A stretch of DNA of 63,706 nt, counting the filler, from Globobulimina sp. (Eukaryota), in NCBI GenBank assembly GCA_003354225.1. It is 33 parts of 33 records of this genome, joined end to end, with 100 filler letters (N's around TTAATTAATTAA, not from the genome) between each part and the next. Parts side by side here need not be neighbours in the genome. Positions count along the whole stretch, not along the records: positions 15,481 to 17,314 come from PIVH01011411.1; 32 more parts are not named here. One strand, given 5' to 3'. Position numbers and translations under genes: made by a program. Under the pieces are notes generated by a model that did not search any database, had not been told where the DNA came from, and saw only the letters and a program-made list of their open reading frames with translations. Within the stretch, counting starts at the first letter, position 1. Every line of letters begins with the position of its first letter. This document shows positions 1 through 63,706 of the stretch, piece by piece.

Positions 1-1
1 C

Positions 2-922
2 CTTTTTTATTTTATTATTTGTATCATCACCTTGTTGAATAATTAAGTCACTCTCAAATCCATTTCTTTGTATTTCTGCAATCAATGCATATAAATAACC
101 ATCTATTTGTGACCAACTCCATTTTTGTTTATCCTGATTTGTTGGAACATTGACATTACGAAGAGGTACTTCCGCAATATCATGAAGAGGTGCATCCATT
201 AAAAATGTTTTGTTCTTTGATGTGATTTCAATCTCTCTATTTCTCGGTGGATGTCTATACACTTTCATATGACATCTATCATCGAATCTATTTCCACCTT
301 TTTGTAATCTTAAATATTTGAAACATTCTTCATCATATTTCTTATCATCCATATATTGACATAATTGTTTATCATAAATATCTTCAAAATGCGTAAACTC
401 ATTTAAATGTTTTAAATATTCCTCTTTGAATTCATAATCTTCTTTTACTTTCTCAAAAATGGGACATTTTTCAGTATTTTTAATATATTTACATGTAATT
501 TGCGATTCTGCCGCGGAAACTTCATGTTTCATTATGACATTTACAGTGAATGGATTTATTCCATTATCAGAAAGTTCCGTGCTCCAATCACAGATACCAA
601 ATTTTTGAGGATAATATTTTTTATGCATTTCTCGTTCAATTTTATCTTTTATTTCTTTCGATTTTTTATAAAAATCAACATTGATTGTCATTTGTGTATT
701 AAAATCATGGTTAGAATCACAAATAATTGATAGTGTTACATCTTTTGCTTTTTTATTATGGTTAGGTTTAGGCCGACGTTTACGATGTCTTTTTGATTTC
801 ATTGGATTATGTCGGCATGATTTAACACATTGTGATTGTCCATTCACTCCTGAATATGCACTTGGTGATGTTTTACGATGTGGAAGATTTAGTGGTGGTA
901 AAGTTCGACTGCGTAACTTCAT
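2..922 (-). CDS. Hypothetical Cys/His-containing protein, >307 aa, runs off window start (not in ORF track)
   Basis: Manual translation is open from ATG 922: MKLRSRTLPP...KCPIFEK...HLNEFTHF...GNRFDDRCHMKVYRHPPRNRE... Confidence 0.8.
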   Translation of the reverse strand, partial: MKLRSRTLPPLNLPHRKTSPSAYSGVNGQSQCVKSCRHNPMKSKRHRKRRPKPNHNKKAKDVTLSIICDSNHDFNTQMTINVDFYKKSKEIKDKIEREMHKKYYPQKFGICDWSTELSDNGINPFTVNVIMKHEVSAAESQITCKYIKNTEKCPIFEKVKEDYEFKEEYLKHLNEFTHFEDIYDKQLCQYMDDKKYDEECFKYLRLQKGGNRFDDRCHMKVYRHPPRNREIEITSKNKTFLMDAPLHDIAEVPLRNVNVPTNQDKQKWSWSQIDGYLYALIAEIQRNGFESDLIIQQGDDTNNKIKK

Positions 923-977
923 GGACGCTTTATAATATAAAGTGTTTTTCAGTTCACTGGCTTGAGTTTACCAAATC

Positions 978-1662
978 ATGCGAGCTCTCAGATCTGTCTG
1001 TCCGTTTATAAATAATTATAATATCAGGCTATGTAGTGGTGTCTCACCACAATTGCAAAAAAGCACAACGCACAGAGGGCAATACGTAACATTAAAGCCA
1101 TTAGATGTTGATGCAGATGCCTTAGAATTATATTCATCAATAAACAGCGAGGACTATAATTGGATGTGGGATTATATGTTCATGGGACCTTTTGAAAATT
1201 TCAACCAATTTGAAAGATACTTACATGGAATACCGAATGATTGGATATCATATGTTGGTAATATACAACCAAACAAATACGAAAATTGGTGTAATAAATT
1301 ATTTAAATATAAATGAGAGGTTCAAAACAATAGAAATCGGCGGCTTATGGTACTCGCCAAAACATCATGCATCATATGTTTCGACTGAGTCTACATATTT
1401 GTTAACAAAATATGCATTGGATACTCTTAAATATAGACGGGTTGAATGGAAATGCGATGATGAAAATGCAAAATCAAAGAAAGCAGCATTAAGATTAGGA
1501 TTCAGATATGAAGGATTGTTAAGGAATCATATGGTTTATAAAAATAAAAATAGGAATACTGCTTACTTTTCAATTATCAGCGATGAATGGCAATTCACAA
1601 AACATTATATGCGATATCTGCTAACAACAAAAGTATATCCAAAGGAAAAAAGTAAACTATAA
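978..1662 (+). pseudogene. GNAT N-acetyltransferase (RimJ/RimL type), split by a 1-nt frameshift near 1257
   Basis: VTLKPLD..DALELY..WDYMFMGPF lies in one frame; IEIGGLWYSP..YRRVEWKCDDENAKSKKAALRLGFRYEGLLRNHMVYKNKNRNTAYFSII lies in the next. Removing one G from GTTGGTAAT fuses them (..SYVVIYNQT..). Confidence 0.8.
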
Positions 1663-1835
1663 CTGACAGTGCAAGGATTAAAAACAGCTTAAATATAAGA
1701 TTTAGTTCGTTGGAGAATCCGAGAAGATTGAATTTGTTTGTCGTGATTTGTGATTTCAAACATTTTGTAGTGCATTTGATCATGCATAATACAATGCATT
1801 TCATTTTATAATTATTATTCATTGCATGTAGCTGA

Positions 1836-1935
1836 NNNNNNNNNNNNNNNNNNNNNNNNNNNNNNNNNNNNNNNNNNNNTTAATTAATTAANNNNNNNNN
1901 NNNNNNNNNNNNNNNNNNNNNNNNNNNNNNNNNNN
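1836..1935. other. Artificial contig linker (N44-TTAATTAATTAA-N44), first of 32
   Basis: Identical 100-nt linker with stops in all six frames. It recurs at 3771, 5706, 7641, 9576, 11511, 13446, 15381, 17315, 19249, 21183, 23117, 25051, 26985, 28919, 30853, 32787, 34721, 36654, 38587, 40520, 42453, 44386, 46319, 48252, 50184, 52116, 54048, 55980, 57912, 59844 and 61776. Contig lengths fall from 1835 to 1831. Confidence 0.99.
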
Positions 1936-1936
1936 T

Positions 1937-2245
1937 ATAAAAGATGCGCTAAGAACTTTTGACCAGGCTGCTGTTTACACAATTCACGGATTTTGTCAGA
2001 GAATGCTGATTGAAAATGCATTTGAAAGTGGAAGCCTCTTTGAAACGGAACTTGTCGGCAGTAATAGCGAGCTTATTGATGAGATTCTGAAAGATTTCTG
2101 GCGAATAAATATGTATGAAACCACTCCTTTTTTTGCCGGGTATTTACAACACAGAAATATTAAGCCCCTGACTTTTGCCTCTTTTGTGAGTGCATACCTA
2201 AAACCGGGGATAACTATAAAACCGGATTGCCCGTATGCAAAACCT
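1937..2245 (+). CDS. recB: Bacterial exodeoxyribonuclease V beta subunit fragment (chimeric contig end)
   Basis: DALRTFDQAAVYTIHGFCQRMLIENAFESGSLFETELV..DFWR matches the RecB TIHxFC region. Right boundary is approximate. Confidence 0.85.
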
Positions 2246-3770
2246 TTTAAATATTTCACATTCATCGCCAAATATGATCCACAGATGAATATATAGCCTA
2301 TCTTTATAAGAAAAATCATTTATTAATTCTATTTTATCTAAAAACTGTATCGATGATAATGCTTGTTTCGATAATATTTGTTGAGATATTAAGTTTGTGA
2401 CAAATATTATAATCATTGACACAAAACATAATAAAATTAGAAAGCCACCATTTCCGCCATTTAAAAGTAATCCATTCCCAATATTCATTGAATCGCATAT
2501 TATATCAATCAGTAATACAAAAAAAATAGCAAAACGCGACACAAATTCAACAAATCGATACATCTGAAAATGTAAAATCATTCGAGCTAAATGTCTATCA
2601 TCGCCTTCCTGCGCCAAATTTAAATCCTTTTCTTTTCCATCCTCTTCTTCATTTATAATCAAATTTATTCCTAATTCAACATTGTTAACATCACTAACAT
2701 TAAAATCTTGTTTCGTAGTCGATAGACTCTGCATTGAACGCAATTCTTTTAATGACTCACTTCTATGATAATAGCCATAATACAGTCGCAGTATAAAAGG
2801 TATAATGTGCTTTTTATATAATATTCGATATCCAATGTCTGAATCGCGAATAATATGACTCGCCGCCATTAATATTAATAATCCAATGACTTCATAGGAA
2901 AATTGTACTTTTATCAATAAAATCGTATCCAGTAATTCTTCCATAAAAAAAATTGGAAACATCAAATGAATGTATCTGAATTCATCTGTTCCTCGCAACG
3001 CACTGCATTCCCATAGCCAGCGCGTGATAATAAAGGTTAGTTTTAATAATATAAAATAAAAATATATCAATGCTTTATCATTATTCGCTATTTCAACAAT
3101 AACTGCGCAGCCTAACTGTGGCAGTAATAATGAGGCCGGGATCAACAATGAACAATAAGCAATGTCATATTTTGACGATAAGTTGCCAGTGTTATCAAAC
3201 ATACCCAATGACTTAGAATAAAAAAAACGAACAATCCATGCAATGATTAGCATATAAAACATAATCAAAATAAATGTGCTAAAGTATTGATGAAGAATTA
3301 ATAAAACGAAAGCTAGCAAAATAACTCCTATCCAGAAGATAAATAAAATACAAATTGTTTCAGTTTCCTTCCATTTATCATCCAAACTAAAAAACGGTAC
3401 GATCATTGTGCATATTATCAGTACATAGATATACAAATTGTATATAAAGTCCATACTGCACAATGACGCAACCACTCGGATGAGATTTAATATATTTCCG
3501 ACAACAAAAAGAATAATAAATAATCTTTTATGTCGTACCAATAAGTCCGGTCTGTATTGCATATGAATGACAACCATTGTCCCAATCACACAAATAATGA
3601 ACAGCGGTTCACTAAATACAGAAATTACGCGCGAACCAACATTTGTCATCGGATATAAAAATGCATTTGGTTGAGCTGCAAATAATCGATAATTGATAAT
3701 ATAAACAATTATAATCACGCACAAATATAAAACAATAAAAGAATAATATAAAACAGACGAATGCGGCTCA
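2198..3770 (-). CDS. Multi-pass membrane protein, partial; C-terminus probably replaced by chimeric recB DNA
   Basis: >500-aa ORF with about 10-12 hydrophobic segments. Confidence 0.75.
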
Positions 3771-3870
3771 NNNNNNNNNNNNNNNNNNNNNNNNNNNNNN
3801 NNNNNNNNNNNNNNTTAATTAATTAANNNNNNNNNNNNNNNNNNNNNNNNNNNNNNNNNNNNNNNNNNNN

Positions 3871-4359
3871 TTTTGCTAATTTCTTCCTTCCGGCAATGCC
3901 AATTAAACGGGTTTGATTGCCGCCTTTTGAGTCGATTAAAGATGATAAATTTTCTAATGTCCGGACAACGTGATCTAAATCTTTTTGATCTTTGGGTTCG
4001 GCTAAATACACTGTACGAAATACGTCGCGTTCATCGCAGCCATAGGCTTTGCAGAAAGCGACAAATGCTGTTATTCTAACTGTGTGTGGTATGCGTGTTA
4101 ATTATTTATTATGTGTGTATTGTTGGATACTAATACCTTTGTTTGGGAATGGTCCAATTTTAGGTTTCTGTAAATCTTTTTTTTTGAAATGTTTGCCAGC
4201 AATTTTGGGATCAATACCCACGGCAACATGACCGAGAGCGATGCCAGTTTCTAAGTTTCGTTGGAAATTACCACATTTAAATTTATAGGGTTGATAGTCA
4301 TTTACCCAAACTTCTGCTGCGTTCATTCGATCTTTGGATGATTGTTTCTTCGCTGACAT
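3871..4359 (-). CDS. Calponin-homology (CH) domain protein, 3'-partial; intron 4080..4136
   Basis: A 57-nt GT..AG intron joins PFPNK to VRITAFVAFCKAYGCDERDVFRTVYL..DLDHVVRTLENLS, resembling calponin/transgelin CH. Confidence 0.75.
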
Positions 4360-5083
4360 TGTGTTTGCACGGTTTTTGAGGAATTATCCTTGCACTAAAG
4401 TAATAAATGTTGACTGAACATCACCAATATTCTACGTACGGTTCTCACGCAAAGTCATTATATACAAAAATGGAAATTGGAAAACATAATATAATATATA
4501 TACACAAATGATCGATCCATCAGGTGAGAAAAAAAAATATTATGAATTATTAGCTAGTATTAGTATATTAAAAAAAAACTAGAAGGGAAAAAGATTCAAA
4601 ACACAATCATTTGCAAAGGAGAAAACAAAAACACAAATTAACGCAAATTAATGTCAATTAATATTTGAGCATATCATATGTGAAGATTCATCGAAGTTAA
4701 CTTCAATATCAGCAAAAACAAAGGCACATAAAAGCCCAAAACAAAATGTAAACAGAAAAGGGACAACGCGTCTTTTAATTACTTGCATATATTATGTCAG
4801 TATCTGCAATGTATAAATTAATTTGCATTGGCATAATTTATCGACAATAATCAAAATAATCGAAGTTATTCGGCATACGAATAAAAAGTTAAAAAAGTTT
4901 TTCATTTCAAAAAAAAGATAGATATAAATCGTAAGTTTTAATATTAGGGACACACTAAAATAACATCAAAAACAGATATTTTCAAACCTTAAGTTCAAAC
5001 ACAACAAAAAAAAGTGCGAAAATCAACAATTCAATCAAAGAGAGAGAAATAAAAATATTTTATAAGACACATAAACAAAGTCA

Positions 5084-5705
5084 TTACTTTTTGACTGATT
5101 TGACTGAAATATTCAACTTATTCATCATAAATTGTAGCTTTGAATTTCTTTTCTTTCGTTTTCTTTTCCTATGTCGGTGATAATCGTGCGGATTATTCAC
5201 GTGATCGCACACTTGCTCATCAATGCCGATCTCATTCATCTTATTATTTAAACACAAATGCGAATGTAAGTTATTATTCATCTTATTTTTCAGCATTTTT
5301 CTTTCCCACATTGGTTGCAGCCACTTCTCGCTCCAAAAAACATCGCCAACCGCATAGTCAATAATGGTATCCACGATATCCTTACAAATGAACGAAAACG
5401 CTTCGAACTGATAATTCATCAAAATATCGCGCATTTGTTCCACGTCAAAGGAGGCGATTTCCAGCGAATCGGTTAATTTCGTACATACACAATGCACCGA
5501 TTCGAATTTATTATATTTCCTCGCAATATTCAAATATAACGATTTTATATATTCTAATATCGCATATCTGTCCATTCTGCCTTGGTATTCGGGGAAATAT
5601 TCGGCAAATAAGTCGCAGCGTTGGTAAAATAAATCGATTTTGTTGATGACGAGAATGAACTGCGTCGCGCTGCTTTGGTTCTCGTTGTTACTGATAATGT
5701 CTTAG
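5084..5705 (-). CDS. Divergent G-protein alpha-like protein, 5'-partial, with C-terminal extension
   Basis: FILVINKIDLF (NKxD, G4)..FAEYFPEYQG..ILEYIKSLYL..VHCVCTKLTD. Confidence 0.65.
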
Positions 5706-5805
5706 NNNNNNNNNNNNNNNNNNNNNNNNNNNNNNNNNNNNNNNNNNNNTTAATTAATTAANNNNNNNNNNNNNNNNNNNNNNNNNNNNNNNNNNNNNNN
5801 NNNNN

Positions 5806-5940
5806 TGTGAATTATATGATGAAGCATGGCGAAAAATACATAAATTAATGAAATCAGATTCATATTCACGATTTAGAGGAACACCGGAATTCAATGATAT
5901 TTGTAAGAAAATGAAAGCAAAAATATCGATGTCACTTTGA
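5806..5940 (+). CDS. C-terminal end of an RGS-domain protein
   Basis: LYDEAWRKIHKLMKSDSYSRFRGTPEF matches the RGS terminal motif (F..A...I..LM..DSY.RF). Confidence 0.75.
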   Translation, partial: CELYDEAWRKIHKLMKSDSYSRFRGTPEFNDICKKMKAKISMSL

Positions 5941-6682
5941 ATATCATTAAATTAATTACAAATTAAAAACTGTCTTATTTCTATTTCTATTTCTATTCTA
6001 TTATATGTTTATATTATATTTTTATAATTTGCAAAAATAAACTTATTCCGTGTCAATTGATGCTAGCTGTTCAAACAAACTCAATTCAGATTGTAAACTA
6101 CGTACAATATGATGTAGAGTAAAAAGAACAATACATTATTTACACATGTTATAATGTTTATTTTTGCAATATCTCTTTAGATACGTTTGCTGATTGTCTA
6201 CTTTGTGTATCTTCTAGTTATACATTTTTACATTTCATTGTCAATAAAGAATGAAAGCCAATCTATGAACATCTATGATTTCGAAATCATGGAACCATAT
6301 ATTTCTGAAATACGCATTACCGATATTGCTCAAACGTTTCTGCTGAATTAACATTTGAAAAACATGTCAACGAATCAGTTCTGTGGGCTTTTGTAGCATT
6401 TAATACTATCGCATGTTTTCAACGTAATACTATCGATAATGTTAAAACTAAAAAAAGAAATATGAAGTGTTGCTGAAAGGCAAGCACTCCACAAAAACGT
6501 TTCCAAGCACAAACATAATAAAAATATAAACCAAACAATATAAAAATATCTTGGTTCTTTTTGTCAAAACAATAGCAAAAATGTTTAAAAATATATATAT
6601 AAATAATAAAATATATGCATATGTAACGAGTCACTAAATGAATAAATGTATAACATTGTATATCGATATAATGTAATATACC

Positions 6683-7561
6683 TTAGCAAAGGCAACAATA
6701 TTTAGCATAAATGGCATAATCAGCCAACTCATCGTAAGCAGAATTCTCATAAAAGACGTATGCATAAATCATACAATTTGCAGCCAATGAGCATACCGCA
6801 GCCCATTCATATGTATAATTATAATCTAATGAATCCTCATTACCATCAAAATATTCCTTACCCCACACAGCCGCGGTTGTAAAATACGAGTAAAATATAG
6901 CATGAATCCAATACATTGCCAGCGCAAATAATGGCAAACAAAGCGAGCATACAACATCACAGAAAAAATACATTCGGCAAATTTTAAAATTCCTACCTCT
7001 CCATTTCAAAAATTTATATTCACTCTGCCTTTGTCGACATAAAACAGCAAAATGAATAAAATGATATGTAAACACAAATGCTGCTGCAGTCAGCGTACAG
7101 ATTATATGTAGGATCATATACTCATAAACATCAAAAATATAAATTAACACAAGGCCAATCCATCCGAAAATCATTAAGATACTTGAAATGAAGGTAACTC
7201 CTCGGAATGTAGTAAAATAATATTTATATCCTTTCACACAATTTCCATCTCGTAATTTATTGTGATATATCGGACCACCACAACCCTCTGAATTGCAATG
7301 ACAGCAACATTTGCAAACATAGTCCGTGAATTCCACAGTATTTGGATCATTTGGTGACGGTTCGTTATACGCAGGGAATTTATCAAATATTTTTCGTATT
7401 TGTACATTACGAACCAACACAATCCAACTAAATGATAGAAGCACTATGATGAGAACACATACGTTCATTGCTTTCCATTGTGGTGCACCAATGGCATTTA
7501 ATACAGATATGTCTTGATATTCTTCATCAATTAGTGATAAGGTCAGAAACCATGTGCCCAC
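6683..7561 (-). CDS. Multi-pass membrane protein, possibly Frag1/DRAM/Sfk1-like; probably has upstream exons
   Basis: About 5-6 hydrophobic helices; IFDVYEYMILHIIC resembles the family's F....H motif. Confidence 0.5.
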   Translation of the reverse strand: MGTWFLTLSLIDEEYQDISVLNAIGAPQWKAMNVCVLIIVLLSFSWIVLVRNVQIRKIFDKFPAYNEPSPNDPNTVEFTDYVCKCCCHCNSEGCGGPIYHNKLRDGNCVKGYKYYFTTFRGVTFISSILMIFGWIGLVLIYIFDVYEYMILHIICTLTAAAFVFTYHFIHFAVLCRQRQSEYKFLKWRGRNFKICRMYFFCDVVCSLCLPLFALAMYWIHAIFYSYFTTAAVWGKEYFDGNEDSLDYNYTYEWAAVCSLAANCMIYAYVFYENSAYDELADYAIYAKYCCLC

Positions 7562-7740
7562 TAAAAATATTGGTAAGAAAAATGATAATCCAATTAAGAA
7601 AATTTGAAAACATTCACATTCAGATTTATTTTTGGAAACCNNNNNNNNNNNNNNNNNNNNNNNNNNNNNNNNNNNNNNNNNNNNTTAATTAATTAANNNN
7701 NNNNNNNNNNNNNNNNNNNNNNNNNNNNNNNNNNNNNNNN

Positions 7741-8030
7741 ATGCGCATTGCAGCGATGATATAGCCGTTAATCCTCTTGCCAAGTTCGCTTTTACCATAA
7801 AGAACTTCAGCATTAAGCCACTTCATCACATCGTTCATGGTGGGATTGGCAAGAGTTGGCTCCTCCGGCAGCACGTAAAACAATGTATCAGGGATGGTAA
7901 TATTGTTCTTCAATGCAGAAAGAAGCTTTTCTTTATCATCCCTGTTAGCCTTATTAACTATGACCCCCATGGTATCGACCCCTTTTTCCTTGAGGCTGTC
8001 GATGGCTAGCTGTGAGAGACTTACAACATC
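7741..8030 (-). CDS. pta: Bacterial phosphate acetyltransferase fragment (entering the DRTGG region)
   Basis: AIDSLKEKGVDTMGVIVNK..VLPEEPTLANPTMNDVMKWLNAEVLYG..YIIAAMR. Confidence 0.8.
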
Positions 8031-8105
8031 TTCTGGAGATGTTTCTTTGCGAACAAGAACAACCTGCTTGCCTTTTTCAGCCCATTTAACAGCATCATCA
8101 GCAAA
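8025..8105 (-). CDS. ppdK: Pyruvate phosphate dikinase fragment fused in frame to the pta fragment
   Basis: ADDAVKWAEKGKQVVLVRKETSPEDV is the PPDK phosphohistidine-domain motif LVR.ETSPED. Confidence 0.7.
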
Positions 8106-8108
8106 GGT

Positions 8109-9242
8109 TTGAGCAACGAAATCAAAGCGAAGCGCGTCTTGGACCACCACTATAATATCAATTGCATTGCTTTTCATTCCACGTCGTTTGACATTTTAGC
8201 GGTGGCGGGACAAGGCGTGGAATTATTTAATTGGAGGATCGGGAAAAGCATTGCGAGCTTCCCCAAGACCAAAGAACGCGACCAGCTGCGCAGGAAAAAG
8301 CGGCACCGCACCAAGGAAGTGAAGGAAGTGGTGTTCAGCCCGGACGGCAGTCGCTTGATTTGGTGCCAAGGCAAGAATGTGTTGGTTTGGAATATCTCGG
8401 CGGTGCCTGTCTCGCCCACCATTGACGGAGTGCAGCAGTCGCAGTCTCAGAGCAAACTGAAAGGGAAGAAATCAAACAAGTTGAAAGCCAAAGAAATGCT
8501 GAAAATCAAATGCATCCAAGGCGACCGGTTGGGCGATGTGCAAACCATCGATATCTCGCCCAATGGCAAGTACATTGCCTGTGGGCTGTATCAGCCGTTT
8601 CAAGTCAAAGTGTACAACTCGTATAACAAGGATCTGATCCGCGTGCTGGAAGGACATACGTCGGCAGTGACTTGCGTCAAATTTGACCGACAGGGAAAGT
8701 ATGTCATTTCTGGCGGTGCCGATTGTAAGGTGTTGGTTTTTGATTTGCGCAGCGGAGAATTGATCAAATCGTTTGAGAAACATACGTCCGATGTGATGTG
8801 CATTGCTATTGATTATACAAACCGGTATATTGCGTCTGCGGGGAGGGACAAGACGTTATATATCACGTATTTGGACGATAAGAAGGACAATACGCAATTG
8901 CGAGAGTTGCGGCATTGGATTCCGTATAAGACTGCGCGGGATATTCGTTGTTGCGATTTCAGTCCGTACGGAGATAGTGTAGCTTGCGCCTGCGAGGACC
9001 ATCAAGTTTATATATTGACGTTGCCCAAGGAGTGCCATATCAAAACGAATAGGTTTTCGACTGATTTCAATAATTTTGGACAGAACTCCAATTCACAGAA
9101 AGGGATTGAGATTATCCATGATAATACGGAGGCAAATGCAAATAATCGGTATTCGGCGCATCAGAAACAATATTCAAATATTGATGCAATTACAACTAAT
9201 GACTATAACAAGTTTGACCCAAAGGAACATAATCTATTCTGA
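8109..9242 (+). CDS. WD40-repeat protein, likely 5'-truncated
   Basis: Repeats such as LEGHTSAVTCVKFD..SGGADCKVLVFD and FEKHTSDVMCIAID..SAGRDKT. Confidence 0.9.
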   Translation: MSNEIKAKRVLDHHYNINCIAFHSTSFDILAVAGQGVELFNWRIGKSIASFPKTKERDQLRRKKRHRTKEVKEVVFSPDGSRLIWCQGKNVLVWNISAVPVSPTIDGVQQSQSQSKLKGKKSNKLKAKEMLKIKCIQGDRLGDVQTIDISPNGKYIACGLYQPFQVKVYNSYNKDLIRVLEGHTSAVTCVKFDRQGKYVISGGADCKVLVFDLRSGELIKSFEKHTSDVMCIAIDYTNRYIASAGRDKTLYITYLDDKKDNTQLRELRHWIPYKTARDIRCCDFSPYGDSVACACEDHQVYILTLPKECHIKTNRFSTDFNNFGQNSNSQKGIEIIHDNTEANANNRYSAHQKQYSNIDAITTNDYNKFDPKEHNLF

Positions 9243-9427
9243 CGTACTTCGGAGTGTATTTCTATTTCTTTTGTTTTTTGTTGTTGTGTATAAAAGATGG
9301 CTTATTTTATTTACAATATTGTTTTTTTTGCAAACTTTGCTTTGTATTGTCTGAAACGAACTTTTTTCTTTTGCGTTAATCAAAAAATATATATTTAACT
9401 TTTTTGGCTTAGTTTCGTTTCATTTCA

Positions 9428-9575
9428 TTTCAACGATTGGCAAGGTTTTTGGGTTAGTTAGAGTGGTTTTTAACCTAGTATTCGAAGTTGACCTAGTATT
9501 GGATGACCTAGGTCAACTTCGAATACTAGGTTGAAAACCACTCTAGCTAACCAAAAACTTTACTAATCGTTGAAA
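9428..9575. repeat. Imperfect inverted repeat (about 68-nt arms, 11-nt loop); MITE-like or RNA hairpin
   Basis: Arms align with 5 transitions and 1 indel; the inner 25 bp are perfect. Confidence 0.9.
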
Positions 9576-9675
9576 NNNNNNNNNNNNNNNNNNNNNNNNN
9601 NNNNNNNNNNNNNNNNNNNTTAATTAATTAANNNNNNNNNNNNNNNNNNNNNNNNNNNNNNNNNNNNNNNNNNNN

Positions 9676-9895
9676 TAATAACTGCACCACAAGTTCTTCA
9701 TTCTTCATATTGGCCACAATTTGTTGCAAAATACTCTCTGCTTTCGGGTGGACGCAATCCAATGCCACATTAATGATTGGTAATATTTCATCATTCTCAC
9801 AGTGTACCGTTGCCGCAGAAGTTAACATATCAATGAAGCCAAATTTTTTCAATTCTCCAATTATTTTTGCATCGGCCACACCATCAACATCTATT
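9676..9895 (-). CDS. Internal exon of an unknown protein, partial
   Basis: Open frame IDVDGVADAKIIGELKKFGFIDML.. following a T-rich tract ending TTACAA; acceptor uncertain. Confidence 0.35.
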
Positions 9896-11294
9896 TGTAA
9901 TATATTTGTAATCAAAACAAAAATTAGAACACAACATTTCAAACAAATGCAAACAAACAAAAACAAAAACAATTTTATTTTCTGCGATTACTGAATTCGC
10001 ATTTATTTGAATCGGAATTGGATTAAATTAAAATATTCATTTATTTAATGTACATTGTTGATTTAAAATGGCATTTGATATTAATTTTGGATGTGCTTTG
10101 TCCTCGATTTGAGCCATTCGAATGATATTCATTTGGATTCATTTATTGTTCATTGTTGATTTTGTTTCATTTCGAATGTGTTTAGTGATTGGCACATAAT
10201 TTGTAATTTTCCTTCATTCTCATTGCATAGCTATGCAATGAGAATGCATACAAATCCTACTTTTATTCTTGTATACAAATAAAAATATTAAAATAAAAAC
10301 AAATTGCTTCGGAATTCAATTAAAATATATTAAATACGAAATATTCATCCATTTAATTGCCTGTATGCTTTAGTCGATCATAACTGGCACTCCCTTCCAA
10401 CAGTTAACTTTTTCATGCCATGTTTTATTTAACTTAACTAAAGACTTAGTAAAATGTAAACTGATGAGGATGGCTTCGTTATGCGTGTCGGATTTAGTAG
10501 TTTGCTCCCAATCCTTTATTATGTCGCAAAGCAACACTAAATGCCACACCCTATCGGCTTTTCAACAGTCTGCGGTGCTTTGTTGGTGATTTTTGCCGCG
10601 GTATTAATTAATTGTAATTATAAATAAATAATGATTATTATAATGGTGTTAATTGTTGATTGAATGGAATAGAATGAATATATGGATGAATGGCATCATT
10701 TATCCGCGCATTAAACACGGATTGATGCTCATTTTGAGCCAATTAAGAAGAAATAATTTATAAATACGATGAGATCCAAACACATTTATTGATATGATTT
10801 AGATTGAAAATATTTATTTAATTTGTGTAATTTGGTTTGAATCCGAGCCAAATACAAATATATAATGCATTGATATCGTATTTTGCAATTATTTCCGTCA
10901 CGAACTGTGTGCTGTTGATGCATTTGAACGGCAGTTGGGTGTAACTCCCATCATGGAAACAAACAACACAATGTTTTGAATGTCCACTGCAATGTACATG
11001 TATGCAGCCATTCGTTTTACGTGTTTGTTTGTAGGATGTCATTGCGATGTAAATGCATGCAATCACTCCCTTTATTTTCTATTCTCTCTTTTTATTCCTC
11101 TATTCCTCTATTCTATATTCTCTATTTCTTATATTTGGTATGCTTCTCATTTGTGAGATTTTATTGGATTCGGATAATATTATATTATGGTGATATCTGT
11201 CAAGTACTTTTAATATGATTTTAATGGCTCTGCTAATGTTTTAGAAAAGATATTATTTGCTTTTGAATTTGTTCGATTAAGCACCTTGACATTT

Positions 11295-11388
11295 TTTTTT
11301 GTTTTTGTGCGTGTACAATTGTATGTTTTTTGTGCGTGTTTTTTGTGCGTGTTTTTGGCGTGTTTTTTGTGTGTTTTTTGTGCGTGTC
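11295..11388. repeat. Degenerate TTTTTGTGCGTG minisatellite
   Basis: About 6 imperfect 12-nt units. Confidence 0.7.
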
Positions 11389-11697
11389 TTGTTGGGAGAT
11401 AGCTAGCTAGCAATCTATCATACAAATGATTGGGAAATGATGGAAGCCGTGCGTTTCATGTAGTATTGTTAAGGTTTTTTTTAAGAGCCCAGGTTTCCTA
11501 AATAGTTGCCNNNNNNNNNNNNNNNNNNNNNNNNNNNNNNNNNNNNNNNNNNNNTTAATTAATTAANNNNNNNNNNNNNNNNNNNNNNNNNNNNNNNNNN
11601 NNNNNNNNNNTAAGGAATGTTTGTGGATTCGGGTGTGTTTAATGTCGTTGGTGTTATGGATGTCGTTTCTGATGCGTTTCGGAGGGATTTGATGGGT

Positions 11698-13182
11698 TTA
11701 ATTGGTTCTATCGAAGAAAATGTCAACGGATTGCGAGTTTGTCCGGGGACACGACTGGGTTTGCTTCTTTTTATTCTGTTTCGTTACTTTATCATTATTT
11801 GTGTGCGTTGGCTGCGATATCGTCAACGTAAACTGCTGCCGAATCGGATTCTTTTTATTTTGCTCATCGGAGCGTTGTTGTTGGACGTTCCGCGATATGC
11901 TCTGGCTCTGCATATCAAGTATCTTATCGCCAGAAACAGTGGTCGTCGCAGTACAGTCTCTCTGCATATGATTATTTCTGCCGCATCGGAAGCATTTGCC
12001 TCTATTATTCGGTGCATTCGGCGCATTCTTCTGGGCCTCCAAACGGGTGCCATCACGATGGAATTTGGCATAGCATTCTGATTTATAATGGCCTGGTTTG
12101 CCACAGCGAAAACATTCAGCCTTCGAGCGTTTATTTGGGCCATTCTGCGTCCATTCGGATGGACGTTGCCGTTTATTGCCACTGAAATCGCGACCTCTGC
12201 CACCGCGTGCACCGTATCCTCGTCCTCGACCACGTCCACCACGTCCACGGCCTCGGTAACCTCCACGAGGTCGACCGCGGAATCCACCACGTCCTCGATA
12301 CCCATTTCGACCTCGTCCACGGCCACGGCCTCTACCTCGGATGCCGTAAAACGAGTTGGGATCCGGGTTTCTATATCTGTTTGGCCACTCCGATAAATTA
12401 AATATATTAATATCGCGGTCGTCATACACAGTGAACTGATAACGAGGGTTATTTGCCTCACACCGCGGCTGTAATTTCGCCGGTAACTGCATGACGGCTC
12501 TGATAAATCCGAGTAATGTAATTGGATTTTGTCTGGTGATGTCGCGTCGAGTTATACTATTTATTAAGCCATTATTCATGTAGTCCGACCGGTTATTTTT
12601 CTCCACAAAGCAGGTAATGAACAACGTATACTTTTCACGATCAGTAAGGTATGGTATTACTCGCTCGTCGTCATCACCATAATTCTCGGTTAATATATCG
12701 ATGATTTGTTCAATCTGTTTGAGGCAGCTTTGCATTTTGTTGTATACACGAATCGGATTCTCGTTTTTACGCATAATAATGTTTTTTATTTTAGTTAATA
12801 AGGGCTCAACACTCGTCGGCGGCGGATAAGAATATGTGGCGAAGCTGGTTAATTCGTCCAAATCAAAGCGATCTGAGTCGGTAAGGTTACAGCGATCAAA
12901 GTATAGCTGGCGACTTCCCGTTGGTATGGAATTTAATATTTCTTTGGCTAGCATCGTATGCGGATGATCTGGATGGCCATCTCTGTAATTTCGCACATCC
13001 AAAATCCAGCGAAACGTATCTAATCCCGATCTTATCCATGGTTTGGTGAATTTCCTCAACGTGGATTGTAGAAATATCAATTCGGGGAAGGTTTGTATAT
13101 GATCGCCATCATCGGATTCATTATTATTGTTGGTATTATGTCGATTGCTGTTGCGTGTCGTTCGTTTCTTTGTCGTTGTCAT
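11698..13182 (-). mobile_element. gag: Gag-like protein of a retrotransposon (RGG tract plus two CCHC zinc knuckles)
   Basis: Intronless 494-aa ORF with CFRCGKPGHYKSEC and CFRCGRNNHMQRDC (CX2CX4HX4C) after a long RG/RGG tract. Confidence 0.75.
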
Positions 13183-13354
13183 ATCTGATACAAATAATTA
13201 GTTTTAGTTGGTTGGGTTTGGTGGATTTGTATCGGATTTATGCAAAGTATCAAATTTTATATCATTTTATTCAAAAGTGCCATGCCCGCCACACGTTCAT
13301 GATAACCCTATCAAACATAGTAGCTGCACGCACATATTATACACACTCATTCTC

Positions 13355-13424
13355 TCTGTGGGCCATGAAGGTTATCCACCGTCTAAAACATCTATCTGTG
13401 GGCCATAAAGGTTGTCCACCGTCT
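13355..13424. repeat. 30-bp direct repeat x2 (40-bp period) upstream of gag
   Basis: TCTGTGGGCCATGAAGGTTATCCACCGTCT / TCTGTGGGCCATAAAGGTTGTCCACCGTCT. Confidence 0.85.
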
Positions 13425-13545
13425 CATATAATGGATACAAAGTGCNNNNNNNNNNNNNNNNNNNNNNNNNNNNNNNNNNNNNNNNNNNNTTAATTAATTA
13501 ANNNNNNNNNNNNNNNNNNNNNNNNNNNNNNNNNNNNNNNNNNNN

Positions 13546-15030
13546 TCCATCGTCCTTTTCCACTGGCGATGGTATACCAGCATCTATATCAATATCCATA
13601 TCCTCATTTTCCTCTTCTTTAATTGCCTTATTCTCCTCCTTTGGCGGCAACAGATCTTCCTCTTCGGCTTCCTCTTCCTCTTTTTCTTCCTGTTTCGATG
13701 CATCCATATCCATATCCAATATAACCGCACTCTCCTTATTATTATCAGAAACACCCATTGTTATAGCAATTGTATCCGTATTTGTTTTATGTGCATGCTG
13801 TATCATATCGGATGGGTCCATTTCAATCAATTCCTCGAACGGCATATTCATTTTCAATGTGTCCGCAATGGTGGTATAACCCATAGAGTCTGCTAAATTA
13901 TACGCATTTTTACCCGCATTATTGCGGATGGTAATATTTGGAAAATATTCTAATAAAATAAATACATTATCCGTCAGATTACTACTCGCAGCAAAATGCA
14001 ATGGAGTCCATCCTTTATCGTCCTGATGGTTCATATTGGCGCCATTGCTCAATAAATATCGCACCGTGGTTGGGTTGTTTTGATTCTTTGATACGGCATG
14101 AATCAATGCGGTGCGCTTATTATTATCTTCAATATCGATCAATGCGCCGTTATTGATCACTATTTCAAGGGCTTGAATGTCATTGGTTTGCTCTACAATG
14201 TAATGCAAGGCGGTACAGCCATCATTATCTGCTATGTTTACATCAATATCTGAAGCATTCTGCTTATTATCTCCGCCAAATGCGTCAAAATAAAATTTCA
14301 ATCGATTTTCTAAGGGCAGAGTATCTGCGCCATTCTGGCATATCAAATGTAAGATGGTTTTACCAGAATTGTCTCGTTTTGTGACTGGATCGCCGTCGAA
14401 TGCATTCAAAAACATTTTGAAGATAGACATATCGGATAACTCTCGGTTGAGACACATTAAATGCACACCACTTTGGTGGTTTCGATCCATTATATTTACG
14501 TTTGCGCCATGTTCAATCAATTTCTGCAACAAAGAAGGATGTATTACTCAGTTGCCATGATGAAGTGAAATAAATTTAAAAAACTTTTCACTTTGCATCA
14601 TGCCAACTAATTAATCTTTGATGCTGCGTTTCATTTCTGACAGCATCAAAGACCATATATACATATTTGACATAAATTGTACCTTGACAATATTCCATTT
14701 ATTTTGCTGTATAGCATAATGAATGGCGGTTCTATTATTATCCAATAAATTTTTCCTATTTATGCTTATTTTTTTCATTCGCGGTAGAAACTTATCCAAA
14801 GAGTCCCATTCGCCATTTTCCGCCAAGCCTAATATACCTTGACTGATACTCAATGGCTGCTTTGTTTTGTCAATAAAATCTTCAATCCTCAACACCATAA
14901 AATAAGCACCGCTGAAGAACCATGTAATGATCCCCAAGCTGTAAAAAGCAGTGTAAGTCGGATCAGTCCATATCTTATCCCACAAATTATAATATGCAGC
15001 ACCAAATATTTGCGTCTTTTGTTGGTGACA
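13546..15030 (-). CDS. Ankyrin-repeat protein with upstream TM segment and acidic tail; intron 14524..14682; partial at both ends
   Basis: Repeats RTAIHYA, GKTILHL, GCTALHY, RTALIHA, GWTPLHFAA; splicing joins WNIVK to KLIEHGANVN. Confidence 0.85.
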
Positions 15031-15225
15031 CTTCATGGTCGACTCGGGGCCGCTTTGAAGACGAAAGCCTTCTCACCGGCTCCCTCAGGCAAGGGTCGAG
15101 GTGGAGCGCTGGCAACATCTCTTCATACATGGTGCATGCGACATTGAGGTTGTGCATATTGCCGAGGAGCGAATCTCGGCTGGGCAGACCTCAGTCTATC
15201 GCGAAGTGACCGACGGGGCCATCCG

Positions 15226-15380
15226 ACTCAGTTGGAAGAAGAATGCCCCGATTTGGAATTCGATATTCGGGGGCCGGGCAAAAAGATGCTGTCGGCGGTT
15301 GCCCGATTGCTGAAGAGCGTAAAAGCAAAGCGGTTGGCAATTGAAGCGGGCTCGATGACGATTGCCCTCTACGAAGCCTT
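15226..15380 (+). CDS. Bacterial Xaa-Pro aminopeptidase N-terminal (creatinase-N) fragment, Planctomycete-like
   Basis: TQLEEECPDLEFDIRGPGKKMLSAVARLL..RLAIEAGSMT, within a GC-rich block from about 15030. Confidence 0.6.
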
Positions 15381-15799
15381 NNNNNNNNNNNNNNNNNNNN
15401 NNNNNNNNNNNNNNNNNNNNNNNNTTAATTAATTAANNNNNNNNNNNNNNNNNNNNNNNNNNNNNNNNNNNNNNNNNNNNATACTTTCCTCAAATTCATG
15501 GCAAAGTCAGAGAATTATAAGTTCTAATACGAATAATAGCAAATATATCGGCAATGTTGCTATAAATGGAGCAGAACTTTCGACTCCGCCTGTTTGCGTC
15601 TTGGCCATTTTAATTATAAACGAACCTTACAAATATAACATTTTTAAAGTGCTTTGCCAACATATAATTGGGATAATGAGCATACCGGTACTTTGAAAAT
15701 AACAGTTGAGATAACTTAGGAGTTGGTCATCTAGAAGACATTGAAATGTTGTTACTTGAGTTACTAAGTTTTATTAAATTATTAAAATGTGCTGCCAGA

Positions 15800-16798
15800 C
15801 TAACAATAACCTGTGATTAGATTCATCAGTCCTTGCAAAATGCGATCAAACATTGGTCTTTGTGTGCTACTAGTTTGCCAGCAAGAAGAAATTAAACTTT
15901 TATAATGTGCTGGACATTCTTGAGAGATGGTCGGCCTATTTCCCTTTTCCAAGTCCGATAAATATCGAAAACACCGTTGATCAAAAGCGTTTTTTCTTTC
16001 ATATATTTCCCAAGCGATAACACCAAAATTAAATACATCGATTTTTATATCAAATCCATTAAATTGCACAGTACCATCATCACTGTGTCGAGTAAATAAT
16101 TCTGGAGCCATATATCCTCCATAACAAATTTGTTCAGGATCATTTATGCGTTGATGTATTGTATTTAATTGTATGGAAAATCCGAAATCCGCAATTTTTA
16201 TTCGATTTTGTTGATCCAGTAACAAATTATGCAGTTTTAAATCACAATGAATTATCATTTGATTATGAATATATTGCATACCACGGGCGATATCAATGAG
16301 CATAACCAATTTATCCATATATTTAATCTGTTTTTGTCCGCTAAAAAATAATAAATCATATAAATGTCCATTGGGTAAATATTCCATTGCTAAATATAAA
16401 TCATTTGATTCTCTATTGATATAATGCCCAATTAATAATGTTATATTTGGATGTTGTAATTTGTTCAATAACTTAAGCTCTCTGTTAAAATCCGATAATA
16501 TTTGATCTGTTAATTCAAAACACTGAAATTGTTTCAATGCAATGTAGTGCTCATCTTTATACAGTGCATGGTGAACGTGAGCGGTTTTACCACGACTCAC
16601 ATCTCTTTGTATTATCGATACATCGTTTAAATCAAAATCGTTGTTATAATCGTACAAAATATGATAAAATTTAGAACAAATAATCGCGATTGAATTAGGT
16701 AAAGGTACTTGTATTTGATGAATATAACCAGAAACTAATAATTTTGATTGCAAGTAATCATTTCCCAAAGGGTTCTGTGTTGGAAAAGGAAGATTCAT
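15800..16798 (-). CDS. Tyrosine-kinase-like (TKL) protein kinase
   Basis: IALK, HCDLKLHN, KIADFG, YMAPE, DVFNFGVIAWE, CW....QRP.F; glycine loop is degenerate. Confidence 0.92.
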   Translation of the reverse strand: MNLPFPTQNPLGNDYLQSKLLVSGYIHQIQVPLPNSIAIICSKFYHILYDYNNDFDLNDVSIIQRDVSRGKTAHVHHALYKDEHYIALKQFQCFELTDQILSDFNRELKLLNKLQHPNITLLIGHYINRESNDLYLAMEYLPNGHLYDLLFFSGQKQIKYMDKLVMLIDIARGMQYIHNQMIIHCDLKLHNLLLDQQNRIKIADFGFSIQLNTIHQRINDPEQICYGGYMAPELFTRHSDDGTVQFNGFDIKIDVFNFGVIAWEIYERKNAFDQRCFRYLSDLEKGNRPTISQECPAHYKSLISSCWQTSSTQRPMFDRILQGLMNLITGYC

Positions 16799-16853
16799 GG
16801 TAGCTTTGACAATTTTAACTGAGGTAACTGTTTTCTTTTAATTTTTACACGTC

Positions 16854-17105
16854 ATGGCTTCTCTCTCAATAGTTGAGTCTTTGTTAAAGACATTAGAACC
16901 ACCAAAGAATGTGCATAGTGAAGAAAAAAAGGAACATAAACACCATTCTCATGATAAACATCACGGACATCATCATGGACATCATGGACATAAAAAAAAT
17001 AAAAAAAAAGATGAGTTTAATCCACAAACATTTTGGTGTGGCGAAAACAATGAAATTAAGCCATATTTATTCGTATCACCAATGCGCTATGTAATGGGTG
17101 ATGGT
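16854..17105 (+). CDS. His-rich N-terminus of an unknown host protein, truncated by chimera
   Basis: MASLSIVESLL..HKHHSHDKHHGHHHGHHGH..; composition switches to GC-rich near 17110. Confidence 0.6.
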
Positions 17106-17109
17106 GTCA

Positions 17110-17314
17110 CAGACAGTGTGGCTGGAACCTGTACCTCAGAGTTATATTCGTTCTCTGAAGATCACCCCCGATATTGACCAGCAGACTGTCACGGTTGAGG
17201 CCGTGGTCACTGCGCCGATCGACAGACTGAGCCTGAATGTCACAGCCAAGCAGGGCCGGTTCGGAAGATATCGCGCCGAGGTGCCGGCAGAACAGGCCGC
17301 TGTACTGAGCATCG
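17110..17314 (+). CDS. Bacterial glycoside hydrolase family 2 fragment
   Basis: QTVWLEPVPQSYIRSLKITPDID matches the GH2 (GIW)QTVWLE..ITPD motif. Confidence 0.75.
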
Positions 17315-17414
17315 NNNNNNNNNNNNNNNNNNNNNNNNNNNNNNNNNNNNNNNNNNNNTTAATTAATTAANNNNNNNNNNNNNNNNNNNNNNNNNNNNNN
17401 NNNNNNNNNNNNNN

Positions 17415-18235
17415 GCAGAATACATTGACTTTAATTGTGAAGGATCAATATATCCACTTCCTGCACCTTTAGGACTGGCGGGATATCCCAACACCAATTG
17501 AGATGGCGCTATCTTTACATTATAATTCTTTCCATCCGCAGTGCAAACATAGCCGGCGGCCACTTCTTTTGTGTATGTTTCTGCGTAAACCACAGTCTCC
17601 ACTGAACTCCACGTATTATACATTTGAACTTGAATCCATCGCAATGTCGAAGAGGGCTCCATGGCGACCAATGGTGCCAACTCATTGAATCCAGCTGACA
17701 CTGTACTTAAATCCGGATAAACATTGGTCATTTGCGGAGCCATTGTCACTATCAAACCTCTCGAATGCAATGTATTCATCACAGAAGCAATGATATTTGC
17801 ACACTGTGCGTAGTCACCAGTTCTATGTTCAATGTCAAAATCGACGCCATCAAAGCCATACGTATTTGTAATATTTAATATTCCCGCTGTCAACGTGTTG
17901 GTAAATGAACTCGGTGCGGAACAACTCAATACATTGCCAGCACCACCTCCAATCGCAATAAATGTCATCACACCTTTTGCTTTTAAGTTTGATATCATTT
18001 GCTTGCTTAATTTAAAGTTCTTGGATGGAGCATCAAATTGGTTAATAACTGAACCATCTGATCGGAAACCAAGAAATGCAATATTTACATGAGAATATGC
18101 TGCGTTAATACTACCAATTAGTGAGCTTGGATTGGTTGCAGATGGACAAGTTGGACAAAGATATCCTGATAAAAAATAAGCATTTGCATAATGAATTAAT
18201 GTAAGTATAACACAGAAAACTAAAAACGACAACAT
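17415..18235 (-). CDS. Secreted GH18 chitinase, 3'-partial
   Basis: Signal peptide, IAIGGG, catalytic FDGVDFDIE, VQMYN, LVLGYPA. Confidence 0.92.
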
Positions 18236-18271
18236 CTTAATACCAACTGCAGCAAAAAAAACACAGTTAAG

Positions 18272-19209
18272 TTACTCCCAAAGTTGGTTGTTTCCTTTAA
18301 TGCCAAATTTAAACGTATTCTTCCAAACAATGACACTCCATAACATTGATAATGTGTATGCCGACATCGAGCCAATGATCCAATTCCATTTCGTAAAAGG
18401 ATGTAAGTTGAATTCTTCTGAATTCCTATAAACATTCATCCAAATCTTTGGGAATCTTTTGCTCCATTCATAACATCGAAAATAAGTGTATGAGATTGCC
18501 AATAATATCAACAAAACTCGATAGATTTTTTTCAATCTCCTTATAAATGCGTTCTTTGCAACAATGATATTCCAATCAACCTCACATTGCTCACACATAC
18601 ATTTAACAGATTCCATTGTGTCATGACATAAAACCGCAAGATTTAAGAACAATGTTGGAAATTCCGCAGTAAATACTAACCATTGATGGCCAACAGAACC
18701 TCTCCCCGATTCATACAAAGCTGCGCAAAGAGACAAACCCGCCAAATGATGGCAAATCAGTCCAATATCGCGGTCATAACGCAAAAGAACCAATAAATCA
18801 AACACAAAATATGCTAATTATTTTCTTTATGTTAATATAATATATATGCAAATTATGAACAAATATAAAACACACCACATGTTAAAGAAAGTGAAGCCAA
18901 CTCGTCAGAATGGTATTGAATGCTTATCGGATTTATTAGATCATTGGTGGTTCGCTTGTATTTCTTAAAAAAATAAACTGAAGAAATGCAACCTAACAAT
19001 GCATGAATGAATGATACAATACGCGATGAATTATCCGCAATCTTTCCAATCGATTTACAATGTTTTTGTTTTGATAAAGATTCATTTATTTGTTGCAATG
19101 TTGTTGCATATTTTGATACAATTTTGATTGCTCTCTTATGTAATTTTGGATAATAAATGTCATCAAATATTTTAAATGCTGAATAAAAAGTAATATTATA
19201 GATTCCCAT
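18272..19209 (-). CDS. TLC (TRAM/LAG1/CLN8) domain membrane protein; intron 18814..18875
   Basis: IVSFIHA; spliced C-A-YFVFDL; ICHHL; AEFPTLFLN; YFR; LSMLW. Confidence 0.85.
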
Positions 19210-19348
19210 ACAAATCCAAAAGTTTTTGTTTAATACAATATTATTTCTNNNNNNNNNNNNNNNNNNNNNNNNNNNNNNNNNNNNNNNNNNNNTTAATTAA
19301 TTAANNNNNNNNNNNNNNNNNNNNNNNNNNNNNNNNNNNNNNNNNNNN

Positions 19349-20987
19349 GGATTTGTCAGATATTATAGAAAGATATAAAGGGAAACACAAATTGAATACA
19401 TTTTCATTGTTGCGAAGCGAAACTGACTTTTTTCAACATTCCATATTTGCACAGAAAGGCAAAATGTTACGTTTTTCGGGCAAACGGATTCCAAAATCAT
19501 TGACGGTGATAAATGGAAATGACGATATTAATACGAAACAAATTGAAAAGTTATCCTTTGACATATTTGATGATATTTTGATATTTGAAAATGTAAAGAA
19601 AACAGGGAATAAAATTGAAGCCGCAAATAATATCTTGGAAATTGGTAGAAATCATTCAATTTTAAGGGATGAAATATACGCTCAAATTATTAAACAAATG
19701 ACAGATATAAAGGGCATTGAATTGATTTTAGGGCTGAAATTATTATATTTATGTTTATCATCCTTCACTCCATCAAAAGAAATGTCGTTAATAATATTAT
19801 CGACAATATGTCAACATATAAAGTATGAGTACTATGCAGATAATAATTACAATGAGAGTGTTCATAGTAATTTTGCGTTATTTCGCAACGAATCTGAAAT
19901 TGCCACTAATTGCTATAAACAATGGAAGCGGACAGAAAAGAAACACGTTTCCGAGAAACAAATCAGTAAAATATTATACAGCAAAGCACATCCAATCCGA
20001 TTAGAAATATATTTGTCAGATAACACTCGTTTACGCATTAAAATTGAGCCTTTTTGTACGATGCAGGAATTAACCAAAATAGTTTGCGATCGGTTTGGTT
20101 TAAGTAAGTATTCAAATTATTTAACTTTGAAAATAATGTCAAATATGGATGGATTTACGATGCAAACAAAGACAAATTCTTTTAATGGAAGCACACAAAT
20201 TGCGCATTGGTATGGGCGGTGGAAAGATATTATAAAAAAACATCCATTGTTGCGATATAAGATACTTTTATTTAAATGGAAATTTGAGCAAAAAATTGAC
20301 AACCAATTCAATATAAAAAATGCAAATAAAAATTATATAAATTTTGTTTATGCACAATGCAAATTAATGGTTAACAATGGACAGATACCAATTGGTGTGA
20401 ATGACTGTTCGTTATTGGCTTCGTTGAGTTTAATTATTCAAAATAATGGGAAATTAATTGCCAAATCTCAAGTAAATAAAGATTTGATTATTGGCGTAAT
20501 CCCATATTCATTGCGAGAGAAAGTACAAATTAATGACTTAAAGAATGAGATATTTGATACAATGGAGATGTTCGTATCAGATCGTGAGTATAATCCGGAT
20601 GATGACGCAAATGATGATACTGTATCGATGATAATTGGTTTACAAACTAAGTACATTGAATATTTAGCCATAAATGTCGAAATGTACGGATGTTCTTTTT
20701 TTAATGTTGGTGTTATTCAACCAATCGAATATAATAAATATGAAATATTATTATTAGCTATCAATTGGAATACAATATTTTTATGTAAAAATCAAAAAAC
20801 TGTTTTGGATAAATATTCATTACAAAATATTACCGATTTAGAATCTGTTCGAGACACAAAACAAATATCATTCAATGTAAATAATGGAGACGAGGACTTG
20901 TTTTGTGTTAAAATAAAAACAGAATTTGGTGATAAAATTGCAAAGTTAATAGCTCAACGGGTTGATGATAAAATGAATGATATTTAA
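19349..20987 (+). CDS. MyTH4-FERM domain protein (myosin VII/X-like tail), 5'-partial
   Basis: LRDEIYAQIIKQMT..LLYLCLSSFTPS (MyTH4), followed by FERM-like region ending MYGCSFFNV..LLAIN. Confidence 0.85.
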
Positions 20988-21282
20988 GCTTGTTTTGTAA
21001 TTTACTTTAATTTTATTCAACTATATATAATTTATGAGCAAATTCAAATTCCGCAACTTGTGCAAGGATACACAAAAATATCACAACTTGAAGCAAAATA
21101 ACAATTAATTAAACTAATATTATTAATCGAATAAAAACACATTGCGACAAAATAAAAAAAAACCTAAATATTATTAATAAAANNNNNNNNNNNNNNNNNN
21201 NNNNNNNNNNNNNNNNNNNNNNNNNNTTAATTAATTAANNNNNNNNNNNNNNNNNNNNNNNNNNNNNNNNNNNNNNNNNNNN

Positions 21283-22839
21283 CTCGCCGCTGAACATACA
21301 CTTACTTTTTCCTTTATTCTTCATCATTTTGCACCGCTTGAACTCCAAATGCCTCCGCACTCCCCACCAGCGAGTGAACTCGTCGCCGCAAAGAAAGCAA
21401 CTCCACTCGCAATCGGCCGCGAAGTGGATATTATTCACATGCTCCTTGGCCTGCGTCCTTTGCTTGAAGACGCCGCCTCTTTTATCATAATCGCAGCCGG
21501 GATAAACGCACTTAAATCCGCGCCCAATGTGCGACTCTTCACAGAGTCTCTTCAAATGGCATTTTGTGCCAAACGATTTGTCGCATTTATGACAGGTAAA
21601 ACTGCCATTTTCCTCATCAAAGGACACGTGGCCACCACGGAGCAACTCATTGAAGACCTTATTCGCCGCGTATTTGCTCATAGTCTCCGCCACGTATTTC
21701 TCAATTTGCTTCCTCTCCATTTTCATCTTCTTCAGCGGTGGCTGCGCCGACTCAGAGTTGGAAACCGCCTCCAAATCGCTGTGCCGCTCCCTTTTGATGC
21801 TGGCTTTGCTTTGGCCACTTTGGCGTCGTTGGCGCCGTTTTTTTGTGCTTTTGATGGGCTTCACTGCGATCTTCGGCTCATTTAAGATGATTTGCGGAGG
21901 GATGTTTTGGTTGAAATGTTGATGCAGCCAAAACTCATCCAAATCCAAATCCAAATCGCAATCTGAATAAGGGCTATCAGCGAAGGTTTGTGGCACAAAT
22001 TGCGGAGAAAACAGCGGACTGTCGATGGGCGTACACGAGTGTAAATAACTTGCGTCGTTGGAATCGGACTCAATGTCATTTACATAGAAATTAGACTTCT
22101 GCAACGGGTGCGGCGTTGCGTGCATTGGCGAGAATGAGTCGCCTTCGATGTACGACGCCGTCGAGGAGCGATAAGCCGGCTGCGATGAGGAGGAATTGCT
22201 TGTATGTGGGTAATAAGCGTCGTGTGTAAAACGACGTTGATCTGTGTCCATTATCACTGGCAATGGCAATGGTAATGTCATTGGGAAGGGTGGTTTTGAC
22301 GGTAACTGCGGATTTGCGTGATAATTATTGCTATTTTGGGAGGGATTATGATGACTTTGCGTAAAAATGCTGGCTTGCGAAATTGCGTCAGCTGCGGTGG
22401 TATGAGTTGGGTCAATGGCAGCGATGTGAGACGGTGTGGATGGTTCCAATGAGGGCAGATTTAATGCGGGGATGCATATGTTGTCATGTATCTGTTCAAC
22501 ATTATGGGTATCATAGTTTATAGACACTCCATTGGGTGAATTCATATAATTATCATCAACATAACCTGATAAATGTGCCACTGCTACGCCCGGTGCAGGC
22601 GCAGTTGAACCTGCTTCAAATGGGAAAGCAAATGCATGGGAAGCTGCAATATGACTGGCATTATCATCATGGTCCGGTGCGGCATCGACCGGCAGGTCAT
22701 TGCCAATATGGAAGAAAGGCGAATCGGGCGAATAATTGAATCCGCGCATGAATGGAGGAGGGAACGTGCTGTCATTGTTTGCGTCGGAGAAGAGGAGACT
22801 CGATGCGTCAATCAATGGAAATGTGAGAGGTTCATCCAT
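21283..22839 (-). CDS. C2H2 zinc-finger transcription factor-like protein, 3'-partial
   Basis: P/S-rich N-terminus, basic NLS-like stretch, and fingers CHKC..H, CVYPGC..HVNNIH, CFLC..RHL. Confidence 0.82.
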
Positions 22840-24639
22840 TGGTTTTGTCGGAGGTGTTTAATATGATCCGATCGAGTGTTGGTGAGTTGTGACTTCGTTT
22901 GCGTGGGATGCAAATTGTAAAGAGCTGGGATCAAGTTGGTTGGGGGATTTTTGTGTTGTTTTCATCAAACATATCTTGCAAAGCTTGCGAATTCAAGCAA
23001 CACGTTGTTACGGTTGGTTACACCGTTACAGTCGTCTCGAAAAGAAACAGATCGGGAATGATAATTGAATTAAAAAACAGAGTGACTACACTTTACTCTA
23101 AAAAAAAAAAAAAGTANNNNNNNNNNNNNNNNNNNNNNNNNNNNNNNNNNNNNNNNNNNNTTAATTAATTAANNNNNNNNNNNNNNNNNNNNNNNNNNNN
23201 NNNNNNNNNNNNNNNNACTATTACCACATTCATACTCCTCATTGTATCCAAAACAATATACCTTATTTATTTATTAAAAACAATATAAAAATAATTAAAC
23301 ACAACACAAAAAGAACAAAACTTTCTTATTTAATGATAATAATATATTATGAAAATAACCACAACATATTTTCCCAATTTTATTACATTTTCAGTTTTTA
23401 TAACAACAAGTTGTACGAAATTTCATATACAATTCTAAATATAACTTTTTTGTTTGACTGATTCAAACTGATTCAATAACAGCACACTAATATGACGCTG
23501 TAAGGACGGCATCACTATAAGAATGTGATACAGCATTTGCATAAAAAAGAAGAAAACGCAGATAAAGTTTCGGAGTAAGGATGATAACAACCATTATCAT
23601 TCGCGGAGTGTCTCGGATTACGGCGTAATTAAAGGGAGCTCGGGTGGCTTGAATAATGGATATATTGAGTGTAAGAGAATAATTAAAAAGAACCATGAAG
23701 TCTCGCAATTAAATGATAATTTGGATAACAAAAATGAAGAAAAAGACGATGTGTTAATGGACCAAATTGATGACTTTTGTAATGATTTAGATTTATTAGC
23801 AGAAGTCGCCAAATTTAATGTATATAAAACCGATAATTTCCCGTAAAGCATTCTTTATAATTATTTTATTTAAAATATTTAGATAGAAACCATTACGAAC
23901 CGGTAAGAAACACTTAGCTCGAATTTCCTCGTCATTTAAACGCAAATTTCAAGCAAAAGTTTAAAGATAACAAAAGAGCTTTTTATGGGGTAAGGTATAA
24001 GCAAACCGTTTCTGGTGACTGATAAAGGTGAAAATAATAAGAATATAAATTATTAGGATTAAAAACCAGCAGCAAGCGTAAAATAAATAAATATTGTTTT
24101 TAACAAACAAGACTGGGGCTAAACCCTTAACTGATTATATCACGAGTGGTATGGTTTTTTTTTGTAATTTTTTAGCTGCGAAATAAAAACATGTATATAA
24201 TTATAGAAACAGAATATTTGACAAATTTCCAATTGAAACTATAAATACACCCACACGCCAATTATTTGTGTCATTGTTTTGTTTTTTGTTATTTGTTATT
24301 TTTATTGCGGTTTATGTGATGTAACAATATGTTTAATTGACAATTTATCCATGAAATTACTCAATAAAGATTGCGAAAATTGAATTGGATATTTTAAGTA
24401 AAACATATTCAATAATTGTTTTGTAATTTTCTCAAATCGGTTGTTTAATAATTTTGACAAGAAATCTTGTTTTGAAAATTATGATATTCTCTTTTTAATT
24501 CACTTTTTTTTTCTTTTTCTACATATTTGTTGCGCACATGCATATAAGTAACGTTATGTAAGAATGTGAGTTGAACAAGGAACAAACGAGTTTGATGTGT
24601 TATGTTAACGCAAAAAAGTTTCGTCCCCTTTAACAAAAA

Positions 24640-25050
24640 ATGAACAATGCTGTCAGGAAAAGACGGTTCCAATTATTAGTAAGTGGATACGTTAGAAAAT
24701 GTAGCACTCCATACATCCACACAGATATTATTAGAATTATTCATGCGTTCCATTATATAATATATAAAATATTGGAATTATATTCTATTGGAAAAAATAG
24801 ATCCGGACAACAAGGAAACGGAGGAAATGAAGATATTACAAAAATAACAAAAATAAAAACATTTGAAAAAAAAATAAAAAATATTGTTACTTGTGGTGGT
24901 AATTGGAATGGTGCAGCAGCGTATATTTTATTTGATGATGAAACATATGAATGTTGCGGTGATAATCGAAGGGGTGTATTAGGTGTTGGCCATTATAATA
25001 ACATTAATATATGGCATCAAATAAAAGATATGAAAATAAAAAATATATTT
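24640..25050 (+). CDS. RCC1-repeat-like protein with N-terminal LLVSGY motif, 3'-partial
   Basis: LYSIGKNRSGQQGNG and YECCGDNRRGVLGVG match RCC1 G.N..GQLG.G repeats. Confidence 0.75.
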
Positions 25051-25150
25051 NNNNNNNNNNNNNNNNNNNNNNNNNNNNNNNNNNNNNNNNNNNNTTAATT
25101 AATTAANNNNNNNNNNNNNNNNNNNNNNNNNNNNNNNNNNNNNNNNNNNN

Positions 25151-26301
25151 CCTTTGGAGCAGACATAAATCCAACAGAGGACCAGGAAGGCGGCAGATTT
25201 TCGCGCATGCAGTTACCCTCAGAATTTTCTATCAAATCATTGACCCCTTCAGCCACAGCAACGGCGGCAACGGCGGCAGCGCCATCGTTGGCAACCTCGA
25301 GTTCAGAAACAGTTATAAGTAAAGGCACATTGTTGATATCCCATCCATTGGCCTGTTTAGGTCAAGCGGACCTATATAGAAAAGTGATTTATATCATTGA
25401 GAACTCGCCGGATCGCATTGTGGGTATCACATTGAATGCGGCGCATTCCTTATTTGATGACAATGCACGCTCAGGAAATAAACATAAAAATAAGCAAAAT
25501 AAAAATAAAATGACTTCGACTGAGTTTGAATATTGTTTCCGAGGTTGGAAAGGTGAGTGGAATTATATGGGCGGACCAGTGAACGATGAAAATTGTCCAT
25601 TTTGTGTATTACATGAAAATAAAACACTTTATGAGAAATTTAAAGAGTCCTCGACGCAGATTATCAGCGACCATACTTATTGGACCTGGGTCACTGCGCA
25701 TAATTATCAGTCAGTGTACAACGCCTTGAATCAAATCACGCGCATTATTCGACATAAAGACGGTAAATCTGAAATTTCTGGAAAAAATGAGGAAAATATG
25801 CAGGATAATGATGGTGTGGTGGATGAGGCGCAAATTGTGTCGGAATCCGAGAGTGATGATATTATAAATGATGAATTTTACGACTCGATCATGAATGACA
25901 GTGGTAATCATTTTAAATTTTTCCAAAAATATTCATATTGGAGTCCGGAACAGTTGGGGGTTGAAATAAAAAATAATGTGTGGTTTGCAGCAAAATTGGA
26001 GGATGTTGACGAAGAGAAACAATTATTACATTTAAAATGTCCATCTCCGAAGTTGTTAAAATTAAAAGACTCACAGACTGATGACAGGAAACAGTTTAAT
26101 AAATGGATGTGGCAGGCTTTTGTCCGAGGATTAGGACATCAATATAAATATTTATCAGTTTTTCCTGATTTAAATAATGAACAAACTAAAGATTTTTATG
26201 CATTTATGGAGGAATTTCATAATAGCTGGGTTCCTGATGTTGAACACGAATCATTTGATTCTGATGATGAAGAGGAGGAAGATTTGGATACTGTTTGGTA
26301 G
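25151..26301 (+). CDS. YqgE/AlgH (DUF179) family protein with acidic insert
   Basis: GTLLISHP, RKVIYI, GITLN, GGPV, YSYWSPEQLGVEIKNNVW. Confidence 0.8.
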
Positions 26302-26397
26302 GAACCCGTTGTTCGAATATTTAATGCTTTGCAATAGGCGCCAACCAAACCTTTGTCTTTTTTTCAGTTCAAAATATCAAAAACCTCAAACTCTTAA

Positions 26398-26630
26398 ATG
26401 TTGAGACTAGTGTTGCTTGGATTTGGTTCGGTCAATCAAGTTCTTGTCGATTTATTGATTGCCAAACAATTACAACTTCGAGCATTATTGAAAAAAGAAA
26501 TTGTTATCGTAGGAGCGTCTGATTCCAAAGGCGCTATTTATAACGAAAATGGATTAGATATAAAAACGTTATTATCCGTCAAAAAGGAAAAACAATCTGT
26601 AATATATTTCGATGCAAATGGGACCAGGTT
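26398..26630 (+). CDS. Homoserine dehydrogenase NAD-binding N-terminus, truncated
   Basis: LVLLGFGSV..IVIVGASDSKGAIYNENGLD; similarity is lost after about 26630. Confidence 0.75.
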
Positions 26631-27084
26631 CTATGTAGATGCTTTGACAGTGTATCATCCAGCCTATCGAATGCGATGACATTGTCAACCGCATCTTCAA
26701 TACTTGCTGAGAAAATAGTAACGAAGAATTTGAAATATGCAGGAAATCCTTAGCTAACTGGGCAGCAAACAGAGAAGATAGAACTAAAAGTGCTGCAATA
26801 ACGTTATATACAAAGTTGTAGGGAGATGACTAGGGAATTGTATGAAGTTGTATAAGGAATTGTGGAGAGTTATATAGGGAGTGGAGTTGCTATAGGAATG
26901 TTGGCAAACATTCAAAGACATGCAATAATCGCTACCATCATTCCCAAGCATCCACTACATAACTTCATATCTAACTACCAATTANNNNNNNNNNNNNNNN
27001 NNNNNNNNNNNNNNNNNNNNNNNNNNNNTTAATTAATTAANNNNNNNNNNNNNNNNNNNNNNNNNNNNNNNNNNNNNNNNNNNN

Positions 27085-27460
27085 ACTAATACTATTAAAT
27101 GTTTAGGAGTTGCACTCGATTTATATGCTTGGCAATGATATTTGGCTGATTTTTGTATTATTGTCGTTATGATAAAGTACCACAGAAATGCAAGCAACAG
27201 ATTCCAATAAATAGCCAAATGAGTGAGGCATGCTAATAAATAATAGACGAGTCCAGCAGTTCCTGTGCTCACTAATATTGCAAGCAAGTCGCGACACATG
27301 CTTACCGTCAACAAGTTACTAGCTCAGTAAAGTTATATTTAAACCTAAAACGATTCATAATCCAATAAAGCTGCATTTTGTTTTGTTATTTTTTGTCCCA
27401 TGAAACCTATCAAGAAAGCAGAAACCATAAATATTATCATCATCTTTATGAAAACTAAAG
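27085..27460 (-). CDS. Membrane protein exons, partial
   Basis: Hydrophobic ORF 27085..27314 plus an upstream hydrophobic segment; exon structure unresolved. Confidence 0.4.
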
Positions 27461-27720
27461 GAAAAGGAGCTAGCTTTACAATATAATTATTTGCAAATTG
27501 TATTATTAAGACAATTTGTATTAATATTATTAAAAGTACAAAAGATAACTATATATTTAGTTATCGCGCTGCACCTTGCACATCGACCTTGTTAAAGAAC
27601 ATATTCTGAATGTTTATAAAATGATAAAATTATGAATTTAGTGCAAATAATAATATTTTTAGCACTTTTTGGAGATTGATATATTTTCTATGTACTTGAT
27701 GTCACAAACAAACACAGAAC

Positions 27721-27798
27721 AAACCCAAGACAAACATATAGCAAACCGTTCCTGGATATTTGCAAAGCGTTTCTCAGATAATTGGATAAAATTTATAC
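27721..27798 (+). repeat. Dispersed ~78-bp repeat, copy 1
   Basis: Aligns to 58124..58199 (AAACCCAAGA..AAACCGTT.CTG..TATTTGCAAAGCGTTTCTC.GATAATTG.ATAAAAT). Confidence 0.85.
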
Positions 27799-27897
27799 AA
27801 CTTATCGACCAGAGGGGGGGTTGAATATATAGTTGAAATAAATGTTAAATTTGGTATATGGAAAAAATTTTACTTCAACAGAAAAGTTGTTGAAATC

Positions 27898-28619
27898 ATG
27901 CCAAAAAGGCTACGTAGCTGTCTTGGATTGTCTCTATTAACATTTATTACAATGTTACTGTTATCAGGATACATGATAATAATGGACATGAGTTACCAAT
28001 CACAAACCTATCTGACATCGTTCAATAACAGAAGAACATTATCCAATGACAGCAGACCAAGATATCCCATTGTCGCAGCAACCTGGTTTTTTTCCAATGC
28101 AACAGACACTGCGTGGCACACAATCATCAACACCAAAGATTCATTACGCGCAGTTGTAGCAGGATGTGGATACTGTGAGAATAACCCGGGACACTGTGGT
28201 TGGAGTGTTGGTTATGGCGCAAAACCAGACCAAACGAATCAAGTCACATTAGATGCAATGATAATGTATGCCCCAACGCATGAGATTGGCGCAGTTGGAC
28301 AAGTTTCTAATATTAAAAACATGGCGTAGGTGGTGCTGTAGCAACAGGAGATGGTGATGTTATGATGCGGTTTAATCCGACATTTACTGCTACAAAATAT
28401 ATGCAATTTGGAATGGATGTTAAGAGTGCCTGCGAAGAGGCACTGAAAGAGATTGTGGAACATCATCAGGACTTTGATGGAGCGTTGCTTTGTATGGATT
28501 ATTTAGGGAATATAGGTGCTGCTAATTATGGTTCTTCGAGTTATTCACCATTTCATTATGTTTATAGGGATAATTCAACGAATCAAAGTGTTCTTGTCAG
28601 CAATGATCCGTTTGAATAA
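27898..28619 (+). pseudogene. Aspartylglucosaminidase (AGA-like) with large internal deletion and frameshift near 28320
   Basis: TW.F..AT..AW..GCGYCE..SVGYGAKPD..VTLDAMIM..GAVG..IKN jumps directly to GGAVATGDGDVMMRF. The central HDTIG/GRVGD region is absent. Confidence 0.85.
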
Positions 28620-28801
28620 ACAATGTAATAATTAATATAAACCGCATCACAAATCGTAAAATTACATGATAGAAAAATTTTCGTTTGTTCTGAAACATTT
28701 TGGACTATATACAATTGAAAAATTGGACTATATACAGCTAGATAACGGTAGTGCCCTACTCTCCCTATGCTATTATTGAAAATTTGGAATCAATAACAAC
28801 G

Positions 28802-28880
28802 AGATTTTCGGAGTGTTGTTGTTGTGTGTTGATGATTTTCGGAGTGTTGTTGTATGGTGATGATTTTTGGAGTGTTGTTG
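28802..28880. repeat. Tandem repeat of about 28-30 bp x3
   Basis: Core GATTTT(C/T)GGAGTGTTGTTG occurs three times. Confidence 0.8.
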
Positions 28881-29211
28881 ACTTTTGAGAGGATTTGTAA
28901 ATGTAGGAAATGACACAANNNNNNNNNNNNNNNNNNNNNNNNNNNNNNNNNNNNNNNNNNNNTTAATTAATTAANNNNNNNNNNNNNNNNNNNNNNNNNN
29001 NNNNNNNNNNNNNNNNNNAATAATGATGGCTACTTTGTCGGGTTTTTTTTTCCAAAAATCTTTCTGCCTCACATTCGTGTGTTTTGTGCATGCTGTCCTT
29101 TGCAAACAGACACTAAAACCACAAAGATAATTCACATATTTTTGTGTTTTGTCTTGATCAAATCTTTTTGTTTTTGTGTTATTTAAAAAATAATGCAATA
29201 TTAAAAGGACT

Positions 29212-30852
29212 ATGATTCCTTTTACATCTAATCACATACCAAAAATATTATTAATAATATGTTTAATAATTATATCCAAAACAAGTGCATATAATACACT
29301 CAATTCAGACTTTTATAAAAATATAGAATTCTTTGATGAACTGTACAATAATTATTACGATGACTATTATTACGATGAAGATGATAATGATGATATTGAA
29401 AGCCAAGAAGAAAGAGGCAATGTAGGAGCTGACGCATCAATATCAGACTATACGTTGTATTTTAATGATTACAATTTTGATTGGTCCAAAGAGGAAGATT
29501 GGGATAAAATAAATATTATCAATCACAATAAAGATGCACTAAAACCATACCAACAAATCGAAGCATGTACATTTAAAATAGCATCCATCCAAAAAAGAGT
29601 TTGTGTTCATAGTAAAGAAGATGGCGGATTTAAAATAAAATTTAAATCAGTCCCTAATAACAATCAAGAAGCAGCCGCAAAAACATTAAACAGCGACAAT
29701 TTATATGATAAATATGATGATATATCGAGTTTTTATGACGATATTGAGTTAGATTGGGATAACGATGCGGATTGGAGTGAAATTAGTCATTCATTATCGG
29801 ACTATGACGCCAATACAATCAATACCAAATATATGAATGACATGATCCAATTACGACAGTCAAATGATTTGATCAAACAATATCAGACTGCATTAAACAA
29901 TTATAACCAACTTTTTTATCAAAATTATGGTGTATATCCCTCCTCAGCGCAAGCACAATCATCCGCTTCTGCCGCCTATCAAAACATGCTCAACGACTAT
30001 TATTATGATGATAGCCCGTTAGGCGCAGATCCATTTACCTCAGAAATGGCCGATACGCTAAATGGTAACGGTGGCGACGATATGTATAACTTATATGGCG
30101 GTGCAGCTGCGGGGCAAAGCCATGCAACGCAAGCAATGCAGCAAATGCAACAACAGAATGCCAATGCCAATGTGAATCCGAATATGGTCAACTCTATGGC
30201 TCAAGGCATGGATGCATCGAAGTATGTACATGTAATTAGTAATTCTATATCCTTGCACAACTACGAAAATAAAAAACATATCAGACAGCGCCAAATGATT
30301 CGACAAGAAGCGCGCAGAGCGATCGCCGCCATTCGGGCCACGATGTCGCAAGCACAGCAACGTTTAAATCGTGCCTTGCGACAGATCCATAATTATATAT
30401 CGCAAGTCGGTAAGGGTTACAATAAGATGCAAGGGCAAATTGGGAATAATTTAAATAAATTGACCCAGGAAGGCCAAAAGGTTATGAGTGTAAACAGAAA
30501 TGCATTGCGAACCAATGAAAATGCGATGAAAAGTTTCGCGGGACAGTTGCAAGGCGGTTTAAATGGAAATAATGCACAGTTATTACAACAATTGCAAGCC
30601 ATGCAAAAACGTCGACGTTCTGGAAATGGGCAAAATGCTGCATTAGAATCATTATTAATGCAAGATATAAACGCTAAAAATAAACCACCGCCAATACCAC
30701 AACGACGACACAATTCGGGTTTACAAGCGTTGTTAATGCAAGACATAGCTTCTAAAGGTGGGCAGGGGCAGCCACAACAGCCACAGATGCCATTTGGTTA
30801 TCCCCTACAAGGCAATGGCAGAAACGGTAGGAACGGTAGGAATGGATTGTTG
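29212..30852 (+). CDS. Secreted low-complexity protein (Y/D-rich, then Q/N/M-rich coiled coil), 3'-partial
   Basis: Signal peptide-like KILLIICLIIISKTSA; YYDDYYYD; repeated DW...DW and LLMQDI; terminal GRN repeats. Confidence 0.8.
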
Positions 30853-31125
30853 NNNNNNNNNNNNNNNNNNNNNNNNNNNNNNNNNNNNNNNNNNNNTTAA
30901 TTAATTAANNNNNNNNNNNNNNNNNNNNNNNNNNNNNNNNNNNNNNNNNNNNTCAACAAAGGTATCATCCATTACTTACAGAGCGAGGGGACTAAAATCA
31001 AAAACAAAATGCGGTGTACGTAGATTATGAACCAAATAGATATGTATCAACATGTCCACCCATGCTTATTTTGGCGGATTTGATACTGTTTCCATAATGA
31101 ACAACAAATTTTACATTTATAAATG

Positions 31126-31824
31126 TTACAAAAATTCAATTTCACATTGCGACGCTTTTCTAAATCCAACAGCAAATCGATATTGATCAATTTTTATTTT
31201 TTTAAAAGCAACTCCATGATCTTTCCCATTAATACAATATCGAATTGTTCGACGATTTAAATTAACAGTCATTGATAACCAATCATTGGTTTTACCAAAC
31301 CGTTCACCGTAAGCTCTCCCATTACTTATGTCTTGTTCAAAGACCTTCGCAGTGTTTCCAGAAAATAAATATCCGCCATCCGTATAAAAACAGGTACTTG
31401 TCTTATATTTTGTGATTAATCTCGTTTGATTTGGTATAATTCCAACGAATGGATGGTAATTGTCATGAACAATGTGGCCAGCTTTGCATATTCTAATACT
31501 CCATGTATAAAATGTGCGTTTTTTTATATTGATGACTTCATTTCCATAAACACAATAATATCCGTTAATTGTCAAATAATTTAAATGTTTTATTGACGCA
31601 ACACACTGTATTTTTTTCCTATTTCTGGATATCCTCATCTTTGCATGATGATATATAGCATTCCAAGTGTCACATAATGGCACAAACCAATATTCAAAAC
31701 ATAAATCTTGTATGTCGCGTGGTATTGATATGTGGTGGGTACTCTCAACATGTAATCTTATATATCCAATCACTAACAAATCGGTTCCAATTTTCTTGTT
31801 AAATTTGTCCATCGTTATTGCCAT
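31126..31824 (-). CDS. SPRY/B30.2-like domain protein with N-terminal LLVxGY motif
   Basis: YTWSIRI..FVGII..YGERF..DWLSMTVNLNRRTIRYCINGKDHGVAF..YRFAV; start inferred at MAITMD. Confidence 0.75.
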   Translation of the reverse strand: MAITMDKFNKKIGTDLLVIGYIRLHVESTHHISIPRDIQDLCFEYWFVPLCDTWNAIYHHAKMRISRNRKKIQCVASIKHLNYLTINGYYCVYGNEVINIKKRTFYTWSIRICKAGHIVHDNYHPFVGIIPNQTRLITKYKTSTCFYTDGGYLFSGNTAKVFEQDISNGRAYGERFGKTNDWLSMTVNLNRRTIRYCINGKDHGVAFKKIKIDQYRFAVGFRKASQCEIEFL

Positions 31825-31880
31825 GGTAAAATGTGAAGAATTAATAACAAAACTCAATTTACATGGTATTATCAGGTAAG

Positions 31881-32786
31881 ATGTCGTTGGAAGCAGCTTA
31901 TTTTTGGAATGAGTTCTGCTTAAATAGCATAATGTTGATGCTATGGGTGATGGTTTTGGTTGCGCTTCTTTATCAATTATGTTATAAGGACAATAAGATT
32001 GCAAATAGCACCAAAGCATCCACGTTTTTATTTGTAAGCTCTGGTGTTGTATCATGGATATCGTGGACATTTTTTATGATATCGAAGGAATTTGATATTT
32101 GGATGTCATCATTTTTAATTCATATTATTATGGAATGTATGTTATATTATTTATCATTTTATTTGTTCATTTTGTCACGGCTACAAACGGCATTTGCAGG
32201 ATCCGCGCATGAAGTATCTAACAAATATTTTATTTGTGTCATTTGTATTGCTGTGATATCATTATCATTAATGACTGGATCTTCTTTATATCACAGCATA
32301 TTTGAGGACGTAAGTGGTATATCCTTATATTTTATAGATTTCTGCTCTTATCAATATTTGCTGTTTGATATATTTATTAGAATATCTGTCATATTTTTAT
32401 TTAACAAAAAACTATTTCATTTAATCATTGATCAAAGAGAGGATTTGGCCCAATTTGCTGATAAACAATCAATGATAACAAGCATTAGCAATGAACTGAA
32501 TGGCCGACAACGTGTCTTACTACGATCAATAACTAAGCACACACTGTTAATTTGCATAGGTATCATATCATTCATATGCATCAATTTTAAAATATTAATT
32601 TTTTCCCACTGATCGATGGCATTTAATATAAACAATTAATATTTTGAAATTGGTTTGTTTTGTTGTAGTGATTGTAACCAATATGTCATACAATGCATGG
32701 CTGGAAATTAAATCTTTCCATGATACGCCACGTGTAAATATTGGTGAGTTGATTTCCGATTATTTCTTTTTTATGATGACTGTATT
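31881..32786 (+). CDS. Multi-pass (7TM/GPCR-like) membrane protein; 3' part unresolved
   Basis: Six hydrophobic helices, SRLQTAF after TM3, ITKHTLL before TM6; alternative ATG at 31863. Confidence 0.6.
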
Positions 32787-32886
32787 NNNNNNNNNNNNNN
32801 NNNNNNNNNNNNNNNNNNNNNNNNNNNNNNTTAATTAATTAANNNNNNNNNNNNNNNNNNNNNNNNNNNNNNNNNNNNNNNNNNNN

Positions 32887-34075
<1,189 letters not shown>

Positions 34076-34162
34076 TGGTTACGGACCAAGTTGGGGAATG
34101 GTTGAAATACAAAAAATCGTAAGCAGACTGTTTTTTGTTTGCTCGATATTTAAGAATACTCG

Positions 34163-34627
34163 ATGCAGCAAAAAAAAGTGACGGTAAGAAATGATTCCAC
34201 GCAAATGGTGAAAGTGAGACTACGAGCAATTACACGGTACATAAAAGAGTCAAAATATTCAGGCAATCATAGTGAACAAAGTATTAATGACACTCAGAAA
34301 TCAGTCGCTTCATCTTCGGCATTCAACAATATCAGTCATTCTTCCTCGGAAAGGTATTAATTGTTCAAAACTTTGTTGTATATTTATTCCAACAAATCCT
34401 CATCAAATGAAAATAGGAAAGTGGGAATTAAAGCATTTGGAGGTTCAGCAATGGCAAATAAATCGCAACAAAAATCGTACCATAATTCTGCTGCTAACGC
34501 AATGTCGAATGACTACACAAATGAACAGAAACAAAGTTATTCAACTTCCTCTCATGATATATCAAATTATAATTTGCTAATTAAAAAGATGCAAGATATT
34601 CAGATAAGAAGTAATAATTTAATTTAA
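34163..34627 (+). CDS. Ser/Asn-rich protein, probably spliced
   Basis: Two adjacent ORFs separated by a GTATTA donor at about 34354; divergent from PRMT1. Confidence 0.45.
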
Positions 34628-34820
34628 TATTTAATTGGGTCAGTTACAGCAATATAACAAACGGGAAAAGTATATATATTAATATGAAATATTAATATCA
34701 CAAAAAAGGGAAATAAGATTNNNNNNNNNNNNNNNNNNNNNNNNNNNNNNNNNNNNNNNNNNNNTTAATTAATTAANNNNNNNNNNNNNNNNNNNNNNNN
34801 NNNNNNNNNNNNNNNNNNNN

Positions 34821-35084
34821 CAGGAAGGGTGTGACAAATTCTGTGCTTTTTGCGTTGTCCCTTATACCCGGGGCGCTGAGTTTTCTCGGCCTACCCAAGA
34901 CATTGTTTCTGAAGCAAAACGAATGATTGAAGGCGGGACTAAAGAAATTACACTGCTTGGTCAAAATGTGAACGCGTATCATGGCGTTGGGAAAAATGGA
35001 AAATCAGCATCACTCGCCCATCTAATACAAGAGTTGGCTGAACTCGATGGGCTGAAAAGGCTCCGTTACACAACCTCCCATCCT
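34821..35084 (+). CDS. miaB: Bacterial tRNA methylthiotransferase MiaB fragment (alphaproteobacterial-like)
   Basis: [23 protein letters not shown] (radical SAM CxxxCxxC), [21 protein letters not shown]. Confidence 0.92.
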
Positions 35085-35286
35085 CTCCTTTGTGTTTATG
35101 TAGCGATAATTTAGGAATAATATCCCGTAATAATTTATGCATGCTGTCTACCAAAAAAACAAAAAAACTTTGCGGTTTGTCCATACACAATGCGAATGCG
35201 AATGCGATTGAACCATCATAATCAACAACAAAAAAACAAGAAAAACAAAGAAAAAAAGCAAACAAACAAACAAAGCAAACGTTACA

Positions 35287-36549
35287 TTACATTACATTGA
35301 GATCATTATCATTCTCTTCATCATCATCTTCATCCTCATCATCATCATCATCGTCATCTTCACCAAAATCACCCATTAAGCCGGCAGACATCAATGAATT
35401 CTCAATAATTATATGCTGTACGTCGTTAAACACCTTTTCAACATTATTTTTATCCGTCGCCAATGTAACATGCGTAAAAATGGATTTTTCAGCGGACTTA
35501 TTTTTTGAGACAAAAGCATTCTTAATATATTGGGCGGAATCGTCAAATGAGAATGGACCGCCTTCATAGTCATCAAATTCGGGACACAAAGAAATGGCTT
35601 TATTCTCATTTAGTTTTTGGGCAAATAAGTCTTTTTTATTTAGAAATAAGATCATTGATGTTTTCTCAAACCAGGCGTCGTTGCAAATGGAGTCGAATAA
35701 TACTAATTGGTCAGCCATAGAATTAACGCCTTCGTCTTCAAACATAACCTCATCATAACACGACAAACTCGCAACAAATATTACGGCGGTCACGCCTTCA
35801 AAGCAATGAATCCATTTTTTACGTTCGGATTTTTGTCCGCCGACATCAAATATATGAAATGTATTCTTTTGTATTGTAAATTTCTGGTCAATCACTCCCG
35901 TGGTCCGATAGCGGACTAACAAAATGTCCTCCTCATTGGGTATATAGTTCGACGATGATATTTCAGATATTTTATCCCAAAAATACGACGAACTGTCCTC
36001 AATCTTCATTTTTGCGCGTCGCGAATAGATATCTTTAATTATTTCTTCTTTCCATAATGCAATGCACGCGGAGGCAATCTCGTCATTTAACTATATGCGA
36101 ATATGCGTATTGTATTATATTTTATTTATATTTGTAGAGTTTCTCTTAACTTTGGGGTCTTTAACAGATTGTAATATGGTAACAGCTCTTTGTCCGTCGA
36201 CCGATAATTGTTTAAAGGCATTGAAATCATGCGGTTTCTTATAGTCATCGCCATATTGATTTAAAAGTTCGTCTTCGGCTAAAAATTCGATGCATTCGAT
36301 GGCTAATTTCATTTGCTCGATTATTTGGGCATGGATATGGTCAACGAAAGTCAATCTGTCCTCAGAATTATCAAATCCTGTTCCATGTATTTTTTTTAAC
36401 TGTTTGAATAATGTCGATTTGCCGGATCCACCGCTGCCTAAAAATAATAATTTTTTCACATATTTATCTTTTTGTTTTTGTTTATTTAATTCATTGTTTA
36501 ATCGTTTATCTTTTTGTCCGTCGGGATTGTCGCTTAAGCAGGCACCCAT
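35287..36549 (-). CDS. Heterotrimeric G-protein alpha subunit; intron 36091..36150; acidic tail
   Basis: MGAC N-terminus, GSGGSGKST, RYRTTG, DVGGQKSERKKW, NKKD, TLATD. Confidence 0.95.
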
Positions 36550-36814
36550 TAGTAAAGACTGCTGAGTAACTGCCAAAGAGAGGTTTTAGTGCCGTGGTTT
36601 TTTTTTATTGCGTTTTGTTAGCTGGTTGTTGACAGACTCACTGCGCTCAGCAANNNNNNNNNNNNNNNNNNNNNNNNNNNNNNNNNNNNNNNNNNNNTTA
36701 ATTAATTAANNNNNNNNNNNNNNNNNNNNNNNNNNNNNNNNNNNNNNNNNNNNGTCCTTCGCGCACTTCTTTACAAACAGAGGCGTGAGCAACAAAGTCA
36801 CTCGCCTCCAGCTA

Positions 36815-37458
36815 CAGCTCCTGGCTTCAGACTTGCCGCCTCTGCGGCTGCCAACAACCTTTGGGATCTTTATCACATGGATTTGAAGACCGCATTTCTG
36901 CAAGGTCAAGCATATGACGACTCTAGGAATGTCCTGTGCGAACTCCCTAAGGAAGCCGGGCAACCATGGTACATGGCAGCATGGATGAAAAAGCCTGCGT
37001 ATGGTTTGAATGATGCACCAAGACGCTGGTGGAACGTTGTTGATGAGAAACTGAGGTCCTATGGCTTGGTGCCCACTAGAGCTGACCGCTGCACATATGT
37101 ACTATATCATGACAATGTCAAGTCAAACACAAAAGGGCCAAAGTCGCCCATGTGACCAGACCTGAAGTCATTTGCCCCGAAGAATGTGATGCAAACTCTG
37201 GATGATGCTGTTGAATATCTTATGGATCCTGTCACAGGAAGTAACTGCCAGGGAAGAAAGGTCGCTGGCATTGTTTGCCTACATGTTGATGATCTCTTCA
37301 TGGCTGGGAACAGTTTCTTCCAAGAACGTGTCATGGGAGGTTTGAGAAAGGACTTTCAGGTAGGGTCTGAAGATAAGAATGACATCATGTTCGTTGGACA
37401 ACGGATCAGATGGATAGGAAAGGACGCCCCTGCGTCTGCAACCAAGAACACTAAGAAG
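36815..37458 (+). mobile_element. Ty1/copia reverse transcriptase fragment with in-frame TGA (37153..37155)
   Basis: MDLKTAFLQG, KKPAYGLNDAPRRWW, ADRC, CLHVDDLF; noticeably more GC-rich than host DNA. Confidence 0.88.
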
Positions 37459-37575
37459 TCCGCACATGTGGACAAGGAATATCTTGCCTTCCCGCTTCAA
37501 TATCTGGCCGCACCGGTTTAGCAATGGCAGGCAATACTTGTTGAATATCTCCGGCGACAAAAGAGTGCTGGACGT
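37459..37575 (-). CDS. Prokaryotic URO-D/methyltransferase family fragment
   Basis: LLSPEIFNKYCLP..ILKREGKIFLVHMCG (SP..F..Y..P ... HxCG). Confidence 0.7.
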
Positions 37576-38396
37576 GTTTTCATATTCCTATTGAATGAAA
37601 CTAATGCATGATTGGAAAATAAGTAGGTTTTTTTAAATTTATTATCATATAAATCAATCTCCGATAATGAGCAATTTCGCAGTCCATAAAAATCATTCCC
37701 ATGATAAAAATTATAAATTACACTGCAAATATCATCACTGAAAACATTTGAAACACAATTTTCTAAACTTAAATATTGACAATATTTGCATTTACGTTGT
37801 ATTGTATCGAATATACATTGGATGTCTTGTTTGTTCATTGCTATTGAATGGAATTCTAATGATTCTAATTCCGTTGTTTTATTTGGATTTTTATTGATTC
37901 CGTCACATAAATTATAAATACACTCGGAATCTATAACGTTTTCCAACTTATTGTCTTGGTTTTTGTTGCAATTGGTTGATAAATCAAAATTTAACTGTTT
38001 AATTTGATTATTTGGTGATGATAGGATTTTATTTAACCATTCAAACATATTTAATGCATCTTTATTGCTTAATTCATTCGTGTTTCGTAATGATATGTTG
38101 TCAATATATTGTTGATTATTATCTGTTTTTTTCTTGTCTTTTGATTGGGAGATACGTTTAATGGGTTTGTTTGAGATCAGTATATCTTGGAAATATTGTT
38201 TATGTAAATCATTCATTTCAGTCCAATTTAAATTTAATGTGTTTTCAACATTGTCTGCGGACTCTATGAACTTGGTAACTTCACTTGCTTTTATTGAGGA
38301 TACTTCTGTTGAGATACATCGTACACTGCGATGATATGTTCTTAGCAGACATGTTTTAGTTATCGAAAACATTTTTGTTTTGTTGTTTTTAATCAT
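37576..38396 (-). CDS. RNI/LRR-like protein with mitochondrial-type presequence, truncated by chimera
   Basis: Basic, acid-free N-terminus; IKQLNF, LESLEF, YLSLENC, LSEIDLYDN. Confidence 0.55.
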
Positions 38397-39509
38397 GGAA
38401 CAGTTAATTCGATTCCGATTAATGGCAGATTCGTTATCACAAACTGAATTCGGTGCGTTTCTCAGCCTTATTTTAAATCTTTGGTATTCCCAATTTCCGC
38501 TGTTTCTATAGCTAGAGTATTATGATCATAATTACAGAATACGTCTAAATATAAATATAGGTTTGCCTTAACTGTTGAACTCCTAGNNNNNNNNNNNNNN
38601 NNNNNNNNNNNNNNNNNNNNNNNNNNNNNNTTAATTAATTAANNNNNNNNNNNNNNNNNNNNNNNNNNNNNNNNNNNNNNNNNNNNATTGCCACAAATAA
38701 GGAGTATTCGCGTTTAATAATTAAGGGTGTTTTTGGCTCGTCACTGTCAGATACGTTTGTTGACGTTTCTGATGGGGATTGGATGACTCTTTCATGGCGT
38801 GTGGAGAGCAGAGGCACCTCTTCGTGAAATTCTGTTGTTGACATTGTCGAGCCAACTCCAAACTTACTTACACTTTTTGTACTTATCTGTAGCATCCTTG
38901 CGCGCGTTCTAAACAATTCTGATTGGTGATGAATCTCAATTATTAAGTGTCAGAATGGCTGACTAAATCTGTTCAAATATTCTCCAAAGGCAATTCATTA
39001 GATTTATTGAAAAAAATGTTATATATTTCAAAATTAACGACGACAATAAAAAAGAAGAAGAATTATTTCAAGTACAGAAAGTCTGTTCAATTAAAATTAG
39101 AGTCATTCTGAGACTACGAATCAATTCAAGGACAAAATCACTGAAAGTGAATAATTATTTTACTGGCAGTACTATAAAATATTAGAGTTAGGATTTTATG
39201 CAATGGGGCTTGTGAGAAATGTCTATGTAATGTTGACTGTGAGATGGTATTTTGTAAAAATTCTAAAATGGCATTGTTGCAAATTGGCGCTACAAAATAT
39301 TATATAATAAATTTTACTTAGACATAATTTGTTGGCGTTAATGTCCGATCGATTCGATGGTGAATATTAATCCAGATTTAAAATGCAGGCAATATCAGCT
39401 TAAATTCAATTGCAACGAAGTTATTAATAGTTGGTTATGCGGATTATATGTGGGCAAAGCAAATGATTTAAATTTGGATTGGATTTTAAAACTGATGTAA
39501 TTGGAATAA

Positions 39510-40035
39510 ATGCAAGAGATAGAGTTCGTAGTTCGTGCCACAAATTACTTTAGAATCGAATATAAATTATTGTCATGGTTATTTACAACCAGTTCAGATT
39601 ACATTTGGAGTCATTCCCTTTCCATATTGTTAGCTGATATATATATTTCAGTGCCTGGCCAAATTGTTTGTGTATTTTGTATTTTTGCATACAAAAGGAA
39701 ATATTTAATATAATCCATCCATTGACATCTACAAATTTTGTATTTATTTACAATGAAATTGGAGTGATATCGATTTGCCATCCATATATTTCAATAAATT
39801 TGTGATATCATCTGTACTGTTTTTGGAATTTTTTGCATCATTTGGATTCATTGCAGCTTTTTTGTATCCGTTGATAAAAAATATAGATTGGTTAATATTA
39901 ATATTGACTGCAACAGCAAGTATATCATCAATTATTATGTTGACATTTTTGCAGCTAACATACTTTTCTTATTTCCTTGTTAAAAAACTAAAGGCGTTGT
40001 CCCAACTTGTAGAATTTGAAAGAAATAGTAAGTAG
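39510..40035 (+). pseudogene. Fragmented multi-pass membrane protein remnants
   Basis: Short hydrophobic ORFs interrupted by stops; ends with FVKKL-like motif seen in other 7TM-like genes here. Confidence 0.35.
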
Positions 40036-40174
40036 TTTCGCAGCTGCAGTTGTCCCAACATGCACACCGTCAGATTTGAAAGAAAGAGTGGCATATTGTT
40101 ATAGCGACTATAAGTGTAACATTATATTTATATTTTATATTATATTCGACAAAAAGCAAGATTTATTGTGGTGA

Positions 40175-40422
40175 TTAAGGTATTGTATTACAGTTATTTA
40201 CATATAAAATCTCCGTCTATTTGTATGCATAAAATGAAAAGTTTTGATTCTGTGCAGCTAAAATATTAATAAATAGTGGCTGCATTACCGTCTCTGCAAT
40301 TTGAATGCTCAAACATTTCGCAATCCGGCTTATTGGTCGAGATCTCGAAGAAAGGCTCCAGATTTCACGATGCTATATTTTTTTATTGGAACGATAGAAA
40401 TTTCATTTTATTATTAGATATT
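40175..40422 (+). mobile_element. Solo arm of the foldback/MITE family at 51373..51826
   Basis: TTAAGGTATTGTATTAC..AAAATCTCCGTCT..GAAGAAAGGCTCCAGATT..GGAACGATAGAAATTT is shared with both arms of the 51 kb element. Confidence 0.88.
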
Positions 40423-40727
40423 ATCCCCAAGAGGAACAAGAATGCGAAGTTCACGTTGGGTTTAGAAAGAATTTTTCAATATCATGAATTATGATTTTGA
40501 AACAGAAAGTACGAAGTCANNNNNNNNNNNNNNNNNNNNNNNNNNNNNNNNNNNNNNNNNNNNTTAATTAATTAANNNNNNNNNNNNNNNNNNNNNNNNN
40601 NNNNNNNNNNNNNNNNNNNAAACACTCATCCATAGCAATGTAATTTGTTTTTTTTTTAATTCATACAAATTAAATTAAAGTTGCTCATCGAAGTGAGTGA
40701 CCTAAGTTTTTTTCATTGAAAAACACA

Positions 40728-41642
40728 ATGTCTTCGAACTCTGTCGGTGTTTCTAGAGTATGGATTGGAGAGATCTCAGACCCACCACAATATTTGTCAT
40801 TATTAGCACAACGGATTGCAACATTAGGAGGTTCATATCGGAATAAATATGAAATGCAATTTGAAACAGTTCGTCAAGAAAACAGACACATTGATTTCTA
40901 TGCAAGCAATAAAACTAAAATAAAACACAAAAATGTCAATCAAGAATCGAAAATAAAAGAAGAGGATGAAACATCATTATGTTCATCATTGATATCAACA
41001 ATCAATGAACCACAAAATGTTAGAATTGTTCCAAAAAATTATTTATCAATTTTGCAACATTCAAAACATAATCAATCTGTGTTTGTATTGTTTGATAATC
41101 ATATTATTCATGGTTCAAATCTATTAACCACACAATTCATCGATCCATTTAAATTAAAAAAAAGAACTAAAGTTATTTATGTGAATGGAGAATGTTACAA
41201 ATGGGGCGATTTCTATATTTATTTTGGTCAAATATCTTTACATAAATCACCTGCGGATTTTGTTATTATTGAGATTGAATACCAATGTTTACATTCATTG
41301 AATGTTGGAAACTCTGACAAAATATTACAAGAAACGTTTCATTTCATAATAACACCCATTCCAAAAATTATAGTTTCTTCAAATATTAAAACAAAAACAA
41401 TACAAACTGAACTTGAACGGAGTATGGACATTGACAATGATGATAAGGAGGAGGATAAAAACGAGAATGAGACAAAGGATGTGTTTTTGGAATTATCCAA
41501 TGAAAAGGGAGAGAAAATTCGATGGAAATCACAGAAAACTGTGGATTTTAGTAAACTTGATATAAACCCACAATGTAACTTTGATGGACGACATTTGTCG
41601 GCTCAATATTGTCGCGCATTTGCACAAATTGAATTGAATTAA
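40728..41642 (+). CDS. Mediator subunit Med20-like protein
   Basis: VNGECYKWGDFYIYFGQI..VIIEIEY matches Med20 (G..Y..GDF...G...EVEY). Confidence 0.6.
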   Translation: MSSNSVGVSRVWIGEISDPPQYLSLLAQRIATLGGSYRNKYEMQFETVRQENRHIDFYASNKTKIKHKNVNQESKIKEEDETSLCSSLISTINEPQNVRIVPKNYLSILQHSKHNQSVFVLFDNHIIHGSNLLTTQFIDPFKLKKRTKVIYVNGECYKWGDFYIYFGQISLHKSPADFVIIEIEYQCLHSLNVGNSDKILQETFHFIITPIPKIIVSSNIKTKTIQTELERSMDIDNDDKEEDKNENETKDVFLELSNEKGEKIRWKSQKTVDFSKLDINPQCNFDGRHLSAQYCRAFAQIELN

Positions 41643-41813
41643 TATCCTTGCACTCCAACTATAACAAAAACAAAAATACATGGCACATAAATACAGGACA
41701 ATACACAAAATATGAATAACACACATACAAAAAACAGATATCATACATATAAACTGGACAGAAAATCACATATATAATAATCAATAGAATATTTAAGTTT
41801 TTTTTTGTTGTTT

Positions 41814-42452
41814 TTATAGCTGAAATGTTTGCGAACTCATTTGTGACTGATGTTTTGTATTCGTTTTGTTTAAAATATTATGTATTTCACCAAAAGATTG
41901 TCGTATTTGCTCCAAATGATACAAGGACACCACGTGAATGTAAACCTGTCTTTTATCCCCTTTATTATCTGCAATTAATTTTGATTTTAAATATGAAATT
42001 AAAAATTGAATGCATTCATCATAATCACTGGCATTTCCATTAAAATTTGAGAATGTAAATGGTGTTTCTTTTAGTTTTGCTCTAAATAATTCCTTTCCAG
42101 CCAAAAATAAATGAAACGAGGATTGTTTCAACCAATTATTATTGGTAATAGTTTGGAAATTTTTGACTAAATTAAATGTATCCCATTTACTGTCCCATTT
42201 ATAATACGTTGTCAATGGGATTAAAAATATTAAGCCCTCGCATTTATCTTCAAATTGGCAGATCCATCGCTTGACTGCAGTACGAAACATTGGTTGGATA
42301 TTTGTAAAATGATACATTGAGCGCAAAAAAATTAAATCTTTCAGCTCATTCGCACTATTTCGCATATGATATTTCGTGGCGGATTTACGTTTTGCAGAGA
42401 AACCAATGCTTTTGGAACAAATTATAACATCTTTATGTGTGGGCACACAGTC
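41814..42452 (-). CDS. Degenerate G-alpha-like protein, 5'-partial
   Basis: KRWICQFE..LIFLIPLTTY, FQTITNNNWLKQSSFHLFL, YIHVVSLY; DVGGQ and NKxD are not conserved. Confidence 0.7.
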   Translation of the reverse strand, partial: DCVPTHKDVIICSKSIGFSAKRKSATKYHMRNSANELKDLIFLRSMYHFTNIQPMFRTAVKRWICQFEDKCEGLIFLIPLTTYYKWDSKWDTFNLVKNFQTITNNNWLKQSSFHLFLAGKELFRAKLKETPFTFSNFNGNASDYDECIQFLISYLKSKLIADNKGDKRQVYIHVVSLYHLEQIRQSFGEIHNILNKTNTKHQSQMSSQTFQL

Positions 42453-42581
42453 NNNNNNNNNNNNNNNNNNNNNNNNNNNNNNNNNNNNNNNNNNNNTTAA
42501 TTAATTAANNNNNNNNNNNNNNNNNNNNNNNNNNNNNNNNNNNNNNNNNNNNACTGAACTTATTTTAATTTATTTGACGAA

Positions 42582-43727
42582 TTACATTTCTTTTGTTTTA
42601 AATTGATTTGATTGAAATCTTGATGCTATTTTCAATTTAAATGTTCCATTTGCTTCATTTCCCTTCATTTCACTCTCTGTACACCAACGATGTAAAAAAA
42701 AACATTCCGATTTGTTGCATTCATCAGTTACCCAATCAACACAATAACTATTATATCCGACAGAAGCTTCCAATGTCCCACCATCATTACAAATGGATAT
42801 TCCATTATTTATCCAATCAATGGCCTTTTGGGCGCATACATTCTCTCTATAAACGATGGTAAAATATCTTGAATCAGACATAATTGACATAATATTATCA
42901 ACAATAATAATTTTTTCAATTTCTCCAAACTGACCAAACCATTCGTTTGATCCTAATATTTGTTGGGTGCAATATTTAGTGTGTAATCCACATACAAATA
43001 TCCGATTACTTTGCTCCATTTGCATTCGCTTTAAATCACGTAATGACAACTTACAATGAGGATGATCGTCGATATCGTCATTTGTAAAGTGTTTATGTGC
43101 TAATTCTTCGATCTTTTGATTGATTGCATTTTGTGTTTCATTTGCTTCGTCGTCATTTGCCGTGTTATTATTTGGTTGGCAATCATTGGCTTCTATAACA
43201 ATATCATTTATTTGATTGCTCACAAATTTAAATAGATTTAAATCATGCATACTATTTTTTCTGCACAGTGTAATTAAAAATATCAAACCTAAAATAAGTG
43301 TGACTGCAACTAATGATAATGGAATATACATCGCATTCTCCATTGTAATATATGTTGTTGATGTTTTATTTATGATTGGTTCAAAAGATGTTGTGTAATA
43401 TGTTGTAATTAGCTCATCATTTGGATCACAAAATTGTGTGATAATCGAATTGTTATTGTTCCACCATGTCAAACAACCTAAATCCGATAATGATAATGTT
43501 TGAGATTCTGTCTGTGATGAAATAGACCATATTGTATCATGCATGTAATATTGTTTAATCATTGATTGTTTGGAAAATGAATATAATGATAATACATTGA
43601 ATTCTGCACGAAGTAAATATTCACAATTTGATGATGCTAGGATTTGACCTCTTGATAGTTGATCATTGCACGATTTGCACATTGTGTTGATATACGTTGA
43701 ATTTTGACAGTTTGGAAAGTCTGTCAT
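42582..43727 (-). CDS. Bulb-lectin-like + TM + Not4-type RRM + CCCH zinc finger protein
   Basis: DQLSRGQILASSN..Y.L..LSLY..IWS..LSLSDLG.L; TM at aa 133-155; QSNRIFVCGL..EWFGQFGEIEKIII..LEASVG..YC-x7-C-x4-C-x3-H. Confidence 0.7.
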   Translation of the reverse strand: MTDFPNCQNSTYINTMCKSCNDQLSRGQILASSNCEYLLRAEFNVLSLYSFSKQSMIKQYYMHDTIWSISSQTESQTLSLSDLGCLTWWNNNNSIITQFCDPNDELITTYYTTSFEPIINKTSTTYITMENAMYIPLSLVAVTLILGLIFLITLCRKNSMHDLNLFKFVSNQINDIVIEANDCQPNNNTANDDEANETQNAINQKIEELAHKHFTNDDIDDHPHCKLSLRDLKRMQMEQSNRIFVCGLHTKYCTQQILGSNEWFGQFGEIEKIIIVDNIMSIMSDSRYFTIVYRENVCAQKAIDWINNGISICNDGGTLEASVGYNSYCVDWVTDECNKSECFFLHRWCTESEMKGNEANGTFKLKIASRFQSNQFKTKEM

Positions 43728-44780
43728 GATCGAAGAGTTGAAGTAGCAGTTTTCAGATTAAACATTTCGTATCAAAGTATGTGTCTTGATACATATACCC
43801 CCCCCGTGATTACATAACCAGCCCATTTGTATACATATCGATCAATATAAAGTTTGCATTGGCTTGCAAAAAACCAATTGCAAATGTACAGTTTGTATTC
43901 ACTTTGTAAACCCAAAATAGCGACCGGCCAGAGGGGGAGGGTTATCCAGTCGATTTCCGATAGCAGTGTTCGTTTACAAAAGTGTTTAGAGACATGTGCT
44001 TGTTTTGTGTCACTGCAGTCACAACTATTGAGCTAATTTTCATTGTGTTAATCACTCACCACAATAAGATGTGCATGTCTCAGAAGAAGAAGTTTAATTC
44101 GTCACACTCACGTACTGAAATCGGACGGCTCTTCTTTTATCATCACAGACATTTACTGTTACCATAATAATATGCCTTTAGTAAGAAAGAAATTGCAAAC
44201 AGACACAAATAATACTTATGATTTGTATCAAAGCAAAATCCTAATTTAATTTATGGGAGATGACATTTTATTAAATTATAAAAGATTGCATGACAATATT
44301 TAATACACAAATGATTAAAAACAATAATATTGCATACAAATACTACATTTAATATGTAAGATCAAATCAAAAACTACAAACACAANNNNNNNNNNNNNNN
44401 NNNNNNNNNNNNNNNNNNNNNNNNNNNNNTTAATTAATTAANNNNNNNNNNNNNNNNNNNNNNNNNNNNNNNNNNNNNNNNNNNNTGCCAGGATGTTTCT
44501 ACAGAACATGGTAATGTTTCCATAATATATGTTAAGTGTATGTACATTACCATATTTCTTGAAACATCCTGGACCAACAAGTACAAAAGAGAAATAGTAC
44601 ATAATATATTTATTGAAAAATACACTTTAGACAACATCAAAACATCAATACAACATATCACAGTGACTTTCTTCAATGGACCTGTTGTTGGAAGTTTGGG
44701 CCTGAAAGCAGAATAAAATTTAAAAATCAGACACAGTACTGAAAGAATGGGTGGGTGACGTTGTGGCATCAAAGTTATAC

Positions 44781-45034
44781 TAGAGATGGGCGCGGGTCGA
44801 CTTTTTGACAACCCGCCCGCCCCGCTGCGGGCTGAGAATAATCCTTCCCAACCCAACCCGCCCCACCAGGCACTTTGTGCGGGTTTACCCGCCCCGTAGG
44901 ACTTTCGCACTTTTTCTGTGGTACAACCCGCACAGCTTGAACCCGCCCATCCCCGCGAAAATGTCTCAGGCCCGCGTGGGCCGGCCCATGAACACCTCTA
45001 CGCGAGAGTGCTTGCGGGTCGACCCGCTCATCTC
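44781..45034. mobile_element. hAT-like MITE, copy 1 (right end eroded)
   Basis: Left TIR TAGAGATGGGCGCGGGTCGAC; right GTCGACCCGCTCATCTC; left flank ends ATAC and right flank begins ATAC (partial TSD). Confidence 0.75.
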
Positions 45035-45076
45035 ATACCCCTACCACACCTATGCCCTGTGTTGTGCACCTCTGAT

Positions 45077-45332
45077 TAGAGATGGGCGCGGGTCGGCTTT
45101 TTGATGACCCGCCCCGCCCCGCAAGCATTCTCAAAATACCTTTAATTTTTAGGCGCGAAGTTCAAATTTTCAATAAAAATTGTCAAAAATCGTCCAAAAT
45201 TTCGAATTTCCCTTGATTTTTGCAATTTTTTTGTGGTCCAGCCCGCAGAGCTTGAACCCGCCCCGCGAGAGGGTGCCTGCGGGTCGACCCGCAGCCCGCG
45301 GGGCGGGATAGCCCGCCCCGCGCCCATCTCTA
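45077..45332. mobile_element. hAT-like MITE, copy 2, intact (256 bp)
   Basis: TIR TAGAGATGGGCGCGGG / CCCGCGCCCATCTCTA with perfect 8-bp TSD CCTCTGAT at 45069..45076 and 45333..45340. Confidence 0.93.
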
Positions 45333-45552
45333 CCTCTGATACAGTGAGTCGGTAGGTAGGTAGGTAGGGGGTACGGGGGGGTTGTGCCCACCAGCCCCAT
45401 ACCATACATGCCCAAAATGGTCAAAACCATACCGCTTAGCGATTTTTGGAAGTCGAAAATCCTGACTTTTTCCTGACTTTTCCTGACCAAAATCCCGATT
45501 TTTCCTGACTTTTCCATAATTCATTTTTTAACTGAAAAATCACCATTTACTT

Positions 45553-45717
45553 GCCGAAATCCGGAATTTATGTGAAAACTGTGCATAATACACAAAAAAC
45601 TCACTATTGCAGGGTGGAATCTGGCCGAAATCCGGAATTTTTGCAAAAACTGGGCATAATACACAAAAATTCGCTGTTGTATGGTCGAATCTGGCCAAAG
45701 GCCAGAATTTTTGGAAA
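45553..45717. repeat. 70-71 bp tandem repeat, about 2.3 copies
   Basis: Units start GCCGAAATCCGGAATTT at 45553 and 45624; degenerate third unit at 45694. Confidence 0.85.
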
Positions 45718-46041
45718 TTTGGTCCTTTGGACACTAAATTTGCCATTAAGCAAGGAAGGTTCCCAGAAAAGCCAATTTTTCCTAAATTTTTCGGCGGAAA
45801 TCTCAGTAAAAATCCGCCGAAAATTTCGATCAAAAACCTCCCAAAACCCCCGGCGAACGCCTGCGAATTTCGCCACGAACGAATTGCGCTGAAATTTCGC
45901 ACAAGTGTACTTGTTGTACGAACGTACCACCATGCGAATTTTTAGCCGAATCCGTGCACGGCGGAAGTCTCAGTAAAAATTCGCCGAATTTTCGGCAAAT
46001 GCTTTAACGCGCCACCAACGCCTATTTTACCGTAAATTATC

Positions 46042-46318
46042 CAGAGTTGAGTAAACCGTTACTGCTGAATTTTTGCATGTTGGTACGTTCATACAACAGG
46101 TATGTCAGTGCAAAAATTCAGCAGTAACGGTTGACTCAACTCTGAGTACGAAATCGCCAAAACATATTTTCGCGTGACCCGAAATTTTTGGCGATTTCGT
46201 ACTCAGAGTTGAGTCATCCGTTACTGCTGAATTTTTGCACTGACATACCTGTTGTATGAGCGTACCAACAGGCAAAAATTCAGCAGTAACGGTTCACTCA
46301 ACTCTGAGTACGAAATCG
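46042..46318. repeat. Nested inverted-repeat array (A-B-A'-C-loop-C'-A-B'-A'-C)
   Basis: A = CAGAGTTGAGT.A.CCGTTACTGCTGAATTTTTGC (4 copies, alternating orientation); C = GTACGAAATCGCCAAAA. Confidence 0.92.
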
Positions 46319-46418
46319 NNNNNNNNNNNNNNNNNNNNNNNNNNNNNNNNNNNNNNNNNNNNTTAATTAATTAANNNNNNNNNNNNNNNNNNNNNNNNNN
46401 NNNNNNNNNNNNNNNNNN

Positions 46419-48251
46419 ACTGAAAAGGGACGTGTACAAATAATAAATAATTATATTCCGGTCCAAATATCTGACCATTATCCAAATCATACGGTTATAA
46501 CAAGTATAAATATGGTAAAACAAAAGAAGAGATTCACAAAAACAACCTGGATATTGGAAAATATGTCAATCCAAAATATCAAGAAATTCCAAGATGACTT
46601 AGCAAGCAAAGTAAAGGCGATCGAGAATATAATAAATGATAATAACAACGCTTTGAAGCATAAACCAATCAAAATCATTGCAATGATTGTAAAACACACA
46701 AAAAAGGTACTTATAAATGCAGCGCAGCATTATTTTGGACAGACAACAAAGAGATAAAAAATTTGATTAAGAAAACTAGAATTTATCACAAAAAATACAA
46801 ATCGATCATAAAATACGTACAAAACATTAGAAAGAAATGGTACTCAAAGGTAAGAACAGTAAAAAGACGATGTCAGAATGCATACATTATCGATAAACTT
46901 GGTAAAAAACGATGGGATATCTATCAAATATGGAAAAAAATGGATAAAATGAAGAGTAGAATGGTGCGTAGAGTTAGACGCAAAACGAAGAATAAACGCG
47001 ACATGAAAACAATAAACGAATATAAATCAAAGTCGTGGTATAATTTGGTACAGAAAATGGACGGTAAATGTGATAGAAACAATGATAAGACGATCGGTAA
47101 ATTAATAAAATTAAATGTGGCGATTAAGAAAATAACGAAGGAACGCAACGCCGCACTAAAATATGACGATTTTATTTTTGATGATAAGCAAAAAGCAAAC
47201 GAAATAGCAAAATTTATGAACACAATTGGCCATTTTTCCAACCCATTGCATGATAAATCCATTAAAAAATCACGAAAAAAAGCACGGGAATATGACGCCC
47301 CCTATGACTTTCAACCAAAAATATGGGCGGAAATGGACCCCGCCACGTTAACAAATTTCCAATTGGATGAGATAGCAAAATGGCGCCAAGCGTTGAGTAA
47401 ATTAGTTGGCCCATTCACAAAATCAGAATTACATTATGCATTATACAAAGCTGATCCATCCAAAGCATATCATGGAAGCGTACATCTATGGATTCTGAGA
47501 CACGCTGAGCACCAAATAGCGAATATATTATTATTAGTTTTTAATTGGTGGAAAAATAATGGTGTCATTACAAATAAAATGAATGAACGATTAATGAATC
47601 CATTGGTCAAAGGTGGAAAGGATAAGAGATTAATTGGGTCGTTACGCCCACTCGAATATGGGGTGACGATATTTAAAATATATACAATTATGGTATTTAA
47701 CCGCATAGCGGAGTATGCGGTAAAATATAAATTGTTAACTGTCCACCAATTCGCCTCCAAAATTGCATCGGGATCAGAGGATTGTTTGGCTGATATGGTT
47801 ACGGATATTGACGACATGGTTTGTAACGGTTTCCCGACCGTATTGACGTCGAACGATTCCAGCAGTGCCTATAACGCAATGTACCCCATAATAATTGAAG
47901 ACAAAATGCGTTTTCACTGTGGATTTAATGAAGATGCAATAACAATGTTTAAATCATTCACCAGCAACGTCAGATCGGTTTGCAAGGTAAACAATCAATA
48001 TTCAGATATATTTATACCATCAAACTCATTATTTTCGCAGGGCTTCATACCCGCCGGTTTTGCGTGGTGTATCTATATAAATCCCGGTGTAAGACATCTA
48101 AATGAAAAATATATTTTGCATAATGAATCCGATGGAAAAATGTTGGCGAAAATCCAGCCAAAAGTACTGATGGACGACGTAAATTTTTATATACGTATTA
48201 CAAATAATAAACTGTTAAAGCGAGATGCTGCTAATACATATAATAAAGTCA
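46419..48251 (+). mobile_element. Non-LTR retrotransposon ORF2 fragment (APE end plus divergent RT), frameshift near 46750
   Basis: SDHYP, KQKANEIAKF, PFTKSELHYAL, LVKGGKD..SLRPL, HQFA, DSSSAYN, SQG, LMDD. Confidence 0.82.
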
Positions 48252-48732
48252 NNNNNNNNNNNNNNNNNNNNNNNNNNNNNNNNNNNNNNNNNNNNTTAAT
48301 TAATTAANNNNNNNNNNNNNNNNNNNNNNNNNNNNNNNNNNNNNNNNNNNNCTGATCCATCTAGTATTGAAAAAGGGTTTGAATTGGAAGATATTTTGTT
48401 AATTGCAAAAAAAGATTTAGCTAAACGATGGAATTGGAGTTTGGAAAGTGTTGAAGAAATGGATAAGTTAGATTTTGTTTTGGCTCTGATTGATGAATAT
48501 ATACATTACCCAGTCAATGGAAGGTTTATTTCATTCAATTATTGTGCTGTTTTTAGGTTTCTTGATGCACGATATCCCGAATGGAAATCTGCTTTTTCAT
48601 CCATACAAAAGGCTATTGGTTGTTACTAATGCCGTAATGTACAATTGTCTTTTCAGTGAGTGTAAGTAATCTTAGCCATCTAAAATATTTCTCTGAAGTA
48701 TGAATATATTTTCAGTTTCCGCAGTTTCAGCA

Positions 48733-50183
48733 ATGAGACATTCAATGGCGGCACCAAAGAACGTTTATCCCGAATTTGCTGCAGAAACAGCCAGTATTTC
48801 TCACAACAGATTTAAACTTCGTGTGGCCATCGATTTTGGTACAGATGGTGTAGGTATGCTGCAACCTGTCTTACAATTAATTAAAACATCATTTTTATAT
48901 ACTTAATTAATTCAGCGTTAGCATATGCATTTGGTGAAGCAAACCATGTAGTTGCCCACGCAGAGTGGTCGGCAAAGAAATACATTCCCAAATTCAAACC
49001 TAAAACCATAATATTACTAGATGAGCATGGTAATGTTCTGGGATTTGGTAAAGATGCAAAACATACGTTACGTTCTTTCGTTTTATATTACTCGAACATA
49101 ATTAATTAACACTAATATAAAATGCTTAGATATATGGCAACTGATGTCATGAAAGACAAATGGATGCTATTCGACAGATTTAAAATGTCACTGTATGACG
49201 GTATGTCACATCATTTCCATACAAAATAAAAGCGTTGTTTAGAATGTCATGTCAACGCTTTTAACAACACCGCAATCTGTACAAAAACAACGCTTTTAAC
49301 AACAGTTTTGACAAATATATGTACAAAAAAATATGTTCTTCAAAATAACACAGGCGAACATAATGATGATGAAAAAAAGAACACCAAAAAAATTGTAATC
49401 AAAGATACATTGACAGCAACAAACGGTAAAACTGTAAAATCATCGGTTGTGTTTATTGCCGCATTCAAACATTTACAAAAACAGGCTAAGAATTACTTGA
49501 AAAGAAATAAATTGTCCAAAAGATTGTTTAAAGACCTCAAAGATTGCGAGATCCAATGGATCATTACAGTACCAAGCATATGGAACGACGATGCAAAATA
49601 TAAGATGCGACAATGGACCATCGACGCCGGATTGGTGGATTCCAACATTGATGATCAATGCAAAATAGTTTATGAACCTGATTGTGCGTCATTAGCGATA
49701 CAATATGAAATCAATAAAGTAAATTGTGCGCAGGTTCCACCACTCGATGACATAAAAAAAGCCTGTAGCAACTTTGTAAAAGGAGAGAAATATATTTTAG
49801 TGGATGCAGGCGGAGGTATGTTACTTCACTTTGCTTTGCTTATATTGCAAAGTATTGTTTGTGGATATACATAATAGGAACAGTGGATATTGCTTGCCAT
49901 GAGATAATGACTGAGAAGTGCGAATTTTGTGTGAAAGAAATATTGCCGGCGTCTGGAGGTCCATGGGGGAGCTGCTACATTGACGATAAGTTCATCGCAT
50001 TGCTAAATGATATATTCACGAAACAGTGGATTGATGAATTTAAGCAGCAGCAGCCCAATGTTTTTACAGAATTGTTGGATAATTTCCAGCAGGCTAAGAC
50101 CAAATTTTATGCCACTAAAAGAGATGCCTGCAATGTGCGCATTCCATTTGATTTTATTGGATTTATTCAAAGTAAACTTGACG
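48733..50183 (+). CDS. HSPA12-like (Hsp70 superfamily) protein, multi-intron, 3'-partial
   Basis: VAIDFGTDG|ALAYAF, PKTIILL, LFDRFKMSLY, WIITVPSIW, YEPDCASL, LVDAGGG|TVDIACH, SGGPWGS..ID. Confidence 0.9.
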
Positions 50184-50283
50184 NNNNNNNNNNNNNNNNN
50201 NNNNNNNNNNNNNNNNNNNNNNNNNNNTTAATTAATTAANNNNNNNNNNNNNNNNNNNNNNNNNNNNNNNNNNNNNNNNNNNN

Positions 50284-50828
50284 GTGTGCCCAGTGTAGAC
50301 ATAGTAGCAATGCTTATTTTATGTGATATCAATAAATGTAACTTATCACTGATGTTTTGACTAAATAATGAGTGCAACCACGTATCTTTTTCATCCAATA
50401 ATAAAAGAGGGGCAATGCCTGTATATATTAAAGAGAATCCAATGATTAATTGGTTGCACAAATTGATTACATTACAATCGAGCAGTAACTAATTAATTAT
50501 ATAGATATAGTGACTAATCTTCGTGATTATCAATTTGAGAACGAATCACATTTTTTGATATTTCGGCACTTTTATATTCAAATCTTTTAACATTTGATAG
50601 AATTTCATCAATTTTTTGTAATTTGTTTTTGTTGATTGAAGAAATAAGTTGTTGTGTGGTTAAATAATCACTGACGATTTTATCTATTCCGCCAAAGATT
50701 TGAACTATCTCTGTTGTGTATTCTGATAGATCTACACCATCGATACCTGATAATATCCGTTCGTGTAACTCATAAACTGTTGTATGCGTTAATGAAGCCA
50801 TCTGTTCCAAAAACTTCCACTCTTTCAC
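50284..50828 (-). CDS. Unknown protein, probably two exons, partial
   Basis: 104-aa ORF followed by an AT-rich gap and a further ORF. Confidence 0.4.
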
Positions 50829-51372
50829 TGTTTTATTTTTACTATTTTATAATATTGACTTGCCGGCAGTCAACACGAAGAAAGTGATTTTGATGATTGA
50901 CTTTGCACTTCAGTCTTTATCAGAAAATAAAAACCTTTCTTCTCTCGACCTTAATTGTTTGAAACGTGAGAGCATGATACTTGCCGTCTCATACATTCAT
51001 CTTATCCCATCAACTCGTGCCAGTCCTATATCGAACCAGACGCGAAGGAAGGAGAAACCTATGGCAACGATGAATACATTATCGAAGAACGAGCATACGG
51101 TCGTGAGGAAAGATCGATGGTCGTTAGAGGATCAATATTTAGGTTACCCAGAGACCACCGTGATGCCAGACGCGTTTCGAGAGCTTTGCTGTCCACACCG
51201 TACCACACCGGAAGAGTAAGCCGGAGAAAGAGCCTATGCTCACCTTCCTGATGCAGAGCGATGACGCTTATGTGATGAATGCATTATGAATGAAAACAGA
51301 AATTAAATAAAAAAATAATAAAATGTGATGGTTGGGATTGGAACCCAAATCTTCTTTAAATATTTGCTTTCC

Positions 51373-51826
51373 TTAAGGTATTGTATTACGGTCCTTTACA
51401 TATTATATTCTATAAAATCTCCGTCTGTTTGTATGCATAAAACGAAAAGTTTTGATGCAGAGATCTCGAAGAAAATCTCGAAGAAAGGCTCCAGATTTGA
51501 CTATCCTATATTTTTTTATTGGAACGATAGAAATTTAATTCATTTTATTATTAGATATTATCAAGATATGCCTCAAGAAGATGTGTCAACTTTTATAGGT
51601 TTGTACATTTTTTTCGAGAGTGACGACATTTTTTTCAGATCTCCGAGTTATTGTATCTATCGTTCTAATCTGGAGCCTTTCTTCGAGTCTAGATCTCAAC
51701 CAATACGCCAGATTGCGAAATGTTTGAGCATTCAAATTGCAGAGACGGTAATGCACAGAATCAAAACTTTTCGTTTTATGCATACAAATAGACGGAGATT
51801 TTATATGTAAATAACCGTAATACAAT
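51373..51826. mobile_element. Foldback/MITE with long imperfect terminal inverted repeats
   Basis: ATTGTATTACGGT..AAAATCTCCGTCT.TTTGTATGCATAAAACGAAAAGTTTTGAT..GAAGAAAGGCTCCAGATT is mirrored at about 51655..51826. Confidence 0.9.
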
Positions 51827-52215
51827 GGGTATGCCTCAATGGGTGAGGTTTTATGCAATGAAAACCCATTAAGGAAATAGTACAATGAAATAACACAATG
51901 TTGGCATAATATTTGCGTAGATATTCATGCCGATGACAGTTCAATGTCTCATATAAATCTTGCGCAGACTCAAAAATAAAGCCATCGCCATCACATATTT
52001 CTTATTATATTTATAATAATGATAACATATCGTTAACTCATCAAAATCACCCGACTGAGCACTTAAATAATCAGTTTCTGATTGATCAGAATATCCAAAA
52101 TCTGAATAAACGCCGNNNNNNNNNNNNNNNNNNNNNNNNNNNNNNNNNNNNNNNNNNNNTTAATTAATTAANNNNNNNNNNNNNNNNNNNNNNNNNNNNN
52201 NNNNNNNNNNNNNNN

Positions 52216-54047
52216 CATTGTGTTTTCCGTATATCCTCATGATCCACAATATTATAACGTAATTGATCCAACCCCTGATTGTTACACAATGAATTTATGC
52301 ACAGAATATGGCACATGGGGAGAATCAATAGATTCAGTTCATCCATCCAGCGAAGAAAGAACCCTTCACTTATTACGTAATATAGCTCGTTTATTTCCTA
52401 CAGAGTATAAATCATCGAAATATGGTGTTCATCAATGGGGTTACAAGGGCAGTGATGATTGGCAATGGGATGATGCAGGATTCTGTAGCAAAGCAACTGA
52501 TTATCCAACATATTGGTATTCAATGGCTACGCAAGCATCGCGATTTCATGCATGGGATAAATTTACATGTAATGATGCAATTGGTCATGAAACGTGTTCT
52601 AATCCCGATCGATGTAAAAGATTTGATTCATGCGAATTTAGTGCAAGAAGTAAAACATTTATACCGCTTGGTATGGTTTACTGTACATTTTCAAACAAAA
52701 TTAAAAACAAATTTTGAACATGATTTGCTTGAATACTGTACATATTTTAGTAAAAACAAAAACCAATTGTATACTGATAATAATTAAAAACAATATGTAT
52801 TGTAAACACATAAAGGTGGAATATGGGGGAAAGCAGAAGGAATATATAATATGAATAATGGATATGGCAGTGGTCACTGTTCAGCTGTATTTGATCCATC
52901 CTATAAATACTGGGGTATTGGATATTGGCCATCAATGAGCAGTTCAACCACTTTATATATCAAAAATGGTATGTCACAGTCACTAATTTTGTGTTGATTA
53001 AATAATGAAAATTAAATATGTTTTGTTAAAAACAAAAAACAAACGCTTTGTATACCTGACAAAAATTAAAAACAATAAATAGGTCCACAAAGAGATTATC
53101 CAATTTATATGGGATCACATATGGATGAAACCAGTAAAATAGCGTCAAGTGATTATAATATAAATGAGAAACATTTAACATTTATGATGGGTTGGTATGG
53201 CGATGCCGATACAATCAATAAAAAAGCATCAAAAGTATATATATTATACAATGGTACAATGAATGAAATGGATTTAGAATTTGGTGATAGTAACAGTGGT
53301 ATTTATGAGTCACATTTTTATTATGCACAGAGCTGTGAACCATATGCATTTATTGTGGCGACTACAGATGACATAATTTATAGATTACCACAAGATGAAA
53401 AGTATTTTTTTGGTACAGCATGGGTTGAATTAGAGAAAGGTGTACCAAATGAGCAAGGTACTGATTATCCGCAATGTAATGAAAATCATTATTATCAAGA
53501 TTATCGGGAAAATAATGAATGGGTCGCAAATGGAGGTGAAAATATTACCAAATCTCAGATTAAATATATAAATCATCAAAATTGTCAGGGCTGTCACAAA
53601 GTGAATACATTGATAAATGTATATGATGCTTTTATGAATACTGCCACAACAACGCGTATGTTTTTTGTTTTTTGTCTCAGACTGTTTTTGTGAAATGAAA
53701 CACCCTCAAAAAACCAAAGCTACTTCAAACCCAACATTAGCACCGAGTGATTCAATAGGAATTTGTGAATCGAGTGGCTTGCCAGGTTATGAGGTGGAGA
53801 CATCTTTTAAAATCAGAATTAAAACAGAAGAAGATGAGGCGGAGAAAAATAAAAAAGTACAAGATTACACGGATGATATAGTTCAACAAAATACAAACTG
53901 TATAGATTATGATGTATTTATTGAAGAAGAAGAGGCGGAGAAAAATAAGAAAGTAGGAGATTACACGGATGATATAGTTCAACAAAATACAAACTGTACA
54001 GATTATGATGTATTTATTGAAGAAGAAGGGGTGCGAACCAAAAGATT
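52216..54047 (+). CDS. Multi-exon Cys/Trp-rich, probably extracellular protein, partial
   Basis: Co-oriented ORFs (52220, 53109, 53665) separated by GT..AG AT-rich gaps; family not recognised. Confidence 0.55.
53827..54027 (+). repeat. 96-bp coding tandem duplication (32 aa)
   Basis: EE.EAEKNKKV.DYTDDIVQQNTNC.DYDVFI occurs twice. Confidence 0.9.
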
Positions 54048-54147
54048 NNNNNNNNNNNNNNNNNNNNNNNNNNNNNNNNNNNNNNNNNNNNTTAATTAAT
54101 TAANNNNNNNNNNNNNNNNNNNNNNNNNNNNNNNNNNNNNNNNNNNN

Positions 54148-55391
54148 TCTGTTGATGCAGCCTTAACATCTTTCGTTTCAAACACATCAATAATTTTATT
54201 CGCTGCTTCTGGCGTTCCCATCCCTGTGCCCTTAATATTAATAATTACAATGACCATATCAAATAATCAGTGCTCGGATGTTACCATAACTCTTTTGGCA
54301 TAAATATTTTGCACTGATTCATTAATATGGTCATATTAATCATATCCTGCATTTCAAAAAAAGACACAACACACAATACCTTAATACAAGTCTGCAAAAT
54401 AACAGTATACCAACTATCTCTTTGATGCACTGATTCAAACTGAAAGGTCCATATTTTTGAAGCTTCCGTTTGAATATCAATTACATTGCCTGTATCTCGT
54501 ATATGTATCTTTATTATTTGCAATAAGTTAATATGTCCATCAAGCACTGCATCAGCTGCAGCAGTTGCAAAATAAGCCAGTTTTTTATTTACAAATAATT
54601 TAAACCATTTCTTCTTAAAACCGACAGTATTATAAACTTTAAATTTAAAATATCCTTGTTTTGTCACAATGCATCTCTTCGCAAAATCAGAACGAAACTC
54701 AAAGTTTTGAGCGTGAATCTGTGCATAAGCTCTGTAGGAATCCATATATTCTCAATAAAGATAGCAACATCAATTTTGATGCTTGCATAGATTTAACAGA
54801 TGCTACAAATGAATGTCGCATTAATTCCAATTCATCCAATTTTATGTTTGATACCGATTGAGCTCTACGCAATCTTCGTGAGTGTTTGCTTGGTGCTATG
54901 GATATTTTATCCTCATTCTTCTTTTTCATCGCATATTGACCTTTCACACTCTTTAATTTTATTTTAATATCTTGGCATTTTCGGATTTCATTCATATTAA
55001 TTTGATGTAATGGTTGAATAAGTTCATCTTTCATCGATAATAAATACATTTCATCAATTTCTTGAAAATTGCTCCAAGCTCTACCCATATTGTTTGAAAA
55101 TATTGCAAATTTATTGTTTAAATCGTCTCTTGAGATATTCCTTAATGTGTCACATAATAAACACAACAATCTCACTTTTTCTTTTTGTGTTGAATATAAT
55201 TCATTTGCTATTTTCTCCATCGAAGTTGTTAAATGTTTGCTGGCTTTTAGTACAGCTTTTGCATCGATAATCTCATCAATTTCGTCTGTTTGTATTGTGT
55301 TTGCCAATTGTATTGACCCTTTAATAATGCTATAACGCTTGAATAATGATCGAGATGCTTTATTGTTCATGATTTGAGCTAAAAAAAACAT
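54148..55391 (-). pseudogene. BAR-PH-like protein with a 1-nt frameshift near 54752
   Basis: Helical BAR-like region (ELIQPL), then PH domain (KQGYFKFK..FKKKWFKL..LAYF..GHINL..RDSW). Removing one A gives SLLEYMDSY. Confidence 0.65.
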
Positions 55392-55608
55392 GCATTTTGA
55401 ATTAATACATTATCTACACGTGATTATCTACGGAAACTAACCGAAACTAACGGAAAGACCAAAACAAATGAAGAATTTACAATTATCCTTGCACAACAAA
55501 TCAAACGCAACGATCACGCGACGAAATATTGATCCTCTAAATGTTAACAAAACACAATAATAAAAAGTTTTAACATATCAAACTATATAATATCAAAAAA
55601 AAAGCAAG

Positions 55609-55979
55609 TCACTTTCTTTTTCCTTTACCCATCGCTTCTTGCACCGCCAACTGATCCACCAATGTTGTGAATTCATTAAAATCCAATATATCATCGGCAC
55701 CAGATATCTCATCAAAATTCAACACCTCAAATCTTTTCTGAAATCCTTTGGGCAACGCCTTGACAAAGTAATTATACTCATCCAAACTCATCCCGACCTT
55801 ATCATCCTTCATCTCCATCGATTCTTGTACGCGCATTACAATATCCCTATGGTGTTGGATCAATTCCTTCTGGATCGAATCTTGAACGGTTTTGCTCATT
55901 TCTCGCAACTTCTCCAGGCCATCAGTATTACCATCCGCTAATGAGCCCAACCGCTCGTCCAAAGCCTTAAATTTCGCTA
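55609..55979 (-). CDS. C-terminus with EF-hand-like motif, 5'-partial
   Basis: FDEISGADDILDFNEF. Confidence 0.55.
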
Positions 55980-56079
55980 NNNNNNNNNNNNNNNNNNNNN
56001 NNNNNNNNNNNNNNNNNNNNNNNTTAATTAATTAANNNNNNNNNNNNNNNNNNNNNNNNNNNNNNNNNNNNNNNNNNNN

Positions 56080-57429
56080 GGTACAGATTGCACAGGCACT
56101 TGTTTTGGACCCCATCTTATTGATGATTGTGGACACTGTTTATTGCCATTAGATAGTGAATGGAATAATTGTTCACATCCAAGCATTCCAAGCAATAATC
56201 CGTCAAATAATCCCACAAATGTTCCATCAAATAATCCATCAAAGAATCCGTCAAATCATCCAATAAATAATCCCACAAATAATCCATCAAAGAATCCATC
56301 AAATAATCCATCAAATAATCCATCAAATACTCCCACAAATAATCCCACAAATAATACATCAAATAATCCATCAAATACTCCAACAAACAATCCATCACAG
56401 AACACAACACATCAACCAACAGAAAATCCAAACACTCCTACAAATAATCCAGTGACCAATCCAACAAAGAGTCCAACGAATATGCGCCGAGGTTTTGGAT
56501 TTCGATGCTTTTATAATGATAAACGTTTCATTGAATATTATTCTATTTCTATCACATTGACACAATACGCACAAATAATGGCTAGTTCAATATTAAGCAG
56601 CATCGAATCGATTACATTCTCGCCAAATAATTATAATCAAACACAAATCAATGAACATTCTCCTTGGAAAAGAGGCGGGATTTCGGATTTTGAAATTTGT
56701 TCAATATTTACAACAATTAATCTAAACAACTGTTCATTGTATCTGCACGACTCAGACTCACATGATTCAGATGATAATGACATTAATGCTGAATTTTCTG
56801 CTGTTGCTACATTTGATATTATTTCAGAAGAAAAATTGAATGAGTATGAAAACTTTCTAATTGATGCAATGCTTTCGAATAGATTTAAAAGTGTATTCAC
56901 ACGTAAAATGAATGAAGCATTGAAGAATGCCATGGCACCAAAAAGAAGAACTTTGTTAAACAATAATTTTGAAACAGTTTTAATTGAAATAATTTTGAAA
57001 CCAAATATCAGTGATCAAACTAGCGAAGCACCGGATTTTGACGATAAACAATTGAATGCTCAGAATAATTCAGTTACTGTCATTGTTGTGGTTATATTGG
57101 TTTTATTCTTCATACTAGCGATTATTGCATTGGTTTATTACAAAATACTTGGACATAAATCCCACGTTGCTCCACAAATTGAAATGCAAAGAGTGGCAAA
57201 TGATCATGTTAAGAATAATGGGGATCCATTGTTTAATGATATTATTCGAGCCATTGATGATAATGCAGCTGCGGCAGCATTTAATAATGAGCATAGCAAT
57301 GAGTTATTGGGTATGGATGATGGTATTGCATTGCCAGCAAATACAGAAACAATCGGAAATGAGTCAGGTGAAAATATTGAAAAAGAGAAAACACAGACTT
57401 TTAGATTTGGTGACACGTTCTCTATGTAG
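56080..57429 (+). CDS. Type I surface protein: Cys motif, (N/K)NP(S/T) stalk, TM; 5'-partial
   Basis: DCTGTCFG...DDCGHC, about 20 tetrapeptide repeats (12-nt units, about 56185..56480), TM VIVVVILVLFFILAIIALVYY. Confidence 0.85.
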   Translation, partial: GTDCTGTCFGPHLIDDCGHCLLPLDSEWNNCSHPSIPSNNPSNNPTNVPSNNPSKNPSNHPINNPTNNPSKNPSNNPSNNPSNTPTNNPTNNTSNNPSNTPTNNPSQNTTHQPTENPNTPTNNPVTNPTKSPTNMRRGFGFRCFYNDKRFIEYYSISITLTQYAQIMASSILSSIESITFSPNNYNQTQINEHSPWKRGGISDFEICSIFTTINLNNCSLYLHDSDSHDSDDNDINAEFSAVATFDIISEEKLNEYENFLIDAMLSNRFKSVFTRKMNEALKNAMAPKRRTLLNNNFETVLIEIILKPNISDQTSEAPDFDDKQLNAQNNSVTVIVVVILVLFFILAIIALVYYKILGHKSHVAPQIEMQRVANDHVKNNGDPLFNDIIRAIDDNAAAAAFNNEHSNELLGMDDGIALPANTETIGNESGENIEKEKTQTFRFGDTFSM

Positions 57430-58123
57430 TAATATTAAAAAAAAATTAATTATTCTTTAATTTGTTTCGTTAATTATTCCATCTGTTTTGCGGCAGTGAT
57501 CATGATTGAGAACAAGAAGCGGTTCAACACATTGAAAAGCAAAAAGAAAGCCAGAGCCAGCTACATAATTCATTTTACTTTTTGTTTGTCTTTTGGGGAA
57601 CTAACTCACTGACTAGGAAAGGTGATGACGGGCTTAAAGGCCATATGTCATCATTAATTTCCGTAACCAACTTTCTTGTTTGCTGATCGCCTTAAAACGA
57701 TATTTATGCACATACAATATTTCAATAATCATATCATGGGATGTATTCAAGAAAAGTACCCAAATTCATATTACTGTGGGGTTTGGATTAAATTGGAAGG
57801 AAAATAGGTTAATAATAAAATGTTAATGGTTCCCGATGAAACACAACCTTTAACAATTCAATTTTGACTTTCAATGTTTTTATTTTGAATAATCTGTAAA
57901 AAACTGTAAATNNNNNNNNNNNNNNNNNNNNNNNNNNNNNNNNNNNNNNNNNNNNTTAATTAATTAANNNNNNNNNNNNNNNNNNNNNNNNNNNNNNNNN
58001 NNNNNNNNNNNTTTCCCTTACGTTTCCAACAAAAGTGAACCGAGATAATGGTATACAGGGGGTTATCTTTTTAATAGTATCGTCCAGTTACTAACGCTCC
58101 CCCCCACTTTGTTCTCGATTTTC

Positions 58124-58199
58124 AAACCCAAGATAAACCTATAGTAAACCGTTTCTGTATTTGCAAAGCGTTTCTCCGATAATTGAATAAAATGTATAC
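58124..58199 (+). repeat. Dispersed ~78-bp repeat, copy 2
   Basis: Aligns with 27721..27798. Confidence 0.85.
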
Positions 58200-58281
58200 T
58201 TTGCTGAATAAAATGAAAAAACTTTTTCCAGCATTATCGGAGAGTCCTAATCATTCTATACAATTATGTAAATTATGTAAA

Positions 58282-59255
58282 TTAGTTTGTATTTTTTAAC
58301 ACAAGACTCAGGAATTCTTGCTTGGTTGTTTTGGCAGTAATATCTCCTTTATATGCCCACTTAATACAACATGCTTGTAAACAGCTGTGATATTTTGAAC
58401 AATATTTGTCGTACTTTTGTTTATTAACAGCAAACATTAAAAATAAGGCTGTTGCATTTATAAAAATATCTAAACCAATAAGTACTCCGCCAGGTAATCG
58501 TAACTGGTCTAAAGGCACCTGAACAGCCAATAATGTCGAAAATAAAAACGTTGAAATAACTCCCATCAAAATCAACGTTGAATATCTTGTCGTTGTTTCC
58601 AATGTATCCAATTCAATAATATTTTTTGATGAATTCTCCTTAGCATTTGTATTATCATTAATGTCTTGTTCAAAAAAGTGGGTTCCGCGAAGTAAAAAAA
58701 TTCGAAATAATTTTTTGAATAAAATGTACAATAAAATAATGTCATAACTAATAATCATAAAAACACACAAAGGAGCAATAATCCCTACGACTGCTTTATA
58801 TATGTCTTGATCGCCAATACCATAAATTACGACAATTAGCAACATGACAACAGCAATTAATATGATATAAATATACAAACATTTAATTAGATATACAAAC
58901 ATATGCGATTTCTGGAATGCGTGGTCAATTCGTAAAAGAAATGTAAATAACATGGTCCATATTCCAGCCACATAAAATAATAAACCAAATGCATCCAAAC
59001 TATAATAAATAAAACAGAATTTTCCTTGGTTGATCCAAAATAAATATACCACGCAATAAACATAAATGTATACGATACAGATGATATCATGAAGCAAGCA
59101 ATCCCGCAGACACTACCTCTGTATGTGCACGTACTTCTGTTCTGATCCGCTGCATTCAGTAAAGTGTAGAGATAATAAATCATAAATGGCGTTGTAACAA
59201 CAAACACCACGAAGCTAAGACTGTTAAACAACCAATACAGGGCATCAGAAGCCAT
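58282..59255 (-). pseudogene. 7TM GPCR-like membrane protein with frameshift near 59000-59030
   Basis: Two overlapping ORFs together give about 7 helices; LRIDHAF, LFKKL, TTRYSTL, DIFIN, Y.KYC...H.C. Confidence 0.7.
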
Positions 59256-59434
59256 TGGATTGAAAGTAGGAAAACTCTCTGTAAAACAAAACAGATTAAC
59301 AAAGAACGTATCTCCTCTCTCAATATTGATTCAAATACAAAATAAAAAATAAATTATGCAAATGATTGAATGAAATGCTGCGGATTTATTCGGATTTAAT
59401 TGAAAAAAACAACAACAAAAAACAGAAAATCAAA

Positions 59435-59843
59435 TTAAATATTTTGCTCGCCATCACTGTCCAATATATCCTCTGTTTCTACATCATCAAAATCCAAATT
59501 GTACTGCAGCTCTTCACCGTGCATATCAACAAAGTTAAAATCATTGTCTTCATTTTCATTTTCCAATTCATCAACTTCACCAATTTCAAAAATTGTTTTA
59601 GTACCAACATGCATAGTACCATCGACATCAAATTCTTCCGTATTAATATTGTCGTCATCCTGATTTGGAATTTGTTCAACAAATGCATACACTTTGGATG
59701 ATTTATTTGGTGACCACAATATCATCACAACCATTGTCTTCAATAAAAATGCAAAATGCCAGAAACACTGTCGAACTACAACAGTAAGATCAAAATATTC
59801 ATACAGGTTTTTCCGAATATAACTTTCACAAATTACATCCAAG
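59435..59843 (-). CDS. C-terminus of a membrane protein with acidic tail
   Basis: TM ending ILWSPN..YAF, then D/E-rich tail (GOST/TMEM87-like ending). Confidence 0.5.
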
Positions 59844-59943
59844 NNNNNNNNNNNNNNNNNNNNNNNNNNNNNNNNNNNNNNNNNNNNTTAATTAATTAAN
59901 NNNNNNNNNNNNNNNNNNNNNNNNNNNNNNNNNNNNNNNNNNN

Positions 59944-61775
59944 GACGGCATTTTACTGTTCAAACCAATCTTGATTCGCGTTTGAATTTTATTTTCACAT
60001 TTTACTAATAAATCTAACAACTCCTTAGTACCAATCACAGCTTCGCGGAAATAAGTCATTAATCCAATCAATGCAGTATTCCATTTATTTGCTACTTTAG
60101 TAAATGTAGTCTGTCCACTGCTCATTAAAATGGCACGTATTCGATTTTCAAAAGATTTCATCGAATCGAAGGATACTTTTAGGCAGGCAATGGCTGTGCG
60201 TTCCTGTGTCTCTTCGTTTTGCAAGGGCCAGGTTCCTTGTTTAATGGTGAAGTTTTCAGTCAACAATCGGCATTTTGGTACTATGCGTACTTCAAAGCCC
60301 ACCATATCGAATAATAAATTTGGATTATTGTTGGAATAGACAGATACAAAGGATTCATCCCATAATAATGTGGTCACACTGCGTGGTAATCTATTTTTTA
60401 TTTCCCAAAACACAGCGCGACCCAAATTCACATCGTGTCGCATTAATCGCATACGGCAATCGCGAGGCCAACATTTCTTATTATTATATCCCACCACATT
60501 CTCATTATTTGGATCGGGATTCTCTACCAAATATTTACTAATTAATTCCGAGGATTCCTTCTTTGTAAACTTAAATAGTATATAAATCTTATCAATATAT
60601 CGGCAATATAACCGGATTGGATGTCTCTCTTCGATTTCTACATTTGTGTGCGATAAGAAATCATTTGGTTTCTCGCATAAGCCGGCGATCTCAGAGCCTC
60701 GCGTTAAACCTAAGATCAATAAATCTAACACCAATGCATAATACTGATAGATAAAGGAAGCAAATTGTAAGCCCCGAATCAAACCATAATGGTTGGTATG
60801 TTGCATATCTTTGTACGATATAATGACATTATTCTTACAGGTCATGTAATCGGCGATATTATGATCCACAATTAACCGCAATAACCGGTGCAACATTGTA
60901 AAATGAATCTTTTCAAAGACTTGGGATAAATTCGATTGTAACATGACCACACATTCACCATCCGAGGTATCCCAGATATTATATAAATGGTTGATGCCTC
61001 GACACCATTTATACACCAATTGTGGAGGTGGCTCGCTATCAGAGGGTTTGATCCAATTTGGAAACAACCTCCGTTTATCCGACTCATACCATAAATATTG
61101 ATCCAAATATGCGTCGGTTATCTTTTCCAATGCTTCTATGTCATACACTGGTATTAAATGACTATACAAATCCATAAATTCAATACCAATCTCTTTAAAC
61201 GACCGCAACATTAATAAATGCCGCTTTATCCGCGCTAATGTCTCATGTGGATTATCATAGGCATTCTCAATCAAACCCAATTCTTCCCGTTGCGATTGAT
61301 TCAATCGACTCTTTGATGAATACGACTCTTTCAACCGCTCCAGACATAATATCAATAATTTCGTATCATGTTTATACGATATTGGCGGGAAAGGAATCGG
61401 TGAAAATTTGCGCGATTCTAACCAATGCACAGTGGTGGTATAAATGGCCACTGCTTCCTCGTTAGACAAATACGGTCCATCTTTACAATATGAATTTTGT
61501 CGCTCTTGTTCAGATTTCAAATGCAATCTGGTCAGCCGCCCCAAATTCTTCTTACACACCGTCTTATCCACAGTGGCTCCTCTCCGTATTCGCTCCCGAT
61601 TGTAATGAGCCACACAAGTCCACCAATCCGCTTTGGCTTTCACGTATTTCAATATCATATTTTCAATAATCGAGGGTAAGCCTGGCACTTTCCACGGAAT
61701 ATTGGCCTTCCAACACCGCCAAGCTTCCGACAAATGCTGCAAGATCGTGCGCGCCTTGTTGGCTTACACAGAATG
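59944..61775 (-). CDS. PRP8: Pre-mRNA splicing factor Prp8, internal fragment
   Basis: [67 protein letters not shown]. Confidence 0.98.
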
Positions 61776-62268
61776 NNNNNNNNNNNNNNNNNNNNNNNNN
61801 NNNNNNNNNNNNNNNNNNNTTAATTAATTAANNNNNNNNNNNNNNNNNNNNNNNNNNNNNNNNNNNNNNNNNNNNATTGCTGTGAATAACCGAATCTATG
61901 ATCCTCAAAACATGGCACTGGTCATTATAGAAAATAAAGTGACATCACACCACATTCAGCCAAATAATTGTACGAAGATTGCACCAAGTAATACTTGGAA
62001 AAATACCACCGGATATAAGAATTATAGATCATTAATACCAAAACCAATGAGGACTTGCGATATGCCTCAAACTCCATATGCCAGCAAAAGGATTACGAAG
62101 CAGCCATGGATCCATCAATAGCAATACTTTTTTTTTGTCTAATTTGTGTGTGTGTGTTCCGGAGTTCAGTCAGGCAGACTCAGAAAACCTCCGTAGCCAA
62201 AACTGCCGGACGATATGAAAATTGTTACAGCCATTAAGGCACTTGGTTGCAGTATAATAGTAGTCCAC

Positions 62269-62529
62269 CTATATGGGAACGTGCAAAATCTGCATTTCTT
62301 CCATGAATATACCCCTTTTATTGTCGCATTTGAAATAGCGAATGCCATTATGTGTCCCGTCACTGTTACCCGCGACACTATCCGTCATAAAGATTTCCGC
62401 GCCGACAAATATATCATCTTCATCTGGTATATTCTTCTTTTTTTTTTGTAAAATGTGACCACGAAATCGTACAATTCCTACACGAAATCCTGGCAGTAAT
62501 ACTACATCATCCAGCTTGCACAGAACCAT
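62269..62529 (-). CDS. CAP-Gly domain protein (possibly truncated)
   Basis: GIVRFRG..FVGAE..GNSDGTHNGIRYFKC..RGIF. Confidence 0.8.
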   Translation of the reverse strand: MVLCKLDDVVLLPGFRVGIVRFRGHILQKKKKNIPDEDDIFVGAEIFMTDSVAGNSDGTHNGIRYFKCDNKRGIFMEEMQILHVPI

Positions 62530-62618
62530 TATTCAACAAAGCAAAGGATTTACTTAAACTGTTTTTCACCGTATCTTTAATACTTTCTTTTCATTTGAAA
62601 AAACTTTTTGTGACCAAT

Positions 62619-63215
62619 ATGGGAGCTTATTTTTCTGCGTTAATCGCACAAATAACTGCGACCGACTCACATAATGAAGGAATAGTGGGGGCATTGGATG
62701 CTGTCAAATCAGAACAGCAACAAATGGATAACATACAGTCAGAGGAAACAGTAAGTGATTCAAACAATAATTTAAATTATAATTCACCGTCGCCAGCAGA
62801 ATCATCAGTGTCTTTAATCAGTAAATATAATGATACTGAGGATGAAATAAACGAAGACAAACAAAATGGATGTAACAATAATGAAAACCTGGATTGCATC
62901 AAAGAAGAAGAAAAAAGTGAGTTTATAAATCATGGATTGTTGCATTATGAAAAGATTCGGAAAGAATGGACAGAATACAATGATAAGAATGATATGAATG
63001 GAGAAAATGAGATATGTGAAGCATTACTATTCGATGAAGAAGAAACGGAACAAATATACAAATTAATTGTCGATGATAAAGCATTTAAATATAATGTGCC
63101 ATTGGAGATAATCACTGAAATTATAAATAAAATATGGAAACATGAACAAACGGTGGGATACGAAATATCTTCGAAACATCATGGGAACCATGCTTTGGCT
63201 CTTGATCGATTGTGA
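62619..63215 (+). CDS. Gag1-like clamp (DUF4050) protein
   Basis: MG start; FINHGLLHYEKIRKEW; F...VPL..I..I..IW..E. Confidence 0.7.
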   Translation: MGAYFSALIAQITATDSHNEGIVGALDAVKSEQQQMDNIQSEETVSDSNNNLNYNSPSPAESSVSLISKYNDTEDEINEDKQNGCNNNENLDCIKEEEKSEFINHGLLHYEKIRKEWTEYNDKNDMNGENEICEALLFDEEETEQIYKLIVDDKAFKYNVPLEIITEIINKIWKHEQTVGYEISSKHHGNHALALDRL

Positions 63216-63292
63216 TTTTTTTTTAAATTTATAATGTTTATAGTTGAGTGCAAGGATTACAGTTAATAGTAGTTAGTAAAACAAATAAAAAA

Positions 63293-63706
63293 TTAAATCA
63301 TATATTGCTGAATTATCAAACAATCCCAGCCACCATCTTTTGAGAAATTTATATTCCATTTTTTATCATTAAATCTTTGTTTTATTGATTCAGTAAAAAT
63401 CTCACTTAACCAGGATTTATTACTTCTTCTTCCTCTCCTTGCTTTAATAATATATTGAATGGATGGTTTATATGACTCAATCGATGATAAAAATGATAAT
63501 AAACTAAATTTATATTCTTTTGCTCGTAATGTTGTATGAATAACAATTTTATTGAGATTTGTAAATATGGGAAATATTTTGGGATTTATTACATTTAAAT
63601 ATGAATTATTCTCTCTATAAATAAGTAAATCACTTAATTCCGCAAAATATGTTAATATGACATTCATTTTAATAAATCTGTTTTTTTATTTACAAATAAA
63701 TGAAAT
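63293..63706 (-). CDS. C-terminus of a hypothetical protein, 5'-partial
   Basis: 124-aa ORF convergent with the DUF4050 gene. Confidence 0.55.

Follow-up and report, generated by a model that had tools for sequence, protein, structure and literature searches.

A conserved, predicted two-helix module, putatively a cullin substrate-receptor box, on diverse proteins of rotaliid foraminifera

Three module copies and the genes that carry them

The window (the whole stretch of DNA analysed, 63,706 nucleotides from Globobulimina sp.) comprises 33 contigs of an AT-rich eukaryote, each of ~1.83 kb, with N spacers between them. An earlier note had singled out one peptide motif on three of these contigs, and all three peptides do translate in frame exactly where it had placed them. 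The three copies of this motif (the module) and their genes are listed here, with bit scores from an HMM built solely from 150 database hits (the outside HMM).

15800..16798, minus strand: module and TKL-like kinase in one open frame from the first Met (PK_Tyr_Ser-Thr, E 1.2e-47)
16664..16744, minus strand: module copy 1, at the kinase N-terminus (31.0 bits)
15830-16609, minus strand: TKL-like kinase domain, within ORF 15800..16798
24640..25050, plus strand: module ahead of RCC1 repeats; the ORF starts with Met and runs off the contig end (RCC1 E 3.1e-5)
24670..24756, plus strand: module copy 2 (22.0 bits)
24775-25005, plus strand: RCC1 repeats, downstream of module copy 2
31126..31812, minus strand: module and SPRY/B30.2, a 228-aa protein (SPRY E 1e-5; mean pLDDT 86.5)
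31687..31782, minus strand: module copy 3, nearest to consensus, two helices predicted (42.6 bits)
about 31129-31674, minus strand: SPRY/B30.2 domain (model compared to TRIM67 PRYSPRY: Z 21.3, rmsd 2.0, 155 aligned)

When 2,159 ORFs were scored with the outside HMM, the three copies reached 22.0-42.6 bits, compared to 8.5 bits for the next window ORF and 10.4 bits for the best reversed ORF. The window copies were themselves part of the profile that yielded the 150 hits, so the result checks consistency and is not fully independent. The half-match ICKDIVDTIIDY (5354-5389, minus strand), which the earlier note had seen in a G-alpha tail near 5380, scored -1.1 to -2.7 bits, which is noise, and was ruled out as a fourth copy.

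Copy 1 occupies residues 19-45 of the kinase ORF, counted from its first Met, and has H for the usual R and N-S for x-D. The kinase itself keeps the Lys, Asp, DFG and APE motifs and has a degenerate glycine-rich loop; its catalytic loop reads HCD, of the non-RD type. The junction between motif and kinase is covered gap-free by contigs from other runs (X4 record 17, 15792-16810; X3 record 12, 15960-16769), and thus it is not an assembly join. No RNA holder is listed for the kinase gene (15800-16798). Among kinase alleles from other runs (window 15800-16798, minus strand), 13 of 20 single-base differences alter a residue, one of them changing Y to F at the last aromatic position of the module. 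In copy 2, the near-invariant Pro is replaced by H, a replacement shared by a paralogue (L051:252-368). In the model of the protein with copy 3, the two helices of the module lie ahead of the SPRY fold.

The window also holds three G-alpha-like genes (5084-5701, 35287-36585 and 41814-42452); two of them are divergent, the third canonical. Inspection by eye further showed a gag-like ORF with a pair of zinc knuckles (11698-13197, minus strand), a copia-type reverse transcriptase fragment (36706-37521, plus strand) and a non-LTR reverse transcriptase (46664-48251, plus strand). GC-rich, bacterial-looking ends occur on AT-rich contigs at 17107-17314 and 15000-15380; the contig end at 17107 is probably chimeric, since all four runs have a loose end there.

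Anatomy, numbers and carriers of the module

At about 35 residues, the module is conserved as protein-coding sequence, and its predicted structure is a pair of helices. The consensus reads hydrophobic-L-V-x-G-Y-I-R, then a loop that mostly spans 6-11 residues, and then I-P-x-D/E-I-x-x-L-C-x-x-F/Y-Y, with the Gly invariant. An AlphaFold2 model of a 43-residue module places helices at residues 2-20 and 28-38 (pLDDT 75), forming an amphipathic two-helix unit. Third codon positions vary freely among the copies, which indicates constraint on the protein, and the consensus is unchanged in proteins from Bolivina and Nonionella. Several proteins bear two or more copies.

A strict DNA pattern (G-Y/F-I/L/V-R, gap, I-P-x-D/E-I) matched the 70-Mb assembly 61 times, compared to 0 times with the pattern reversed; a relaxed pattern gave 287 matches against 25 in the control. 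Since the relaxed pattern found again 8/13 and 40/52 copies known by other routes, we estimate about 340-430 copies in the assembly, a figure that alleles of the fragmented assembly may inflate and from which introns may hide copies. From three hits in 33 contigs the earlier note had argued for a very large family; the family is indeed large, but the density so implied was overstated. Were 340-430 copies spread over 70 Mb, the Poisson probability of at least three falling in one window would be 0.003-0.007, and thus either the window holds more than an average stretch or the family is larger than estimated.

A profile of 88 sequences matched 1,412 public representatives (50% clustering), of which the best 150 were inspected; a word-index protein search returned 3 carriers only. 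Twelve of 25 carriers looked up have a named source, 7 being from Bolivina argentea and 5 from Nonionella stella, all rotaliid foraminifera, and among 16 proteins from a search for kelch-class carriers, none has a named source outside Rotaliida. A lineage-specific, expanded family, as first proposed, is therefore borne out by the copy estimate, the 1,412 representatives and the 12/12 named carriers. A tblastn search of phage records gave no match to the module. We found no published description among the listings and abstracts searched; as far as searched, the module is undescribed.

The placement of the module is less uniform than the terminal, N-terminal position first ascribed to it. The Gly lies in the first 60 residues of 125 of the 141 top-scoring outside hits (many of them fragments), but in its own genome the module also ends proteins, at the ORF C-terminus of three kelch proteins (L037, L054, L011) and of a myosin head (L062), and it sits inside domains. 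In a divergent beta-tubulin (L026:1276-2715, plus strand) it is inserted between residues 54 and 57, and a second divergent beta-tubulin (L094:3-665, minus strand) has an insert at the same site; the two inserts are alike, which suggests one event. The module also lies within a Cid1 PAP-associated domain (L097) and, in a protein from outside the genome (P0003), within G-alpha.

Pfam recognised a domain in 33 of 76 own-genome ORFs (kelch in 6, SPRY in 4 and MATH in 3, for instance) and in 35 of 96 outside proteins (SPRY in 14, kelch in 8, RCC1 in 2 and TLDc in 2, for instance). Across both sets the partners include SPRY, kelch, RCC1, MATH, TLDc, LRR, RING, Ras, Arf and RasGEF, as well as myosin, kinesin, formin, tubulin, ubiquitin-like, NADAR, poly(A) polymerase, helicase and FKBP, so that the receptor-type partners anticipated from the window are present among the carriers. 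Neither F-box nor SOCS box nor BTB appeared among the best five families of each of the 76 own and 96 outside carriers. Judged by eye against the usual consensus, the nucleotide motifs of the Arf, myosin and G-alpha carriers are degenerate, and the signatures of the Ras and tubulin carriers intact. One Nonionella stella protein (P0047) combines the module, TLDc and an iron-hydrogenase large-subunit C-terminal domain.

Comparison with F-box, SOCS box and other folds

The earlier note had likened the second half of the module to the F-box core, and profile comparison agrees: hhalign places module helix 2 on helix 1 of the F-boxes of the same genome with a probability of 35-47% (score 18-20, 19 columns). 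None of 100 column shuffles reached this score (maximum 12.3), and the reversed profile scored 6.65. The comparison set was 30 canonical own-genome F-boxes, the top 30 of 88 hits; with single F-box sequences, the probability exceeded 15% in only 7 of the 30. The positions in common are I/L at -1, P at 0, D/E at +2, I/L at +3, a hydrophobic residue at +7 and F/Y at +10; the module fits the helix 1 consensus L-P-x-E/D-I/L-x-x-x-I-F-x-Y/F-L, and the column frequencies agree. F-boxes (PF00646/PF12937) further resemble the module in their kinds of partner, their mostly N-terminal position, and the pairing of a conserved box with a fast-evolving binding domain.

The module is nevertheless unlike an F-box in several respects. 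The signature of F-box helices 2-3 (V/T-C/S-K/R-x-W/F within 22 residues) occurs in 0/124 outside and 0/80 own copies, compared to 18/30 canonical F-boxes; a conserved extra helix (LVxGYIR) precedes the Pro; position +6 is hydrophobic, not polar; and the module also occurs at C-termini and within folds. A Pfam search with 11 module peptides (E up to 10) matched F-box models with 0/11, and matched neither LisH nor any other family. Boxes reduced to one or two helices have a precedent in the truncated poxviral F-boxes: as reported in PMC4353913, two-helix poxviral F-boxes bind Skp1, and cowpox CP77 binds with effectively helix 1 alone. These PRANC boxes come from viruses or bacteria, sit at the C-terminus and go with ankyrin repeats, whereas the module is cellular, joined to many domain types and has its own upstream helix.

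We considered that the module might instead be a handle for docking or oligomerisation with no part in the ubiquitin system. The hairpin would then pair with itself (as in LisH or the RIIa D/D) or bind a shared foraminiferal scaffold, which would localise or cluster the attached domains. Such a handle fits the amphipathic two-helix unit with its invariant Gly, the tolerance of the module inside folds, its two or more copies on several proteins, and its presence on enzymes, motors and GTPases, which are atypical receptors; it leaves unexplained the position-by-position match to F-box helix 1. LisH (L-x-x-L-I-x-x-Y-L-x-x-x-G-Y; probability 3%, 8 columns) and RIIa (2-4%) align poorly, together 2-4% over 5-9 columns, although these are weak tests, with one LisH sequence and one partial RIIa sequence as templates. 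We regard this alternative as unlikely. A PDB sequence search with the module profile gave 0 hits with alignment A2 and only Cdc50 (E 0.17-0.19) with alignment A3; Foldseek with the 43-residue model (pLDDT 75) gave 0 matches; VIA wide gave generic hairpins with the same model (best Z 5.1, rmsd 3.3), with no F-box or SOCS chain among its 50 rows, which excludes nothing; and ESM Atlas gave no usable hit for two module stretches.

We also considered a divergent BC-box plus cullin-box that would bind Elongin C (and B) instead of Skp1. The VHL/SOCS box has the same order of elements, a helix, a loop and a Pro-capped helix with phi-P-x-x-phi-x-x-x-phi, and C-terminal copies of the module occur on kelch and myosin proteins. 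The BC-box consensus is (S/T/P)-L-x-x-x-C/A-x-x-x-I/L/V; it was found, strict or relaxed, in 0/124 outside and 0/80 own copies, as was a Cul5-box with L-P-phi-P (0/124 and 0/80), and with G-Y-I-R set at the end of the BC-helix, the position of the key Leu carries a hydrophobic residue in no more than 19-24% of copies. Since none of the copies tested has F-box helices 2-3, a BC-box or a Cul5-box, the module belongs to neither the F-box nor the SOCS-box family. The Cul2-box consensus phi-P-x-x-phi-x-x-x-phi, taken from PMC13061254, fits 124/124 and 78/80 copies when Cys is counted as hydrophobic, but the extraction of copies forced its first three positions and F-box helix 1 fits it too.

An Elongin C does appear to be encoded: a C-terminal exon (L195:1503-1616, minus strand; G000:C208) had 17/17 PDB hits to Elongin C (best E 0.06). 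The Skp1_POZ family search missed this exon, and a pattern search recovered it. No SOCS box (PF07525) exceeds the cut-off in this genome, and thus Elongin C is without known clients here, which counts in favour of such a box. The single cullin compared is closest to Cul4 and Cul3 and furthest from Cul5, which counts against it. On balance, we think an Elongin C box improbable.

Selection, candidate adaptors and a possible role

One module-SPRY gene has at least 40 scored paralogues with 78-86% DNA identity (103 candidates; L163-L192). To a set of these, a subfamily distinct from the window's SPRY gene, we applied codon models M0/M1a/M2a with our own code; from 30 loci fetched, 20 had the module in the ORF, and 17 were kept after 3 truncated or frameshifted members were dropped. 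Over the module (36 codons, with less power than the 149 of SPRY) omega was 0.35 with no positive class (LRT 1.2), compared to an LRT of 245 over SPRY, with omega about 9 at 11% of sites and 17 sites above 0.95. The SPRY LRT was 83 without columns near indels and 114 on a star tree; on indel-free columns with separate trees, it was 37 for the first half and 2.8 (not significant) for the second. Thus, in this subfamily of at least 40 paralogues, the module is under purifying selection and the SPRY domain under strong positive selection. The 17 selected sites fall mostly in loops and strand edges of the window SPRY model, from which nothing was drawn because the alignment is about 24% identical. 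Five of 20 module-SPRY ORFs end in C-I-I-L/I/M, a CaaX-like end, and some members of the subfamily are frameshifted. A similar split is described for nematode F-box families, comprising hundreds of genes, in PMC8120010: purifying selection on the box and positive selection on the binding domain. Those families have true F-boxes and F-box-associated domains, whereas here the hypervariable domain is SPRY and some copies have the CaaX-like end.

A spreading, structurally neutral coding insert (a shuffled exon or mobile-element relic) with no shared partner would account for copies at N-termini, at C-termini and inside loops of unrelated genes, some with catalytic motifs that look degenerate by eye, but it is very improbable given the protein-level conservation with free third positions, the omega of 0.35 in recent paralogues, and the identical consensus in Bolivina and Nonionella.

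The genome has eight Skp1-like loci, comprising a canonical class A and two non-canonical classes, B and C. Class B stops after helix 7. Class C has a different C-terminus, nearly invariant in more than 100 database relatives, one of them named (Ammonia sp.). Paralogues without the C-terminal loop and last helix lie at L116:149-706 (plus strand), L112:41-692 (minus strand) and L115:1459-1896 (plus strand). At L114 the module is fused to a class B Skp1 (32.5 bits) in one frame across a 65-nt GT-AG intron, and at L113 there is a weak, borderline fusion (10.8 bits). No other hit came from the 54 loci that had been picked without regard to the motif, such that the module occurs at 2/8 Skp1-like loci versus 0/45 others (Fisher p 0.02, a value that hinges on a single borderline hit). 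Two further Skp1 genes, P0268 (7.8 bits) and L110 (2.6 bits), have similar-looking stretches that do not rise above noise and were not counted. Cullins gave 7 hits, with at least 6 C-termini without a stop; at L156:1090-1704 (minus strand) a cullin C-terminal domain is followed in frame, by eye, by a ubiquitin-like domain.

We consider the module most likely to be a new variant of cullin substrate-receptor box; that it is a putative half-F-box docking onto a Skp1-family adaptor we judge about evenly balanced. Under the half-F-box reading, the module would be a transferable tag through which proteins dock on a cullin-RING ubiquitin ligase. Helix 2 would lie in the groove with which a Skp1-family protein receives F-box helix 1, and helix 1 (LVxGYIR) would pack on helix 2 where an F-box has its helices 2-3; the partner would likely be a foraminiferal Skp1 paralogue whose C-terminus is short of the canonical loop and last helix. 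Selecting the target for ubiquitination would fall to the attached domain, be it SPRY, kelch, RCC1, MATH or TLDc, or a host-protein copy (of tubulin, a GTPase or the window kinase, for instance). At least one subfamily diversifies its binding domain under positive selection, as would be expected if its members are receptors for changing, possibly foreign, targets. A role as ligase receptor gains indirect support from the combination of a module under purifying selection with a positively selected SPRY domain and from the non-canonical Skp1 paralogues, one of them clearly fused. As reported in PMC12816148, trypanosome cullins (TbCul-E, -F and -G) similarly work with novel, lineage-specific Skp1 paralogues and F-box-less kelch/LRR receptors in a protist; those complexes were immunoisolated, with a handful of receptors and no common box described, whereas the module is a defined box on hundreds of proteins, known at the sequence level.

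Several points weigh against a half-F-box. The F-box match is modest and confined to one short amphipathic helix, and GYIR, the best-conserved half, has no F-box counterpart. A receptor buried within tubulin or G-alpha is an unusual F-box architecture, and the genome already holds at least 42 canonical F-box hits above the Pfam cut-off. As the module is fused to almost anything, the Skp1 fusions may be two more such cases. Finally, the positive selection shows arms-race-like recognition, not ubiquitination.

A wider reading, which we put forward tentatively and think rather doubtful, is that foraminifera have a private second SCF-like system, in which altered Skp1s would read the half-F-box on several hundred receptors, forming an immune-like ubiquitin arsenal with integrated decoys. 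Some receptors would be hypervariable SPRY domains, part of them membrane-anchored via the CaaX end, and tagged copies of tubulin, myosin, kinesin, formin, GTPases and kinases would bait effectors of parasites or symbionts; alternatively, the tagged copies of host proteins would selectively remove cytoskeletal partners.

This analysis adds the genome-wide count, the contrast in selection, the Skp1 classes with their fusion, and Elongin C. The positive selection in this module-SPRY subfamily suggests an arms race, and we found no paper on such recognition systems in this lineage. If the half-F-box reading is true, a cullin-docking box absent from Pfam would be defined, the strongly conserved foraminiferal Skp1 paralogues would be given a purpose, and several hundred anonymous genes per foraminiferal genome would gain an annotation; if the private second system is also real, a single-celled eukaryote would possess a ubiquitin arsenal resembling innate immunity.
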